From an uncultured bacterium (lineage in GTDB: Bacteria; Oederibacteriota; Oederibacteriia; Oederibacteriales; Oederibacteriaceae): 64,000 nucleotides of DNA. Below are positions 1 to 64,000 of this stretch, one piece after another. Each line of letters begins with the position of its first letter. The first letter of the stretch is position 1. Below the pieces are notes generated by a model. It made no database searches. It was not told the origin of the DNA and worked only from the letters and a program-made list of their open reading frames with translations. The DNA is taken from contig OZ218778.1 in the NCBI GenBank assembly GCA_965112635.1, positions 1,440,001-1,504,000 on the forward strand. The letters are read 5' to 3'. Position numbers and translations under genes: made by a program.

Positions 1-2260
1 TTCTTATACAGCAGAGCAAACCTATCTCTATGAAATCTCTGTTAGCCAACTAGAAAACCTTAATACCTCGCAATGGACCAATGCTGAGCCGATGGATAAT
101 AAAAATGTTAGAAGGGTTTTGCCGAACACCAATGCCTGTTTTACTTTACCATCCTGGTGGGGAGACTCCGCGAGGCCCCAGGAAGGTGAAATGTATATGC
201 TGGAAATTGATTTTCGTGATGACCTGTCCAGTCCGGCTGTTGTTTCTTCCTTTGGAAACTGTGAGAGGTCCTTTGGTATGAGTGAGCTGCACCGCATTGG
301 CGGTGCGGGTGACAAAAAATGGAAGACCGGCTGCATCCCTGTGTCCTGGGATTATCTTTATGCCGGCGAAGGCAACCCAGCGGGTGATGGGAAGCAGCAG
401 TTTGGCATCCAAGTCCAAGGTGGCGATCGCGCCCTTCCAATATCAGAAATACGTTTGAGAAAGGCGGTTCCAGGTGACCAGGAGCGTTATAACAGAGAAA
501 CTAGGACCTGGGTCGAAAAAAAACAAGAGAGTTGTGACCCGTCAAAAATAAGTGATCCCCAGCCGGCCAGCCCTGAAATTCCGGAGGGATGGGGAGCCAA
601 GGCCTGTATCCCATTCCTGGAAAGCTGCTTAAAGCCGATATATCCCACGGATGCTCCTGATAAGGATTCTGTGGGCAAGGCCCTGAAGATGCGCATGTCT
701 TTAAACGAGCTAGAAAACGCCCAATTTGGAATCTATGCCCATGGCCGGGAATTAAAAGACGTATCGTTTACGGTTTCTTCCATGGTCAACAGCGCTGGTG
801 AAACATTGACTGCGGAAGTCAATACTTACACTGTGGAGTACGCCCTAGAGGCGGGAGCGGACGGGAAAATCAGGACTACTCCCCAGAGATTATGGCCCAT
901 GTTTGAAGCCACTATTCAGCCGGGACATTCCCAGGCATTTTGGATAGTCGTTGAGTCCAAGGAACAAACAACGATCCCCGGCACTTATCATGGGGAGATA
1001 GTTGTTGACGTCAAAGAACCAAAGATAACGGAGAGGATCCCTTTGGAAATTGTGGTCATGCCCATCAGGTTGTTGAGTATGAAGGAAGCAGGTTTGCATA
1101 TGGGAGCCAATGTCTATGGGTACGTGCCTTTTCATAGTATCTCCTATGCATTAAAAAATAATATCAACGGGGCTGACCTGTGGTACTTTTGCGCCCATCC
1201 GGTTCTTAATAAAATTGAGGGCAACCTGGAAATAGATTTCACTTTAATGAACGAATGGATGAAAGAAGCTAAACGCCGAGGCTGGGAAAAAATTGTTTAT
1301 TACCTGGGAGGCGACCCGGCTGGATTTCCCAATACGCTTTCTGCGGAACGGGATATTTATATGACCATGCATCAGGGGGAGGCAGATAGCCAGACCTTTA
1401 GAACCAAATTCGCCAAATTGGCCGGGGAACCAGGAGCTCGGGATAGGGTTTTAAAAGAGATCCGTGGGCAGTATGGGCGATGGCTACAAAAATTGATAGG
1501 GTCCGCTTGGATGCATGGCTGGCCCGAGCTGATTTTGACACCCTTGGACGAACCCGGCAAGTATGCCTTGCCGCCGCAAAAGGATAGGTCCCCAGATTGC
1601 ATAGGTTCCGGGCCGTGGATAAAAACACATTTTGAGGACACCTGTAAGTTGATACGCCAGCAGGCTCCGCGCACCCGCATCTATGTTTCCGTGCATGACC
1701 TCCACGCGCTCGCCTTTATTCCTGACGCGGATGTGATAGACGACGAGGTCATAGACCAGGACGCAGAGGCTCCGGATAAGGTCACGGAAGCAGGGGGGCA
1801 CAAGGAGTGCTGGTTGTTTGACGGAGGAGGGGTTGATGCCCGTTATGTTTATGGCTTTTACTTTGGGAGTTTTGCCTCAAAGGGTTCAGGCATGTGGGCC
1901 TATAATTGGGGAGACGATAAATTTGATCTGTCCAAGGGCGGTCAATGGTGCCTTTGCTGGGATACTCCTTTTGCGACCATTCCCACCCTGGGGTTGGAAA
2001 GCCTGCGTGAGGGATGGGATGACCGGCGCTATATGGAAACCCTGAGAAAAGCCGCTAAAGAGGTGGGAAAAGAACAGGAGGCCAATGATTTTCTAAAGAA
2101 AATATTTGAACAAGCGGTCATTATTCAGGACAAGGATGGTAAAGTTACAGCCAATGCTCCCCATAAACCACCCGAAAAATTAAAAGATCCGGCAACCCTG
2201 GATGCTTTTCGTTATCAGATTGCCGATAAAATCCTGGAATATTTGGAGCAGAAAAAGTAG
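1..2260 (+). CDS. Large hypothetical glycoside-hydrolase-like protein (DUF4091/GH123-like C-terminus); 5'-partial
   Basis: Frame is open from position 2 to the ORF-track start at 92; C-terminal 'LESLREGWDDRRYMETL' resembles DUF4091-type tails. Confidence 0.55.
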   Translation, partial: SYTAEQTYLYEISVSQLENLNTSQWTNAEPMDNKNVRRVLPNTNACFTLPSWWGDSARPQEGEMYMLEIDFRDDLSSPAVVSSFGNCERSFGMSELHRIGGAGDKKWKTGCIPVSWDYLYAGEGNPAGDGKQQFGIQVQGGDRALPISEIRLRKAVPGDQERYNRETRTWVEKKQESCDPSKISDPQPASPEIPEGWGAKACIPFLESCLKPIYPTDAPDKDSVGKALKMRMSLNELENAQFGIYAHGRELKDVSFTVSSMVNSAGETLTAEVNTYTVEYALEAGADGKIRTTPQRLWPMFEATIQPGHSQAFWIVVESKEQTTIPGTYHGEIVVDVKEPKITERIPLEIVVMPIRLLSMKEAGLHMGANVYGYVPFHSISYALKNNINGADLWYFCAHPVLNKIEGNLEIDFTLMNEWMKEAKRRGWEKIVYYLGGDPAGFPNTLSAERDIYMTMHQGEADSQTFRTKFAKLAGEPGARDRVLKEIRGQYGRWLQKLIGSAWMHGWPELILTPLDEPGKYALPPQKDRSPDCIGSGPWIKTHFEDTCKLIRQQAPRTRIYVSVHDLHALAFIPDADVIDDEVIDQDAEAPDKVTEAGGHKECWLFDGGGVDARYVYGFYFGSFASKGSGMWAYNWGDDKFDLSKGGQWCLCWDTPFATIPTLGLESLREGWDDRRYMETLRKAAKEVGKEQEANDFLKKIFEQAVIIQDKDGKVTANAPHKPPEKLKDPATLDAFRYQIADKILEYLEQKK

Positions 2261-2327
2261 ATCAGTTTGATATTAACAAAACAATCGTTTTTGTTTTGTT
2301 AGAGAAGTGATATAAAGTTAGTTCCGT

Positions 2328-2415
<88 letters not shown>

Positions 2416-2416
2416 C

Positions 2417-2520
2417 GTCCGCCACCAGAGGTGGCGAGACGGCGAGACCTCGCCCTTCGCCGAAGGCGAAGAGGCGGGTCCGCCTAATAAATGGCGAGAT
2501 AGCGGGATCCGCCTGCAAGG
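2417..2520. repeat. Cluster of short GC-rich palindromes in two related tandem units after tRNA-Ser
   Basis: CGCCACC-aga-GGTGGCG, CTTCGCC-gaa-GGCGAAG, GGCGGGTCCGCC; GTCCGCC...TGGCGAGA unit occurs twice. Confidence 0.65.
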
Positions 2521-2526
2521 AAGTCT

Positions 2527-2787
2527 ATGTATCACGTTTATATCCTCCTCAATGAAGCAAAGACTCGGACCTATACTGGAGTTGCCAATGATGTTGAAAA
2601 ACGTTTGAAAGAGCATAATGAAGGTAAGGTGATCTCTTCGCGCCCCTATCGTCCCTATGAAGTGGTCTATACCGAATCCTTTAAAACATTGGGCGAAGCG
2701 AGACAGCGAGAAAAGTTCTATAAATCGACAACCGGGCGAAGAAAAATAAAGTCAATGCTGTTCGGTCCGTCCTTGACCAGGGGATGA
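2527..2787 (+). CDS. Small GIY-YIG nuclease (UPF0213-like)
   Basis: 'YHVYIL...RTYTGV...KRLKEHN...EARQREKFYKS' matches the GIY-YIG pattern. Confidence 0.9.
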   Translation: MYHVYILLNEAKTRTYTGVANDVEKRLKEHNEGKVISSRPYRPYEVVYTESFKTLGEARQREKFYKSTTGRRKIKSMLFGPSLTRG

Positions 2788-2801
2788 AAGGAGAACCTTC
2801 C

Positions 2802-4103
2802 ATGATAGCAAAATATTTTAATTTTGCCGCGCTGAAGACCAATTTCAGGACCGAGGTGCTGGCCGGGCTTACCACCTTCATGACCATGTCCTACATTATC
2901 TTCGTGAACCCCAGCATCCTGAGCCAGGGAGGCATGCCGGCCGCGGCAGTCATGGCCGCCACTTGCGTAGCCAGCGCTGTTCCGACCTTGCTGATGGGGC
3001 TTTGGGCCAAGTATCCCCTGGCTTTGGCACCAGGCATGGGCCTTAATGCCTTCGTGGCTTTTTCCATTATCAAAGGCAAGGGGCTATCCTGGGAAACAGC
3101 CATGGCCATGATCTTCATCGAAGGGGTGGTCATCACCATCCTTGTCCTGACCCAGTTCAGACAGCAGGTCATGGACGCCATTCCCATGTCCTTGAAAAGG
3201 GCTATTGGCGCGGGTATCGGGCTTTTTCTGGCGTTCCTTGGATTAACTCAGGCGGGTTTTGTGGCGTCTGACCCGTCCACCTATTTGACCCTGGGCAAGT
3301 TTGGGAATGTAGAGACCAGCCTGGCTTTAGTTGGCCTAATCATCACGGTTGTTCTGGTAGTCCGCCGGGTGCAAGGGGCATTGCTCCTGGGCATCCTGGC
3401 CACCACCGTGTTTTCCATGATGACGGGTCATAGCCACATGCCTGACGCCATTTTTAGCTGGCCTTCTTTTGAGACTACCGGAGGGTTTGTCCGAGGCTTA
3501 GGTACTGCCCTGCAGCTGTCCCTGGTACCTTTGATTCTCACCATGATGCTGTCAGACTTTTTTGACACCATGGGCACGGTCATTGCCGTGGGAGAAGAGG
3601 GTGGTTTTCTGGATAAAACAGGGAACATCCCCAGACTGAACCGTATTTTGATCGTGGATTCAGTGGCGGCCTTTTTCGGCGGGGCCATGGGTTGTTCCTC
3701 TTCCACTACCTATATAGAAAGCGCCTCAGGCGTGGCCGCGGGAGGGCGCAGCGGTTTCGCTTCGGTGGTGACCGGGCTGTTATTCCTGGTCTGCCTGTTC
3801 TTCTCGCCTTTGGCTGGCCTGGTGCCCAAAGAAGCCACGGCTCCGGCCCTGATCCTGGTCGGGTTTTTCATGATGAGCGTCATCATGGATATTGAATGGA
3901 AAAAGGCAGAAGAGGCCTTGCCGGCTTTTTTGACGCTCCTGATGATTCCGTTGACCTTCAACATCTCGGACGGAATCGGCTGGGGCATTATTTCCTATGT
4001 GCTGGTGCAGATCGTTATGGGCAAAGGAAAAAAACTCAGTTTAGCCGTACTTTTGATCGCACTGGTCTTTGCCTTCAGCTTTTCTCCCTGGGCAGGCAGG
4101 TAG
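2802..4103 (+). CDS. NCS2/AzgA-family purine permease
   Basis: 'EVLAGLTTFMTMSYIIFVNP', 'APGMGLNAF', 'YIESASGVAAGGRSG'; AAGGAG RBS before ATG 2802. Confidence 0.92.
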   Translation: MIAKYFNFAALKTNFRTEVLAGLTTFMTMSYIIFVNPSILSQGGMPAAAVMAATCVASAVPTLLMGLWAKYPLALAPGMGLNAFVAFSIIKGKGLSWETAMAMIFIEGVVITILVLTQFRQQVMDAIPMSLKRAIGAGIGLFLAFLGLTQAGFVASDPSTYLTLGKFGNVETSLALVGLIITVVLVVRRVQGALLLGILATTVFSMMTGHSHMPDAIFSWPSFETTGGFVRGLGTALQLSLVPLILTMMLSDFFDTMGTVIAVGEEGGFLDKTGNIPRLNRILIVDSVAAFFGGAMGCSSSTTYIESASGVAAGGRSGFASVVTGLLFLVCLFFSPLAGLVPKEATAPALILVGFFMMSVIMDIEWKKAEEALPAFLTLLMIPLTFNISDGIGWGIISYVLVQIVMGKGKKLSLAVLLIALVFAFSFSPWAGR

Positions 4104-4277
4104 TATATTTCTACAAGCTCACATTCCTGGTACGAAGTCAGGTCAAACCTCCGAAAATATAGCATTGACAGGGGCGCAAAACAGTTCCAAAATACTAGCT
4201 TTCCATCCTAACCCTGGTCCAGATAAAGATAAAAACAACGGCATTATAAAGGGTTAATTCTAATAGGGAGGTTTGTT

Positions 4278-6977
4278 ATGGCAAAAAAGGCAGTATCAGG
4301 CGCAAAATCCAAGAAATTCGTATATTTCTTCGGAGCAGGCAAGGCCGAAGGGGCCGGGCTTCCCAAGGATATCCTGGGAGGCAAAGGCCAGGGCCTGGCT
4401 GAAATGGTCAAAATAGGCCTGCCGGTACCGGCTGGATTCACCATCTCCATCGATGCCTGCGCCCAGTACTATGACCAGGGCAAAAAACTGCCCGCGGGCC
4501 TGGAGGCTGAGGTCAAGGAACATATCGCCAGACTGGAAAAGGTCACCGGGAAAAAGCTCGGAGATTCCAAGGACCCTTTGCTGGTCTCAGTGCGCTCCGG
4601 CGCGGCCCGCTCTATGCCGGGTATGATGGAAACCATCCTAAACCTGGGGCTCAATGATATTTCAGTCGAGGGTCTGGCCAAGGAAACAGGCAACCCCCGG
4701 TTCGCCTATGACGCTTACCGCAGGTTCATCCAGATGTATTCCACCACGGCCATGGGCCTTTCCAAGGAACCCATGGAAGAGATGCTCCACGACCTCAAAA
4801 AGAAGCTGGGCGTAAAGACCGACCCGGAAATACCCGCCGAAGAGCTCATCAGTCTGTGCATCAAATTCAAAGAGTTCTATAAGAAGAACATGAACGGCAA
4901 GCCGTTCCCCCAGGACGTGACCGAGCAGCTCTGGGGCGCGGTCAAGGCCGTGTTCGGCTCCTGGATGGCGGACAAAGCAGTGACCTATCGCCGGGTGGAA
5001 AAGATCACCGACCTCAAGGGCACCGCGGTCAACATCGTGCAGATGGTGTTCGGCAACAAGGGCGAAGGTTCGGGGACCGGCGTGTGCTTTACCCGCGACC
5101 CCAACTCCGGGGAGAACGAGTTTTACGGCGACTATCTCATCAACGCCCAGGGCGAAGACGTGGTGGCCGGCATCCGGACGCCGCTCAAGCTCTCCACTCT
5201 GGACAAGCAGATGCCCAAGGTTTACCAACAGTTGTGCGAGGTGCGGTCGACCCTGGAGAAACATTACAAAGAAATGCAGGACCTGGAGTTCACCATCGAG
5301 GACGGCAAGCTCTATATGCTGCAGTGCCGGACCGGCAAGCGTTCGCCTGTGGCCACCTTCCGCATCGCCTGCGACATGGTCAACGAAAAGCTGATCACCA
5401 AAGAACAGGCTATCGGCCGCATCCAGCCCGAAGATATCGAACGGCTCTTTTATCCCGTCATTGACCCCGGTATTGACCGCAAAAAACTGGCGGAAGCCCG
5501 CTTGGCGACCGGTATCAACGCGGTCCCCGGCGCCGCGGCCGGAGTGGTCGTTTTCACGGCGCAGGAGGCCGAAGCCGAGGCCGATAAAGGCCTCAAAGTC
5601 ATCCTGGTGCGCCGGGAGACCAGCCCCGAGGACGTCGGCGGCATGCACGCCGCGCAGGGTATTTTGACCGCCACGGGCGGCAAAACCAGCCACGCGGCCG
5701 TGGTCGCGCGCGGATGGGGCAAATGCTGCATCGTCGGGTGCGAAAAGATCAATGTTGATGAGAAGGCCAAATGTTTCACGGTGGGAAGCAAAAAGGTCAA
5801 GGAAGGGGACTGGGTGACCCTGGACGGCTCCACCGGTGATGTCTATGCCGGCCAGATGTCCCTCAAAAAGCCCGAGCTTTCCCAGGCCTATACGACCCTG
5901 ATGTCCTGGTGCGACGAGATCCGCCGTCTCAAGGTCCGCACCAACGCCGACACCCCCTATGACGCTGAGAACGCCATCAAGATGGGCGCCGAGGGTATCG
6001 GGCTGTGCCGGACCGAGCATATGTTCTTTGATACCGAGGAACGCCGCCTGGCCATCCAGGAGATGATCGTGGCGGAGAATTTGGAAACGCGCAAAAAGGC
6101 GCTGGCCAAACTGCTGCCTTTCCAACGCGCCGATTTCGAGGGCATTTTCACGGCCATGGACGGCAAGGGCGTGACCATCCGCCTCATTGACCCGCCTTTG
6201 CACGAATTCACCCCCAAGGACCAAGAGGGGATGGAAAAACTTTCCAAGATCACCGGGCTTTCCGTAGAACATATCCGGCACCGCTGCGAACAGCTCCATG
6301 AGTCCAACCCCATGCTGGGGCACCGCGGCTGCCGCCTCTGCATCACCTATCCTGAGATATTGGACATGCAGGTGACCGCCATCATCACGGCGGCCATCAA
6401 CTGTTCCAAAAAAGGGATCAAAGTATTCCCCGAGATCATGATCCCGCTGGTCATCGACCCCAAGGAATTGAAAATTCTCGAAGTCCAGACCCGCCAGGTC
6501 GCCGACGCGCTGATCGCCCAGAGCGGGATCAAGCTCCCCTACATGGTCGGGACCATGATCGAGATACCCCGGGCGGCTTTGCTGGCGGACAAGATCGCCG
6601 AGGTAGCCGAGTTCTTCAGTTTCGGGACCAACGACCTCACCCAGATGACCATGGGGCTTTCCCGCGATGACGCGGGACGGTTCCTGCCGGTCTATGTGGC
6701 CTCGGAAAAGGACGGCGGTAAGGCCATTTTCAGCGACGACCCGTTCCAGTCCCTGGACCAGAGCGGTGTCGGCCAGCTGGTGGAGATGGGCATCAAAAAA
6801 GGCCGTTCCACCCGCAAGCACCTCAAGGTCGGTATCTGCGGTGAACACGGAGGAGAGGCCAAGAGCGTGAAATTCTGCCACAAGGTGGGGATGGATTATG
6901 TTTCCTGCTCGCCCTACCGCGTGCCCATCGCCCGGTTGGCGGCAGCCCAGGCGGTCATTGAGGAAAAATCCAAGTAA
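4278..6977 (+). CDS. ppdK: Pyruvate, phosphate dikinase
   Basis: 'LGGKG', 'VSVRSGA', phospho-His motif 'TSHAAVVARGWG', 'GLCRTEHMF', 'SFGTNDLTQ'. Confidence 0.98.
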   Translation: MAKKAVSGAKSKKFVYFFGAGKAEGAGLPKDILGGKGQGLAEMVKIGLPVPAGFTISIDACAQYYDQGKKLPAGLEAEVKEHIARLEKVTGKKLGDSKDPLLVSVRSGAARSMPGMMETILNLGLNDISVEGLAKETGNPRFAYDAYRRFIQMYSTTAMGLSKEPMEEMLHDLKKKLGVKTDPEIPAEELISLCIKFKEFYKKNMNGKPFPQDVTEQLWGAVKAVFGSWMADKAVTYRRVEKITDLKGTAVNIVQMVFGNKGEGSGTGVCFTRDPNSGENEFYGDYLINAQGEDVVAGIRTPLKLSTLDKQMPKVYQQLCEVRSTLEKHYKEMQDLEFTIEDGKLYMLQCRTGKRSPVATFRIACDMVNEKLITKEQAIGRIQPEDIERLFYPVIDPGIDRKKLAEARLATGINAVPGAAAGVVVFTAQEAEAEADKGLKVILVRRETSPEDVGGMHAAQGILTATGGKTSHAAVVARGWGKCCIVGCEKINVDEKAKCFTVGSKKVKEGDWVTLDGSTGDVYAGQMSLKKPELSQAYTTLMSWCDEIRRLKVRTNADTPYDAENAIKMGAEGIGLCRTEHMFFDTEERRLAIQEMIVAENLETRKKALAKLLPFQRADFEGIFTAMDGKGVTIRLIDPPLHEFTPKDQEGMEKLSKITGLSVEHIRHRCEQLHESNPMLGHRGCRLCITYPEILDMQVTAIITAAINCSKKGIKVFPEIMIPLVIDPKELKILEVQTRQVADALIAQSGIKLPYMVGTMIEIPRAALLADKIAEVAEFFSFGTNDLTQMTMGLSRDDAGRFLPVYVASEKDGGKAIFSDDPFQSLDQSGVGQLVEMGIKKGRSTRKHLKVGICGEHGGEAKSVKFCHKVGMDYVSCSPYRVPIARLAAAQAVIEEKSK

Positions 6978-6995
6978 CGGCAAAGAAATAAAATG

Positions 6996-7030
6996 AAAAG
7001 GGGCGGTCTGAAGAGATCGCCCTTTTTTTT
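6996..7030 (+). terminator. Intrinsic terminator after ppdK
   Basis: GGGCGGTCT-gaag-AGATCGCCC followed by T8. Confidence 0.85.
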
Positions 7031-7076
7031 GGCCACCGCTAGAAAATTCGCGAGTGGAAAAACAGAGGAGGAATAA

Positions 7077-8213
7077 ATGAGCAAAGTTGTTTTGATCGCC
7101 TGCGATTCCTATGATAAAGAAAAGGTCTATGCTGCCGTCCAAAAAGGCCTCAACCTGCTGGGCGGGTCAGGCCAATTCGCCAAAGCAGGGGAGAAAATAC
7201 TTTTTAAGGTCAACCTGCTGGTGGGTGATAACCCGGACAAGTGCGTGACCACGCACCCAGAGGTCCTTAAAGCCGTGGCTAAAGCGTTCAAGGAGACCGG
7301 AGCGAAGCTCGGTTATGGCGACGGGCCGGCCATGGGCAGCACGGCCAGCGCCAGCCAGAAATCAGGCCTGACCAAGCCGGCCCAGGAGACCGGGGTGGAG
7401 CTGAAAGAATTCCAGCCGGGCCAGGAGGTCGTTTTTAAAGAAGGGAAGCAGAACAAAAAGTTTTTCCTGGCCAAGGCGGTGTTGGACAGCGACGGGGTCA
7501 TCAGCCTGCCTAAAATGAAGACGCATGGATTAGAAAAGATAACCGGAGCGGTCAAGAACCAGTTCGGCTGTATCCCCAGCATTCGGAAGGCTGAGTTCCA
7601 TGTGCGCCTCCCCAACTCCGTGGATTTCGCCAAGATGCTGGTGGACCTTACCCAGTGCGTGCGTCCCAGGCTCTATATCATGGACGGCATTATGGCCATG
7701 GAGGGCAACGGGCCCAGGAGCGGCACGCCCCGCAAGATGGGAGTCCTCCTGTTCTCCACTGACCCTATTGCTCTGGATGCCACTTTCTGCCGGATGATTG
7801 CTCTTGACCCTTTGCTGGTGCCTACCATCAGATTCGGCCAGGAATTTGGAGCCGGGACTTATGAGGAAGGAAAGATAGAGCTTTTGGGTGACCCGCTGTC
7901 CCGCTTTATCACCCCGGATTTCAACGTGGACCGCAAACCGCTCAAACCCTTTAAGCCCAGCGGTATGCTGAGGTTCCTATCCAACCGGCTTGTCCCCAGG
8001 CCAGTCATCGACCCGGCTAAGTGCATCAAGTGCGGGATATGCGTCCAGGTGTGCCCGGTCCCGGCTAAGGCCGTGAACTGGGGGCCGGAAGGCAAGTCCC
8101 AGCCGCCTGTCCATAATTACAAGATCTGCATCAGGTGCTACTGCTGTCAGGAACTCTGCCCGGAAAAGGCCATAGACCTGCAAAAGCCGTTGTTAAGGCG
8201 GCTATTCAGTTGA
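7077..8213 (+). CDS. DUF362 protein with C-terminal 2x[4Fe-4S] ferredoxin domain
   Basis: 'KVNLL..TTHPEV', 'PKMKTHG..TGAVKNQFG', 'MEGNGP', two CxxCxxCxxxCP motifs. Confidence 0.9.
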   Translation: MSKVVLIACDSYDKEKVYAAVQKGLNLLGGSGQFAKAGEKILFKVNLLVGDNPDKCVTTHPEVLKAVAKAFKETGAKLGYGDGPAMGSTASASQKSGLTKPAQETGVELKEFQPGQEVVFKEGKQNKKFFLAKAVLDSDGVISLPKMKTHGLEKITGAVKNQFGCIPSIRKAEFHVRLPNSVDFAKMLVDLTQCVRPRLYIMDGIMAMEGNGPRSGTPRKMGVLLFSTDPIALDATFCRMIALDPLLVPTIRFGQEFGAGTYEEGKIELLGDPLSRFITPDFNVDRKPLKPFKPSGMLRFLSNRLVPRPVIDPAKCIKCGICVQVCPVPAKAVNWGPEGKSQPPVHNYKICIRCYCCQELCPEKAIDLQKPLLRRLFS

Positions 8214-8291
8214 ACTACCACTTAAAGGTGTCATTTCGGCGGTCTGACGGGTAAAATCCAGTTATCTATTACATTTTTATGGGAGGATAAC

Positions 8292-8906
8292 ATGGCAGAT
8301 AAGAAAAAACTCACCACCCAAAGCGGCGCGCCTGTACCTGACAACCAGAACATCATGACCGCCGGTCCGCATGGTCCGGCGCTGTTGCAGGACGTCTGGT
8401 TCCAGGAGAAGCTGGCTCATTTCGACCGCGAGGTGATCCCGGAACGGCGTATGCATGCCAAGGGATCGGGCGCCTATGGCACCTTCACGGTCACTCACGA
8501 CATTACCAAGTACACCAAGGCCAAGATATTTTCCAGCGTCGGCAAGAAGACAGACATGTTCGCGCGATTCTCCACCGTGGCCGGAGAACGCGGCGCGGCT
8601 GACGCGGAAAGGGATATCCGCGGTTTTGCCATGAAGTTCTACACTGAGGAGGGAAACTGGGACCTGGTCGGGAATAACACGCCCGTGTTCTTCCTGCGGG
8701 ACCCGCTCAAGTTCCCGGACCTCAACCACGCGGTCAAGCGCGATCCCCGCACCAACCTGCGCAGCGCGAAGAACAACTGGGATTTTTGGACCTCGCTTCC
8801 CGAGGCCCTGCACCAGATCACCATCACCATGAGCGAACGGGGGATCCCTTATTCCTACCGCCACAAAAATTGGGGTCGTATCTTGACATTTGACATGCAA
8901 AATTGA
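8292..8906 (+). pseudogene. katA: Monofunctional heme catalase, N-terminal ~190 aa only; homology ends at ~8864
   Basis: '[17 protein letters not shown]', '[11 protein letters not shown]'; expected 'YRHMHGFGSHT' is replaced by '[16 protein letters not shown]'. Confidence 0.9.
8872..8895 (+). repeat. Scaffold motif A (GGGGTCGTATCTTGACATTTGACA)
   Basis: ATCTTGACATTTGACA is re-formed at 13885-13891/15442-15450 after removing IS1182; inverted relatives at 11421-11465 and 11544-11588. Confidence 0.7.
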
Positions 8907-8960
8907 GCCCCGCCCCCCCGACCTCTTTCCGCAATTTTTCCACTCTGCATTTAGTCTCCG

Positions 8961-8980
8961 CAATCCTGTAAAAAATCGCA
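8961..8980 (+). repeat. Scaffold motif M copy 1 (CAATCCTGTAAAAAATCGCA)
   Basis: Identical 20-mer at 9957-9976 and 16145-16164. Confidence 0.9.
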
Positions 8981-9054
8981 CTTTTTTTTAATCTGCTGGT
9001 AGAATTCCAGCAGGTAAAATTAGTTTTGGAAAAGGGAATGCCATTTTTATAAGG

Positions 9055-9082
9055 TTGACAGTGTCCAATAAAATGGTAAGAT
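9055..9082 (+). promoter_or_regulatory. Sigma70-type promoter for the NYN gene
   Basis: TTGACA-16 nt-TAAGAT with TG extension. Confidence 0.6.
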
Positions 9083-9104
9083 TTTTATAGATTATGAATA
9101 TATC

Positions 9105-9168
9105 ACCCCTGTTGCTTCGGCACAGGGCGCGAAGCCGCCGCAAGGCGGCTTCTGCTTTTAGGGGGCAG
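9105..9168 (+). ncRNA. Candidate structured RNA leader upstream of the NYN gene
   Basis: CCCTGTTGC-TTCG-GCACAGGG; GAAGCCGCC-GCAA-GGCGGCTTC; weak third stem over the GGGGG RBS. Confidence 0.5.
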
Positions 9169-9169
9169 T

Positions 9170-9793
9170 TTGAGGACAAATGTCTATATTGACGGATTTA
9201 ACCTTTATTTTGGCGCAGTAAAAAGTACCCCCTATAAGTGGCTTGACTTAAATAAATTCTGCAAATTATTGCTTCCCCAAAATGAGATTTATCAGATCAA
9301 ATATTTTACGGCGTTGGTGAGGCCGCGTCCCCAAGACCCCCTGCAACCTCTCAGACAGCAGATATATTTAAGAGCGTTAAAAACTATCCCTAATTTGTCC
9401 ATTATCCTGGGGCATTTTTTGACCCATGAAGTTATGATGCCTCTAGCTGAGACCGTTGACGGCAAAACCAAATATGTCAAAGTTATTAAGACCGAAGAAA
9501 AAGGTTCAGATGTAAATTTGGCTGCTCATTTACTGAATGACGCCTATAAAAATGATTTTGAAATAGCAGCCATTGTGTCTAATGATTCAGATTTACTTGA
9601 ACCTATCAGAATCGTCCGTAGTCAGCTCAATAAAGGTGTTGGTATTATCAATCCACATGCGAAACCCAGCCGTGAGCTTTTGAAAAACGCTCTTTTTTAT
9701 AAAAAGGTTAGACGTGGTTTATTAGCCGCTAGTCAATTTCCGCCAATCATGAGCGATGCAAACGGTTCCTTTCATAAACCTGAAACCTGGTAA
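9170..9793 (+). CDS. NYN-domain (PIN-fold) ribonuclease
   Basis: 'YIDGFNLY', 'EEKGSDVNLA', 'VSNDSDL' acidic catalytic motifs; TTG start. Confidence 0.9.
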   Translation: MRTNVYIDGFNLYFGAVKSTPYKWLDLNKFCKLLLPQNEIYQIKYFTALVRPRPQDPLQPLRQQIYLRALKTIPNLSIILGHFLTHEVMMPLAETVDGKTKYVKVIKTEEKGSDVNLAAHLLNDAYKNDFEIAAIVSNDSDLLEPIRIVRSQLNKGVGIINPHAKPSRELLKNALFYKKVRRGLLAASQFPPIMSDANGSFHKPETW

Positions 9794-9834
9794 CCTAGGA
9801 GCGAGGAGACAGGTCTGGGAAGTTAAACTCAAAG

Positions 9835-9919
9835 CCGTCTCCCCCAGGCTTAACAAACCATTTTCCCCACCGGGGCACAATCTCATAAGGATTTAAGGAG
9901 TGTGCCCGTTGATTTGCCA
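9835..9919 (+). repeat. Scaffold repeat C copy 1 (~85 bp)
   Basis: Identical to 15454-15539 except for one C; internal GGGCACA...TGTGCCC inverted repeat. Confidence 0.95.
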
Positions 9920-9956
9920 TTCAGGTTATTCAACCCCATTCAGGTCGTTCAACCCG

Positions 9957-9999
9957 CAATCCTGTAAAAAATCGCATTTTCCTTAGATTTGTGTTATAC
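9957..9999 (+). repeat. Scaffold motif M copy 2 (extended)
   Basis: Core 20-mer plus TTAGATTTGTGTTATAC, shared with 16145-16187. Confidence 0.9.
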
Positions 10000-10015
10000 G
10001 AATGGGTCCCCCACG

Positions 10016-10048
10016 GGCACAGCGGAGGTTTTCCGCTGTGCCTTTTTT
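10016..10048 (+). terminator. Intrinsic terminator-like hairpin
   Basis: GGCACAGCGGA-ggttt-TCCGCTGTGCC-T6. Confidence 0.75.
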
Positions 10049-10055
10049 GTTAGCA

Positions 10056-10102
10056 GGGAAAGGTTTGACAGAGGGGCTAGGGGGGATAAAATCAAGGTAT
10101 TG
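10056..10102 (+). promoter_or_regulatory. Repeated promoter module P copy 1, upstream of KilA-N
   Basis: TTGACA-GAGGGG...-TAAAAT; related copies at 11363-11390 and 11490-11537. Confidence 0.7.
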
Positions 10103-10169
10103 TTTTAGATAGGCAGACGAGGCAAAAGGAATTAAGAATTATTTTTGATATCAATGTGGAGGATAAATA

Positions 10170-10985
10170 ATGTCAAAGATAAATGTAAAAGGCAGGGAAA
10201 TATCCATATTAAGTAAAAAAGATGAGGACTATATCTGCGTCACCGATATTGCACGATATAAAAATGCCGATAGAACCGACGATTTGATAAGGAACTGGCT
10301 GAGAAACAGGAACACTATCGAATTTTTAGGAGTTTGGGAACAGTTAAATAACCCTGGTTTTAAACCCGTGGAATTCGACGGGTTTAGAAAACAAGCCGGC
10401 CTTAATAGTTTTACGCTAACGCCCAGTCAATGGATCGCAAAAACAAACGCCATAGGGATCATCTCCAAAGCGGGGCGTTATGGCGGGACCTACGCTCACA
10501 AAGATATTGCCTTTGAGTTTGCCTCATGGATTTCCGTTGAGTTCAAGCTCTATTTGATCAAAGAATTTCAGCGCCTTAAAGAGGAGGAACACAAACAACT
10601 TGGCTGGGATATAAGACGCAATCTAACCAAAATAAACTACCGGATACATACGGATGCTGTTAAGGAAAATTTGATACCCGCCGAATTATCAAAAGCACAG
10701 ATCAATCTGGTCTATGCCACGGAAGCTGACATCCTCAATATGTCTCTATTCGGAATGACAGCCAAGCAGTGGCGGGACACTAACCCGGATAAAAAAGGAA
10801 ATATTCGTGATTATGCCGATATTTCACAGCTGGTATGTTTATCTAACCTGGAAACCCTGAACGCTCTTTTTATAAACGAAAGTTTGTCTCAGGGAGAGCG
10901 GCTCATCAAACTTAACAAAATAGCGATCCAGCAAATGAAACTCTTGACTGATCACAAGGGCATTAAAAAGCTGGGAGAATTATGA
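10170..10985 (+). CDS. KilA-N domain DNA-binding protein
   Basis: 'DYICVTDIA', 'IRNWLRNRNTIEFLGVWE', 'GRYGGTYAHKDIAFEFASWIS'. Confidence 0.92.
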   Translation: MSKINVKGREISILSKKDEDYICVTDIARYKNADRTDDLIRNWLRNRNTIEFLGVWEQLNNPGFKPVEFDGFRKQAGLNSFTLTPSQWIAKTNAIGIISKAGRYGGTYAHKDIAFEFASWISVEFKLYLIKEFQRLKEEEHKQLGWDIRRNLTKINYRIHTDAVKENLIPAELSKAQINLVYATEADILNMSLFGMTAKQWRDTNPDKKGNIRDYADISQLVCLSNLETLNALFINESLSQGERLIKLNKIAIQQMKLLTDHKGIKKLGEL

Positions 10986-11420
10986 CCTCTGGCAGGAAAC
11001 CCCGCGGACTCTGCCGCGGGGATGTTTATAGTCAAGGATTGGCTCTTTCAAGATTCTCTGAACCCCACGCTCCTTCGGCCGTTCGATAATTCCTGCAAAA
11101 ATATTAATAAGGCGTTTCCTTTCAGGTATTATCGAATCGCAACAGCTTTGCGATCCTGGCAACTCGCCTCTACAAGGCGAAGCCTTGGAGGGTCGCCGTA
11201 ACGCCGAAATGGGTTGAAGAATCTGAATGATTCTTCAACGGGCCTCTACAATAATCCTTTTTGAGGTGAGGCCCCGGCATAAATGGCCAAAAAGCGGGAA
11301 AGGTCATCGCGGATGGCGTCAGGCCATCCAGCGAAGTGTCACAGGCATAAGAGCCTGCGACGTTGACAGAGGGGATGGGGAGCGTAAAATGAAGAAATGG
11401 TTTTAGATATTCTCTGGCAA

Positions 11421-11588
11421 TGAAAAGGGGTTTGGAATGCAAGAAACAAGACTCGACCCCTTTTCCGTTGAAATAAATGGCCAAAAAGCGGGAAAGATTT
11501 GACAGAGGGGATGGGGGAGAGCAAAATCAAGGTATTGCTTTGGTGAAAAGGGGTTTGGAATGCAAGAAACAAGACTCGACCCCTTTTC
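11421..11588. repeat. Two identical 45-bp copies of hairpin motif F (11421-11465, 11544-11588)
   Basis: TGAAAAGGGGTTTGGAATGCAAGAAACAAGACTCGACCCCTTTTC twice; a 24-bp repeat also at 11279-11302 and 11473-11496. Confidence 0.95.
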
Positions 11589-11649
11589 ACGCTGTGTCTA
11601 GCCTGGTGCTGTGCTCAGGGAACCCCCTTTTTTCCTTCTATATATATCA

Positions 11650-11900
11650 ATCTGGATAATGGGTCGCAGGGCTCCATCAAGATCGGGCCCAAGAAGTTCA
11701 TCGTGCTCCATTAACCCCGTCCTCAAAAGCTGGCGATTTCCAGATAAGACAATCCCCCCGGAATACCCCCACAATGCCCTCAATGCTGGGTTAAGTCCCT
11801 GCCGGACTGCTCTGGCTGGTCTGGTTGGTTTAACCGCAACAATCCCGCCTTCAGCGAGGCCTCTTTAAAATACCTCTGGATTCCGGCTAACCGCCAACTG
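11650..11900 (-). pseudogene. Possible decayed tyrosine-recombinase C-terminal fragment
   Basis: One frame with stops reads 'IQRYFKEASLKAGL...QH*GH...GLSYLEIASF*GR..ST', loosely like box II; weak. Confidence 0.3.
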
Positions 11901-12077
11901 TCCGTAAAACTGTCCGTAAAAAGTGTCCGCAAAGAATGTCCGCAAAGAACTGTCCGTAAAAACCTGCTATAAAACAATACTGTTATTAAATAACAATATT
12001 CAAGTGTCCGTAAAAACTGTCCATAAAACTGTCCGCAAAAGTGTCCGCAAAGAATGTCCGTAAAAAGTGTCCGCAAA
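11899..12077 (+). repeat. Array of 11 direct repeats TGTCC(G/A)(T/C)AAA in clusters of 5 and 6 around an AT-rich spacer
   Basis: Copies start at 11899, 11911, 11924, 11937, 11951, 12005, 12018, 12030, 12042, 12055, 12068. Confidence 0.95.
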
Positions 12078-12107
12078 AGGCCAGGGTGTTGGTATAATGA
12101 CCAACCT

Positions 12108-12608
12108 ATGCTGGACGCTTTAAAATCTCTCAGGACCCCAAAAAAGGACACTCAGGGTATCTTTGGCCTGCTGGCCTGGATATTCGGCGGGGTCTTCTTT
12201 TGCCATGTGATTTACCGCCTGTTTATCACCCCTGTGGACGGCTATCTGACCACCCACCAAAAATGGGTCCATGTCAGCCTAGGAAGCAACCCCTACTTCC
12301 TGACCGACCTGGGCCAATCCTGCGTTCCCTTTGTTATCTACATCATCTTCCTGTATCTCTACCTGTTCCTGCAGGAAGCCCGCTGCTGGGTGCTTTACCG
12401 GGCTCTCCAGGACGACCCGGCCCTGAGTATAGGTCAGATGACCTCTTTTCGCGGTCTAAAAGCCTGGTTCTACCTGTGGCTCGTCTGCCACTGGATGGCC
12501 ATCCTAGGGGTCTACCGTGGAATGGGGTCACCTATGAAAAAAGAAGTCAAGCCAAAAGCACACCCCAAATCCGTTCAGAACCTACAAAGGGTCTCTAGTT
12601 CCATTTAA
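12108..12608 (+). CDS. Hypothetical membrane protein (~3 TM segments)
   Basis: Hydrophobic stretches; extended -10 TGGTATAAT at 12090-12098 just upstream of ATG 12108. Confidence 0.5.
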   Translation: MLDALKSLRTPKKDTQGIFGLLAWIFGGVFFCHVIYRLFITPVDGYLTTHQKWVHVSLGSNPYFLTDLGQSCVPFVIYIIFLYLYLFLQEARCWVLYRALQDDPALSIGQMTSFRGLKAWFYLWLVCHWMAILGVYRGMGSPMKKEVKPKAHPKSVQNLQRVSSSI

Positions 12609-12673
12609 GGACTAGGAAGCCAGTCACCTATAGATGCTCAAAGGCATATGATGAAGTAGGAACCGGTGGCACA

Positions 12674-13885
12674 ATCACATCTTTCGGATTTAGCTGAAAT
12701 AATCCTCAGCTATTCCATGACCCCGTGGTGCTCGCCGGCCTTTTCCTGCCCTAAAGCTACAAGCTTAAAGGTTTCCTTACGTCTGAGCATATACCAAATG
12801 ACTTCCAAAAGCTTTCGCGCCACAGCAACCCTTCCCGTATTGGCTCCATGCTTGAGTCTAACCCGTTCAAATAAGTTTTTGAACCGTTGATCCTTTTTAA
12901 TTATATGATGACTGTTTTCTACTAAAATCCATCTGAGCCACTTAGAACCTTGCTTTGTTAATCCACCGTGCCTTTCATTATCTGCAGATTGATAGGTTGA
13001 CGGCACCAGCCCAGCGTACGAGCACAACTTTTTTGCACCTGGAAACCTGTCTATTTCTCCAATCTCACTCAAGATCAGCAGGGCAGAATAGATTCCAATC
13101 CCAGGAATACTCTGCAACCTCTGACCTTCTTCACTCAGCTCGATCTGTTTATCCAGCTTTTTCTTGTTCTTCAGCAGCTCCTTGTTCACTGCGTCTATCA
13201 GTCTCAAAAAACCATTTACTTCCTCACGGTAGCTCTCTCTCAATTCAAGACCGGCTAGCCACTTACGGCCCTTCTTGCCAAAAACATCGCTCATTTCATC
13301 TTCGCGCCCATCCTTCATTAAAACCGCGTGAATCTTGCACTTTAACGATGCCCTTTGGGAGACCAGGGAGGCACGGTATCTGAGAACCTCCCTCAAGTCC
13401 CTAATCTCTCTTTTGGGAATGTAAGCGCTGGGCACCAAGTCGGCTCTGGATAAGTGGGCTAGAGTCGTACTGTCTATGGTGTCTGTCTTTATCCGGGCGG
13501 AGGCGATGGCTTTGACTTTCAACGGATGCGCTAAGGTAACTAGGGGCAGATGCTTCTCTATCGTCTCGTAAAAGAACATCCAGTTTCCGGTTGCCTCTAC
13601 AACAACCTTGGTATCCCTAGGATATTTCCCGAAAAAACTCTCCATCTCCTCCCGGTTGTTATTTACTCTCCTTTTCTCTAATACCTTTCCTTTATCATCC
13701 ATCGCTACGACTTGACTGAACTTCTTGTGAAGATCTACCCCCAGATGTATACTCATTTTTGCCGCACCTCCTTAAAAGATTTGTTCCAGCCTTACGGCTG
13801 AGAACCCAGGTTCCCCAAGAACTTTGGTCCTTGAGACCCAGTATATCTTTTAGGATGTGCGGTTTTCCTTTTTCATCACATCACA
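12674..13885 (-). mobile_element. IS110-family element (ends approximate)
   Basis: No terminal IRs; ATCACATCTT at both junctions (12674-12683, 13880-13889); structured 5' non-coding end. Confidence 0.85.
12710..13756 (-). CDS. IS110 DEDD recombinase/transposase
   Basis: 'GVDLHK', 'VEATG', 'KTDTIDS', 'SIPGIG', 'YAGLVPSTYQS', 'VAVARKL'. Confidence 0.95.
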   Translation of the reverse strand: MSIHLGVDLHKKFSQVVAMDDKGKVLEKRRVNNNREEMESFFGKYPRDTKVVVEATGNWMFFYETIEKHLPLVTLAHPLKVKAIASARIKTDTIDSTTLAHLSRADLVPSAYIPKREIRDLREVLRYRASLVSQRASLKCKIHAVLMKDGREDEMSDVFGKKGRKWLAGLELRESYREEVNGFLRLIDAVNKELLKNKKKLDKQIELSEEGQRLQSIPGIGIYSALLILSEIGEIDRFPGAKKLCSYAGLVPSTYQSADNERHGGLTKQGSKWLRWILVENSHHIIKKDQRFKNLFERVRLKHGANTGRVAVARKLLEVIWYMLRRKETFKLVALGQEKAGEHHGVME

Positions 13886-13891
13886 TCTTGA

Positions 13892-15437
13892 CGGGCTGTT
13901 GCCCAAACGATCTCTCTGCCGACTTTTAGCAAAAAGAAGGTGTTAGCCAGCAATGAGAGACAGGCGAGTCCTTAAATAGCCTTAACAACCTTCCAGAAAC
14001 CTCCAAAACCACCGCTTGCGCCCTCGGTCCTCTTCCTCGCTTTACCAGTATCTCGATATTCTGAATTGCCGCCGTCAAATACTCCTGAATCCGAGCCCTC
14101 CAAAGCCTTCGCCATCGCATTCGGGCGAAACCATATCGTTGCGCCCTGGCAAAACTGCGCTCCATCAAATGTTGTCTTATTCGAATGTCTCTCTGCGCTA
14201 TCCAGGATCGGCTGACTTGTCTCATGCTATCCAATTCTTCCTGTCGGAAATGCCTATTTACGGTCCTCCCACTATTGCTCTCCGTACATTGATCTCTCAA
14301 CCCACAAGCCATGCAATCATGTTTAGACGCCGCATAATCTGTGCTCTGTTTCGCTTCGTGAACGGATCTGGGCTTGAGATGGTTCCCGGCTGGACATTCG
14401 TATCTATCGCTGACTGGGTCGTAATGGAACTCCGATGCAGGAAATATCGGCTTCCGGGATGTCTTTCCTGGATTCGTTTTTCCCAGGTCGGGCATATGAG
14501 CCTCCACTCCTCGGTCCAAGCAGGCTAGAAAATTCTCTACCGTCCCATACTTTCCATCCGCCACTACTGTTTGGGCTTGCCTCTCTGTGTTCTGGTGGTG
14601 CTGATCTACCAACGCTTCCATCCGATGGGCCTCGTTCACTTCGCCTGGTGTCACCTCGGTCGCCGTGATAATTTCATGCGCCCCATCCACGGCTCGATGG
14701 ACCTGATACCGAGGCTTGCTCCCACCTACTCGGCGTACCAACGACGCATCCGGATCAGTCGTGGATATATAGCGCTGATTTACCCTCTGTCTCTCCAAAC
14801 CAACCCGCCTCTCTTGAGGCGCTTCTTCCAGACGCCTTTCCAGCTCAAGGTATTTAAGCCTCAATTGACCCTTCAATGACCGGGTGTCCACCACCGAATT
14901 GCAGGAGGCATCCGCTTCCACCAGGCTTGAATCCATGAATATTTTCCGCCCATCTACCAACTTGGCTTCTACACATTGAAAAACGATCCTTTCAAAAAAC
15001 TCCCTAAAAACCTCTTCTCCCCAGCGCTTACGGGCTTTCGAGAGCACACTGTGATCAGGTATCTCCGTTTCCAGGTCGTATCCCAGAAACCACAGCCAAT
15101 CCAGCCTTTCAGGCAAGGTTTCCATCAATTCCCGCTCCGAGCGGACATTGTAAAATACCAGTAAAAGCATGAGTTTCAGGATGAGAGGCGGGGGAACCGA
15201 TTCGTTACCGTTGTTACCATACTTACCCTTGACGGCTCTGTAGACAAAGTCAAAATCAACTAGGGATGCTACTCTTCGAAGCGGGTGGTTGGCTCGTACG
15301 CGGCCTTCCATGTTAATATTCACATAGAACAGCTTCCCTTGCGGTGCTTTCTCGATTCCCATCATGGGGCATCACCTCCTGTAAAAGAAGTATATCGCCT
15401 CATGACTTTTCTTCAACAGCATTTGGGCAACAGCCCG
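13892..15437 (-). mobile_element. IS1182-family element with 16-bp terminal IRs and TTGA target duplication
   Basis: CGGGCTGTTGCCCAAA (13892-13907) / TTTGGGCAACAGCCCG (15422-15437); TTGA at 13888-13891 and 15438-15441. Confidence 0.93.
13926..15365 (-). CDS. IS1182-family DDE transposase
   Basis: 'SERELM', 'PDHSVLSKARKR', 'STTDPDA', 'VADGKY', 'CPAG', 'MERSFA'. Confidence 0.93.
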   Translation of the reverse strand: MMGIEKAPQGKLFYVNINMEGRVRANHPLRRVASLVDFDFVYRAVKGKYGNNGNESVPPPLILKLMLLLVFYNVRSERELMETLPERLDWLWFLGYDLETEIPDHSVLSKARKRWGEEVFREFFERIVFQCVEAKLVDGRKIFMDSSLVEADASCNSVVDTRSLKGQLRLKYLELERRLEEAPQERRVGLERQRVNQRYISTTDPDASLVRRVGGSKPRYQVHRAVDGAHEIITATEVTPGEVNEAHRMEALVDQHHQNTERQAQTVVADGKYGTVENFLACLDRGVEAHMPDLGKTNPGKTSRKPIFPASEFHYDPVSDRYECPAGNHLKPRSVHEAKQSTDYAASKHDCMACGLRDQCTESNSGRTVNRHFRQEELDSMRQVSRSWIAQRDIRIRQHLMERSFARAQRYGFARMRWRRLWRARIQEYLTAAIQNIEILVKRGRGPRAQAVVLEVSGRLLRLFKDSPVSHCWLTPSFC

Positions 15438-15453
15438 TTGACATTTGACAATC

Positions 15454-15539
15454 CCGTCTCCCCCCAGGCTTAACAAACCATTTTCCCCACCGGGGCACAA
15501 TCTCATAAGGATTTAAGGAGTGTGCCCGTTGATTTGCCA
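15454..15539 (+). repeat. Scaffold repeat C copy 2
   Basis: Matches 9835-9919. Confidence 0.95.
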
Positions 15540-15668
15540 CGTGCTCAAGCGCCCATCCATGAGGATGGGCTTGAGCATGTGAGGACGTGAATACCCCCCA
15601 TCTTGCATGTGATATAATGAGACAGTAAGAAAAATTCAGGCGCTAATTTTGATATGGAGGCATTAGCC

Positions 15669-15884
15669 ATGAAATTTATTGTTCTTTTGGAGAAAGCAGA
15701 AGAGGGCGGATACAATGTAAAGGTTCCTGCTTTAGACGGTTGTTTCACGCAAGGTGAAACAGAAAAAGAAGCTCTCGCCAATGCCCAAGAAGCAGTTCAA
15801 TGCTATTTGGAAGGGCTGCAAAAGGTTAACGAAATCAAGGCAAAGAAGATGGTCCTGTCAAGGCAAATAGAGGTCAGGATTTGA
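15669..15884 (+). CDS. hicB: HicB-family antitoxin (short form)
   Basis: '[33 protein letters not shown]'; GGAGG RBS before ATG 15669. Confidence 0.9.
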
Positions 15885-16096
15885 GCAAAACATTTTCCGG
15901 CAAAGAAGTAGTGGGGGCTTTAAAGAGGATTGGATTTACCATTGACCATCAGCGCGGGAGCCATGTCTTCTTGTATAATAAAGACAAAAATATTTCAGTT
16001 ATAGTACCGGCGCATAAAGAGCTGAAAAAAGGCACTCTTCATTCTATATTAAAAAAGGGCGGCCTTACTCTGGAGGATTTAAGGAAATTGGTTTAG
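15881..16096 (+). CDS. hicA: HicA-family toxin
   Basis: '[11 protein letters not shown]', '[17 protein letters not shown]'; overlaps the hicB stop. Confidence 0.92.
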
Positions 16097-16130
16097 TGTA
16101 TCCCCAGCCCCCTTCCATATTTTACCCCCT

Positions 16131-16187
16131 TGCATCTAGTTTCCCAATCCTGTAAAAAATCGCACTTTTCTTAGATTTGTGTTATAC
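16131..16187 (+). repeat. Scaffold motif M copy 3, running into the vapB promoter region
   Basis: Shares its upstream flank with copy 1 and its downstream flank with copy 2. Confidence 0.9.
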
Positions 16188-16234
16188 ACATAAATATGGT
16201 ATATTATGTGTATGAAAGAAAGGAGGGAAGACGG

Positions 16235-16435
16235 ATGTTAAGGACCAATATTGAGTTGGATGAAAAAATGGTGGGACAAGCGCTCAAGCTTACCCACATG
16301 AGGACGAAAAAAGAGCTGGTGAATTACGCCATCAAGGAAATCGTAAGTAGGGAAAAAAGAAAAAAACTCCTTGAGGTGGAAGGGAAAATAACCTGGAAGG
16401 GAAACCTGGAGCTCGTGAGGCAAAGCAGGGCATGA
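16235..16435 (+). CDS. vapB: VapB-family antitoxin
   Basis: 'MLRTNIELDE...TKKELVNYA...WKGNL'; AAGGAGG RBS. Confidence 0.88.
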   Translation: MLRTNIELDEKMVGQALKLTHMRTKKELVNYAIKEIVSREKRKKLLEVEGKITWKGNLELVRQSRA

Positions 16436-16830
16436 TCCTGGTTGATACGAGCGTATGGATCGATTTTTTCACGGGAAAGTCCACACCCCAGCGCCGCATG
16501 CTCCATCAGTTGATCGAGGAGGACGCGGAACTCTGTATTGCGGAGATCATCCTGACGGAAATTCTCCAGGGAGTCGGGGAGGACCAGGAATTTGAAAGGA
16601 TAAAAAGTTACCTGTTGGAATTCCCCATACAAAAGCCAAGGGGTGTTGCAACCTATCTGAAAGCCGCGGAGCTTTACAGGGATTGCAGAAAAAAAGGAAG
16701 AACGGTCAGGAAGACCGTGGATTGCATCCTGGCCGCTTTATGCCTGGAAAACCATCTTGTCCTGCTGCACCATGATAAAGATTTTGACATGATCGCCGAG
16801 TGCTCCGAGCTTAATATATTAAAAGGATAA
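16432..16830 (+). CDS. vapC: VapC PIN-domain toxin
   Basis: 'ILVDTSVWIDF', 'EILQG', 'TVDCILA', 'LHHDKDF'. Confidence 0.93.
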   Translation: MILVDTSVWIDFFTGKSTPQRRMLHQLIEEDAELCIAEIILTEILQGVGEDQEFERIKSYLLEFPIQKPRGVATYLKAAELYRDCRKKGRTVRKTVDCILAALCLENHLVLLHHDKDFDMIAECSELNILKG

Positions 16831-16836
16831 ACATCT

Positions 16837-18297
16837 GTGGCGGAAAATACAAAACCAAAGAGCGGGTTTGCCCAGAAAGAACGGGGCTTTTTTAGGTCTT
16901 TGAGCGGGTTTACTTTGCTTTGCCTGGCTGTGGCAGGCATCCTGGGAATAACCCTGTTGATGGACCTTTTCCAGCACAAGATAACCTATCCCGGCAAACA
17001 GGTCATCACCTTTGCCTCGATGTGGGCGCCGGGGGAGCCGGTCCAGCTGGGCTACGAGCAGATATTCCGGGATTTTGAAAAAGAGTACCCGCAGTACAAA
17101 GTGGAGGCGCGCTGGGAAGGACGCTGGGTCATCCCGGCCATCCGGCCCCGTCTGCTGACCCATTCGGACATCCCGGACATCATCAATGTGGACCGCGACA
17201 GCCTGCGCATCCTGGTGGAGAACGGGTTTATGGAGAGGCTGGACGATATCCTGGACCAGGCGCCCCATCCGGACGACAAAGGCAAAACTTTGCGCCAGGC
17301 TTTTTTGCCCAAGATACTGGATGTTTGCCGGTTCAAACAGGAAGAGGCCGGAGGCAACCCGACCGGCGTCTATCTGGTCCCTTCCGGCGTCTGGACAGTC
17401 TTTGTTTTCTATAACCGCTACCCTTACGAGAAATTAAAGCTCAAAATACCGCGGACCTGGTCGGCTTTTATGGACAACTGCCGCAAGCTCAAGGCGGCCG
17501 GCTATGTGCCCATCGCCGCGGACAAAGATGAATACGCCAATATGTGGGAGGGTTTGCTTTTATGCAGGGCGGTGGGGGAAAAGACCCTGCATCAGACCGT
17601 CACCCAGGGGTTCCCGCGGTTTGATACGGACCCGAGATACCGGCGGACCTATGAGGCCATCCGCGAAATGCACCAGCCCGGCTGGTTCATTGACGGCTGG
17701 CTGGGGTCCCAGTGGCCCGCGGCCCAGAGGCGCTGGGTGAGCGGGGACGGGGTGCATCTCATCTGCGGGTCGTGGATCATCCGGGAAGTCATGTCCTACC
17801 AGCCCGACCCCAAAATATTCAAGCTGGGCGGTTTTATGGTTCCCATGATCGACGGCATAGACTGGAAGGGCCGGAAACCCCTGCCTCTGGGCGACTCCAG
17901 CGGGGTCACTGCCGCCGTGACCGGCCACGCCCTTTTCAAGGGCGGGAGGAACAAGCAGGGGGCCATTCTCCTGCTGTCCTATATCGCCAAACGCCAGAGC
18001 GCCTATGCCCTGGCCTCCATCGGCAAGGAGATCCCGCCCATCGTAGGGGCGTCCTTTCCCCCGGAACTGGAAGACATCCGGCAGGATTTCCAGTCAGCCC
18101 GGATCGTTTATACGGACTCGGTGTCGAACTACGCGGCCAAATGGTTCAAATTTATCCACAACGACCTGTTCCACGATTTTTTTATCTACGAAACGCCCAA
18201 AGAGAACGGTTACCTGACCGTGGACGAGTTCCTGCGGCAAGTCCAGAAGAAGACCGACGAGTACGTTCGCCAGGGCGGGGAGAAAGGGATCAAATAA
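16837..18297 (+). CDS. Carbohydrate ABC transporter substrate-binding protein
   Basis: N-terminal TM anchor; 'PDII', 'FYNR..YEKL..IPRTW..F...C.KLKAAG..PI'. Confidence 0.85.
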   Translation: MAENTKPKSGFAQKERGFFRSLSGFTLLCLAVAGILGITLLMDLFQHKITYPGKQVITFASMWAPGEPVQLGYEQIFRDFEKEYPQYKVEARWEGRWVIPAIRPRLLTHSDIPDIINVDRDSLRILVENGFMERLDDILDQAPHPDDKGKTLRQAFLPKILDVCRFKQEEAGGNPTGVYLVPSGVWTVFVFYNRYPYEKLKLKIPRTWSAFMDNCRKLKAAGYVPIAADKDEYANMWEGLLLCRAVGEKTLHQTVTQGFPRFDTDPRYRRTYEAIREMHQPGWFIDGWLGSQWPAAQRRWVSGDGVHLICGSWIIREVMSYQPDPKIFKLGGFMVPMIDGIDWKGRKPLPLGDSSGVTAAVTGHALFKGGRNKQGAILLLSYIAKRQSAYALASIGKEIPPIVGASFPPELEDIRQDFQSARIVYTDSVSNYAAKWFKFIHNDLFHDFFIYETPKENGYLTVDEFLRQVQKKTDEYVRQGGEKGIK

Positions 18298-18298
18298 G

Positions 18299-32815: not shown

Positions 32816-34204
32816 CTAAAGCAGCTTGAACTTTTCCCCCCGGTAGGGCACCACGACTCCCGTAAACCCAGCGGCTATCATTTTTTCCTGCAGGGCCAGG
32901 GCCGCGGATTCTTCGCCGTGCACCAAAAAGGTCTTGACCGGTTTATGGTTCATCAGCTTGAAATAATTGATGATGTCGTTGTAGTCACCATGAGCGCTAA
33001 ATTCCTGCAGGCAGCGTACTTCGGCCAGCACTTCTTGCTCCTCTCCGTAGATCTTGACCTTTTTGATCCCGTCAGAAAGTCTGCGGCCAAGGGTGTTGGC
33101 AGCCTGGTAGCCCACGAACAGGATGATGTTCTTTGGATTGTTGAGCGAATATTTCAGGTGGTGCAGGATGCGGCCGCCTTCACACATTCCCGAGGCCGAA
33201 ATGATGACCACAGGCCCTTTCATAGTGTTGAGTTTTTTTGAGTCCTCTGGGTCCTTGAGGTAAGTCACCTCTTTGAGCGTAAAGGGATCCTGTCCCTTGT
33301 TGATGAGGATGTGTGTTTCGGTATTCAGGTCTACTTGGTATTTCTTGAAGATGTCAATGGCCTTGATAGCCAGAGGGCTGTCCACATAGATAGGGATTGA
33401 GGGGATTTGGTTGGCGTGCCTGAGGACCGACAAATAGTACAGCATTTCCTGGGTGCGGCCCACAGCAAAGGCCGGTATGATCAACCGCGACTTCCTCTTA
33501 TAGACATCATGGACAGCTGCGGCTAGGTCTGCGTTGGCCGAGGTCATGGGTTTGTGGGTCCGGTCGCCGTAAGTGCTCTCGCAGATAAAATAGTCTGCCT
33601 CCATAGTCTGATGGGGATTGCGCAAGAGGGGAATGCGGTTGCGGCCAATATCACCGGTAAAGTAGAGTTTACGCTCTTTCCCCAGGGCCAGGGAAACCAT
33701 GGCCGAACCAAGAATATGTCCGGCCTCGTCGAAATGGGCGGTCACTTGCGACAGGGGAGAAAAGTTCGTTTCATAATCCACGGGTTCGAAATAGGGAAAA
33801 CAGGCCTGGGCCTCTTCGGTGGTGTAGAGCGGCTCTATGGGAGTGCCGCCTTTTTGCAGGATGCGTTTGTTGAGGAACAGGGCGTCAGATTCCTGGATGT
33901 GGGCGCTGTCCAGCAGCAAAACTTGGGACAACTCCACGGTAGGCGGGGTGGCGTAAATCCTGCCTTTGAACCCCTGTTTGACCAGGGTGGGGAGGTTGCC
34001 GCAATGGTCCAGATGGGCATGGGAGAGGACCACGGCCTTGATCGAGCCGGGGTCAAAGGGGAAATGGGTGTTGATCTCGTTGGCTTCAGCCCGGTGGCCC
34101 TGGAAAATACCGCAGTCCAGGATGATGCTGCCCTCGGAACTTTCCAACAGATGCATGGAACCGGTCACGTTCCTCGCGGCTCCCCAGAACTGCAAATTGT
34201 ACAA
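32816..34204 (-). CDS. MBL-fold beta-CASP ribonuclease
   Basis: 'GAARNVTGS', 'SHAHLDH', 'GHILGS', 'ESTYG', 'SAHGD', 'LVHGE'. Confidence 0.93.
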   Translation of the reverse strand: MYNLQFWGAARNVTGSMHLLESSEGSIILDCGIFQGHRAEANEINTHFPFDPGSIKAVVLSHAHLDHCGNLPTLVKQGFKGRIYATPPTVELSQVLLLDSAHIQESDALFLNKRILQKGGTPIEPLYTTEEAQACFPYFEPVDYETNFSPLSQVTAHFDEAGHILGSAMVSLALGKERKLYFTGDIGRNRIPLLRNPHQTMEADYFICESTYGDRTHKPMTSANADLAAAVHDVYKRKSRLIIPAFAVGRTQEMLYYLSVLRHANQIPSIPIYVDSPLAIKAIDIFKKYQVDLNTETHILINKGQDPFTLKEVTYLKDPEDSKKLNTMKGPVVIISASGMCEGGRILHHLKYSLNNPKNIILFVGYQAANTLGRRLSDGIKKVKIYGEEQEVLAEVRCLQEFSAHGDYNDIINYFKLMNHKPVKTFLVHGEESAALALQEKMIAAGFTGVVVPYRGEKFKLL

Positions 34205-34424
34205 GGCACCTCCCGGGTTTCCCTGAAAAATTATTATTATGCGTTTCCCTGCAGGGATATCCCGCGCCGCAAAAGCTTTGCGGTGTTAGCAAATTAAATA
34301 TGCTGTAAGACTAACAAAAAGCAGGGGCCGGTGCAAGGCGGGAACAAACATCGGGAAAGCACCATTTTATGGACTTAAAATTTTCCTCAAGGTATAATGT
34401 CCCATCAAATTATAGGAGGTTTTA

Positions 34425-35177
34425 ATGTCAGGACATTCCAAGTGGGCCACCACCAAAAGGGCCAAAGCGATTGTCGATGCTAAAAGAGGGAAGACATTCA
34501 CCAAGCTCATCCGTGAGATGACCGTGGCGGCCAAGGTCGGCGGCGGTAATCCGGAAACCAATCCGCGTTTGAGGGCTGTGGTGGACAGGGCCAAAGAAGC
34601 CAGTATGCCCGCGGATAACATCAAGCGGGCCATCCAAAAAGGCACTGGCGAACTCCCCGGTACCACTTATGAGGAAATGGTTTACGAGGGTTACGGCCCG
34701 GGCGGCGTGGCTATGTTGGTCTGTGTGACCACGGACAACAAGAACCGCGCTATCAGCGATATCCGCTCCATCCTTTCCCGCCACAATGGAAATCTAGGCA
34801 GCACCGGTAGCGTCTCTTATCTTTTCAGCAGTAAGGGTTTCATCGTGGTGGAAAAAAGCAAGGCTTCAGAGGATGACCTGATGTCTCTGGCCTTAGACGC
34901 AGGAGCCGAAGATATGAAAACCGCGGAATCCACTTATGAGATCTATACCAAACCCCAGGATTTCGAAAAAGTCAAAAAGGCCTTGGCGGACAAGAAGATC
35001 GAGACGTCCGTGGCCGAGGTCAGCATGATCCCTTCCACCTATGTCCCCCTGCAAGGCAAACAGGCAGATCAGATGCTGGCCCTGATGGAAGAGTTGGAAG
35101 ACCATGACGATGTGCAGAACGTTTACGCTAATTTTGACATCCCTGATTCCGTGGTGGAAGCGGCAGCCAAACAGTAA
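34425..35177 (+). CDS. yebC: YebC/PmpR family protein
   Basis: 'MSGHSKWAT', 'YEGYGPGG', 'DDVQNVYAN'. Confidence 0.96.
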   Translation: MSGHSKWATTKRAKAIVDAKRGKTFTKLIREMTVAAKVGGGNPETNPRLRAVVDRAKEASMPADNIKRAIQKGTGELPGTTYEEMVYEGYGPGGVAMLVCVTTDNKNRAISDIRSILSRHNGNLGSTGSVSYLFSSKGFIVVEKSKASEDDLMSLALDAGAEDMKTAESTYEIYTKPQDFEKVKKALADKKIETSVAEVSMIPSTYVPLQGKQADQMLALMEELEDHDDVQNVYANFDIPDSVVEAAAKQ

Positions 35178-35207
35178 TCCAACCAAGGACACGAAAGTCA
35201 AAAACGC

Positions 35208-35780
35208 ATGGTGATCTTAGGCATTGACCCTGGTACGGCCACGACCGGTTATGGACTCATCCGACTGAACGGCAACCATCTTTTTTACCTGGACCATGGC
35301 GTTATCCTGACCTCCCCTAAGACCCAGTTCGACCAGCGCCTTAGCCAGATCTACGATAACATCCAACACTTGATCCGCAAGTACCAGCCCGGCCTCATGG
35401 CCGTAGAGCAGATCTTTTTTGCCAAAAACGCCAAGACCGCCATGGCCGTAGGCCAGGCCCGCGGGGTGGTCCTGCTGGCCGCGGCCCATGCCGGGGTGGC
35501 TCTGGAGGAGTACACGCCATTACAAGTCAAAAAGACCATCACGGGGTTCGGGCAGGCGGACAAGGTGCAGATTCAGCGGACAGTCAAAGCTATGCTCGGC
35601 ATGCCCGAATTGCCCAAACCCGATGACGCGGCGGATGCCTTAGCCATTGCCTTAACCGCCCTGCACCATCATCCGGTGAGGGAGTTGGAAGCCTTGGCTG
35701 CCCAGAAGGCCGAGCAACAAACCGTGATGAGGGTCAAAATGCGAGGCCGCAGGAAAGGCTCAATAAGGAGAAGGAAATGA
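35208..35780 (+). CDS. ruvC: Holliday junction resolvase
   Basis: 'LGIDPG', 'GQARGV', 'PDDAADALA'. Confidence 0.97.
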   Translation: MVILGIDPGTATTGYGLIRLNGNHLFYLDHGVILTSPKTQFDQRLSQIYDNIQHLIRKYQPGLMAVEQIFFAKNAKTAMAVGQARGVVLLAAAHAGVALEEYTPLQVKKTITGFGQADKVQIQRTVKAMLGMPELPKPDDAADALAIALTALHHHPVRELEALAAQKAEQQTVMRVKMRGRRKGSIRRRK

Positions 35781-36385
35781 TCGCCTTTATCAAAGGAAAT
35801 TTAGCTCAAAAGAGCAGCGACTCGGTTGTTATTGATGTGGCTGGGGTCGGGATGCGGGTCCTTGTGCCTTTGAGAACCGCCAAGTCCCTGCCTGCCGAAG
35901 GTGAAGAGATCACCCTGCAGACCTACCTGGCCGTCCGGGAGGACGCTCTAGTGTTGTACGGATTTTTAAACAAGGCCGAGCTGTCTTTTTTTGAAATCTT
36001 GATGACCGTCCAAGGGGTCGGCCCCAAGAGCGCTTTGAATATTTTGTCCGGGCTGGCACCAGGGGAACTAGCCAAGGCCATCCAGCAAGGCAATGTGGCC
36101 ATCTTGAGGAGCATCTCCGGAGTAGGGCCAAAGCTGGCCGAAAGGCTTGTAGTGGAGCTAAAAGACAAAGTCGCCGATCTCACGGGCAGAGTGGAAGGTG
36201 GCGTTTCGGTCAAAGAAATCACGGGTGATGACCGCTTTGACGAGGCCATGAACGGCTTAATGACCCTGGGTTTCCGCCAGCAGGAGGCCCGGGAAGCTCT
36301 GCAAAAAGCCCTCAAAAAATTACCCCCTAAATTTAAAGTGGAAGATTTGGTTAGAGAGGCGCTCAATAATGCCGCAAGGAAATAA
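35777..36385 (+). CDS. ruvA: Holliday junction branch migration protein
   Basis: 'MIAFIKG', 'VREDA..LYGF', 'GVGPK' HhH motifs. Confidence 0.97.
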   Translation: MIAFIKGNLAQKSSDSVVIDVAGVGMRVLVPLRTAKSLPAEGEEITLQTYLAVREDALVLYGFLNKAELSFFEILMTVQGVGPKSALNILSGLAPGELAKAIQQGNVAILRSISGVGPKLAERLVVELKDKVADLTGRVEGGVSVKEITGDDRFDEAMNGLMTLGFRQQEAREALQKALKKLPPKFKVEDLVREALNNAARK

Positions 36386-36409
36386 CTGGGTAAGATTGGT
36401 AGAAAATTC

Positions 36410-37435
36410 ATGAAAGAAAACGAACGATTGATGGCAGGGTGGAGCACGCCCGAGGATAGCGAAACTGAAAAGGGTCTCAGGCCTCGTACCCTGAATGAAT
36501 ACATCGGCCAGAGCAAGATAAAAGAGAGCCTCAAAATCATGATGCAGGCGGCCAAAGCCCGTAAAGAGCCTTTGGAACACCTGCTTTTTTACGGCCCGCC
36601 GGGCTTGGGCAAGACCACACTGGCCTACATCATTGCCAATGAGATGAAGGTAGACATCCGAGTCACTTCAGGCCCGGTCATTGAGCGCGCCGGGGACCTG
36701 GCCGCGCTTCTCACAAACCTTTCGCCGAACGATGTGCTTTTTATCGACGAGATCCACAGGCTCAACCACACAGTCGAGGAGATCCTGTATCCGGCCATGG
36801 AGGACGGGGTGGTGGATATCATGACCGGCAAAGGGCCGGGGGCCAGGTCCCTGCGGCTCAACCTAAGTCCTTTTACCCTTATCGGCGCTACCACACGTGC
36901 AGGCATGATCACCGGGCCGCTGCGGGAGCGTTTCGGTATGACCCACCGCATTGATTTTTATGATGTTGAGGAGATCAAACAGATCATTTTCCGGTCGGCC
37001 AAGTTGCTCAAGGTCGAGGTGGAGGAACAGGGGGTCTTGGAAATAGCCCGCAGGTCGCGGGGCACGCCACGGGTGGCCAACCGTCTTTTAAAAAGGGTCA
37101 GAGACTGGGCTCAGGTCAAAGCCAAAGGCGTGGTGACCCTGGATGCGGCCAAAAAGGCTTTGAGTATGTTGGAAGTGGACGATCTGGGCTTGGATGCCAT
37201 GGACCGCAGGCTCCTGCTGACGCTTATAGAGAAATTCAAAGGCGGGCCGGTAGGGTTGGACAGCCTGGCCGTGGCTTTGTCCGAGGAAAGTGAAACTTTG
37301 GAAGATGTGTACGAGCCCTTCCTTATCCAGATTGGTTTCCTCCAACGAACCGCCAGTGGCCGCAGGGCTACAGACCTGGCTTACAAACACTTCGGCAAAA
37401 CCGCTTCCAAACAGTCCCAGGAAAAATTATTTTAG
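36410..37435 (+). CDS. ruvB: Holliday junction helicase
   Basis: 'LRPRTL', '[11 protein letters not shown]', 'FIDEIHRL', '[12 protein letters not shown]'. Confidence 0.98.
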
Positions 37436-37444
37436 GATGGTTGT

Positions 37445-37669
37445 GTGCAGAAATTTGAACCAATAGCTAAAATGTTAATTTTTACGGGAGTGGCTCTTGC
37501 GGTCCTGGGTGCTGTTATTCTTTTTGCCGGCAAAATACCAGGAGCGGGGAAGCTACCGGGCGATTTTATGATAAAGAAAGGCAATTTTACCTTTTACTTT
37601 CCCCTAGCGACATGCCTTATCCTCAGCGTTATCCTCAGTTTTATCTTCTGGCTGCTGGGTAAAAAATGA
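37445..37669 (+). CDS. DUF2905 membrane protein
   Basis: 'GKLPGD', 'FYFPLATCLILS'; usual position after ruvB. Confidence 0.88.
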   Translation: MQKFEPIAKMLIFTGVALAVLGAVILFAGKIPGAGKLPGDFMIKKGNFTFYFPLATCLILSVILSFIFWLLGKK

Positions 37670-38886
37670 CAAAGTGGACGCGTTTTAGGTTAGCGGTTTA
37701 CCTCCTTTTGGCAGGGTTTTTCCTCAGCCGCTGTGCTCCCTTGCCCGAGACCAGATATGTTCCGGTCAGCCCGGTTATCACTCCCAGCAAAGGCGTTCCT
37801 GCCCAACAACTTGCCAAACAGATCCTGATAAAGGTCTCTATTCTCCATGCCGAAAACAACCTGTCGTTCAAAGTGGGTCCTAGCCCGGCGATGGTCCTTA
37901 AAGATAAAGGAAGCCGGGAGTTCACCCTGAAACCCGGGGCCAATGTCATAGTATATTGGAGGCCCGAGGGTCTGCTGTTGCAGGGCTCGCCCTTTGCCGC
38001 GGCTAAAACCCTGAGGTTTAGACTGCAGCAGCCGGGAAGTTTCAAGATCAAAGGCCGTTACTATTCTGGAGATATAATCCTGGCATATGACAACTCCAGG
38101 AAACCGCTGATTATCGAAGAGGTCTCTCTGGAAAAATACCTCTACGGCGTCCTGGTGGGTGAAGTTTCCCAAAAATGGCCCCTGGAAACCCTGAAAGCCC
38201 AGGCGGTGGCCAGCCGGACCTTTGCCATTTACTCCATGCAGAAAAGCCAGGGCAGAGATTTTGACATTGAGAACGGGGATATGTCCCAAGTCTATGTGGG
38301 AGTGCCTTCAAGTATCGAGCCTGACCTGGAAAAGGCCATTGCCAGCACAACCGGGGTCATCATGCGCTATCAGGGACAGCCCATTGCGGCCTACTACCAC
38401 TCCACCTGCGGAGGCATGACCGAAGACGCCGCCAATGTCTGGTCCCAGGATATTCCTTACCTCCGTGGAGTGCCTTGCGGGTTTTGCCGGGACAGCAAAC
38501 ATTACTGGTGGAGCGCCAGCATTAATAAGGAAAGGATGTCAGGGATCCTTACCAAAAACCATCTGATTTCCGGAGCCTTGCAGGGGATGAGGATCGCAGA
38601 CCGGACCGTGAGCGGCCGGGTCAATAACCTGGAGGCTTTTACTGACAAGGGGCTGATCAGGATCAAAAGCTCCAGCTTCAGGCTGGCGGTCGGTTCTTCG
38701 GTTATCCGCAGCACTAATTTTGACCTATTTGACCGCGGAGATACCATTAAATTCGAGGGCAAAGGCTGGGGACACGGGGTGGGCCTATGCCAGAGCGGGG
38801 CGTATGGCATGGGCGTGGCCGGTTGGAACTACGCGCAAATCTTACAACACTATTACACCGGCATCGAAATAAGCAGAGTTTATTGA
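37666..38886 (+). CDS. SpoIID/LytB-domain lipoprotein
   Basis: 'LEKYLYGV..GEV', 'LKAQAVASRT', 'GWGHGVGLCQ'. Confidence 0.92.
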   Translation: MTKWTRFRLAVYLLLAGFFLSRCAPLPETRYVPVSPVITPSKGVPAQQLAKQILIKVSILHAENNLSFKVGPSPAMVLKDKGSREFTLKPGANVIVYWRPEGLLLQGSPFAAAKTLRFRLQQPGSFKIKGRYYSGDIILAYDNSRKPLIIEEVSLEKYLYGVLVGEVSQKWPLETLKAQAVASRTFAIYSMQKSQGRDFDIENGDMSQVYVGVPSSIEPDLEKAIASTTGVIMRYQGQPIAAYYHSTCGGMTEDAANVWSQDIPYLRGVPCGFCRDSKHYWWSASINKERMSGILTKNHLISGALQGMRIADRTVSGRVNNLEAFTDKGLIRIKSSSFRLAVGSSVIRSTNFDLFDRGDTIKFEGKGWGHGVGLCQSGAYGMGVAGWNYAQILQHYYTGIEISRVY

Positions 38887-38969
38887 AAATGTTTTATCGT
38901 ACGCCGGGCCCAGACTTTTGCGGTATATTGTTAGGGGTATTCATTTTTACCTAAAGGAGGATTTCTCAA

Positions 38970-40181
38970 ATGAACATGAGCCAGACGATAGGTGTTGTTT
39001 GTTTTGTGCTGGTGGTCATTGGTTTATACCTTTTGTGGGGATATAAACCCCACCGGACCGTGACGGTTGAGGATGAACCAGGTTTGCGCCAAGCCGTAGA
39101 CCAGGCTAAGAACGGCGACGAGATCGTGGTGGCCGATGGTATTTATCACGTGAAAACCTTTCTCTGGCTGAGGAACGTGAGAAATATCGTTCTGAGGGGC
39201 GCTTCCGGTGACCCCCGCAAAGTTATCCTGAGGGGCGTGGGTTTTTACAAGACCATCCCGAAGATAGACAATTTTATCTTGTCGATCCAGGGCTGTACCA
39301 ATGTGACCGTGGAAGCACTTTCTTTTGAAGAGGCCCGGCATTTTGGCATCAAAATCGACGCGGGGACCAGGCCGCGAAACATCAACATCATCAACTGCCG
39401 TTTCCGAAACATCGGGGTCAGGCATATCAAGGGAACCTCCACGCCCAAACATGAAATGGCGGTCGGCGGGTCGGTCCGGAACTGTTATTTTGAAAACGAC
39501 AGCGACAAGGTGCCCCGCAAAGACTGGTATGACAAAGGCAACTATATCTCCGCTATCGACATGCAATGCCTGGACGGCTGGACTTTCAGCGACAACAAGT
39601 ACGTGAATATCAAGGGCCGTACCGGCGGGGGCCGGGCGGCAGTCTTTATCTGGGGCCACTCGCGGAACATCGTGGTCGAGCGCAATATCATCATCGGCTG
39701 CGACCGGGGAATCGCTTTTGGCAACCCCAGCGGGTCTCCCGTGGATGCCCCTTACAACCATGTGGCTTACGGGATATGCCGCAATAATTTCGTGGTCAAC
39801 CAGACGGACAGCGCCATTGAGCTGGCCTGGGTGCAGCATGTCAAGGTTTACAGCAATTCCTGCTGGAGGCCCGATGACAGCGGCCGGGGTATCCGGTGCA
39901 TCGAGCTGGTCAAAGACGCCAAGTTGATCAATAACCTGGTGCGGGGCAAACTGGAAATCATTGACGGGTGCGAAGGATCCAATAATTGCATCCATGCTCC
40001 AAGCAACTATTTTGTAAATCCCAAAAAAGGGGATTTGCACCTGACTTCTTTGGCTAGCGGGGCGATGGGAAAAGGGCTTGTGCTAGCCGAGGTTAAAGAA
40101 GACTTCGACCGCCAGCCGAGGAAGCCTACCCCTGATATCGGCGCGGACGAATATACTCCGGCCAATAAACATGGCCGGTAG
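38970..40181 (+). CDS. Right-handed beta-helix (pectin lyase-like) protein, paralog 1
   Basis: N-terminal TM; Asn/Ile/Cys ladder repeats; C-terminal 'PDIGADEY'. Confidence 0.8.
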   Translation: MNMSQTIGVVCFVLVVIGLYLLWGYKPHRTVTVEDEPGLRQAVDQAKNGDEIVVADGIYHVKTFLWLRNVRNIVLRGASGDPRKVILRGVGFYKTIPKIDNFILSIQGCTNVTVEALSFEEARHFGIKIDAGTRPRNINIINCRFRNIGVRHIKGTSTPKHEMAVGGSVRNCYFENDSDKVPRKDWYDKGNYISAIDMQCLDGWTFSDNKYVNIKGRTGGGRAAVFIWGHSRNIVVERNIIIGCDRGIAFGNPSGSPVDAPYNHVAYGICRNNFVVNQTDSAIELAWVQHVKVYSNSCWRPDDSGRGIRCIELVKDAKLINNLVRGKLEIIDGCEGSNNCIHAPSNYFVNPKKGDLHLTSLASGAMGKGLVLAEVKEDFDRQPRKPTPDIGADEYTPANKHGR

Positions 40182-40211
40182 GCTGACCAAAGCTCTTTTC
40201 GGGGACTGACC

Positions 40212-40487
40212 ATGGCCACGCTGGAACAAAACTTAACCCAAGAGACCACGGCGCTGGACAACCCCTGGCAGGTGGTCCTTTATAACGACGAGGTCCACAC
40301 TTTTGACGAGGTCATCCTACAAATCCAAAAAGCAATTGGCTGTTCGCTGGAACGCGCCGAACAACTTACCCAGATGGTCCACAACAACGGCAGGGCCATC
40401 GTGTATATAGGAGAAAAGGAGCCGGCCGCCAAAGTTAGAACGGTTCTCCTGCAAATCAACCTGCAAGTTTTAATGGAGAGAACCTAG
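40212..40487 (+). CDS. clpS: ClpS-family adaptor
   Basis: 'VVLYNDEVHTFDEVI', 'VHNNGRAIV'. Confidence 0.85.
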   Translation: MATLEQNLTQETTALDNPWQVVLYNDEVHTFDEVILQIQKAIGCSLERAEQLTQMVHNNGRAIVYIGEKEPAAKVRTVLLQINLQVLMERT

Positions 40488-40514
40488 GATGCATGGAAAA
40501 GAGGGAGGGGTTTT

Positions 40515-41705
40515 ATGAGCCTAAGCCAGATATGGGGTGTTGTGTGTTTCGCGATGGTGGTAGCCGGAACTTCTATGCTTTACGGTCAGCAAGACCACCG
40601 TGTGGTACAGGTCACGGATGAAACTGGTTTGCGCAACGCCATAGACCAGGTCAAAGGCGGCGACGAGATCGTCCTGGCCGACGGTGTATACGAGGTGAGC
40701 AAATTTCTCTGGCTGAAAAATGCGGAAAACATCATCATCAGAAGCGCTTCCCGGGACCCTAAAAAAACCATCCTGAGAGGCCAGGGATTTTATAAGGTAT
40801 TCCCCAATAGTGATATTTTGTGGATCGAGGGCTGTGCCAATGTGACCATCGAGGGGCTATCCTTTGAAGAGGCCCAGGATTTTGGCATCAAGATTTACGC
40901 CAGCTCAGAGCCAAAGAATATCAACATCTTGAGTTGCCGTTTTTTTAACATCGGGGTCAGGCATATCAAGGGGACCGCTTCGTCCAAGCATGAAATGGCC
41001 GTGGGCGGGTCGGTCCGGGATTGTTATTTTGAGAACACCGATATTCCTCCGAAAACTTGGCTGTTCGACGGCAACTATATCGCAGCTATAGACATGATGT
41101 GCCTAGACGGCTGGACCTTCAGCGACAACAAGTTCGTCAACATCAAAGGCGCCAGCGGAGGGGGTCGGGCCGCCATTTTCATCTGGGTCGAGTCGCAAAA
41201 TATCACGGTGGAACGCAATATCATCATCGGCTGCGACCGGGGGATCGCATTCGGCAACCCCAGCGGTTCCTCCAATTACGCCGCCAAACATGTGTCCGAC
41301 TCGATCTGCCGCGATAATTTTCTTTCCAATCAAGCGGACACCGGTATCGAGCTGGCTTGGGTCAGCAACGTTAAGGTCTATAACAACACCTGCTGGAGGC
41401 CGGACGAACATGGCAGTGCCATCCGGTGCGTCGAAAAAATTGAGGGCGTAGAGCTGGTCAACAACCTCACGCGCGGGAAACTGGAACTTAAAGAAGGGGC
41501 CGAGGATAATAATAATTTTGACCAAGCTTCGGACGATTATTTTGTGGATCCCCAAAAAGGAGACCTCCATTTGACTTCCTCAGCCGTGGGCGCTCTGGGC
41601 AAGGGGGTCAGCCTGCCTGAAGTCACGGAAGATATAGATAAACACCAAAGAAAGCCACAGCCTGATATCGGCGCTGCCGAATATGAGTCTTCCAGCACCC
41701 CTTGA
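40515..41705 (+). CDS. Right-handed beta-helix protein, paralog 2
   Basis: Collinear with paralog 1 ('CLDGWTFSDNK', 'GIAFGNPSGS'). Confidence 0.8.
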   Translation: MSLSQIWGVVCFAMVVAGTSMLYGQQDHRVVQVTDETGLRNAIDQVKGGDEIVLADGVYEVSKFLWLKNAENIIIRSASRDPKKTILRGQGFYKVFPNSDILWIEGCANVTIEGLSFEEAQDFGIKIYASSEPKNINILSCRFFNIGVRHIKGTASSKHEMAVGGSVRDCYFENTDIPPKTWLFDGNYIAAIDMMCLDGWTFSDNKFVNIKGASGGGRAAIFIWVESQNITVERNIIIGCDRGIAFGNPSGSSNYAAKHVSDSICRDNFLSNQADTGIELAWVSNVKVYNNTCWRPDEHGSAIRCVEKIEGVELVNNLTRGKLELKEGAEDNNNFDQASDDYFVDPQKGDLHLTSSAVGALGKGVSLPEVTEDIDKHQRKPQPDIGAAEYESSSTP

Positions 41706-41751
41706 CTTTGAGTGGTTATATTGTCAGGGCTAGTCCTATGAGGGATGGAAC

Positions 41752-42948
41752 GTGATGAACCCAGGCCAGTTAGTTGGCAGCATTTGCTTTGTTCTGGTGA
41801 TCGTTGGTTTTTTTTGGTTGATCGGCCATAGATCGCGCCGCGTGGTGCAGGTCTCGGATGAGCCGGGACTGCGCAAAGCCATCGAGCTTGTCCGCAACGG
41901 GGATGAGATCGCTTTGGCTGATGGCGTTTATCAGATCAAGAATTACCTAGGGCTGAAGCACGCGAAAAACATCATTCTCAGGAGCACCTCTCGAGACCCC
42001 CAAAAAGTCATTCTTCGGGGTTCAGGATTTTTTAAGGACGGCCAACCCCAGGATTCATTTATCCTTCTGATCCAGGGTTGCACCAATGTGACGGTCGAAG
42101 GACTGACTTTTGAGGAGGCGCGCAGTTTCGGAATCAAGATCGAAGCGGAGAGCAGGCCGAAAAATATCAACATCCTGAACTGCCGATTTTTCAACATCGG
42201 GATCAGGCATGTCAAGGGAACTTCCTCTCCCAAACATGAGATGGCGGTGGGCGGATGTGTCAGGAATTGTTATTTTGAGAACACCAAAGTCCCTCTAAGC
42301 AATTGGATCTATGAAGGCAATTATATTTCCGCGATCGATATGACCTGCCTGGAGGACTGGACCTTCAGCGACAACAAATTTGTCAATATTAAAGGCGCCA
42401 GCGGAGGGGGCAGGGCCGCGATTTTTATTTGGGTCGAGTCACGGAACATCGTGGTGAAGAGGAACGTCATCATCGGCTGTGACCGGGGGATCGCTTTGGG
42501 CAATCCCACGAATTCCTCCAGTTACGCGGACATCCATGTGTCAGAGGGGCTTTGCTGTAATAATTTTGTTTCGGACCAGGCGGACAGCGCCATTGAGCTA
42601 GCCTGGGTGCAGAACATTAAAGTGTATAACAACACCTGTTGGAGACCCGACGACCATGGCCGGGGAATCCGGTGTATCGAGCGTGTTCAGAACACCAGAC
42701 TTGCGAATAACCTTGTGAGGGGTAAACTGGAACTGGTCGAGGGGTGCGAGGGAACCCATAATTGTGTCCATGCGGCCAAGGAATATTTTGTTCAACCTGA
42801 GCAAGGAGACCTTCACCTGACCTCGTTGGCTGAAGGTGCTCTGGGTAAGGGGATCAGCCTTCCAGAGGTCAAAGATGATATCGATAAGTTTCCCAGAAAA
42901 CAGGTTCCTGACATCGGCGCTGCCGAATATTACCCGGTAAGAAACTAA
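41752..42948 (+). CDS. Right-handed beta-helix protein, paralog 3
   Basis: Collinear with paralogs 1 and 2. Confidence 0.8.
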   Translation: MMNPGQLVGSICFVLVIVGFFWLIGHRSRRVVQVSDEPGLRKAIELVRNGDEIALADGVYQIKNYLGLKHAKNIILRSTSRDPQKVILRGSGFFKDGQPQDSFILLIQGCTNVTVEGLTFEEARSFGIKIEAESRPKNINILNCRFFNIGIRHVKGTSSPKHEMAVGGCVRNCYFENTKVPLSNWIYEGNYISAIDMTCLEDWTFSDNKFVNIKGASGGGRAAIFIWVESRNIVVKRNVIIGCDRGIALGNPTNSSSYADIHVSEGLCCNNFVSDQADSAIELAWVQNIKVYNNTCWRPDDHGRGIRCIERVQNTRLANNLVRGKLELVEGCEGTHNCVHAAKEYFVQPEQGDLHLTSLAEGALGKGISLPEVKDDIDKFPRKQVPDIGAAEYYPVRN

Positions 42949-42974
42949 AGGTTTTTATGTATTGATGGGGAAAA

Positions 42975-44463
42975 ATGGCTGAAAACAAAGGTATGAGGCT
43001 GGAAACCAGGCTGCAGCAGCGACTTATCCTGACGCCGATGATGCAGCAATCTCTTCAAATCTTGCAGTTGCCGGCCATGGAACTGGCGGAATATATCCAG
43101 GAGCAGATCACCGATAACCCTGTCTTGGAAACTGTGGAAGAAAAGGAAATAGAGGGCAGGGAGGACCGGGAGCGTGAAACTGCACAAGCACAGGATCCGG
43201 AAGAGTTCGTTCCATTAGCCGATTCCGAGAACGAGGTAGCCCAGGAGATCCGGCTGGACCAAACTTCACCCGGACAAGGGGTCAAGCTGGAAGAGTGGAG
43301 CCAGTATTTTGAAGAAACCAGCAGCGAGCCCTATTCTGAAAGCCGGGAGACCAGCAAGAGGAAGTTTTTTGAGAACACGATCACGGTCCAACCCACTTTG
43401 CAGGACCACCTTTTATGGCAGCTGCAACTTTTCTGCCGAACTGACGAGGAATTCGGGATCGGCGAGGAGCTGATCGGGAACATCAATGAGGACGGCTACT
43501 TGCAGGGTGTTGATCTGGAGGGAGTTGCCGCGTCTTTGGAGGTCGGCCTGGAAGCTGTCCAGGGTGTGTTGAAGTTGATACAGGGTTTTGAACCTACAGG
43601 CGTGGGAGCCAGGGACCTCAAGGAGTCCCTACTCATCCAGCTGGAAGCCAAGGGTTTAAAAGATTCTCCTGCCTATATGATTGTGGAAAATCATTTGGAA
43701 AGGTTCGAGAAGAAACATCTTGCCGAAATAAAGAAACAACTGAGTCTGTCAGAAATCCAGATGCAGGAGGCCTCCCACCTCATCAGTTCTTTAGAGCCCA
43801 AACCAGGCCTGGAGTTCGGCAAAGAGGTCCCCAAGTACGTGGTCCCGGATGTTCTAGTTGAAGAAATAAACGGAGAATTAAAGGTTTTTATCAATCAGGC
43901 AGGGGTCCCGCGGCTGAGATTGAGCCGGGCATACCGGAACCTTTTGCGGAAACAGGTCTTTGCGGACCCGGAAGAAAAGAAATACCTCGAACAAAAAGTC
44001 CAGGCGGCCATTTGGCTCATCAGGAACCTGGACCAACGCCAGCGGACGATCCATCGGGTCGCCGAAGCGTTAGTTTCGGCGCAGAGGGATTTTTTTAGAG
44101 AGGGCGTGGATTTTTTAAAGCCGCTTACCTTGAAGCAGATCGCGGCCGAACTGGGCCTGCATGAATCCACTCTCAGCAGGGTTTCCGTTAACAAGTATCT
44201 GCAATGTCAGCCATGGGGTTTTTGAGCTCAAGTACTTTTTTACAAGCGGCATCAAGACCATGACGGGCGGATTGGCCTCTTCCTCCAGCATCAAAGCTTT
44301 GATCAAGGGGTTGATCTCGGAAGAACCTCATGACAAACCTTTGAGTGACCAGATGATTACTCAGATCTTGAGGGAGCAGGGTTACGAGATCGCCAGGAGG
44401 ACGGTCAGCAAATACAGGGAAGAGTCCCAGATCCCGCCAGCGCACCAGCGGAAAAAGGGTTGA
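42975..44463 (+). CDS. rpoN: Sigma-54 factor, split by a +1 frameshift near 44208 (sequencing error or pseudogene)
   Basis: 'LILTPMMQQSLQILQL', 'LHESTLSR' in one frame; 'FELKYFF' and RpoN box 'ARRTVSKYRE' in the +1 frame. Confidence 0.93.
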
Positions 44464-44546
44464 GAGGCTGGGTTTGTATTTTTCTTAAGCGTTGACAGGA
44501 TAAATATCCCTGAATTATAATCATAGCGATCCAAAAAGGGAGTTTA

Positions 44547-44939
44547 ATGAAGATTCTAATCACAGGAAGACACTTTGAGATTACTCCTGCCTTGAGGGAA
44601 CACGTATGTCAGAAAGTCGAAAAGGCGAAGGAGTTTTTCCCCACCCTGAACCGTGTCCATGCTATTTTATGCGTTGAAAAATTTCGCCATAATGCCGAGG
44701 TCGTCATGTCCGGCAATGGCGTCAAGGTGAGCGGAGCGGCGACCAGCAAAAATATGTATACTTCCATCGACCAGGTCATGGAAAAGATCAAGCGGCAGGT
44801 CAAAGAAAGCCATAAAAAGAAAGTTACCATGAAATCGCGCCACCGGTTCTCGGTTTCCCTGCCAGGAGGTAGTTCGGCGGAGAGCGGGCTTACCTCTCTG
44901 GAATTAAGGCTGGATTCCAAGCCGGTCATAGCCAGATAA
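44547..44939 (+). CDS. hpf: Ribosome hibernation factor HPF/RaiA
   Basis: 'ITGRHFEITPALREHV', 'MYTSID...KIKRQV'; follows rpoN. Confidence 0.9.
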   Translation: MKILITGRHFEITPALREHVCQKVEKAKEFFPTLNRVHAILCVEKFRHNAEVVMSGNGVKVSGAATSKNMYTSIDQVMEKIKRQVKESHKKKVTMKSRHRFSVSLPGGSSAESGLTSLELRLDSKPVIAR

Positions 44940-44958
44940 ATATTCGGAGGTTTGCGCC

Positions 44959-45420
44959 ATGAAAATAATGGATTTTTTGGTTCCCCAGGCCATCCAGGTC
45001 CAGGTTAAATCCAAGACCAAAAAAGAAGTCATTGAAGAGCTGGCCAACCTTTTATATAAAGCCGGCAAGATCACGGATTTAAAGAAAGTAGTGCAGGTTT
45101 TGATGGACCGGGAGGAGCTCGGCTCTACAGGCATCGGACAGGGGATCGCCATTCCTCACGGTAAATCCGACAGCGTCAAGGACCTGGTCGCAGCGTTCGG
45201 GTTTTCCAAAACCGGCATCAGTTTCGACGCGCTCGACGGAGCTCCCGTGCACCTGATCTTCCTTCTGGTCGCTCCCGAAGCCCAGGCCGGCGCCCACTTA
45301 AAGGCATTGGCCTGCATTTCCAGTTTTCTCAAGGACAAATATTTCCGCAACGCCCTTCTACAGTCCGCCACCCCCGAGGACGTGATCAAGGTCATCGAAG
45401 AAGAACAGAAAAGACATTAG
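44959..45420 (+). CDS. ptsN: PTS EIIA (Ntr/fructose-type)
   Basis: 'REELGSTGIGQGIAIPH', 'FDALDG', 'HLKALA'. Confidence 0.9.
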   Translation: MKIMDFLVPQAIQVQVKSKTKKEVIEELANLLYKAGKITDLKKVVQVLMDREELGSTGIGQGIAIPHGKSDSVKDLVAAFGFSKTGISFDALDGAPVHLIFLLVAPEAQAGAHLKALACISSFLKDKYFRNALLQSATPEDVIKVIEEEQKRH

Positions 45421-45425
45421 ACCGT

Positions 45426-46394
45426 ATGACCTCCCTCAGTGTTCAAGAGCTCTATAATGAGAAGAAGGAAGAGCTAAAACTCAAAATCCTGTGCGGTGAG
45501 TCCAGCTGCAAGGCGAGGAAGATCCCTGTCGCGGACGTCAACAGGCCCGGCCTCGCCATCGCCGGATTTTTCGACTATTTCGCCCACGAGCGGGTCCAAG
45601 TCCTCGGCCTGACCGAGATCACCTACATCAACCAGATCCCTAGCCCGCAACGAAAAAAACTATTCCAGAAGATCTTTTCTTACAAGATCCCCTGTTTTAT
45701 CGTGACCCGCAATATCTCGGTTCCCAAGGATTTTCTGGAAGTCGCCCGGCAAAGCAAGACACCCGTCCTGAGCACCGAGTTGATGACCACCAAATTTATC
45801 ATGGACCTGATCCTGCATCTAGAGGACAAGCTGGCCCCGGAAACCAGCGTGCATGGCGTGCTGGTGGATGTTTACGGCATTGGCGTACTGGTCCTCGGTA
45901 AAAGCGGTCTGGGAAAGAGCGAATGCGCCCTGGATCTGATCATGCGTGGGCACCGACTCGTTGCGGATGATGTGGTGGATATCAAACGCACCACTGAAAA
46001 GACCCTGATGGGGAGCGGCCCGGAGATCATCAAGTACCACATGGAGATCCGGGGCGTGGGGATCATCGATATCAAGAGCCTTTTTGGGACCCGGGCGGTC
46101 CGCGAGAAGATCCGCATCGAGCTAGTGGTTATGATCGAGGAGTGGGACGAGAAAAAACAGTACGACCGCCTGGGCCTGGAACAGCAGACCACCACATTCC
46201 TGGGCGAAACCCTGCCCCAGATCGTCCTTCCCATCCGGCCCGGCCGAAACATCGCTATTCTGGTCGAGATCGCCGCCATGAACGAGCGGCTCAAGAAGCT
46301 AGGCCACTTTACCGCCAGAGAGTTCAACCTCCGTCTGCTGGAACGCCTGCAGCGAGAAAATAAACAAAAAGGTGGCCAGGAGAGCGCTGTTTGA
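45426..46394 (+). CDS. hprK: HPr(Ser) kinase/phosphorylase
   Basis: 'RPGLA', 'GKSGLGKSECAL', 'HRLVADD', 'EIRGVGII'. Confidence 0.97.
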   Translation: MTSLSVQELYNEKKEELKLKILCGESSCKARKIPVADVNRPGLAIAGFFDYFAHERVQVLGLTEITYINQIPSPQRKKLFQKIFSYKIPCFIVTRNISVPKDFLEVARQSKTPVLSTELMTTKFIMDLILHLEDKLAPETSVHGVLVDVYGIGVLVLGKSGLGKSECALDLIMRGHRLVADDVVDIKRTTEKTLMGSGPEIIKYHMEIRGVGIIDIKSLFGTRAVREKIRIELVVMIEEWDEKKQYDRLGLEQQTTTFLGETLPQIVLPIRPGRNIAILVEIAAMNERLKKLGHFTAREFNLRLLERLQRENKQKGGQESAV

Positions 46395-47882
46395 AACGGT
46401 GGATGATCCGCGCCGGTTTAGGGTTGCTGCTCCTGACCCTGATCCGGCTTCTCTGTTTGAGGTCCCTAGCCCTTTTACCCGACGAAGCCTATTATTGGAC
46501 CTGGTCCCAGCATCTTGCTCTCAGCTATTATGACCATCCTCCGATGACCGCTTATCTTATCCGTTTCTTCGAACCTCTGGGAAGCTTCTGGAACCACCTT
46601 TCCGGCCTACCCGGGGATTTTCCCAGCGAATGGCCGGTCAGGGCCGCTTCCTTGCTGTTGTCCAGCCTGGCCACGCTCGTGATGATGGGGCTGAGCTGGA
46701 AGTTCAAACCGAGGACCAGTTCCATCTCCCTGGTCTTTTTCCTTTCCCAGTTCGTCCTGATCTTTGCTATCGGCGGGTTGATCATGACGCCGGACACGCC
46801 CATGATGTTCTTTTGGGTCTGTTCCCTGTACGCCTTATGGCAAGCCACGCATGCTTCGCCGAAGTGGTGGGGGGTCCTGGGATTCAGCCATGGGGCTGGG
46901 TTTTTTGTCCAAATACACCATGGCCTTTTTCCTCCTGGGTGCGGCCTTTTATCTACTGGCTTTTGGCAAAGGTAGGAAATGGCTGGCCACCAAAGGGCCG
47001 TATCTGTCTCTGGGAATATGCCTGGTCATTTTTCTGCCGGTCCTCTGGTGGAACCAAAGCAACCAGTGGATCTCCTTTCTCTACCAGTGGCGGCACGGCA
47101 CGGAAGCCGACCCCAACGCCGGGTGGAAGACCTTTGCTAATTTCCTCGGCGGACAGGCAGGCGTCATCACCCCGTTCGTTTTTCTTGCCCTGATTTTTTG
47201 CCTTATCCAGAACCTAAGGACCTATCTCAAAAAGCCCGAAGACAAGAACAGTTTTATCCTCAGTTTCAGCCTGCCTCTTCTAGCCTTTTTTAGCTTTACC
47301 AGTTTCAGGGGCAGGGTGGAAGCCAACTGGCCGGTATGCGCTTACCCCGTCCTGTTGATCGCGCTAGCCGATTCCTGGGGTACCCTCTGGTCCAAAGGCA
47401 ACGCTTTTCGGGGCAAAAGAACTTGGGCGTATTTAGTGCTGGGTTCGGCAATGGTGCTGACCATCTTAGTCCACTGGCTTGTCCTGGCCCCGCCGGAATG
47501 GCTTTCCCCGGAAAATCCAGTTCTAAAAAGACACTATGGCTGGAGGGAACTGGGGCAGGAAACCGGTCGATTGATTCAGCAGGACCCTTCTTTCGTTTTG
47601 GCGGCTGAAAGTTACCAAATCGGCAGCGAACTTTTATTTTATTCCCGCACCAAGCAACTGTTATTTTTGGGGGGATTGCCGGCGGTGCACCCCATCTTTG
47701 ATTGGCAACCGAAAACCTCATGGGTCGGCAAGGACGCCCTGCTGGTCATAGAAGGAGAACCTCCTTTTTGGGTCACTTCGCGGTTCGCGAAGATCCAGAA
47801 AAGTTTAGACCTCACTATTTTTAAAGGAAACAAAAAGGTCAGGGTTTTTTCTTTCTTCAGATGTTATAATTTCAAAGGTTAA
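46391..47882 (+). CDS. GT-C glycosyltransferase family 39/ArnT-like, split by a +1 frameshift near 46885
   Basis: 'DEAYYWTWS..LALSYYDHPP', 'TPDTP' in the first frame; 'GLGFLSKYT', 'EANW' in the next frame. Confidence 0.85.
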
Positions 47883-47932
47883 GCACTTCGTTCCATCTTT
47901 TCTAGGCCTAACAGATGACGTGAGGGAGAGCG

Positions 47933-49207
47933 ATGTCTTTTTTTAAGATCTATCCGGGGATGCGGATGAAACGCTGGATCTTTCTCTTGATCCTAAGCGC
48001 GATCGTGCTGGCCATTGCCATGCGGGGATGCGCCGGCATTACGCTGAAGGAATTCAAGCTGGTCATAATTCCGGAAGCGTTCATGATGGATGTAGCCCAC
48101 CGGGTCCAGAGCTGGCGTTTCGTGGACTTTTTGCTCTTGATCCTAGGTCTGTGGGGGCTTTACCTGGCCATCGGGAGGATCATCCGCAATACCCAGATCT
48201 ATTATGCCCCGGAAAAGGATGATCGGGCCCTACCCTCTTTCCTGCGCAGGAATCAACTGCGCAAGGGACCCCGCATCGTAGCCTTCGGGGGCGGCACGGG
48301 ATTGCCGGCCCTTTTGCACGGACTGAAAGAATTTACCAGCAACATCACGGCCATTGTGACCGTGATGGACGACGGGGGGAGTTCGGGTCGCCTGAGGCGG
48401 GAGATGCACGTCCTGCCACCGGGGGATATCCGCAACTGCCTAGTGGCCCTGGCCGACGTCGAACCGTTGATGTCGGAGCTTTTCCAGCATCGCTTTAAAG
48501 GCAAGTCCGCTTTGACCGGCCACAGTTTTGGTAACCTCCTTATCGCGGCCTTATCCGATGTGACGGGTGATTTTGGACAGGCGGTCAAAGAATCCAGTAA
48601 GATCCTGGCCATCCGCGGCCAAGTCCTGCCGGTAACCCTGGAAAACGTCTCCCTACACGCCAGGCTAGTAGGCGGCAAGCTGGTCAAAGGCGAATCCAGT
48701 ATCACCAACTGGAAAGCCAAGGTGGACCGGGTGTTCTTAAAACCGGATAACTGCAAGCCCAGCCCGGAAGCCCTGGAAGCCATTTCCAAAGCCCAGGCCA
48801 TCATCATGGGGCCGGGCAGCCTCTACACCAGCATCCTACCCAATCTTTTAGTGCCAGGCATTGCCGACGCCATTGCCAGGGCCAGTGCCGTGAAGATCTA
48901 TGTGTGCAATATCATGACCCAGCCAGGCGAAACGACAGGGTATTCGGCCAGCGAACACGTGAGGAAAATCATCGAGCACACAGGGCGCAAGCTGATGGAT
49001 TACGTTGTGGTGAACTCAGAAAAGATCCCTGAGGCACTGCTTAAAAAGTACGCGTTGGATGGAGCCTATCCCGTTGACGAGACCGAAAGTGAACTGAAAA
49101 AACTAGGTGTATCCGTGATCAAGGCAAAGGTCCTGGCCGAAGGGGATTATGTCCGGCACGATCCTTTAAAGCTCGGCAGGACCATCATGAAGCAGGTCAT
49201 TATTTAA
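47933..49207 (+). CDS. yvcK: YvcK/GlmR-family protein with N-terminal TM segments
   Basis: 'GGGTGL', 'DDGGSSG', 'PGDIRNC', 'GPGSLYTS', 'RHD'. Confidence 0.93.
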   Translation: MSFFKIYPGMRMKRWIFLLILSAIVLAIAMRGCAGITLKEFKLVIIPEAFMMDVAHRVQSWRFVDFLLLILGLWGLYLAIGRIIRNTQIYYAPEKDDRALPSFLRRNQLRKGPRIVAFGGGTGLPALLHGLKEFTSNITAIVTVMDDGGSSGRLRREMHVLPPGDIRNCLVALADVEPLMSELFQHRFKGKSALTGHSFGNLLIAALSDVTGDFGQAVKESSKILAIRGQVLPVTLENVSLHARLVGGKLVKGESSITNWKAKVDRVFLKPDNCKPSPEALEAISKAQAIIMGPGSLYTSILPNLLVPGIADAIARASAVKIYVCNIMTQPGETTGYSASEHVRKIIEHTGRKLMDYVVVNSEKIPEALLKKYALDGAYPVDETESELKKLGVSVIKAKVLAEGDYVRHDPLKLGRTIMKQVII

Positions 49208-49266
49208 TTGCCGGTTAAGGAATTCTGCCAACCCAGGTTTTAGCACAAACCAAGAAGGAGCATGCG

Positions 49267-49650
49267 TTGATAGGTTTGATCGTGGTCAGTCACGGTAATT
49301 TTGGACTAGAACTTCTTAAGACGGCTGAGTTGATCCTGGGTCCACAAAAAAATGCGGTGGCGCTGGCATTCACCAGCCAGGACCGCAAAGAGGACCTGAT
49401 CAAGAGGATTCAGGAGAAGATTGAGTCGATAGCAGGGGACAAGGGGGTTTTGATCCTCGTGGACATGTTCGGGGCGAGCCCGCACCAAGCCAGCTTGCTG
49501 GCAGAAACGAAAAAGACTGTCAAGATCCTGACCGGGGTCAACCTCCCCATGATCATCGAGTTCTGCCTCAAGAGAGAGCAGTTGACACTTGATCCCCTGG
49601 TGCAGACCGTGATCCATGCCGGCCAGACCGGTATACGGGAAGGAGTCTAG
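49267..49650 (+). CDS. PTS mannose-family EIIA
   Basis: 'VVSHG', 'LVDMFGASP', 'GVNLPM'. Confidence 0.92.
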   Translation: MIGLIVVSHGNFGLELLKTAELILGPQKNAVALAFTSQDRKEDLIKRIQEKIESIAGDKGVLILVDMFGASPHQASLLAETKKTVKILTGVNLPMIIEFCLKREQLTLDPLVQTVIHAGQTGIREGV

Positions 49651-49652
49651 CG

Positions 49653-50165
49653 ATGGTCGTATTGGCCCGTATTGACGACCGGCTCATCCACGGTCAGGTC
49701 GTGGTCGGGTGGGTCAAGACCCTGGGGGCTGATCACCTGGTCATCGTGTCCGACGAGATAGCCCGCGACGATAAACAAAAGAAATTGTATGAAATGGTGG
49801 TGCCGTCCCATTTAAAAGTCTCTTTCCTGGATTTTGCGAATGCTGCGCAGTGGCTCAATTCGGTCTATTCTGAAAAGGACCGAGTCATCCTTTTGTTTTC
49901 GCGCCCGAGAGATGTCGTTTCATTGCTAAATAAAAAGTGCAAATTGTCCAAGGTCAACGTGGGCGGTATGCACTACGTGGTCGGCAAAAAAGAGATCTAT
50001 AAATCCGTGTTCGTGGACGATGAGGACGTCGACTGCCTGAAAGATATCGCCTCCAGGAAGATCGTCCTGGAAGCTCAGGCCGCGGCCAGCGACGAACCGG
50101 TCGATATCATCAAGCACTTGGGATGGCAAATCGAGCCCCAGACAGGACCCAAGAAACCCTCTTGA
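49653..50165 (+). CDS. PTS mannose-family EIIB
   Basis: 'RIDDRLIHGQV', 'VNVGGM'. Confidence 0.95.
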   Translation: MVVLARIDDRLIHGQVVVGWVKTLGADHLVIVSDEIARDDKQKKLYEMVVPSHLKVSFLDFANAAQWLNSVYSEKDRVILLFSRPRDVVSLLNKKCKLSKVNVGGMHYVVGKKEIYKSVFVDDEDVDCLKDIASRKIVLEAQAAASDEPVDIIKHLGWQIEPQTGPKKPS

Positions 50166-50216
50166 AATAAAAGAGGACGAGCTAGCCCGGGAACAGGGTG
50201 GGAAGGAAGAAGTTAT

Positions 50217-52385
50217 ATGGCCAAAACAGTCAATTTTCTTATGGGTGTCCATAACCATCAGCCCACTGGAAATTTCGATCATGTTTACAGGGAGGCTTTG
50301 AACCGCGCCTACCATCCTTTTTTTGAGATGCTGGACAGTTTTCCGGAACTCAAGATCACGGTCCATATGACCGGATGCCTTCTGGACTGGCTCAAAGCCA
50401 ATGAACCCACTCTTTTAAAGCTTCTAAAGAAAATGGTCATCCGCGGCCAGGTGGAAATGATGACCGGAGGTTACTATGAGCCCATCCTGGCGGTCATCCC
50501 GGACCACGATAAGGCCGGCCAGATACAAAAACTAACGCTCTTTTTAAAAGATGAATTGGGCGCTCAGGCTGTCGGGCTTTGGCTGGCCGAAAGGGTCTGG
50601 GAGCCCCATCTTCCTATGGTCCTCAACCAACTGGGTGTCGAATACACGGTCCTAGACGATTCCCATTTCAAAAGCTCCGGTCTACCCGTAGAAAAACTGG
50701 ACGGCTACTATATCACGGAAGAACAAGGGTATCCCCTAGCGGTTTTCCCCATCAGCGAAAAGCTGCGTTACATGATCCCTTTCAAGGAACCGGAGCAATC
50801 CCTGAGCTATTTTGGAGAAATGGCCACGGAAAAAGGGGATCGCGCCGCGATCCTGGCGGATGACGGTGAAAAGTTCGGTTCCTGGCCGGAAACCTACCAT
50901 TCGGTCTACGAGGAGAAGTGGCTGGAAAGATTTTTCCAGGCCCTGAGAAAAGAGAGTTCCTGGGTCAAGATGAGGACCTTTTCGGAATACCTCAGGGCAT
51001 ATCCGGCCCGGGGGAGGATTTATATCCCGACGGCTTCCTACACAGAGATGATGGAGTGGGTTCTGATGCCGGAAAGCCACGAAGTCTACGACCAGGCTAA
51101 AAAGATCCTGCGGCAGACGGGCAGCACGCAGTATGACGGGTATCTCAAAGGCGGTTTTTGGAGGAATTATTTCACCAAATACGAGGAAGCCAATCATTTG
51201 CATAAAAAAATGTTATGGGTGAGCCGACGCCTCGCGGAGGCCAAGGAAGGTCAGAACAGCCGGAACAAGGAGGTCCTCCAGCAGGCGCAGAACGAACTTT
51301 ATCAAGGACAGTGCAATTGCCCATATTGGCACGGCGTTTTCGGGGGATTGTATCTCAACCACCTCAGGTTCGCGGTTTACCACCACCTGATCCTCGCCGA
51401 ACAATTGTGGCAGCAGGCTGTGAATGGCAAGGAAAAGTTCTGCAAGGCAGAAGTCATGGACATGGACCTCAACGGCTTCAATGAGGTCATCCTGCGCAAT
51501 AACCTGGTCAGCTGTTATTTTGACCCGGCCTACGGCGGGTCTCTTTGGGAGTGGGATTATAAACCCAAGGGGGTCAACCTTACGGATGCCCTATCCAGAC
51601 ACCAGGAATCCTATCACGCCAAACTCAAGAATTTCGTGAAACAACAACACGATCCCCATCCGCAAGGCCAGGCCGCGAGCATCCATGACCTGGTCAGGGT
51701 CAAGGAACAGGGGCTGGAAAACCTGCTGCAGTACGACTGGTATCTGCGTCAATGTTTTTTGGACCATTTTCTGGGACAGGCGGCCACCCTTTCAGGTTGT
51801 AAAGCCTGCCAATACCCTGAGGAGGGGGATTTTGTCAACCAACCTTATGAGTTCAGGGTCCACGAGGAAATGGAAGGCATCCATTTGGTCTTGTCGAGGC
51901 AGGGGGGGATCTGGAGAGGTGGAAAACATTACCCCTGTTCGGTGGAAAAAGATATCCTTCTTCCGGGTCAAGAGGCCGGCCTGACGGCCAATTACACCCT
52001 GAAAAACACGGGTTCCGAGGACCTTATCTGCCGATTCGGAGTGGAATTCAATTTTAACCTGCTGGCTGGCAGGGCCGACGACAGGATTTTTTATATCCCC
52101 GGCAGGACGCTCAAGGAATCTTACTTAAACATCACCAGCGAAGAATTGGAGGTGCGGGAGGCAGGGCTCAAGGATGGATGGTTGGGTGTGGATATTTCCT
52201 TGGCTATGGACAAGCCGGCGGCCCTTTGGCGGTTTCCCATTGAGACCGTGTCGCAGTCTGAAGCAGGTTTTGAAAGGGTTTATCAGAGCACGGTCCTTTT
52301 GCCTCACTGGGAAATAAAGCTCAAGCCGGGCGAGACTTGGAAGGCCGTTTTTAAACTTGGCATCAAAGAGATCAATAAAGTCTAA
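50217..52385 (+). CDS. GH57 alpha-amylase/4-alpha-glucanotransferase
   Basis: 'HNHQP', 'GGYYEPIL', 'WLAERVWEP', 'DDGEKFG', 'YWHGVFGGLYL'. Confidence 0.95.
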   Translation: MAKTVNFLMGVHNHQPTGNFDHVYREALNRAYHPFFEMLDSFPELKITVHMTGCLLDWLKANEPTLLKLLKKMVIRGQVEMMTGGYYEPILAVIPDHDKAGQIQKLTLFLKDELGAQAVGLWLAERVWEPHLPMVLNQLGVEYTVLDDSHFKSSGLPVEKLDGYYITEEQGYPLAVFPISEKLRYMIPFKEPEQSLSYFGEMATEKGDRAAILADDGEKFGSWPETYHSVYEEKWLERFFQALRKESSWVKMRTFSEYLRAYPARGRIYIPTASYTEMMEWVLMPESHEVYDQAKKILRQTGSTQYDGYLKGGFWRNYFTKYEEANHLHKKMLWVSRRLAEAKEGQNSRNKEVLQQAQNELYQGQCNCPYWHGVFGGLYLNHLRFAVYHHLILAEQLWQQAVNGKEKFCKAEVMDMDLNGFNEVILRNNLVSCYFDPAYGGSLWEWDYKPKGVNLTDALSRHQESYHAKLKNFVKQQHDPHPQGQAASIHDLVRVKEQGLENLLQYDWYLRQCFLDHFLGQAATLSGCKACQYPEEGDFVNQPYEFRVHEEMEGIHLVLSRQGGIWRGGKHYPCSVEKDILLPGQEAGLTANYTLKNTGSEDLICRFGVEFNFNLLAGRADDRIFYIPGRTLKESYLNITSEELEVREAGLKDGWLGVDISLAMDKPAALWRFPIETVSQSEAGFERVYQSTVLLPHWEIKLKPGETWKAVFKLGIKEINKV

Positions 52386-52443
52386 GTCGTTACGGGAAAG
52401 CGCCTCGTTTTTGGCGCTCAATTAATTTGCGGAGGTCAGTAAC

Positions 52444-53232
52444 ATTTTTCTACTAGAAATTATTGTGATCGCGGTCGTAGGCGGATTGATCAGCCTTGAT
52501 GAAACCACTATAGGCCGCTTCATGATCTCCATGCCTTTGGTCACCAGCCCCTTGATCGGCTGGATCCTGGGAGAGCCAGCGATCGGCCTGTCGGTGGGGT
52601 TTTTGTGGCAGCTGGTCTGGATCAATTATTTGCCGGTGGGGGTCAATACTCCTCCCAGTTATGTCATGATGGGCGTGCTGGCACCGGCTTTTGCCACTTT
52701 TTTCTTCCATCAGATTGATGTACCTTATGAGGCCGCCGTGATCTTCGGTATCCTCGTTACCCTGCCCCTGGTCTTTCTCAATGGGCTTTTGGACGCCCAT
52801 TTGAAAGAGAAGAATCATATTTTTGTGCGTATGGCCGAGGCCGGGGTGGCCAAGGACAGACCGAGCATGATCTCCTGGGCCATCTGGCTCAATGTGACGA
52901 TGGTGCTGGTCAAGAACGCCCTGATCTATTTCATTGCACTGGGCTGCCTGACTTCGGTGGCCACGAATGTTCTGAAATACTTACCGGATCATTTTATCCA
53001 GGGTATGAAATTTTCTTTTTACCTGGTCCCCGGAATAGGGCTGGCGACCGTATTTGACCTTTTTAAAAGCAAAGAAAACCAGAGTTACTTTTTGACCGCC
53101 TTGGTCATCTCGCTGTTTTTGATCTGGCTTTTTCACGTGGCGGTATCCACTTTACTGACCATTTCCATTTTATGCGGTTTTTTGCTGGGATTGATGCGAT
53201 ATATTTTGGCCTGGCGGACCATCAAAACATGA
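52444..53232 (+). CDS. PTS mannose-family EIIC (start ATT 52444 or GTG 52465)
   Basis: 'LD...MISMPLV', multi-TM, directly before EIID. Confidence 0.8.
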   Translation: MFLLEIIVIAVVGGLISLDETTIGRFMISMPLVTSPLIGWILGEPAIGLSVGFLWQLVWINYLPVGVNTPPSYVMMGVLAPAFATFFFHQIDVPYEAAVIFGILVTLPLVFLNGLLDAHLKEKNHIFVRMAEAGVAKDRPSMISWAIWLNVTMVLVKNALIYFIALGCLTSVATNVLKYLPDHFIQGMKFSFYLVPGIGLATVFDLFKSKENQSYFLTALVISLFLIWLFHVAVSTLLTISILCGFLLGLMRYILAWRTIKT

Positions 53233-53243
53233 AAGGTTGAGCC

Positions 53244-54038
53244 ATGGAACAGCACGGCTTGGAAAGAAACGACATTTTAAAAATATTTTTCAGGTCATTT
53301 CTGCTGGATGCCACGGAGAATTACGAGACCATGAAGAGCGTGGGGTTCAGTTTTGTGATGATGCCGGCCATCAAAAAACTGTATGGCAAAGCCGAAGAAG
53401 TGCGGGAATGCCTAAAGGGCAGCCTAGGTTATTTCAATGTCAATCCCTACTTTGCGGCTCCGCTTATCGGGGTATTGACCCGTCTCGTGGAAAGCAAGGC
53501 CACGGACGGTTCGGTGAGCCGGGACAGGATCGAGACGGTCAAAAGGAATTTCATGGGGCCTTTGGCGGCTATTGGGGACGCCTTTTTCTGGGCAAGCCTC
53601 AGGCCGCTGGCCGCCCTTATCGGGGTGGCGACGGTCTTGTACCACAGGAACAGCTGGCCCCATGGGTTGTGGGGGCTGGTTTTTTTTCTTGTTATCTATA
53701 ATATTCCACACCTGGCGTTCCGTTACTGGGGCCTGCAGGACGGGTATAAGCATGGAGAAAACATGATCGATTCTTTCCGGGCGATCAATTTCCAGGTGAT
53801 TATCGAGGAATTAAGACTTTGCGGAATGATCTTCTTGGGTGCTTACCTGCCCGCGTGGTTTTTCGTGGTCCAGAATAAGGATCTTATGCTTTTGGCGCCG
53901 CTTCCCCTATTAAAATTGGTATGTTTTGGGGTGGCTTTGTTGTGCTGGAGGTCCAAATTTACCCCGACCCAGTATTTTTGCCTGGTCGTCGCGGCCTGTA
54001 TCCTGGCCGCTTACCTGGGGTTATTGCCCCCTTTATAG
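53244..54038 (+). CDS. PTS mannose-family EIID
   Basis: 'NYETM..VGF', 'YFN.NP', 'MGPLAAIGDAFFW'. Confidence 0.92.
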   Translation: MEQHGLERNDILKIFFRSFLLDATENYETMKSVGFSFVMMPAIKKLYGKAEEVRECLKGSLGYFNVNPYFAAPLIGVLTRLVESKATDGSVSRDRIETVKRNFMGPLAAIGDAFFWASLRPLAALIGVATVLYHRNSWPHGLWGLVFFLVIYNIPHLAFRYWGLQDGYKHGENMIDSFRAINFQVIIEELRLCGMIFLGAYLPAWFFVVQNKDLMLLAPLPLLKLVCFGVALLCWRSKFTPTQYFCLVVAACILAAYLGLLPPL

Positions 54039-54108
54039 GGCAAGGTCATTGGCAACAAATGGGTCATAAAGTCGTATAATGAAAAATTAATAGAGAAAGG
54101 GAGCCAAA

Positions 54109-54378
54109 GTGGTCCAGAAGCAGACCAAGATCGTGAACAAATTGGGGTTGCATCTCAGGGCGGCTGCCTTGCTGGTACAGACCGCGTGTAATTTCCAGTG
54201 CGAGGTGGACCTTAAAAAAGGCAACCAGACGGTCAACGCGAAAAGCATCATGGGCGTCATGAGCCTGGCTGCCAGTATGGGCACGGTCCTGACCATCACC
54301 TGCAAGGGCCAGGACGAGGAGAGCGCCCTAAGTTCTTTGCTGGCGCTTATCCAGAATAAATTCAACGAGCCTGCCTGA
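54109..54378 (+). CDS. ptsH: Phosphocarrier HPr
   Basis: 'NKLGLHLRAA' (His15), 'NAKSIMGVM' (Ser46). Confidence 0.95.
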   Translation: MVQKQTKIVNKLGLHLRAAALLVQTACNFQCEVDLKKGNQTVNAKSIMGVMSLAASMGTVLTITCKGQDEESALSSLLALIQNKFNEPA

Positions 54379-54413
54379 AATAGCAAGCGGCAGGAAACGG
54401 AGAAAAGAGAAAC

Positions 54414-56159
54414 ATGACAGGAAAGATCGTTATCAATGGCATCGGGGCATCACCCGGCATTGCCGTGGGACCTGTCTATATCGCAGGTCCGCAGGAATAC
54501 GCGGGCCGGCGTTATAAGATCCCCGAAGCGGCGGTGACCAAAGAGGTCGAGCGGTTCCACAAAGCCGTCCAGCAGACCAAGGAGCAGCTCAAAGAGATCA
54601 GCAAAAAAATGGTCCTGCAGTTTGGCCGGGAACATTCCAGCATTTTTGACGCCCAGGGCATGTTCCTGGACGACCCCAGCCTTATCAATGACGTCGTGTC
54701 GGGCATCAAAAAGGACCGCCTTAACGCCGAGACGGTCGTTCTGGAGGTCTTAAAAAAGATGCACGATGTTTTTGCCGCCATGGAGGACGAATATCTCAAG
54801 GAACGCGGGATGGATATCGAGGATGTGGGCAGGAGGCTTTTAAAGAACCTGACCAGCAGCGAAAAAAAGGCTATCCAAGAGGTCGACACGGACGTGATCG
54901 TCATCGCCAAAGACCTGACCCCTTCCGATACCGCCCAGCTAAACAAGGAGTTCATCCGGGGTTTTGCCACAGATATGGGAGGACCGACTTCCCATACCGC
55001 CATCATGGCCAGGTCCTTGGAGATCCCGGCTGTGGTAGGCTTGAAAGAGGTCACCGCCAAGATCAAGGACGGGGACATCCTGGTGGTGGACGGGCTCCAG
55101 GGGCTTGTCATCATCAATCCCGACAGCAACACCCTGGCCCATTATTCCCAGGAAGAACAAAAGTACAAAACCCGCCAAAAGGAGCTAAAAAAACTCCGGA
55201 AACTTCCGGCAGAAACTCTGGATGGATACCGGCTGCTCCTTTCCGCCAATATTGAGATGCCCCAGGACGTCAAGGCCGCGCTGGAGAACGGCGCCGAGGG
55301 GGTGGGTCTTTTCAGGACTGAATTCCTTTTTATGAACGCCGAAAAAACCCCGACGGAAGATGAACAGTATGATGCTTACCAGACGGTCATCAAGAGCATC
55401 TTTCCCAACACCGTGGTTATCCGGACCATGGACGTGGGAGGGGATAAAAAAATAAACTTTTTAGAAATCCCGCCCGAGGCCAATCCCAGCCTGGGCCTGC
55501 GCTCTATCCGGTTGTCCCTGCGCCACCCGGAGGTTTTTAAGACCCAGCTCAGGGCCATCCTGAGGGCCTCCGTCCACGGCAAGGTCAAGATCATGTATCC
55601 CATGATCTCAGGAGTGGAGGAATTCAGGTCGGCCAATAAGCTCTTGGAAGAGGTCAAGGACGGCCTGCACAAGCAGAAGATCCCTTTTGACTCCAATATT
55701 GAGGTGGGTTGCATGATCGAACTGCCTTCTGCCGTGATGGTCGCCGATGTCCTGGCCAAAGAGGCGGATTTTTTCAGCATCGGCAGCAATGACCTGATCC
55801 AGTACTCCTTCGGGGTGGACCGCGTCAATGAGAATGTCGCTTACCTCTACGACCCCTTCCAACCGGCCATCCTGAGACTGTTAAAGATGACCGTGGAAGC
55901 AGCCCATCGGGAGGGTATCCATGTTTCCCTGTGCGGCGAGATCGGAGGGGACCCTCTTTTTACCCTCCTCCTTCTGGGGCTGGGCCTGGACGAGCTCAGC
56001 ACCGCGGCGGTGCATATTTCCGAGATCAAGCAATCCATACGGTCCACCACTTTTAGCGAAGCCAAAGACATTGCCAACCGGGTCCTGTCCTTCGGGACTT
56101 CGCGCGAAGTGACGGAGTTTTTGAAAAAAAGAGCCGTGGATACCAGCATCAAACAATAA
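54414..56159 (+). CDS. ptsI: PTS enzyme I
   Basis: 'GGPTSHTAIMAR', 'GLFRTEF', 'SIGSNDLIQY', 'CGE'. Confidence 0.97.
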   Translation: MTGKIVINGIGASPGIAVGPVYIAGPQEYAGRRYKIPEAAVTKEVERFHKAVQQTKEQLKEISKKMVLQFGREHSSIFDAQGMFLDDPSLINDVVSGIKKDRLNAETVVLEVLKKMHDVFAAMEDEYLKERGMDIEDVGRRLLKNLTSSEKKAIQEVDTDVIVIAKDLTPSDTAQLNKEFIRGFATDMGGPTSHTAIMARSLEIPAVVGLKEVTAKIKDGDILVVDGLQGLVIINPDSNTLAHYSQEEQKYKTRQKELKKLRKLPAETLDGYRLLLSANIEMPQDVKAALENGAEGVGLFRTEFLFMNAEKTPTEDEQYDAYQTVIKSIFPNTVVIRTMDVGGDKKINFLEIPPEANPSLGLRSIRLSLRHPEVFKTQLRAILRASVHGKVKIMYPMISGVEEFRSANKLLEEVKDGLHKQKIPFDSNIEVGCMIELPSAVMVADVLAKEADFFSIGSNDLIQYSFGVDRVNENVAYLYDPFQPAILRLLKMTVEAAHREGIHVSLCGEIGGDPLFTLLLLGLGLDELSTAAVHISEIKQSIRSTTFSEAKDIANRVLSFGTSREVTEFLKKRAVDTSIKQ

Positions 56160-56174
56160 AAAAAGGAGAGATCA

Positions 56175-57251
56175 GTGAATCATAACATCCTGGATCGGCC
56201 CCAATCCCTCCATTCCCTGGATTCCCAGGGAATGATCCCCAAAGTAGAAAATTTCTACCAGCAGTGCGCCGTCGGAGTGGCGCTGGGGAGAAAGGCAAAA
56301 GTCCCCTCCTCGTATGCCAAGGTCCGCAAGATCGTGGTCACGGGGCTCGGGGGTTCGGCCATTGGGGGGGATTATCTGAGGGCCAGCCTAGCCAAGCAGC
56401 TCAAAGTCCCCGTGGTCGTCAACCGGCATTATGTCCTGCCTAAAATGGTGGATCGGGACACTCTGCTTTTTGCCACAAGCTATTCGGGCAATACCGAAGA
56501 GACCCTGAGCTCGGTCAAGATGGCCCAGAAACAAAAGGCCAAGATCGTTTGCGTGACCAGCGGCGGGGAACTTCTCCGTCTGGCCAAACGGGCGGGCTAC
56601 CCTCATGTCGTGGTGCCCGGCGGCATGCCGCCGAGGGCCTCGTTGGGGTTCATGTTCTTTCCCACGCTTTGCGTTCTGGACAGCCTCAAAATGGTACCTT
56701 CCCAAGCCGGCGTGATCACAGAAACTTTACGAATGCTCCAAGATGCTTCAGGTTGGTTCGGTCTGGGCCAGCCTACCCGGAACAACCTGGCCAAAAGGCT
56801 GGCCGTCCTGTTCCACGACCGGATACCGGTCATTTACGGAGGGGCGGATTACTTTGACGCGGTCGCTTACCGCTGGAAATGCCAGATCAACGAGAACAGC
56901 AAAGCCTACGCCATCTCCAACGTGATCCCCGAGATGAACCACAACGAGATCGTGGGCTGGCAGATCCCCAATGCCCTGACCAGGCGTTTTGCGGTCGTGT
57001 TTTTGAGGGACAAGCTGGACCATCCCCGCGTCCAACTGAGGATGGTGATCAACCAGCGGCTGATCAAAAAAGAAGCGGGTGCCATCCTGGAGGTTTGGTC
57101 CAAGGGCCGTTCTCCCCTGGCCAAGATGTTCTATTTCACGGCTCTGGGGGATTTTGCCAGCGTTTATCTGGGTTTTTTGAACGGCGTGGACCCAACACCC
57201 GTTACCCGCATCGAATATTTGAAGAAAATGCTTGCTAAAGGGCGAGCTTAG
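56175..57251 (+). CDS. Bifunctional phosphoglucose/phosphomannose isomerase
   Basis: 'GLGGSAIGG', 'SYSGNTEET', 'RWKCQINENSK', 'PEMNHNEI'. Confidence 0.93.
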   Translation: MNHNILDRPQSLHSLDSQGMIPKVENFYQQCAVGVALGRKAKVPSSYAKVRKIVVTGLGGSAIGGDYLRASLAKQLKVPVVVNRHYVLPKMVDRDTLLFATSYSGNTEETLSSVKMAQKQKAKIVCVTSGGELLRLAKRAGYPHVVVPGGMPPRASLGFMFFPTLCVLDSLKMVPSQAGVITETLRMLQDASGWFGLGQPTRNNLAKRLAVLFHDRIPVIYGGADYFDAVAYRWKCQINENSKAYAISNVIPEMNHNEIVGWQIPNALTRRFAVVFLRDKLDHPRVQLRMVINQRLIKKEAGAILEVWSKGRSPLAKMFYFTALGDFASVYLGFLNGVDPTPVTRIEYLKKMLAKGRA

Positions 57252-57294
57252 GTTAAATAATTTATCATTGCCAACTCTAACGGAGGTTGAGAGT

Positions 57295-57750
57295 ATGAGC
57301 CCGGAAGAATTTATTGCCCTTTCACCTTTATTCAGCAAATTCACGGCAGACGATGCCAAGGCTTTGCTCAGCAACTCCACCGAGAGTTCCTTTACCAAAG
57401 GGCAAACCTTATTCCAGGCCGATAAGGTTGGCGAGAATATGTATATTCTTACCTCGGGTCTGGTGAAGATATGCCGCAACGTTCAGGGCAAGGACGTCAC
57501 GCTGGCCGTCCTGGGCCAGGGCGACCTGTGCGGGGAGATGTCCCTGGCGGACGACGGACCCCGTTCGGCGACCGCCATCGCCGTGGAGGACACCGCGGCC
57601 CTGTGTTTGGAACGCAAAAAATTCGCTGCTCTCAAGGACGGCAACGTGGGGTTGTATCTGCGTTTGCTGGACTGCCTCATCAAAACTTTGTGCCTGCGCC
57701 TGCGCCAGGCCAACCAGACCCTGGAAGTCATCAGGTATTGGATCACGTAA
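57295..57750 (+). CDS. Stand-alone cyclic-nucleotide-binding domain protein
   Basis: 'GEMSL.D.GPRSATA'; no HTH; GGAGG before ATG 57295. Confidence 0.88.
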   Translation: MSPEEFIALSPLFSKFTADDAKALLSNSTESSFTKGQTLFQADKVGENMYILTSGLVKICRNVQGKDVTLAVLGQGDLCGEMSLADDGPRSATAIAVEDTAALCLERKKFAALKDGNVGLYLRLLDCLIKTLCLRLRQANQTLEVIRYWIT

Positions 57751-59843
57751 TGTGCCAAAAGGCCTGGCTGTCCCTGAGTCTGTTCACGGCCTGCGTCTTG
57801 CTCTTGACCTCCTGCAGCCTTTTTAAAGCTCCGCCCAGCCTTTTCGACCAATCCCTGGACGCTTATTACCACGGAGACCTGGACCAGGCCATCCATTTGA
57901 TGGAGACCTGGCAGGCTCAGGACCCCCAGAACATCCTGGCCCTGGAAAATCTCGCGGAACTTTATAAAGAAAAAGCGGATTACCAGGGAGCTTGCCGCTA
58001 TTACGAAAAGATCTCCCAGATCAAGGCGCCCACCACCTTTACGCTGTGTTGCTGGGCCCAGGCCTGCTATTGCGCCGGAGAACCGGCCCGGGCCAGCCTG
58101 CTCTATTCGGATGCTTTGGGATCCGACCCCGACAATGCCGAAGCTTTGTGGGGCAGGGGGCTGTGCCAGGTAGAGCTCAAGGACTGGGATGGGGCCCGCG
58201 ATGATTTTAACCATCTGGTCGAAGTCTGGCCCAACAACGCCCAGGGTCATTTGGAGCTGGCCAGGGTCTATGAAACCCTCAAGCAATACGACTTCGCCGA
58301 AAAAGAATACTCTGAAGCCTTGCGCATCGACCGGAGCCTTTCTGGCATCCACCTGACCCTGGCCTCGCTCTACGAAGCCGAACAGCGTCCCCGGCAGGCG
58401 TTGATGAGGTACAAGAAGGCCCAGATCATCTTTCCCGGGGACAGTGAGATCAACGAGAAACTGGCGGCCTTGGCCGAAAAATACCCCTTTTTGGCCGAAG
58501 AAGAGGCCAAAAGCACCAGCGTGGCCAATAAAGAACGCCAAGCCACCGCGTCGCCCCTGGTGACCCCCGTGGTGGCTCCCGAAGCCCCGCTGATCCGGGT
58601 GGGAATCGTGCCCGAAACCCGCAAGGCCAGGTTCAAGGCGTCCTGTGTTTTTAAGGTCAGGGAAAAAGAGTCCCAATCCGTCCTGGGCCGGGGAGAAACC
58701 AATAAGGAATACACCGTGGATATCGAGAGCGACCGGGTGCGCTTCAGGGACGAAGGTGGCAGGCTGCTGGCCTGGCTGGACAATAATACCGAGGTCGTCT
58801 TGGACGACCCCCGGGGAACCTTCACTATCTACAATATTTCCTACGGAAAAGGTTATTTTTTTGGGGGAGAAGAGGACAGGATCTACCGGGGCACGCTGGA
58901 GATCATACCCAGGACAGGATTTTTCCGCATCATCAATATTGTGAATGTGGAGGAGTATCTCTACGGCGTGGTCGCAGAGGAGATGCCCCTCAAATACCCG
59001 GCCGAAGCCCTGGCCGCGCAGGCCATTGCGGCCAGGTCAGAGACCCTGAGCAAGCGGGGGGTCCATGGGACCGAGGGTTTTGACCTGTGCGCGGATGTCC
59101 ATTGCGCGGTTTACCGGGGAGTCAAAGCCGAGGACCCCGCGGCCGTGCAGGCCGTCAACGACACGGCCGGCCTGGTGCTTTTTTCCGGGGACCTTTCCGG
59201 GCCGGGCGGCCGGCTGGTGGACGCGGTCTATATGTCCAGCTGCGGAGGCCATACCGAGAGCGGGGTGGAAGTGTGGGGAAGCTCCTCTCCGGGGCTTGTG
59301 GGCGTCAGGGATTGTGAAGGCGAGTGCGACTATGGCGATGACGAATACCCGCTGACCCCGGCGCGGCTGGACGGTTTTATCCGCAAGGAACCGCAGAGCT
59401 TTTGCGGCCACGCCAAGCTCTCCTACCGCTGGAAAAAAGTCCTCAATCTTACGGACATTCAGCGGCTGGAAAAACAGTACAAGCTGGGGTCCCTGCAAAA
59501 GGTGGCCGTCGGTAAACGCACCCCGGCCGGGTATGTCAAAAGCATCACCCTTTTCGGGACCTCGGGAAACAGGGAGTGGCAGGGAGACCGCATCCGGGGC
59601 CTTTTTGGGTCGCTCAAGAGCAACCTCTTTAAAGTGGAACAAAAGACGGACAGCACGGGCAGGCTGGTTTGGCTGGCCATTTACGGGGCAGGTTTCGGCC
59701 ACGGGGTGGGGATGTGCCAGGAAGGGGCCGGAGGAATGGCCCGCCTGGGTTATTCGGTCAGCGCCATTCTCAAGCACTATTACCCGGGAACGGTTTTGGG
59801 AAAATACTATGCATCGTCCACGGTCACGGCCCGCGGTTTTTAA
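57750..59843 (+). CDS. TPR-repeat lipoprotein with C-terminal SpoIID/LytB domain
   Basis: 'LLTSC' lipobox, multiple TPRs, 'EEYLYGVVAEEM', 'GFGHGVGMCQ'. Confidence 0.9.
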   Translation: MCQKAWLSLSLFTACVLLLTSCSLFKAPPSLFDQSLDAYYHGDLDQAIHLMETWQAQDPQNILALENLAELYKEKADYQGACRYYEKISQIKAPTTFTLCCWAQACYCAGEPARASLLYSDALGSDPDNAEALWGRGLCQVELKDWDGARDDFNHLVEVWPNNAQGHLELARVYETLKQYDFAEKEYSEALRIDRSLSGIHLTLASLYEAEQRPRQALMRYKKAQIIFPGDSEINEKLAALAEKYPFLAEEEAKSTSVANKERQATASPLVTPVVAPEAPLIRVGIVPETRKARFKASCVFKVREKESQSVLGRGETNKEYTVDIESDRVRFRDEGGRLLAWLDNNTEVVLDDPRGTFTIYNISYGKGYFFGGEEDRIYRGTLEIIPRTGFFRIINIVNVEEYLYGVVAEEMPLKYPAEALAAQAIAARSETLSKRGVHGTEGFDLCADVHCAVYRGVKAEDPAAVQAVNDTAGLVLFSGDLSGPGGRLVDAVYMSSCGGHTESGVEVWGSSSPGLVGVRDCEGECDYGDDEYPLTPARLDGFIRKEPQSFCGHAKLSYRWKKVLNLTDIQRLEKQYKLGSLQKVAVGKRTPAGYVKSITLFGTSGNREWQGDRIRGLFGSLKSNLFKVEQKTDSTGRLVWLAIYGAGFGHGVGMCQEGAGGMARLGYSVSAILKHYYPGTVLGKYYASSTVTARGF

Positions 59844-59931
59844 AATGATTGACTCGGCACCGCACGGAGTTATAATTAGGTTCATCATCGTGAAAGTCCC
59901 TGTGTCATAATGAAAAAAAGGCTAGGATTTG

Positions 59932-60330
59932 CCGATGAAAAAAGAAGCTAAGGCCGAAATTCCCTCCCCAATAAAACAAAATCAAAACATAATTACAAAA
60001 AAAATATTTTCGCTCCTATTTTTCTTTTTATTATTTCTCCCGCCGGTTTTACGGGCCCAATCAGATACGGCAACACCGACTGTGACAGCCACGCCTTTTG
60101 TGCCCTCCTGCGTCCAGCTTTATATATATGGAAACAGCTCAGAAGTGCCCAACGGATATGGATCAGACGGGCTGCCGGTTTATCCAGCACAGGGATATCA
60201 GGGCGCTGTCCGTATAAACAGCGGAGGTTCTGTTAATTTCAGCGCTTTTGAAAATACTGCGGACGGCGTTTATTTTGGAGCATCCAACGGCAACTGTAGC
60301 GGTGTGAAAGTTGTCAGGATTAGTTATTGA
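59932..60330 (+). pseudogene. Short secreted protein, probably an N-terminal fragment
   Basis: Signal peptide and 'TATPTVTATP' linker; ends at the start of the AT-rich gene. Confidence 0.45.
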
Positions 60331-61724
60331 GGGGGAAAATATTGCTTAGTAAAACCATATATATATTAATCATTTTTCTATTCTTTAGCGTTCCGTTAAA
60401 TGCCCAGAATACGGTTACTGTTTCCGGGACCTCTTCTTCCCCGGCATCTGCTTATCAAAGTGTGACCAATCTAGCTATGATCAAACTCAATCTCAAGTCT
60501 AATCCGGGTAATTCAATTCTCCTTCAACTGGGAATAAATCGTACGGGTACTCCAGGTACGCAGGGAGACAACGATATCTTGGCTGTCAAACTTGTCAAGT
60601 ACGATTCAGGCAGTTCATTTACGATCAATGTTGGAGCTACCAGCCTACCGGCAACAGAGGTTTCTTTTCCTGCATTGTTCCAAAATGGAACTGCAACATT
60701 ATATACAATTAATCCGGGTGGAGAAACTATTACGGCTGCAGGGCAAGATTATTATATTACTTATGATATTAACCCTGGTGCTAAAGTTGGTGATTTGGTC
60801 GGAGTAACAATCAGCGCCAATGCAGATATTACCCTGGACACTTCTAATTTGGTTGCGCCTGCTAATTTTGGCATGGCCAGTGGTTTAATGACTATCCTCA
60901 ATTATCCAAATAATATAACAACCGCAATAGTTGGGATTAATCCTTCACAGGTATGCCCTGGTGAAAAAGTAGTCGGTTTTGTCAAATTAGGTCTAACTAC
61001 TAATGTTTCCACTAGCACATTATCCGAATTGGATATTACTCGTTATGGTGCAAGTAGTGATTCTGATGTAGGTGTAGTAAAGCTTTATAAAGACACGAAT
61101 TATTCTGGAACATTTGAACCTGGACAGGACACGTTGATTGCTAGTGCCAATTTTGCAAGTGGTGTTGCCAGCCTAATGCTTACTCAAACAGCCGAGGTAA
61201 TAACTCAAATACCTTGGTATTACTTTGTTGTTTATGATATTAGTCAGACTGCGACAATCAATGATACTTTAGGTCTACAGATTGCATCAACAAGCGCTTT
61301 TCATTTCTTGGAAGCCGGGAATGTCGTAACAAATAGCAGTATATTTCCTTGGAATTCAAATTCATTGTCGATTATAACCGTATCCACTCCAGTGCCGACG
61401 CCAAGTTGTGTCAGTGTTTCGAATAAATTTTGCATCCAAAATAATATCATTAATATTCAAAGTCAGGGGCAAGGTTCAGGTACCCGTCAAGCTAATATTC
61501 TCTATTCCGTAGAATATCCTGTTGACTTGGTATCTATCCAGATATTCGATAAGGCCGGGAAGTTGGCCAAAACTCTTGTTAATAAATATATGAATCCCGG
61601 ACAAAATTCCATCTCTTGGGATGGTACTAATAACGGTGGATCTCTAGTAACGCCTGGAGTTTATATTGTTGTTGTAAAAATGCATGATTTTGTAGAAAAA
61701 CGCAAAATAGTAGTTGTTAGGTGA
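60327..61724 (+). CDS. AT-rich secreted protein with two internal repeats and a C-terminal FlgD-Ig/sorting-like domain
   Basis: Signal peptide; repeated 'D.D...VKL.K' and 'Y...YDI'; 'IFDKAGKLAKTL...WDGTN..G..V.PGVY...KIVVVR'. Confidence 0.75.
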   Translation: MRGKILLSKTIYILIIFLFFSVPLNAQNTVTVSGTSSSPASAYQSVTNLAMIKLNLKSNPGNSILLQLGINRTGTPGTQGDNDILAVKLVKYDSGSSFTINVGATSLPATEVSFPALFQNGTATLYTINPGGETITAAGQDYYITYDINPGAKVGDLVGVTISANADITLDTSNLVAPANFGMASGLMTILNYPNNITTAIVGINPSQVCPGEKVVGFVKLGLTTNVSTSTLSELDITRYGASSDSDVGVVKLYKDTNYSGTFEPGQDTLIASANFASGVASLMLTQTAEVITQIPWYYFVVYDISQTATINDTLGLQIASTSAFHFLEAGNVVTNSSIFPWNSNSLSIITVSTPVPTPSCVSVSNKFCIQNNIINIQSQGQGSGTRQANILYSVEYPVDLVSIQIFDKAGKLAKTLVNKYMNPGQNSISWDGTNNGGSLVTPGVYIVVVKMHDFVEKRKIVVVR

Positions 61725-61861
61725 CCTTTGGTTACAATTCACCAGTGGCGGTAGATACTAATGGGTTTGGACTGAGCAACGGACTTTATTTCTACAGCGT
61801 TGATGTTGTTCGTGGTTCCAGTCATGTGAAACAGGCTGGGAAAATCGCCATCACCCGCTGA
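61721..61861 (+). pseudogene. Orphan C-terminal sorting-domain fragment (46 codons)
   Basis: 'GYNSPV...GLSNGLYFYSV...KQAGKIAITR*'. Confidence 0.6.
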
Positions 61862-61889
61862 AATTTCAAATCATTGGAGCAATAAAATA

Positions 61890-62783
61890 ATGAAAACAAA
61901 ATGGTTGGTGGTACTACTTTTTATCTTTCCAATATCCCTGTCAGGCCAGACTACGGGCCCGGACTATCTTAAGTTTGACCTGTGCCCCAGGGCTATGGGT
62001 ATGGGCGGGGCTTATGTGGCCGTGGCTGATGACAGCCAGGCGCTATTTTGGAATCCGGCCGGCCTGGCTTCGGTCAAGGGAGGGGACCTCACTTTTTCCC
62101 ATCTGGCCAGCTTTAGCGACGCCACCTATGAGAGGCTGGATGGCGCTTTTAACCTGATGCAGTTGGGGATAGGGTGCAGTCTGTTCTATTCCCAGGATAA
62201 CAATTTAACCTCAACCAATGACCAGGGCCAGGACACGGGCAACATTGTCAGCTATGACTGGATGGTCAACCTAGGTGTCGCTAAACAATGGGGGGATTAC
62301 AAGGCGGGATTGGTGGTCAAAACATTCCATACGCACCTACTGGACATGTATTCACAGGGTGTGGCCCTGGACGGGGGAGCTGATTATGACTGTCCCTTTG
62401 TACCGGTTACGGTGGGCGCAGCTGTCCAAAATATAGGGAGCCAGTCAGCTTTGGTGAGCGGGGGAGCAGTAGTTTCTCTGCCTAGCCGGGTCAGGATGGG
62501 GCTGATGTGGAGGCTGGTCAGGACAGCCCTGCAGGACCTGTCTTTGGCCGGGGAAGGCGATGTGCCTTTTAGCAGTGATGACAGAGTTATGGGTGGAATA
62601 GGCGGAGAATATACCTGGGATAAGATGGTCAGCGTAAGGGCGGGATACCAGATGGGACAGGACAAGGCCAGTTATACCCTGGGGGCAGGGTTTTGTTACG
62701 GCTATTGGCGGTTTGACTACGCCTATGCGCCCCTGGACTATCTGGGCGCCAACCAATGGTTCAGCCTGAGCGTCAGGGAATAG
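61890..62783 (+). CDS. PorV/PorQ-family (UPF0164) outer-membrane barrel
   Basis: 'PRAMGMGGAYVAVADD..ALFWNPAGLA', 'RFDYAY'. Confidence 0.88.
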   Translation: MKTKWLVVLLFIFPISLSGQTTGPDYLKFDLCPRAMGMGGAYVAVADDSQALFWNPAGLASVKGGDLTFSHLASFSDATYERLDGAFNLMQLGIGCSLFYSQDNNLTSTNDQGQDTGNIVSYDWMVNLGVAKQWGDYKAGLVVKTFHTHLLDMYSQGVALDGGADYDCPFVPVTVGAAVQNIGSQSALVSGGAVVSLPSRVRMGLMWRLVRTALQDLSLAGEGDVPFSSDDRVMGGIGGEYTWDKMVSVRAGYQMGQDKASYTLGAGFCYGYWRFDYAYAPLDYLGANQWFSLSVRE

Positions 62784-62845
62784 CCTCTTTTAGGGTTGGG
62801 GTATAAATCTCTGTATTTTATAAGCACAAAATAGCGCATAATAAA

Positions 62846-63025
62846 GTTCGGGTGTGGGTCTTCCACGGGCAGAGCCCGTGGCTCCCACAAAACATTCAGC
62901 CAGCTTTGCTGGCTGACCCAAGGAGTATCCTCCTTTGGAATCCTCTCGGAAAGGAACGGTCTATTGAACTTGCGTTTTTTCATCCACGGGCAAAGCCCGT
63001 GGTCTTCTAATCGCCTCCCGATAAA
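62846..63025. mobile_element. Non-autonomous IS200/IS605-like element
   Basis: Near-identical hairpins CCACGGGC-a(g/a)a-GCCCGTGG at 62863-62881 and 62984-63002; ATAAA at both boundaries; no convincing gene. Confidence 0.65.
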
Positions 63026-63054
63026 TATTTTGCTGGTTTTGTGGAAGAGGTCCC

Positions 63055-63468
63055 ATGAAATTCCATACCGAATACCTTTGGTTCAATACTAAAAAACACA
63101 GGGAATACATCAATATCACCCCTGAAGTGGACAAGGCCTTGGCCAAGTCCGGCATCCAGGAGGGCATGGTCCTGGTCTCGGCCATGCACATCACAGCCGG
63201 GGTTTATATCAACGACGCGGAGTCGGGGCTCATTCAGGATATCGACGAATGGGCCGAGAGGGTGGCTCCTTTTAAGGAGAATTACCAGCACCACCACACG
63301 GGCGAAACCAACGGCGACAGCCACCTCAAAAGCCTCCTGATCGGGCATGAGGTGGTCATTCCTGTGACAGGGGGCAAGCTGGATTTTGGGCCATGGCAGC
63401 AGGTCTATTACGCTGAATTTGACGGCCAGCGCAAGAAAAAGCTCGTTATCAAGATCATGGGAGAGTAA
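63055..63468 (+). CDS. YjbQ/UPF0047 family protein
   Basis: 'HITAGV.IND.E', 'NGDSHLK', '[14 protein letters not shown]'. Confidence 0.92.
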
Positions 63469-63537
63469 ACCGCGTTGAAAATTGGTTAAAACTGGCATAT
63501 ATTTAAATCACTTCCCTAATCCTGTCAGGAAAGGGTC

Positions 63538-64000
63538 ATGCGAATGCACCAATTTCCATCCAGGGCCCAAAAGGTCATCCTTTTAGCCATCCTCTTTTCC
63601 ATTCCCCTGGCGGTCTTAGCCAATGTCCCGAGCGGGCCGATCATCACCCTTGTTGCCGGAACCCCCCAGCAGAACGGATACAGCGGAGACGGCGGCCAGG
63701 CCACTCAGGCTAAGCTCAATTATCTTGGGAATGTGGTCGTGGACAACCAGGGCAATATCTATGTGGCCGACCACAACAATCATATGGTCAGAAAGATCGA
63801 CATCAGCGGTTTCATTTCTCTCTATTCGGACTTAAGGCCGATGAATGGGGGCCCCTGGGGCCTTTATATGGACGGGAATAACGATCTCTATATCACGGAT
63901 AATAACAACAGGCGCCTTTACCGGCAAACGCCGCTTTCAAGCACTCTGACCAGGATCGACCCGATCTCAAGTTATTTGAGCGGACCCTCCGCGGTCACCG
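63538..64000 (+). CDS. Secreted NHL-repeat protein (3'-partial)
   Basis: Own translation: signal peptide then 'VAG...GYSGDGGQATQAKLN...VD.QGNIYVAD..N..VRKID'. Confidence 0.8.
   Translation, partial: MRMHQFPSRAQKVILLAILFSIPLAVLANVPSGPIITLVAGTPQQNGYSGDGGQATQAKLNYLGNVVVDNQGNIYVADHNNHMVRKIDISGFISLYSDLRPMNGGPWGLYMDGNNDLYITDNNNRRLYRQTPLSSTLTRIDPISSYLSGPSAVT

Follow-up and report, generated by a model that had tools for sequence, protein, structure and literature searches.

A BIME-like family of TIRtron end-repeats within a bacterial defense island, with an integron-like cassette machine unproven

The locus described here is probably a mosaic of spacers that have the end-repeat of TIRYT/TIRtron elements as their basis and are set amid ordinary toxin-antitoxin (TA) and phage-defense genes, the whole forming, as part of the same judgment, a low-GC defense and TA island (46.3% GC in the region versus 51.3% for the whole 2.88-Mb genome) at the point where a deletion has cut into a catalase gene. 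It lies within the window, by which we mean the whole 64,000-nucleotide stretch of DNA analyzed. A preceding sequence-only reading had recognized three repeated motifs (A, C and M) and interpreted them as a novel integron-like cassette platform. All three are present at the positions claimed; in addition, there are three copies of M, and two insertion sequences (IS) split the second copy of A. A 20-mer found three times and an 85-mer found twice in 2.9 Mb cannot have arisen by chance. The picture reached is that of a BIME-like terminal inverted repeat (TIR) family inside a defense island, the cassette machine being unproven. The genes themselves are ordinary, and only the noncoding modules shared between them are unusual. 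The features of the locus, with coordinates in the window and strand, are as follows.

8292-8867 (+): catalase gene, 5′ half; Pfam Catalase 1.4e-94, profile positions 1-196 of 383
8868-8985 (+): spacer U1; TIR head A1 at 8868-8897, M-bearing tail with M at 8961-8980
~8905-8947 (+): C-rich box of U1 with the ATTTTTCC motif, from the alignment of the spacers
9055-9082 (+): promoter-like site upstream of the NYN gene
9131-9152 (+): leader hairpin and T-run upstream of the NYN gene
9170-9793 (+): NYN-domain protein, 207 aa, candidate defense gene; Pfam NYN 7.3e-10
9800-9999 (+): spacer U2; motif C at 9835-9919, M with extension at 9957-9999
9917-9954 (+): two 19-nt tandem units of U2
10015-10043 (+): terminator-like hairpin
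10065-10092 (+): promoter module P, after the terminator-like hairpin
10170-10985 (+): KilA-N domain protein, 271 aa, candidate defense gene; Pfam KilA-N 9.4e-25
11363-11465 and 11499-11588 (+): two tandem units, each a P promoter and a 45-nt hairpin
11592-12517 (+): recent duplicate of a segment of another island; 99-100% identical to genome positions 2008582-2009651
12518-12530 (+): TIR A3, outer part of the head
12531-13883, ends accurate to within a few bases (-): IS110-family element; NCBIfam IS110 RNA-guided transposase, 237 bits, cut-off 140
13884-13891 (+): TIR A3, middle; last four bases, TTGA, duplicated at 15438-15441
13892-15437 (-): IS1182-family element; NCBIfam IS1182, 313.5 bits, cut-off 270
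15442-15539 (+): spacer U3, right part; TIR A3 end at 15442-15450, then box and motif C at 15455-15539
15654-15884 (+): hicB; Pfam HicB_lk_antitox 2.4e-11
15881-16096 (+): hicA; Pfam HicA_toxin 4.1e-18
16100-16187 (+): spacer U4; box and tail with M at 16145-16164 plus extension, without TIR head
16196-16435 (+): vapB; Pfam VapB_antitoxin 7.5e-14
16432-16830 (+): vapC; Pfam PIN 7.6e-15, NCBIfam VapC 8e-47

Motif A, the 16-mer of which occupies 8880-8895 in its first copy, is by sequence identity the TIR of RAYT-like Y1/HUH transposase genes. A1 has 29 of 30 nt in common with the 5′-side TIR of the TIRtron at genome position 1522653, and A3 is identical to a TIR of that element over 25 of 25 nt. 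The genome holds five intact TIRYT genes of 277-278 aa, all outside the locus, which bears out the RAYT-like HUH/Y1 link proposed earlier. Their products carry the motifs NHYH and YVVLNP, score 52-53 bits with Pfam Y1_Tnp (cut-off 23), and are divergent (52-77% identical). Inverted copies of ~25-29 nt bound, on either side, the elements at 1522653-1523582, 1775596-1776524, and 2734092-2734999, and each of the two type-4 elements has one TIR interrupted by an IS. TIRtrons are outlined by Di Nocera et al. 2013 (PMC3733652) as having the head GGGGWSAS and repeats that are single, dimeric, or clustered; measured against that consensus, the heads GGGGTCAC and GGGGTCAG fit, and GGGGTCGT and GGGGTCAA are each off at one position. 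The repeat is consistent with this published type, and the class that matches is, as characterized in the cited part of Quentin et al. 2018 (PMC6006769), TnpA-Y1 subclass 2.1. The C-terminal HTH that is a trait of the subclass is approached by HTH_23, Sigma70_r4_2, and HTH_38, each at 18 bits and under its cut-off. With the NCBIfam RAYT model (NF047646) the proteins narrowly miss the cut-off of 80, at 79.1 and 76.8 bits, a point of difference from RAYTs, and an IS200-type TnpA is not indicated, since NF033573 gives only 20.2 bits (cut-off 55) and the ends are inverted repeats. The likeness to TIRtrons thus comprises the Y1/HUH gene of ~278 aa with both motifs, inverted repeats of ~29 nt starting GGGGTC around it, extra TIR copies that are single, tandem, and clustered, and several divergent copies per genome. 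Beyond what the cited part of the published description sets out, the solo copies here possess a conserved one-sided extension of ~60 nt with further mosaic blocks, are concentrated in TA and defense islands, and are fixed targets of two IS families.

This last property is seen directly in A3, the head, middle, and end of which are separated by the two elements. The TIR is a specific landing site for both families: all four genomic copies of the IS110-family element lie between a TIR head and a TIR middle, and both copies of the IS1182-family element lie in a TIR, the second (2872030-2873588) at the same point of another repeat. In the window the latter element is bracketed by TTGA at 13888-13891 and 15438-15441, and a miniature relative of it occupies the same TIR point in genome G006. 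Insertion of IS110-family elements into REPs, as outlined by Tobes and Pareja 2006 (PMC1525189), offers a parallel, as does the work on ISPpu9 (10.1101/2025.01.17.633520) and on bridge RNA (PMC11208160). The fixed insertion point is the shared feature; here, however, the insertions go into a TIRYT TIR, not a REP, and an unrelated second IS with its own TTGA duplication is found a few bases further on.

The presence of multi-copy IS inside the island, together with a contig that starts and ends in IS110/TIRtron repeats, raises the question of whether repeats were collapsed or misjoined in this metagenome-derived genome. We regard this as extremely improbable. Target duplications and TIR halves are exact around both IS, and identical public contigs, possibly from the source sample, span both the catalase-A1-M junction (8615-8981) and that of truncated gene, TIR, and IS110 (12471-12634), so these two junctions are not assembly artifacts. 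Parts of the stretch were found in eight public runs, the best containing 0.48 of the sampled words. Four of the runs gave contigs of 74-840 nt at a depth of ~2-10, which is too thin to bear on empty slots or circles. None of their joints points to an empty slot or a circle, and the three listed (two small skips with low side length and, within the IS1182 element, one opposite-strand joint) are, like the uncovered parts, uninformative on slots.

Motifs C and M behave differently from the TIR. The two copies of C, 98.8% identical over 86 columns, are the only ones in the genome; the exact 20-mer M begins at 8961, 9957, and 16145 and has no other genomic copy at up to three mismatches. Both motifs are likewise absent from 98 genomes of the phylum and lack an extended match in two public collections. 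The exact M 20-mer does recur there, in three stretches among genome contigs and two among metagenome contigs, with homology never extending past 20-32 nt. One of these stretches, examined in full, is coding DNA, and such matches were rejected as true homologues, being at chance level. C and M are thus private to the locus rather than general sites as had been supposed; the sequence-only reading had itself named motifs occurring only here as evidence against a platform, and for these two motifs this is the situation found.

Alignment of U1-U4 reveals mosaic relatives composed of a TIR head, a C-rich box, an optional 70-nt insert accounting for most of motif C, and a tail corresponding to motif M; U1 is matched by the long HMM with an E of 2.7e-17. 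U4 combines U1-like sequence upstream of M (positions 16119-16144 are akin to what precedes the first M, at 85% over 55 nt) with U2-like sequence downstream, the M copies at 9957 and 16145 sharing 43 nt at 95%. A weak alignment hints at a degenerate third TIR head just before the first C (~9808-9834). Because the four spacers align as mosaic paralogues, the repeat order dissolves as a set of slots: the supposed filled and empty positions are, on this alignment, neighboring paralogous spacers, and the genes merely lie between consecutive ones. Copies of the C and M blocks are sharply bordered and 95-99% identical, so that ordinary recombination explains them no better than would a transfer of discrete pieces. 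Rfam yielded no family for 8500-17000 at E values of up to 1, and four folded units of this genome (two from L001 and two from the window) gave z values of -0.74 to +0.25 versus shuffles. Nor is a MITE indicated, as the window copies are one-ended and without inverted partner, two ends being present only in a doublet in genome G010. The box might conceivably be the antisense of the last codons of a TIRYT gene, a relationship seen for the type-4 element over a short length.

The privacy of the motifs, with C twice and M three times only at this locus, might also reflect a plain segmental history without any Y1 enzyme, in which a spacer and promoter were duplicated locally, indels and homologous recombination followed, and the TIR pieces are inert debris. 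The extension of M overlaps the vapBC promoter/operator region, and the island itself houses two IS along with a segment recently duplicated from another island. We nevertheless consider this account unlikely: the outer edge of the TIR heads is precise against unrelated upstream DNA in many copies, all ten solo copies are co-oriented with replication, and one tandem duplication would need several more events to arrive at differing genes between the copies. The single tandem duplication that the sequence-only reading had set against its own proposal likewise fails as a full account, since it cannot by itself place different genes between copies.

The outer edge of the TIR is associated with two gene truncations. 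The catalase frame enters motif A and ends at the stop at 8904-8906; it is the sole PF00199 match in the genome (profile 1-197 of 383), the 3′ half being absent genome-wide, and the TIR edge truncates the gene. The second case is the recent duplicate, whose identity to its source stops exactly at the A3 head and whose left edge is not at a spacer. It holds iteron-like 12-13-nt repeats (11896-12078) and, from 12054, a truncated membrane-protein gene, the source copy of which encodes 343 aa.

Ten solo TIR copies with a conserved extension of ~85 nt were identified in the genome with the long HMM, on which the copy counts rest; a mixed HMM of the four TIR variants is less sensitive than single-type models, and a regex census was rejected when its control yielded about as many chance matches (3). 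All of the comparison genomes belong to the same phylum, and 7 of 40 others contain the TIR head (control hits 0). In these the repeat stands beside enolase, RpiB, or SHMT, in the FtsA-FtsZ gap, or in gene-less arrays, and so does not mark cassette boundaries. The expectation that solo copies separate TA and defense modules held true at this locus and in three or more other islands of the genome; that the repeat is a cassette boundary did not, as it is of general intergenic occurrence. By our tally, 7 of the 11 copies with annotated neighbors in this genome adjoin TA or defense-like genes, all being co-oriented with the upstream gene, and an open frame of 70 codons or more terminates between 36 nt before and 72 nt after the head at 11 of 16 copies. 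A cassette system would have the same appearance in all three respects. The ten solos and all five TIRYT genes are aligned with replication-fork movement, as expected from single-strand Y1 transposition, a count that is confounded by gene orientation and comprises about six independent loci. The solo units are one-ended and non-folding (z ~0), which makes their movement by a Y1 enzyme hard to explain, and blastx of the 600 nt behind 16 solos with the five TIRYT proteins revealed no credible coding remnant; the best match (E 0.009) was rejected, as it falls on an unrelated HTH gene.

The four spacers are probably members of a repeat family dispersed over the genome, headed by the TIRtron TIR and continued by a variable set of conserved short blocks. 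TIRYT enzymes may work in trans on single-stranded DNA to spread or rearrange TIR-headed units, which would land at or within gene 3′ ends; events at the outer TIR edge could then have severed neighbors, here the catalase gene and the membrane-protein gene of the duplicate. The near-identical C and M blocks and, through these, the repeated A-C-M order would presumably stem from recombination or conversion between spacers, and the TIR doubles as the landing site of the two IS families. A tempting integron-like system is thereby replaced by a concrete, testable picture in which little-studied end-repeats build mosaic spacers in defense islands, mark gene truncations, and draw two unrelated IS families. 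The genome should be a useful example for the study of TIRYT enzymes, offering four TIR variants that each have an enzyme copy of their own, a replication strand bias, and IS110/IS1182 targeting.

The same enzymes could instead serve a true cassette platform, a Y1-driven analogue of the integron in which TIRYT excises and inserts single-stranded defense and TA modules in trans at TIR-headed spacers. Co-oriented arrays of such spacers with differing TA and defense cargo in at least four islands, genes ending at or inside the TIR head, a 99-100% identical duplicate halting exactly at one, sharp-bordered mosaic blocks, and five intact TIRYT genes all agree with it. It is nonetheless quite unlikely, given that C and M are unique to the locus, that the TIR elsewhere accompanies the housekeeping genes and gene-less arrays noted above, that the left edge of the duplicate is away from any spacer, that the NYN module of genome G032 lies between a different direct repeat without TIR, and that no module occurs in two places with spacers on both sides. 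The specific version, in which TIRYT cuts single-stranded DNA at the outer TIR edge and joins it to other DNA, with defense and TA modules thereby being captured, shortened, and shuffled anew downstream of one standard spacer, appears very doubtful. If true, it would constitute a cassette array without attC or integrase and give an enzyme class lacking a function a role in building defense islands.

The array resembles integrons and CALINs, the latter being integrase-less attC clusters, in its co-oriented small genes, many of them TA, in the repeat of a single family that comes after each, and in having no integrase alongside. The earlier statement that integrase and attC sites are lacking stands: no IntI-type integrase adjoins the array, the nearest Phage_integrase being ~22 kb upstream of the region and outside the window; the nearest resolvase match is >125 kb away; and a crude scan for attC-like sites (RYYYAAC ... 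GTTRRRY with paired arms), which is not the IntegronFinder model and could let weak sites escape, gave none genome-wide. Unlike integron cassettes, the modules carry their own promoters, and the repeat is a Y1 transposon end rather than a folded recombination site. Further parallels are the REP, BIME, and REPIN-RAYT systems, in which gene 3′ ends carry a short repeat whose cognate Y1 enzyme looks domesticated; the assembly of mosaic intergenic units from the repeat and other short motifs is that of BIMEs as outlined in PMC2817692, and a perfect inverted doublet in G010 (z -11.9) recalls a REPIN. The repeat differs from REPs and REPINs in being non-palindromic, with unfolded solos (z ~0) and no GTAG head, and its copies are co-oriented instead of inverted pairs and number a few tens, not hundreds.

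The cargo consists, as judged from its genes and signals, of self-contained modules (NYN, KilA-N, HicAB, and VapBC) with their own promoter-like and terminator-like sites or operators. The NYN and KilA-N proteins are matched over their full length by PADLOC HEC-09 (1.9e-41) and PDC-S22 (1.9e-138), respectively, and lie beside HicAB and VapBC, in keeping with defense islands and their candidate single-gene systems, from which the locus differs in the noncoding modules shared between its genes. The NYN leader and gene are 67% identical to their counterpart in G032. Promoter module P has seven copies in the genome versus none in a reversed-sequence control, and a third unit of P and hairpin is located at genome position 861173.

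Three non-coding motifs, A, C and M, recur among the toxin and defence-like genes of the region. They were described by the sequence-only reading, and inspection of the region, a repeat finder and a mismatch-tolerant genome search agree on them; domain matches likewise bear out its naming of all the genes. The features, by window position, are:

8868-8897: motif A, first copy
8961: motif M (20 nt), first copy
9170-9793: NYN gene
9835-9919: motif C, first copy
9957: motif M, second copy
10170-10985: KilA-N gene
12518-12530, 13884-13891 and 15442-15450: motif A, second copy, in three pieces
15455-15539: motif C, second copy
15654-16096: HicB/HicA genes
16145: motif M, third copy
16196-16830: VapB/VapC genes

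The copies of C, recovered by reading, repeat finder and genome search, are 98.8% identical over 86 columns, while the M copies at 9957 and 16145 have 43 nt in common at 95%. When both insertion sequences (IS) are removed, the second copy of A becomes one intact repeat abutting C. The GC content of the region is 46.3% versus 51.3% for the genome. Short, low-depth contigs from public runs bridge two junctions (8615-8981 and 12471-12634) and confirm both; no joint of one spacer to another was seen among these contigs, which are too short and shallow to weigh against such joints. A separate repeat of approximately 100 nt at 11631-11735 has at least eight further scattered genomic copies (81-93% identity).

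Outside the window, the approximately 29-nt sequence of motif A is found in inverted pairs with a spacing of about 900 bp, each enclosing one gene for a protein of 277-278 amino acids with a Y1_Tnp domain (52-53 bits versus a cut-off of 23) and the motifs NHYH and YVVLNP. A genome census gave five such genes flanked by terminal inverted repeats (TIRs) and one ordinary IS200-type gene. The five proteins are 52-77% identical among themselves, with one pair at 99.3%, and their elements form four types, each possessing its own TIR variant. The TIR copy holding the second motif A (A3) is identical over 25 nt to the 3′-side TIR of the element at genome positions 1522653-1523582, and that holding the first (A1) differs from its 5′-side TIR by one base in 30. 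The best score against the curated NCBI model for REP-associated tyrosine transposases was 79.1, one bit short of the cut-off of 80. Di Nocera et al. 2013 (PMC3733652) describe "TIRtrons," which encode "TIRYT" transposases and whose TIRs have the common head GGGGWSAS, as moderately abundant families with single, dimeric or clustered copies. According to Quentin et al. 2018 (PMC6006769), TIRYT corresponds to TnpA-Y1 subclass 2.1, in which a C-terminal HTH accompanies the HuH motif NH[YF]H and the Y motif Y..LNP. The published arrangement, a Y1 gene within inverted TIRs, matches that in this genome, and the element type is thus already on record. The suggestion of a RAYT-like enzyme in trans was therefore right as regards motif A, which is the TIR of five Y1 genes located elsewhere. 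Three TIRYT elements immediately follow, or interrupt, paralogues of one secreted-protein gene pair (approximately 258 and 225 amino acids) at 1521.5-1522.7, 2733.4-2734.1 and 2874.5-2875.0 kb.

The search for C and M beyond the region, which the sequence-only reading had proposed, revealed neither in the rest of the 2.88-Mb genome (mismatch-tolerant search) nor in 98 other genomes of the phylum (DNA search with 8860-10060). All that the latter search returned was a 35-nt hairpin in one genome and, in a different one, the NYN gene together with its leader (67% identity). The exact M 20-mer is present in three stretches from species-representative genomes and two from metagenome contigs, none of which showed homology past 20-32 nt; the one match inspected at full length is coding DNA. 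By these searches, C and M are confined to this locus.

The four spacers between gene modules, which precede NYN (U1), KilA-N (U2), hicBA (U3) and vapBC (U4), were aligned with three spacers of an island at 2.01-2.02 Mb. All seven belong to one mosaic family assembled from a TIR head, a short A-rich stretch, a C-rich box, an ATTTT.CC motif and a tail starting CAATCCTG. U2 equals U1 plus an insert of approximately 70 nt, which makes up most of C and includes a hairpin and two 19-nt units. U3 possesses head, box and C and is devoid of the tail; U4 has box and tail and is devoid of the head. Upstream of M, U4 resembles U1 (85% over 55 nt), and downstream it resembles U2 (95% over 43 nt). Because the four spacers align as one family, the slots that had been read as filled in one copy and empty in the other are adjacent paralogous spacers separated by genes. 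Recent copying or conversion among spacers is suggested by the C and M blocks, which are sharply bordered and highly identical.

We regard a true Y1-driven cassette system as improbable; such a system would be highly interesting. That the region has no adjacent integrase and no attC sites, as originally stated, holds: the nearest tyrosine recombinase match is approximately 22 kb upstream, no serine recombinase match lies within 125 kb, and a crude scan for attC-type sites was blank. No Rfam family was found in the region. The reading that we favor, and consider probable, is that TIRYT end-repeats form the basis of a BIME-like repeat family within a defence/toxin-antitoxin island. Local copying among spacers would have given rise to the repeated A-C-M order, and events at the TIR edge would account for truncated genes.

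The TIR head (two mismatches at most) was detected in 7 of 40 other genomes, all comparison genomes being related at the level of phylum only, versus none for a reversed-pattern control. There, too, it flanks TIRYT genes. One genome (G010) carries a perfect 79-nt inverted TIR doublet between ftsA- and ftsZ-like genes (z −11.9); another (G006) has co-oriented TIR arrays with no genes between the copies; and in a third (G028) the TIR occupies gaps adjoining the genes for enolase, RpiB and serine hydroxymethyltransferase. In these genomes, the gene upstream often has its stop codon within the TIR. From such sites it follows that the TIR is a general intergenic element, which tends to land at gene ends, and not a boundary peculiar to toxin cargo.

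In the host genome, a profile search for the long TIR form without a transposase gene ("solo") gave ten copies at E ≤ 1e-4, gene-flanking copies not counted, with approximately 60 further bases in common behind the TIR. They form islands near 186-190 kb, near 743-745 kb, at 934 kb, in the window and at 2016-2023 kb. Neighbors include AbiV, an HTH and AAA ATPase pair, Phd/ParE, a nucleotidyltransferase-HEPN pair, a PIN protein and a Schlafen-type helicase (PADLOC PDC-S41); by our tally, 7 of 11 copies with annotated neighbors adjoin toxin-antitoxin or defence-like genes. A same-strand open frame of at least 70 codons ends between 36 nt before and 72 nt after the GGGG head in 11 of the 16 copies examined. 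By cumulative GC skew, the replication origin lies near 0.77 Mb and the terminus near 2.25 Mb. Each of the ten solos and of the five TIRYT genes runs in the direction of fork movement, a count confounded by gene orientation and with about six independent loci behind it; this bias fits single-strand Y1 transposition.

Two genes are truncated at the TIR edge. A catalase frame (8292-8906) covering profile positions 1-197 of 383 (PF00199) runs into A1. No other PF00199 match was found in this 97%-complete genome, and the organism probably has no working catalase of that family. The segment 11592-12517 matches part of the 2.01-Mb island at 99-100% identity. The gene concerned encodes 343 amino acids there; in the window it is truncated, and identity ends exactly at the head of A3. 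There is no spacer at the left end of the segment. No family match was found for this 343-residue membrane protein. Upstream of the membrane-protein gene, 11896-12078 contains two clusters of 12-13-nt iteron-like repeats (TGTCCG.AAA type) around an AT-rich center; a paralogue at 2.137 Mb has a different repeat unit at the corresponding place (approximately 2136560-2136660).

The TIR is also a landing site for two insertion sequences, the copies of which are:

window 12531-13883: IS110 family
genome 1089559-1090933: IS110 family
genome 2021899-2023267: IS110 family
contig start/end: IS110 family
window 13892-15437: IS1182 family
genome 2872030-2873588: IS1182 family

All four copies of the IS110-family element (NCBIfam, 237 bits versus a cut-off of 140) separate a TIR head (GGGGTCA) from the TIR middle; the guide RNA of this element is presumably matched to the TIRYT repeat. 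Both copies of the IS1182-family element (NCBIfam, 313.5 bits versus 270) sit a few bases further along, with TTGA duplicated. At the same TIR point, G006, from another family of the phylum, carries a miniature element with related ends (contig C38, approximately 3262-3385). REPs are known targets of IS110-family elements, according to PMC1525189 and 10.1101/2025.01.17.633520; no description of the TIRYT TIR as an IS target was found in the portions of the TIRtron and REP/IS110 literature consulted. Both ends of the single contig fall within IS110 and TIRYT-element repeats (positions 1-2500; 2871.6-2876.0 kb), two nearly identical TIRYT copies lie near them, and circular closure there is uncertain.

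The cargo genes form self-contained modules. The NYN protein matches PADLOC HEC-09 (1.9e-41) and the KilA-N protein PDC-S22 (1.9e-138), each over its full length. The NYN gene has its own promoter-like site and leader hairpin, and the module of promoter, structured leader and HEC-09 gene (9033-9796) is kept at 67% DNA identity in G032 (contig C54), a member of another family of the phylum. In G032 it is located between copies of a different direct repeat of approximately 30 nt and no TIR was found at it, the direct-repeat flanks hinting at another route of movement for the module. The KilA-N gene is preceded by a terminator-like hairpin and then by a promoter module, P, which has seven genomic copies versus none in a reversed control and an upstream block in common with other islands. 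By eye, hicBA and vapBC each come with a palindromic operator region, for which a simple scan gave weak promoter-like matches only. A promoter-hairpin unit, without an Rfam match, occurs three times (11363-11465, 11499-11588 and genome position ~861173); it consists of a near-consensus promoter having a G-rich spacer and, approximately 30 nt later, a 45-nt hairpin, and may be a small RNA gene.
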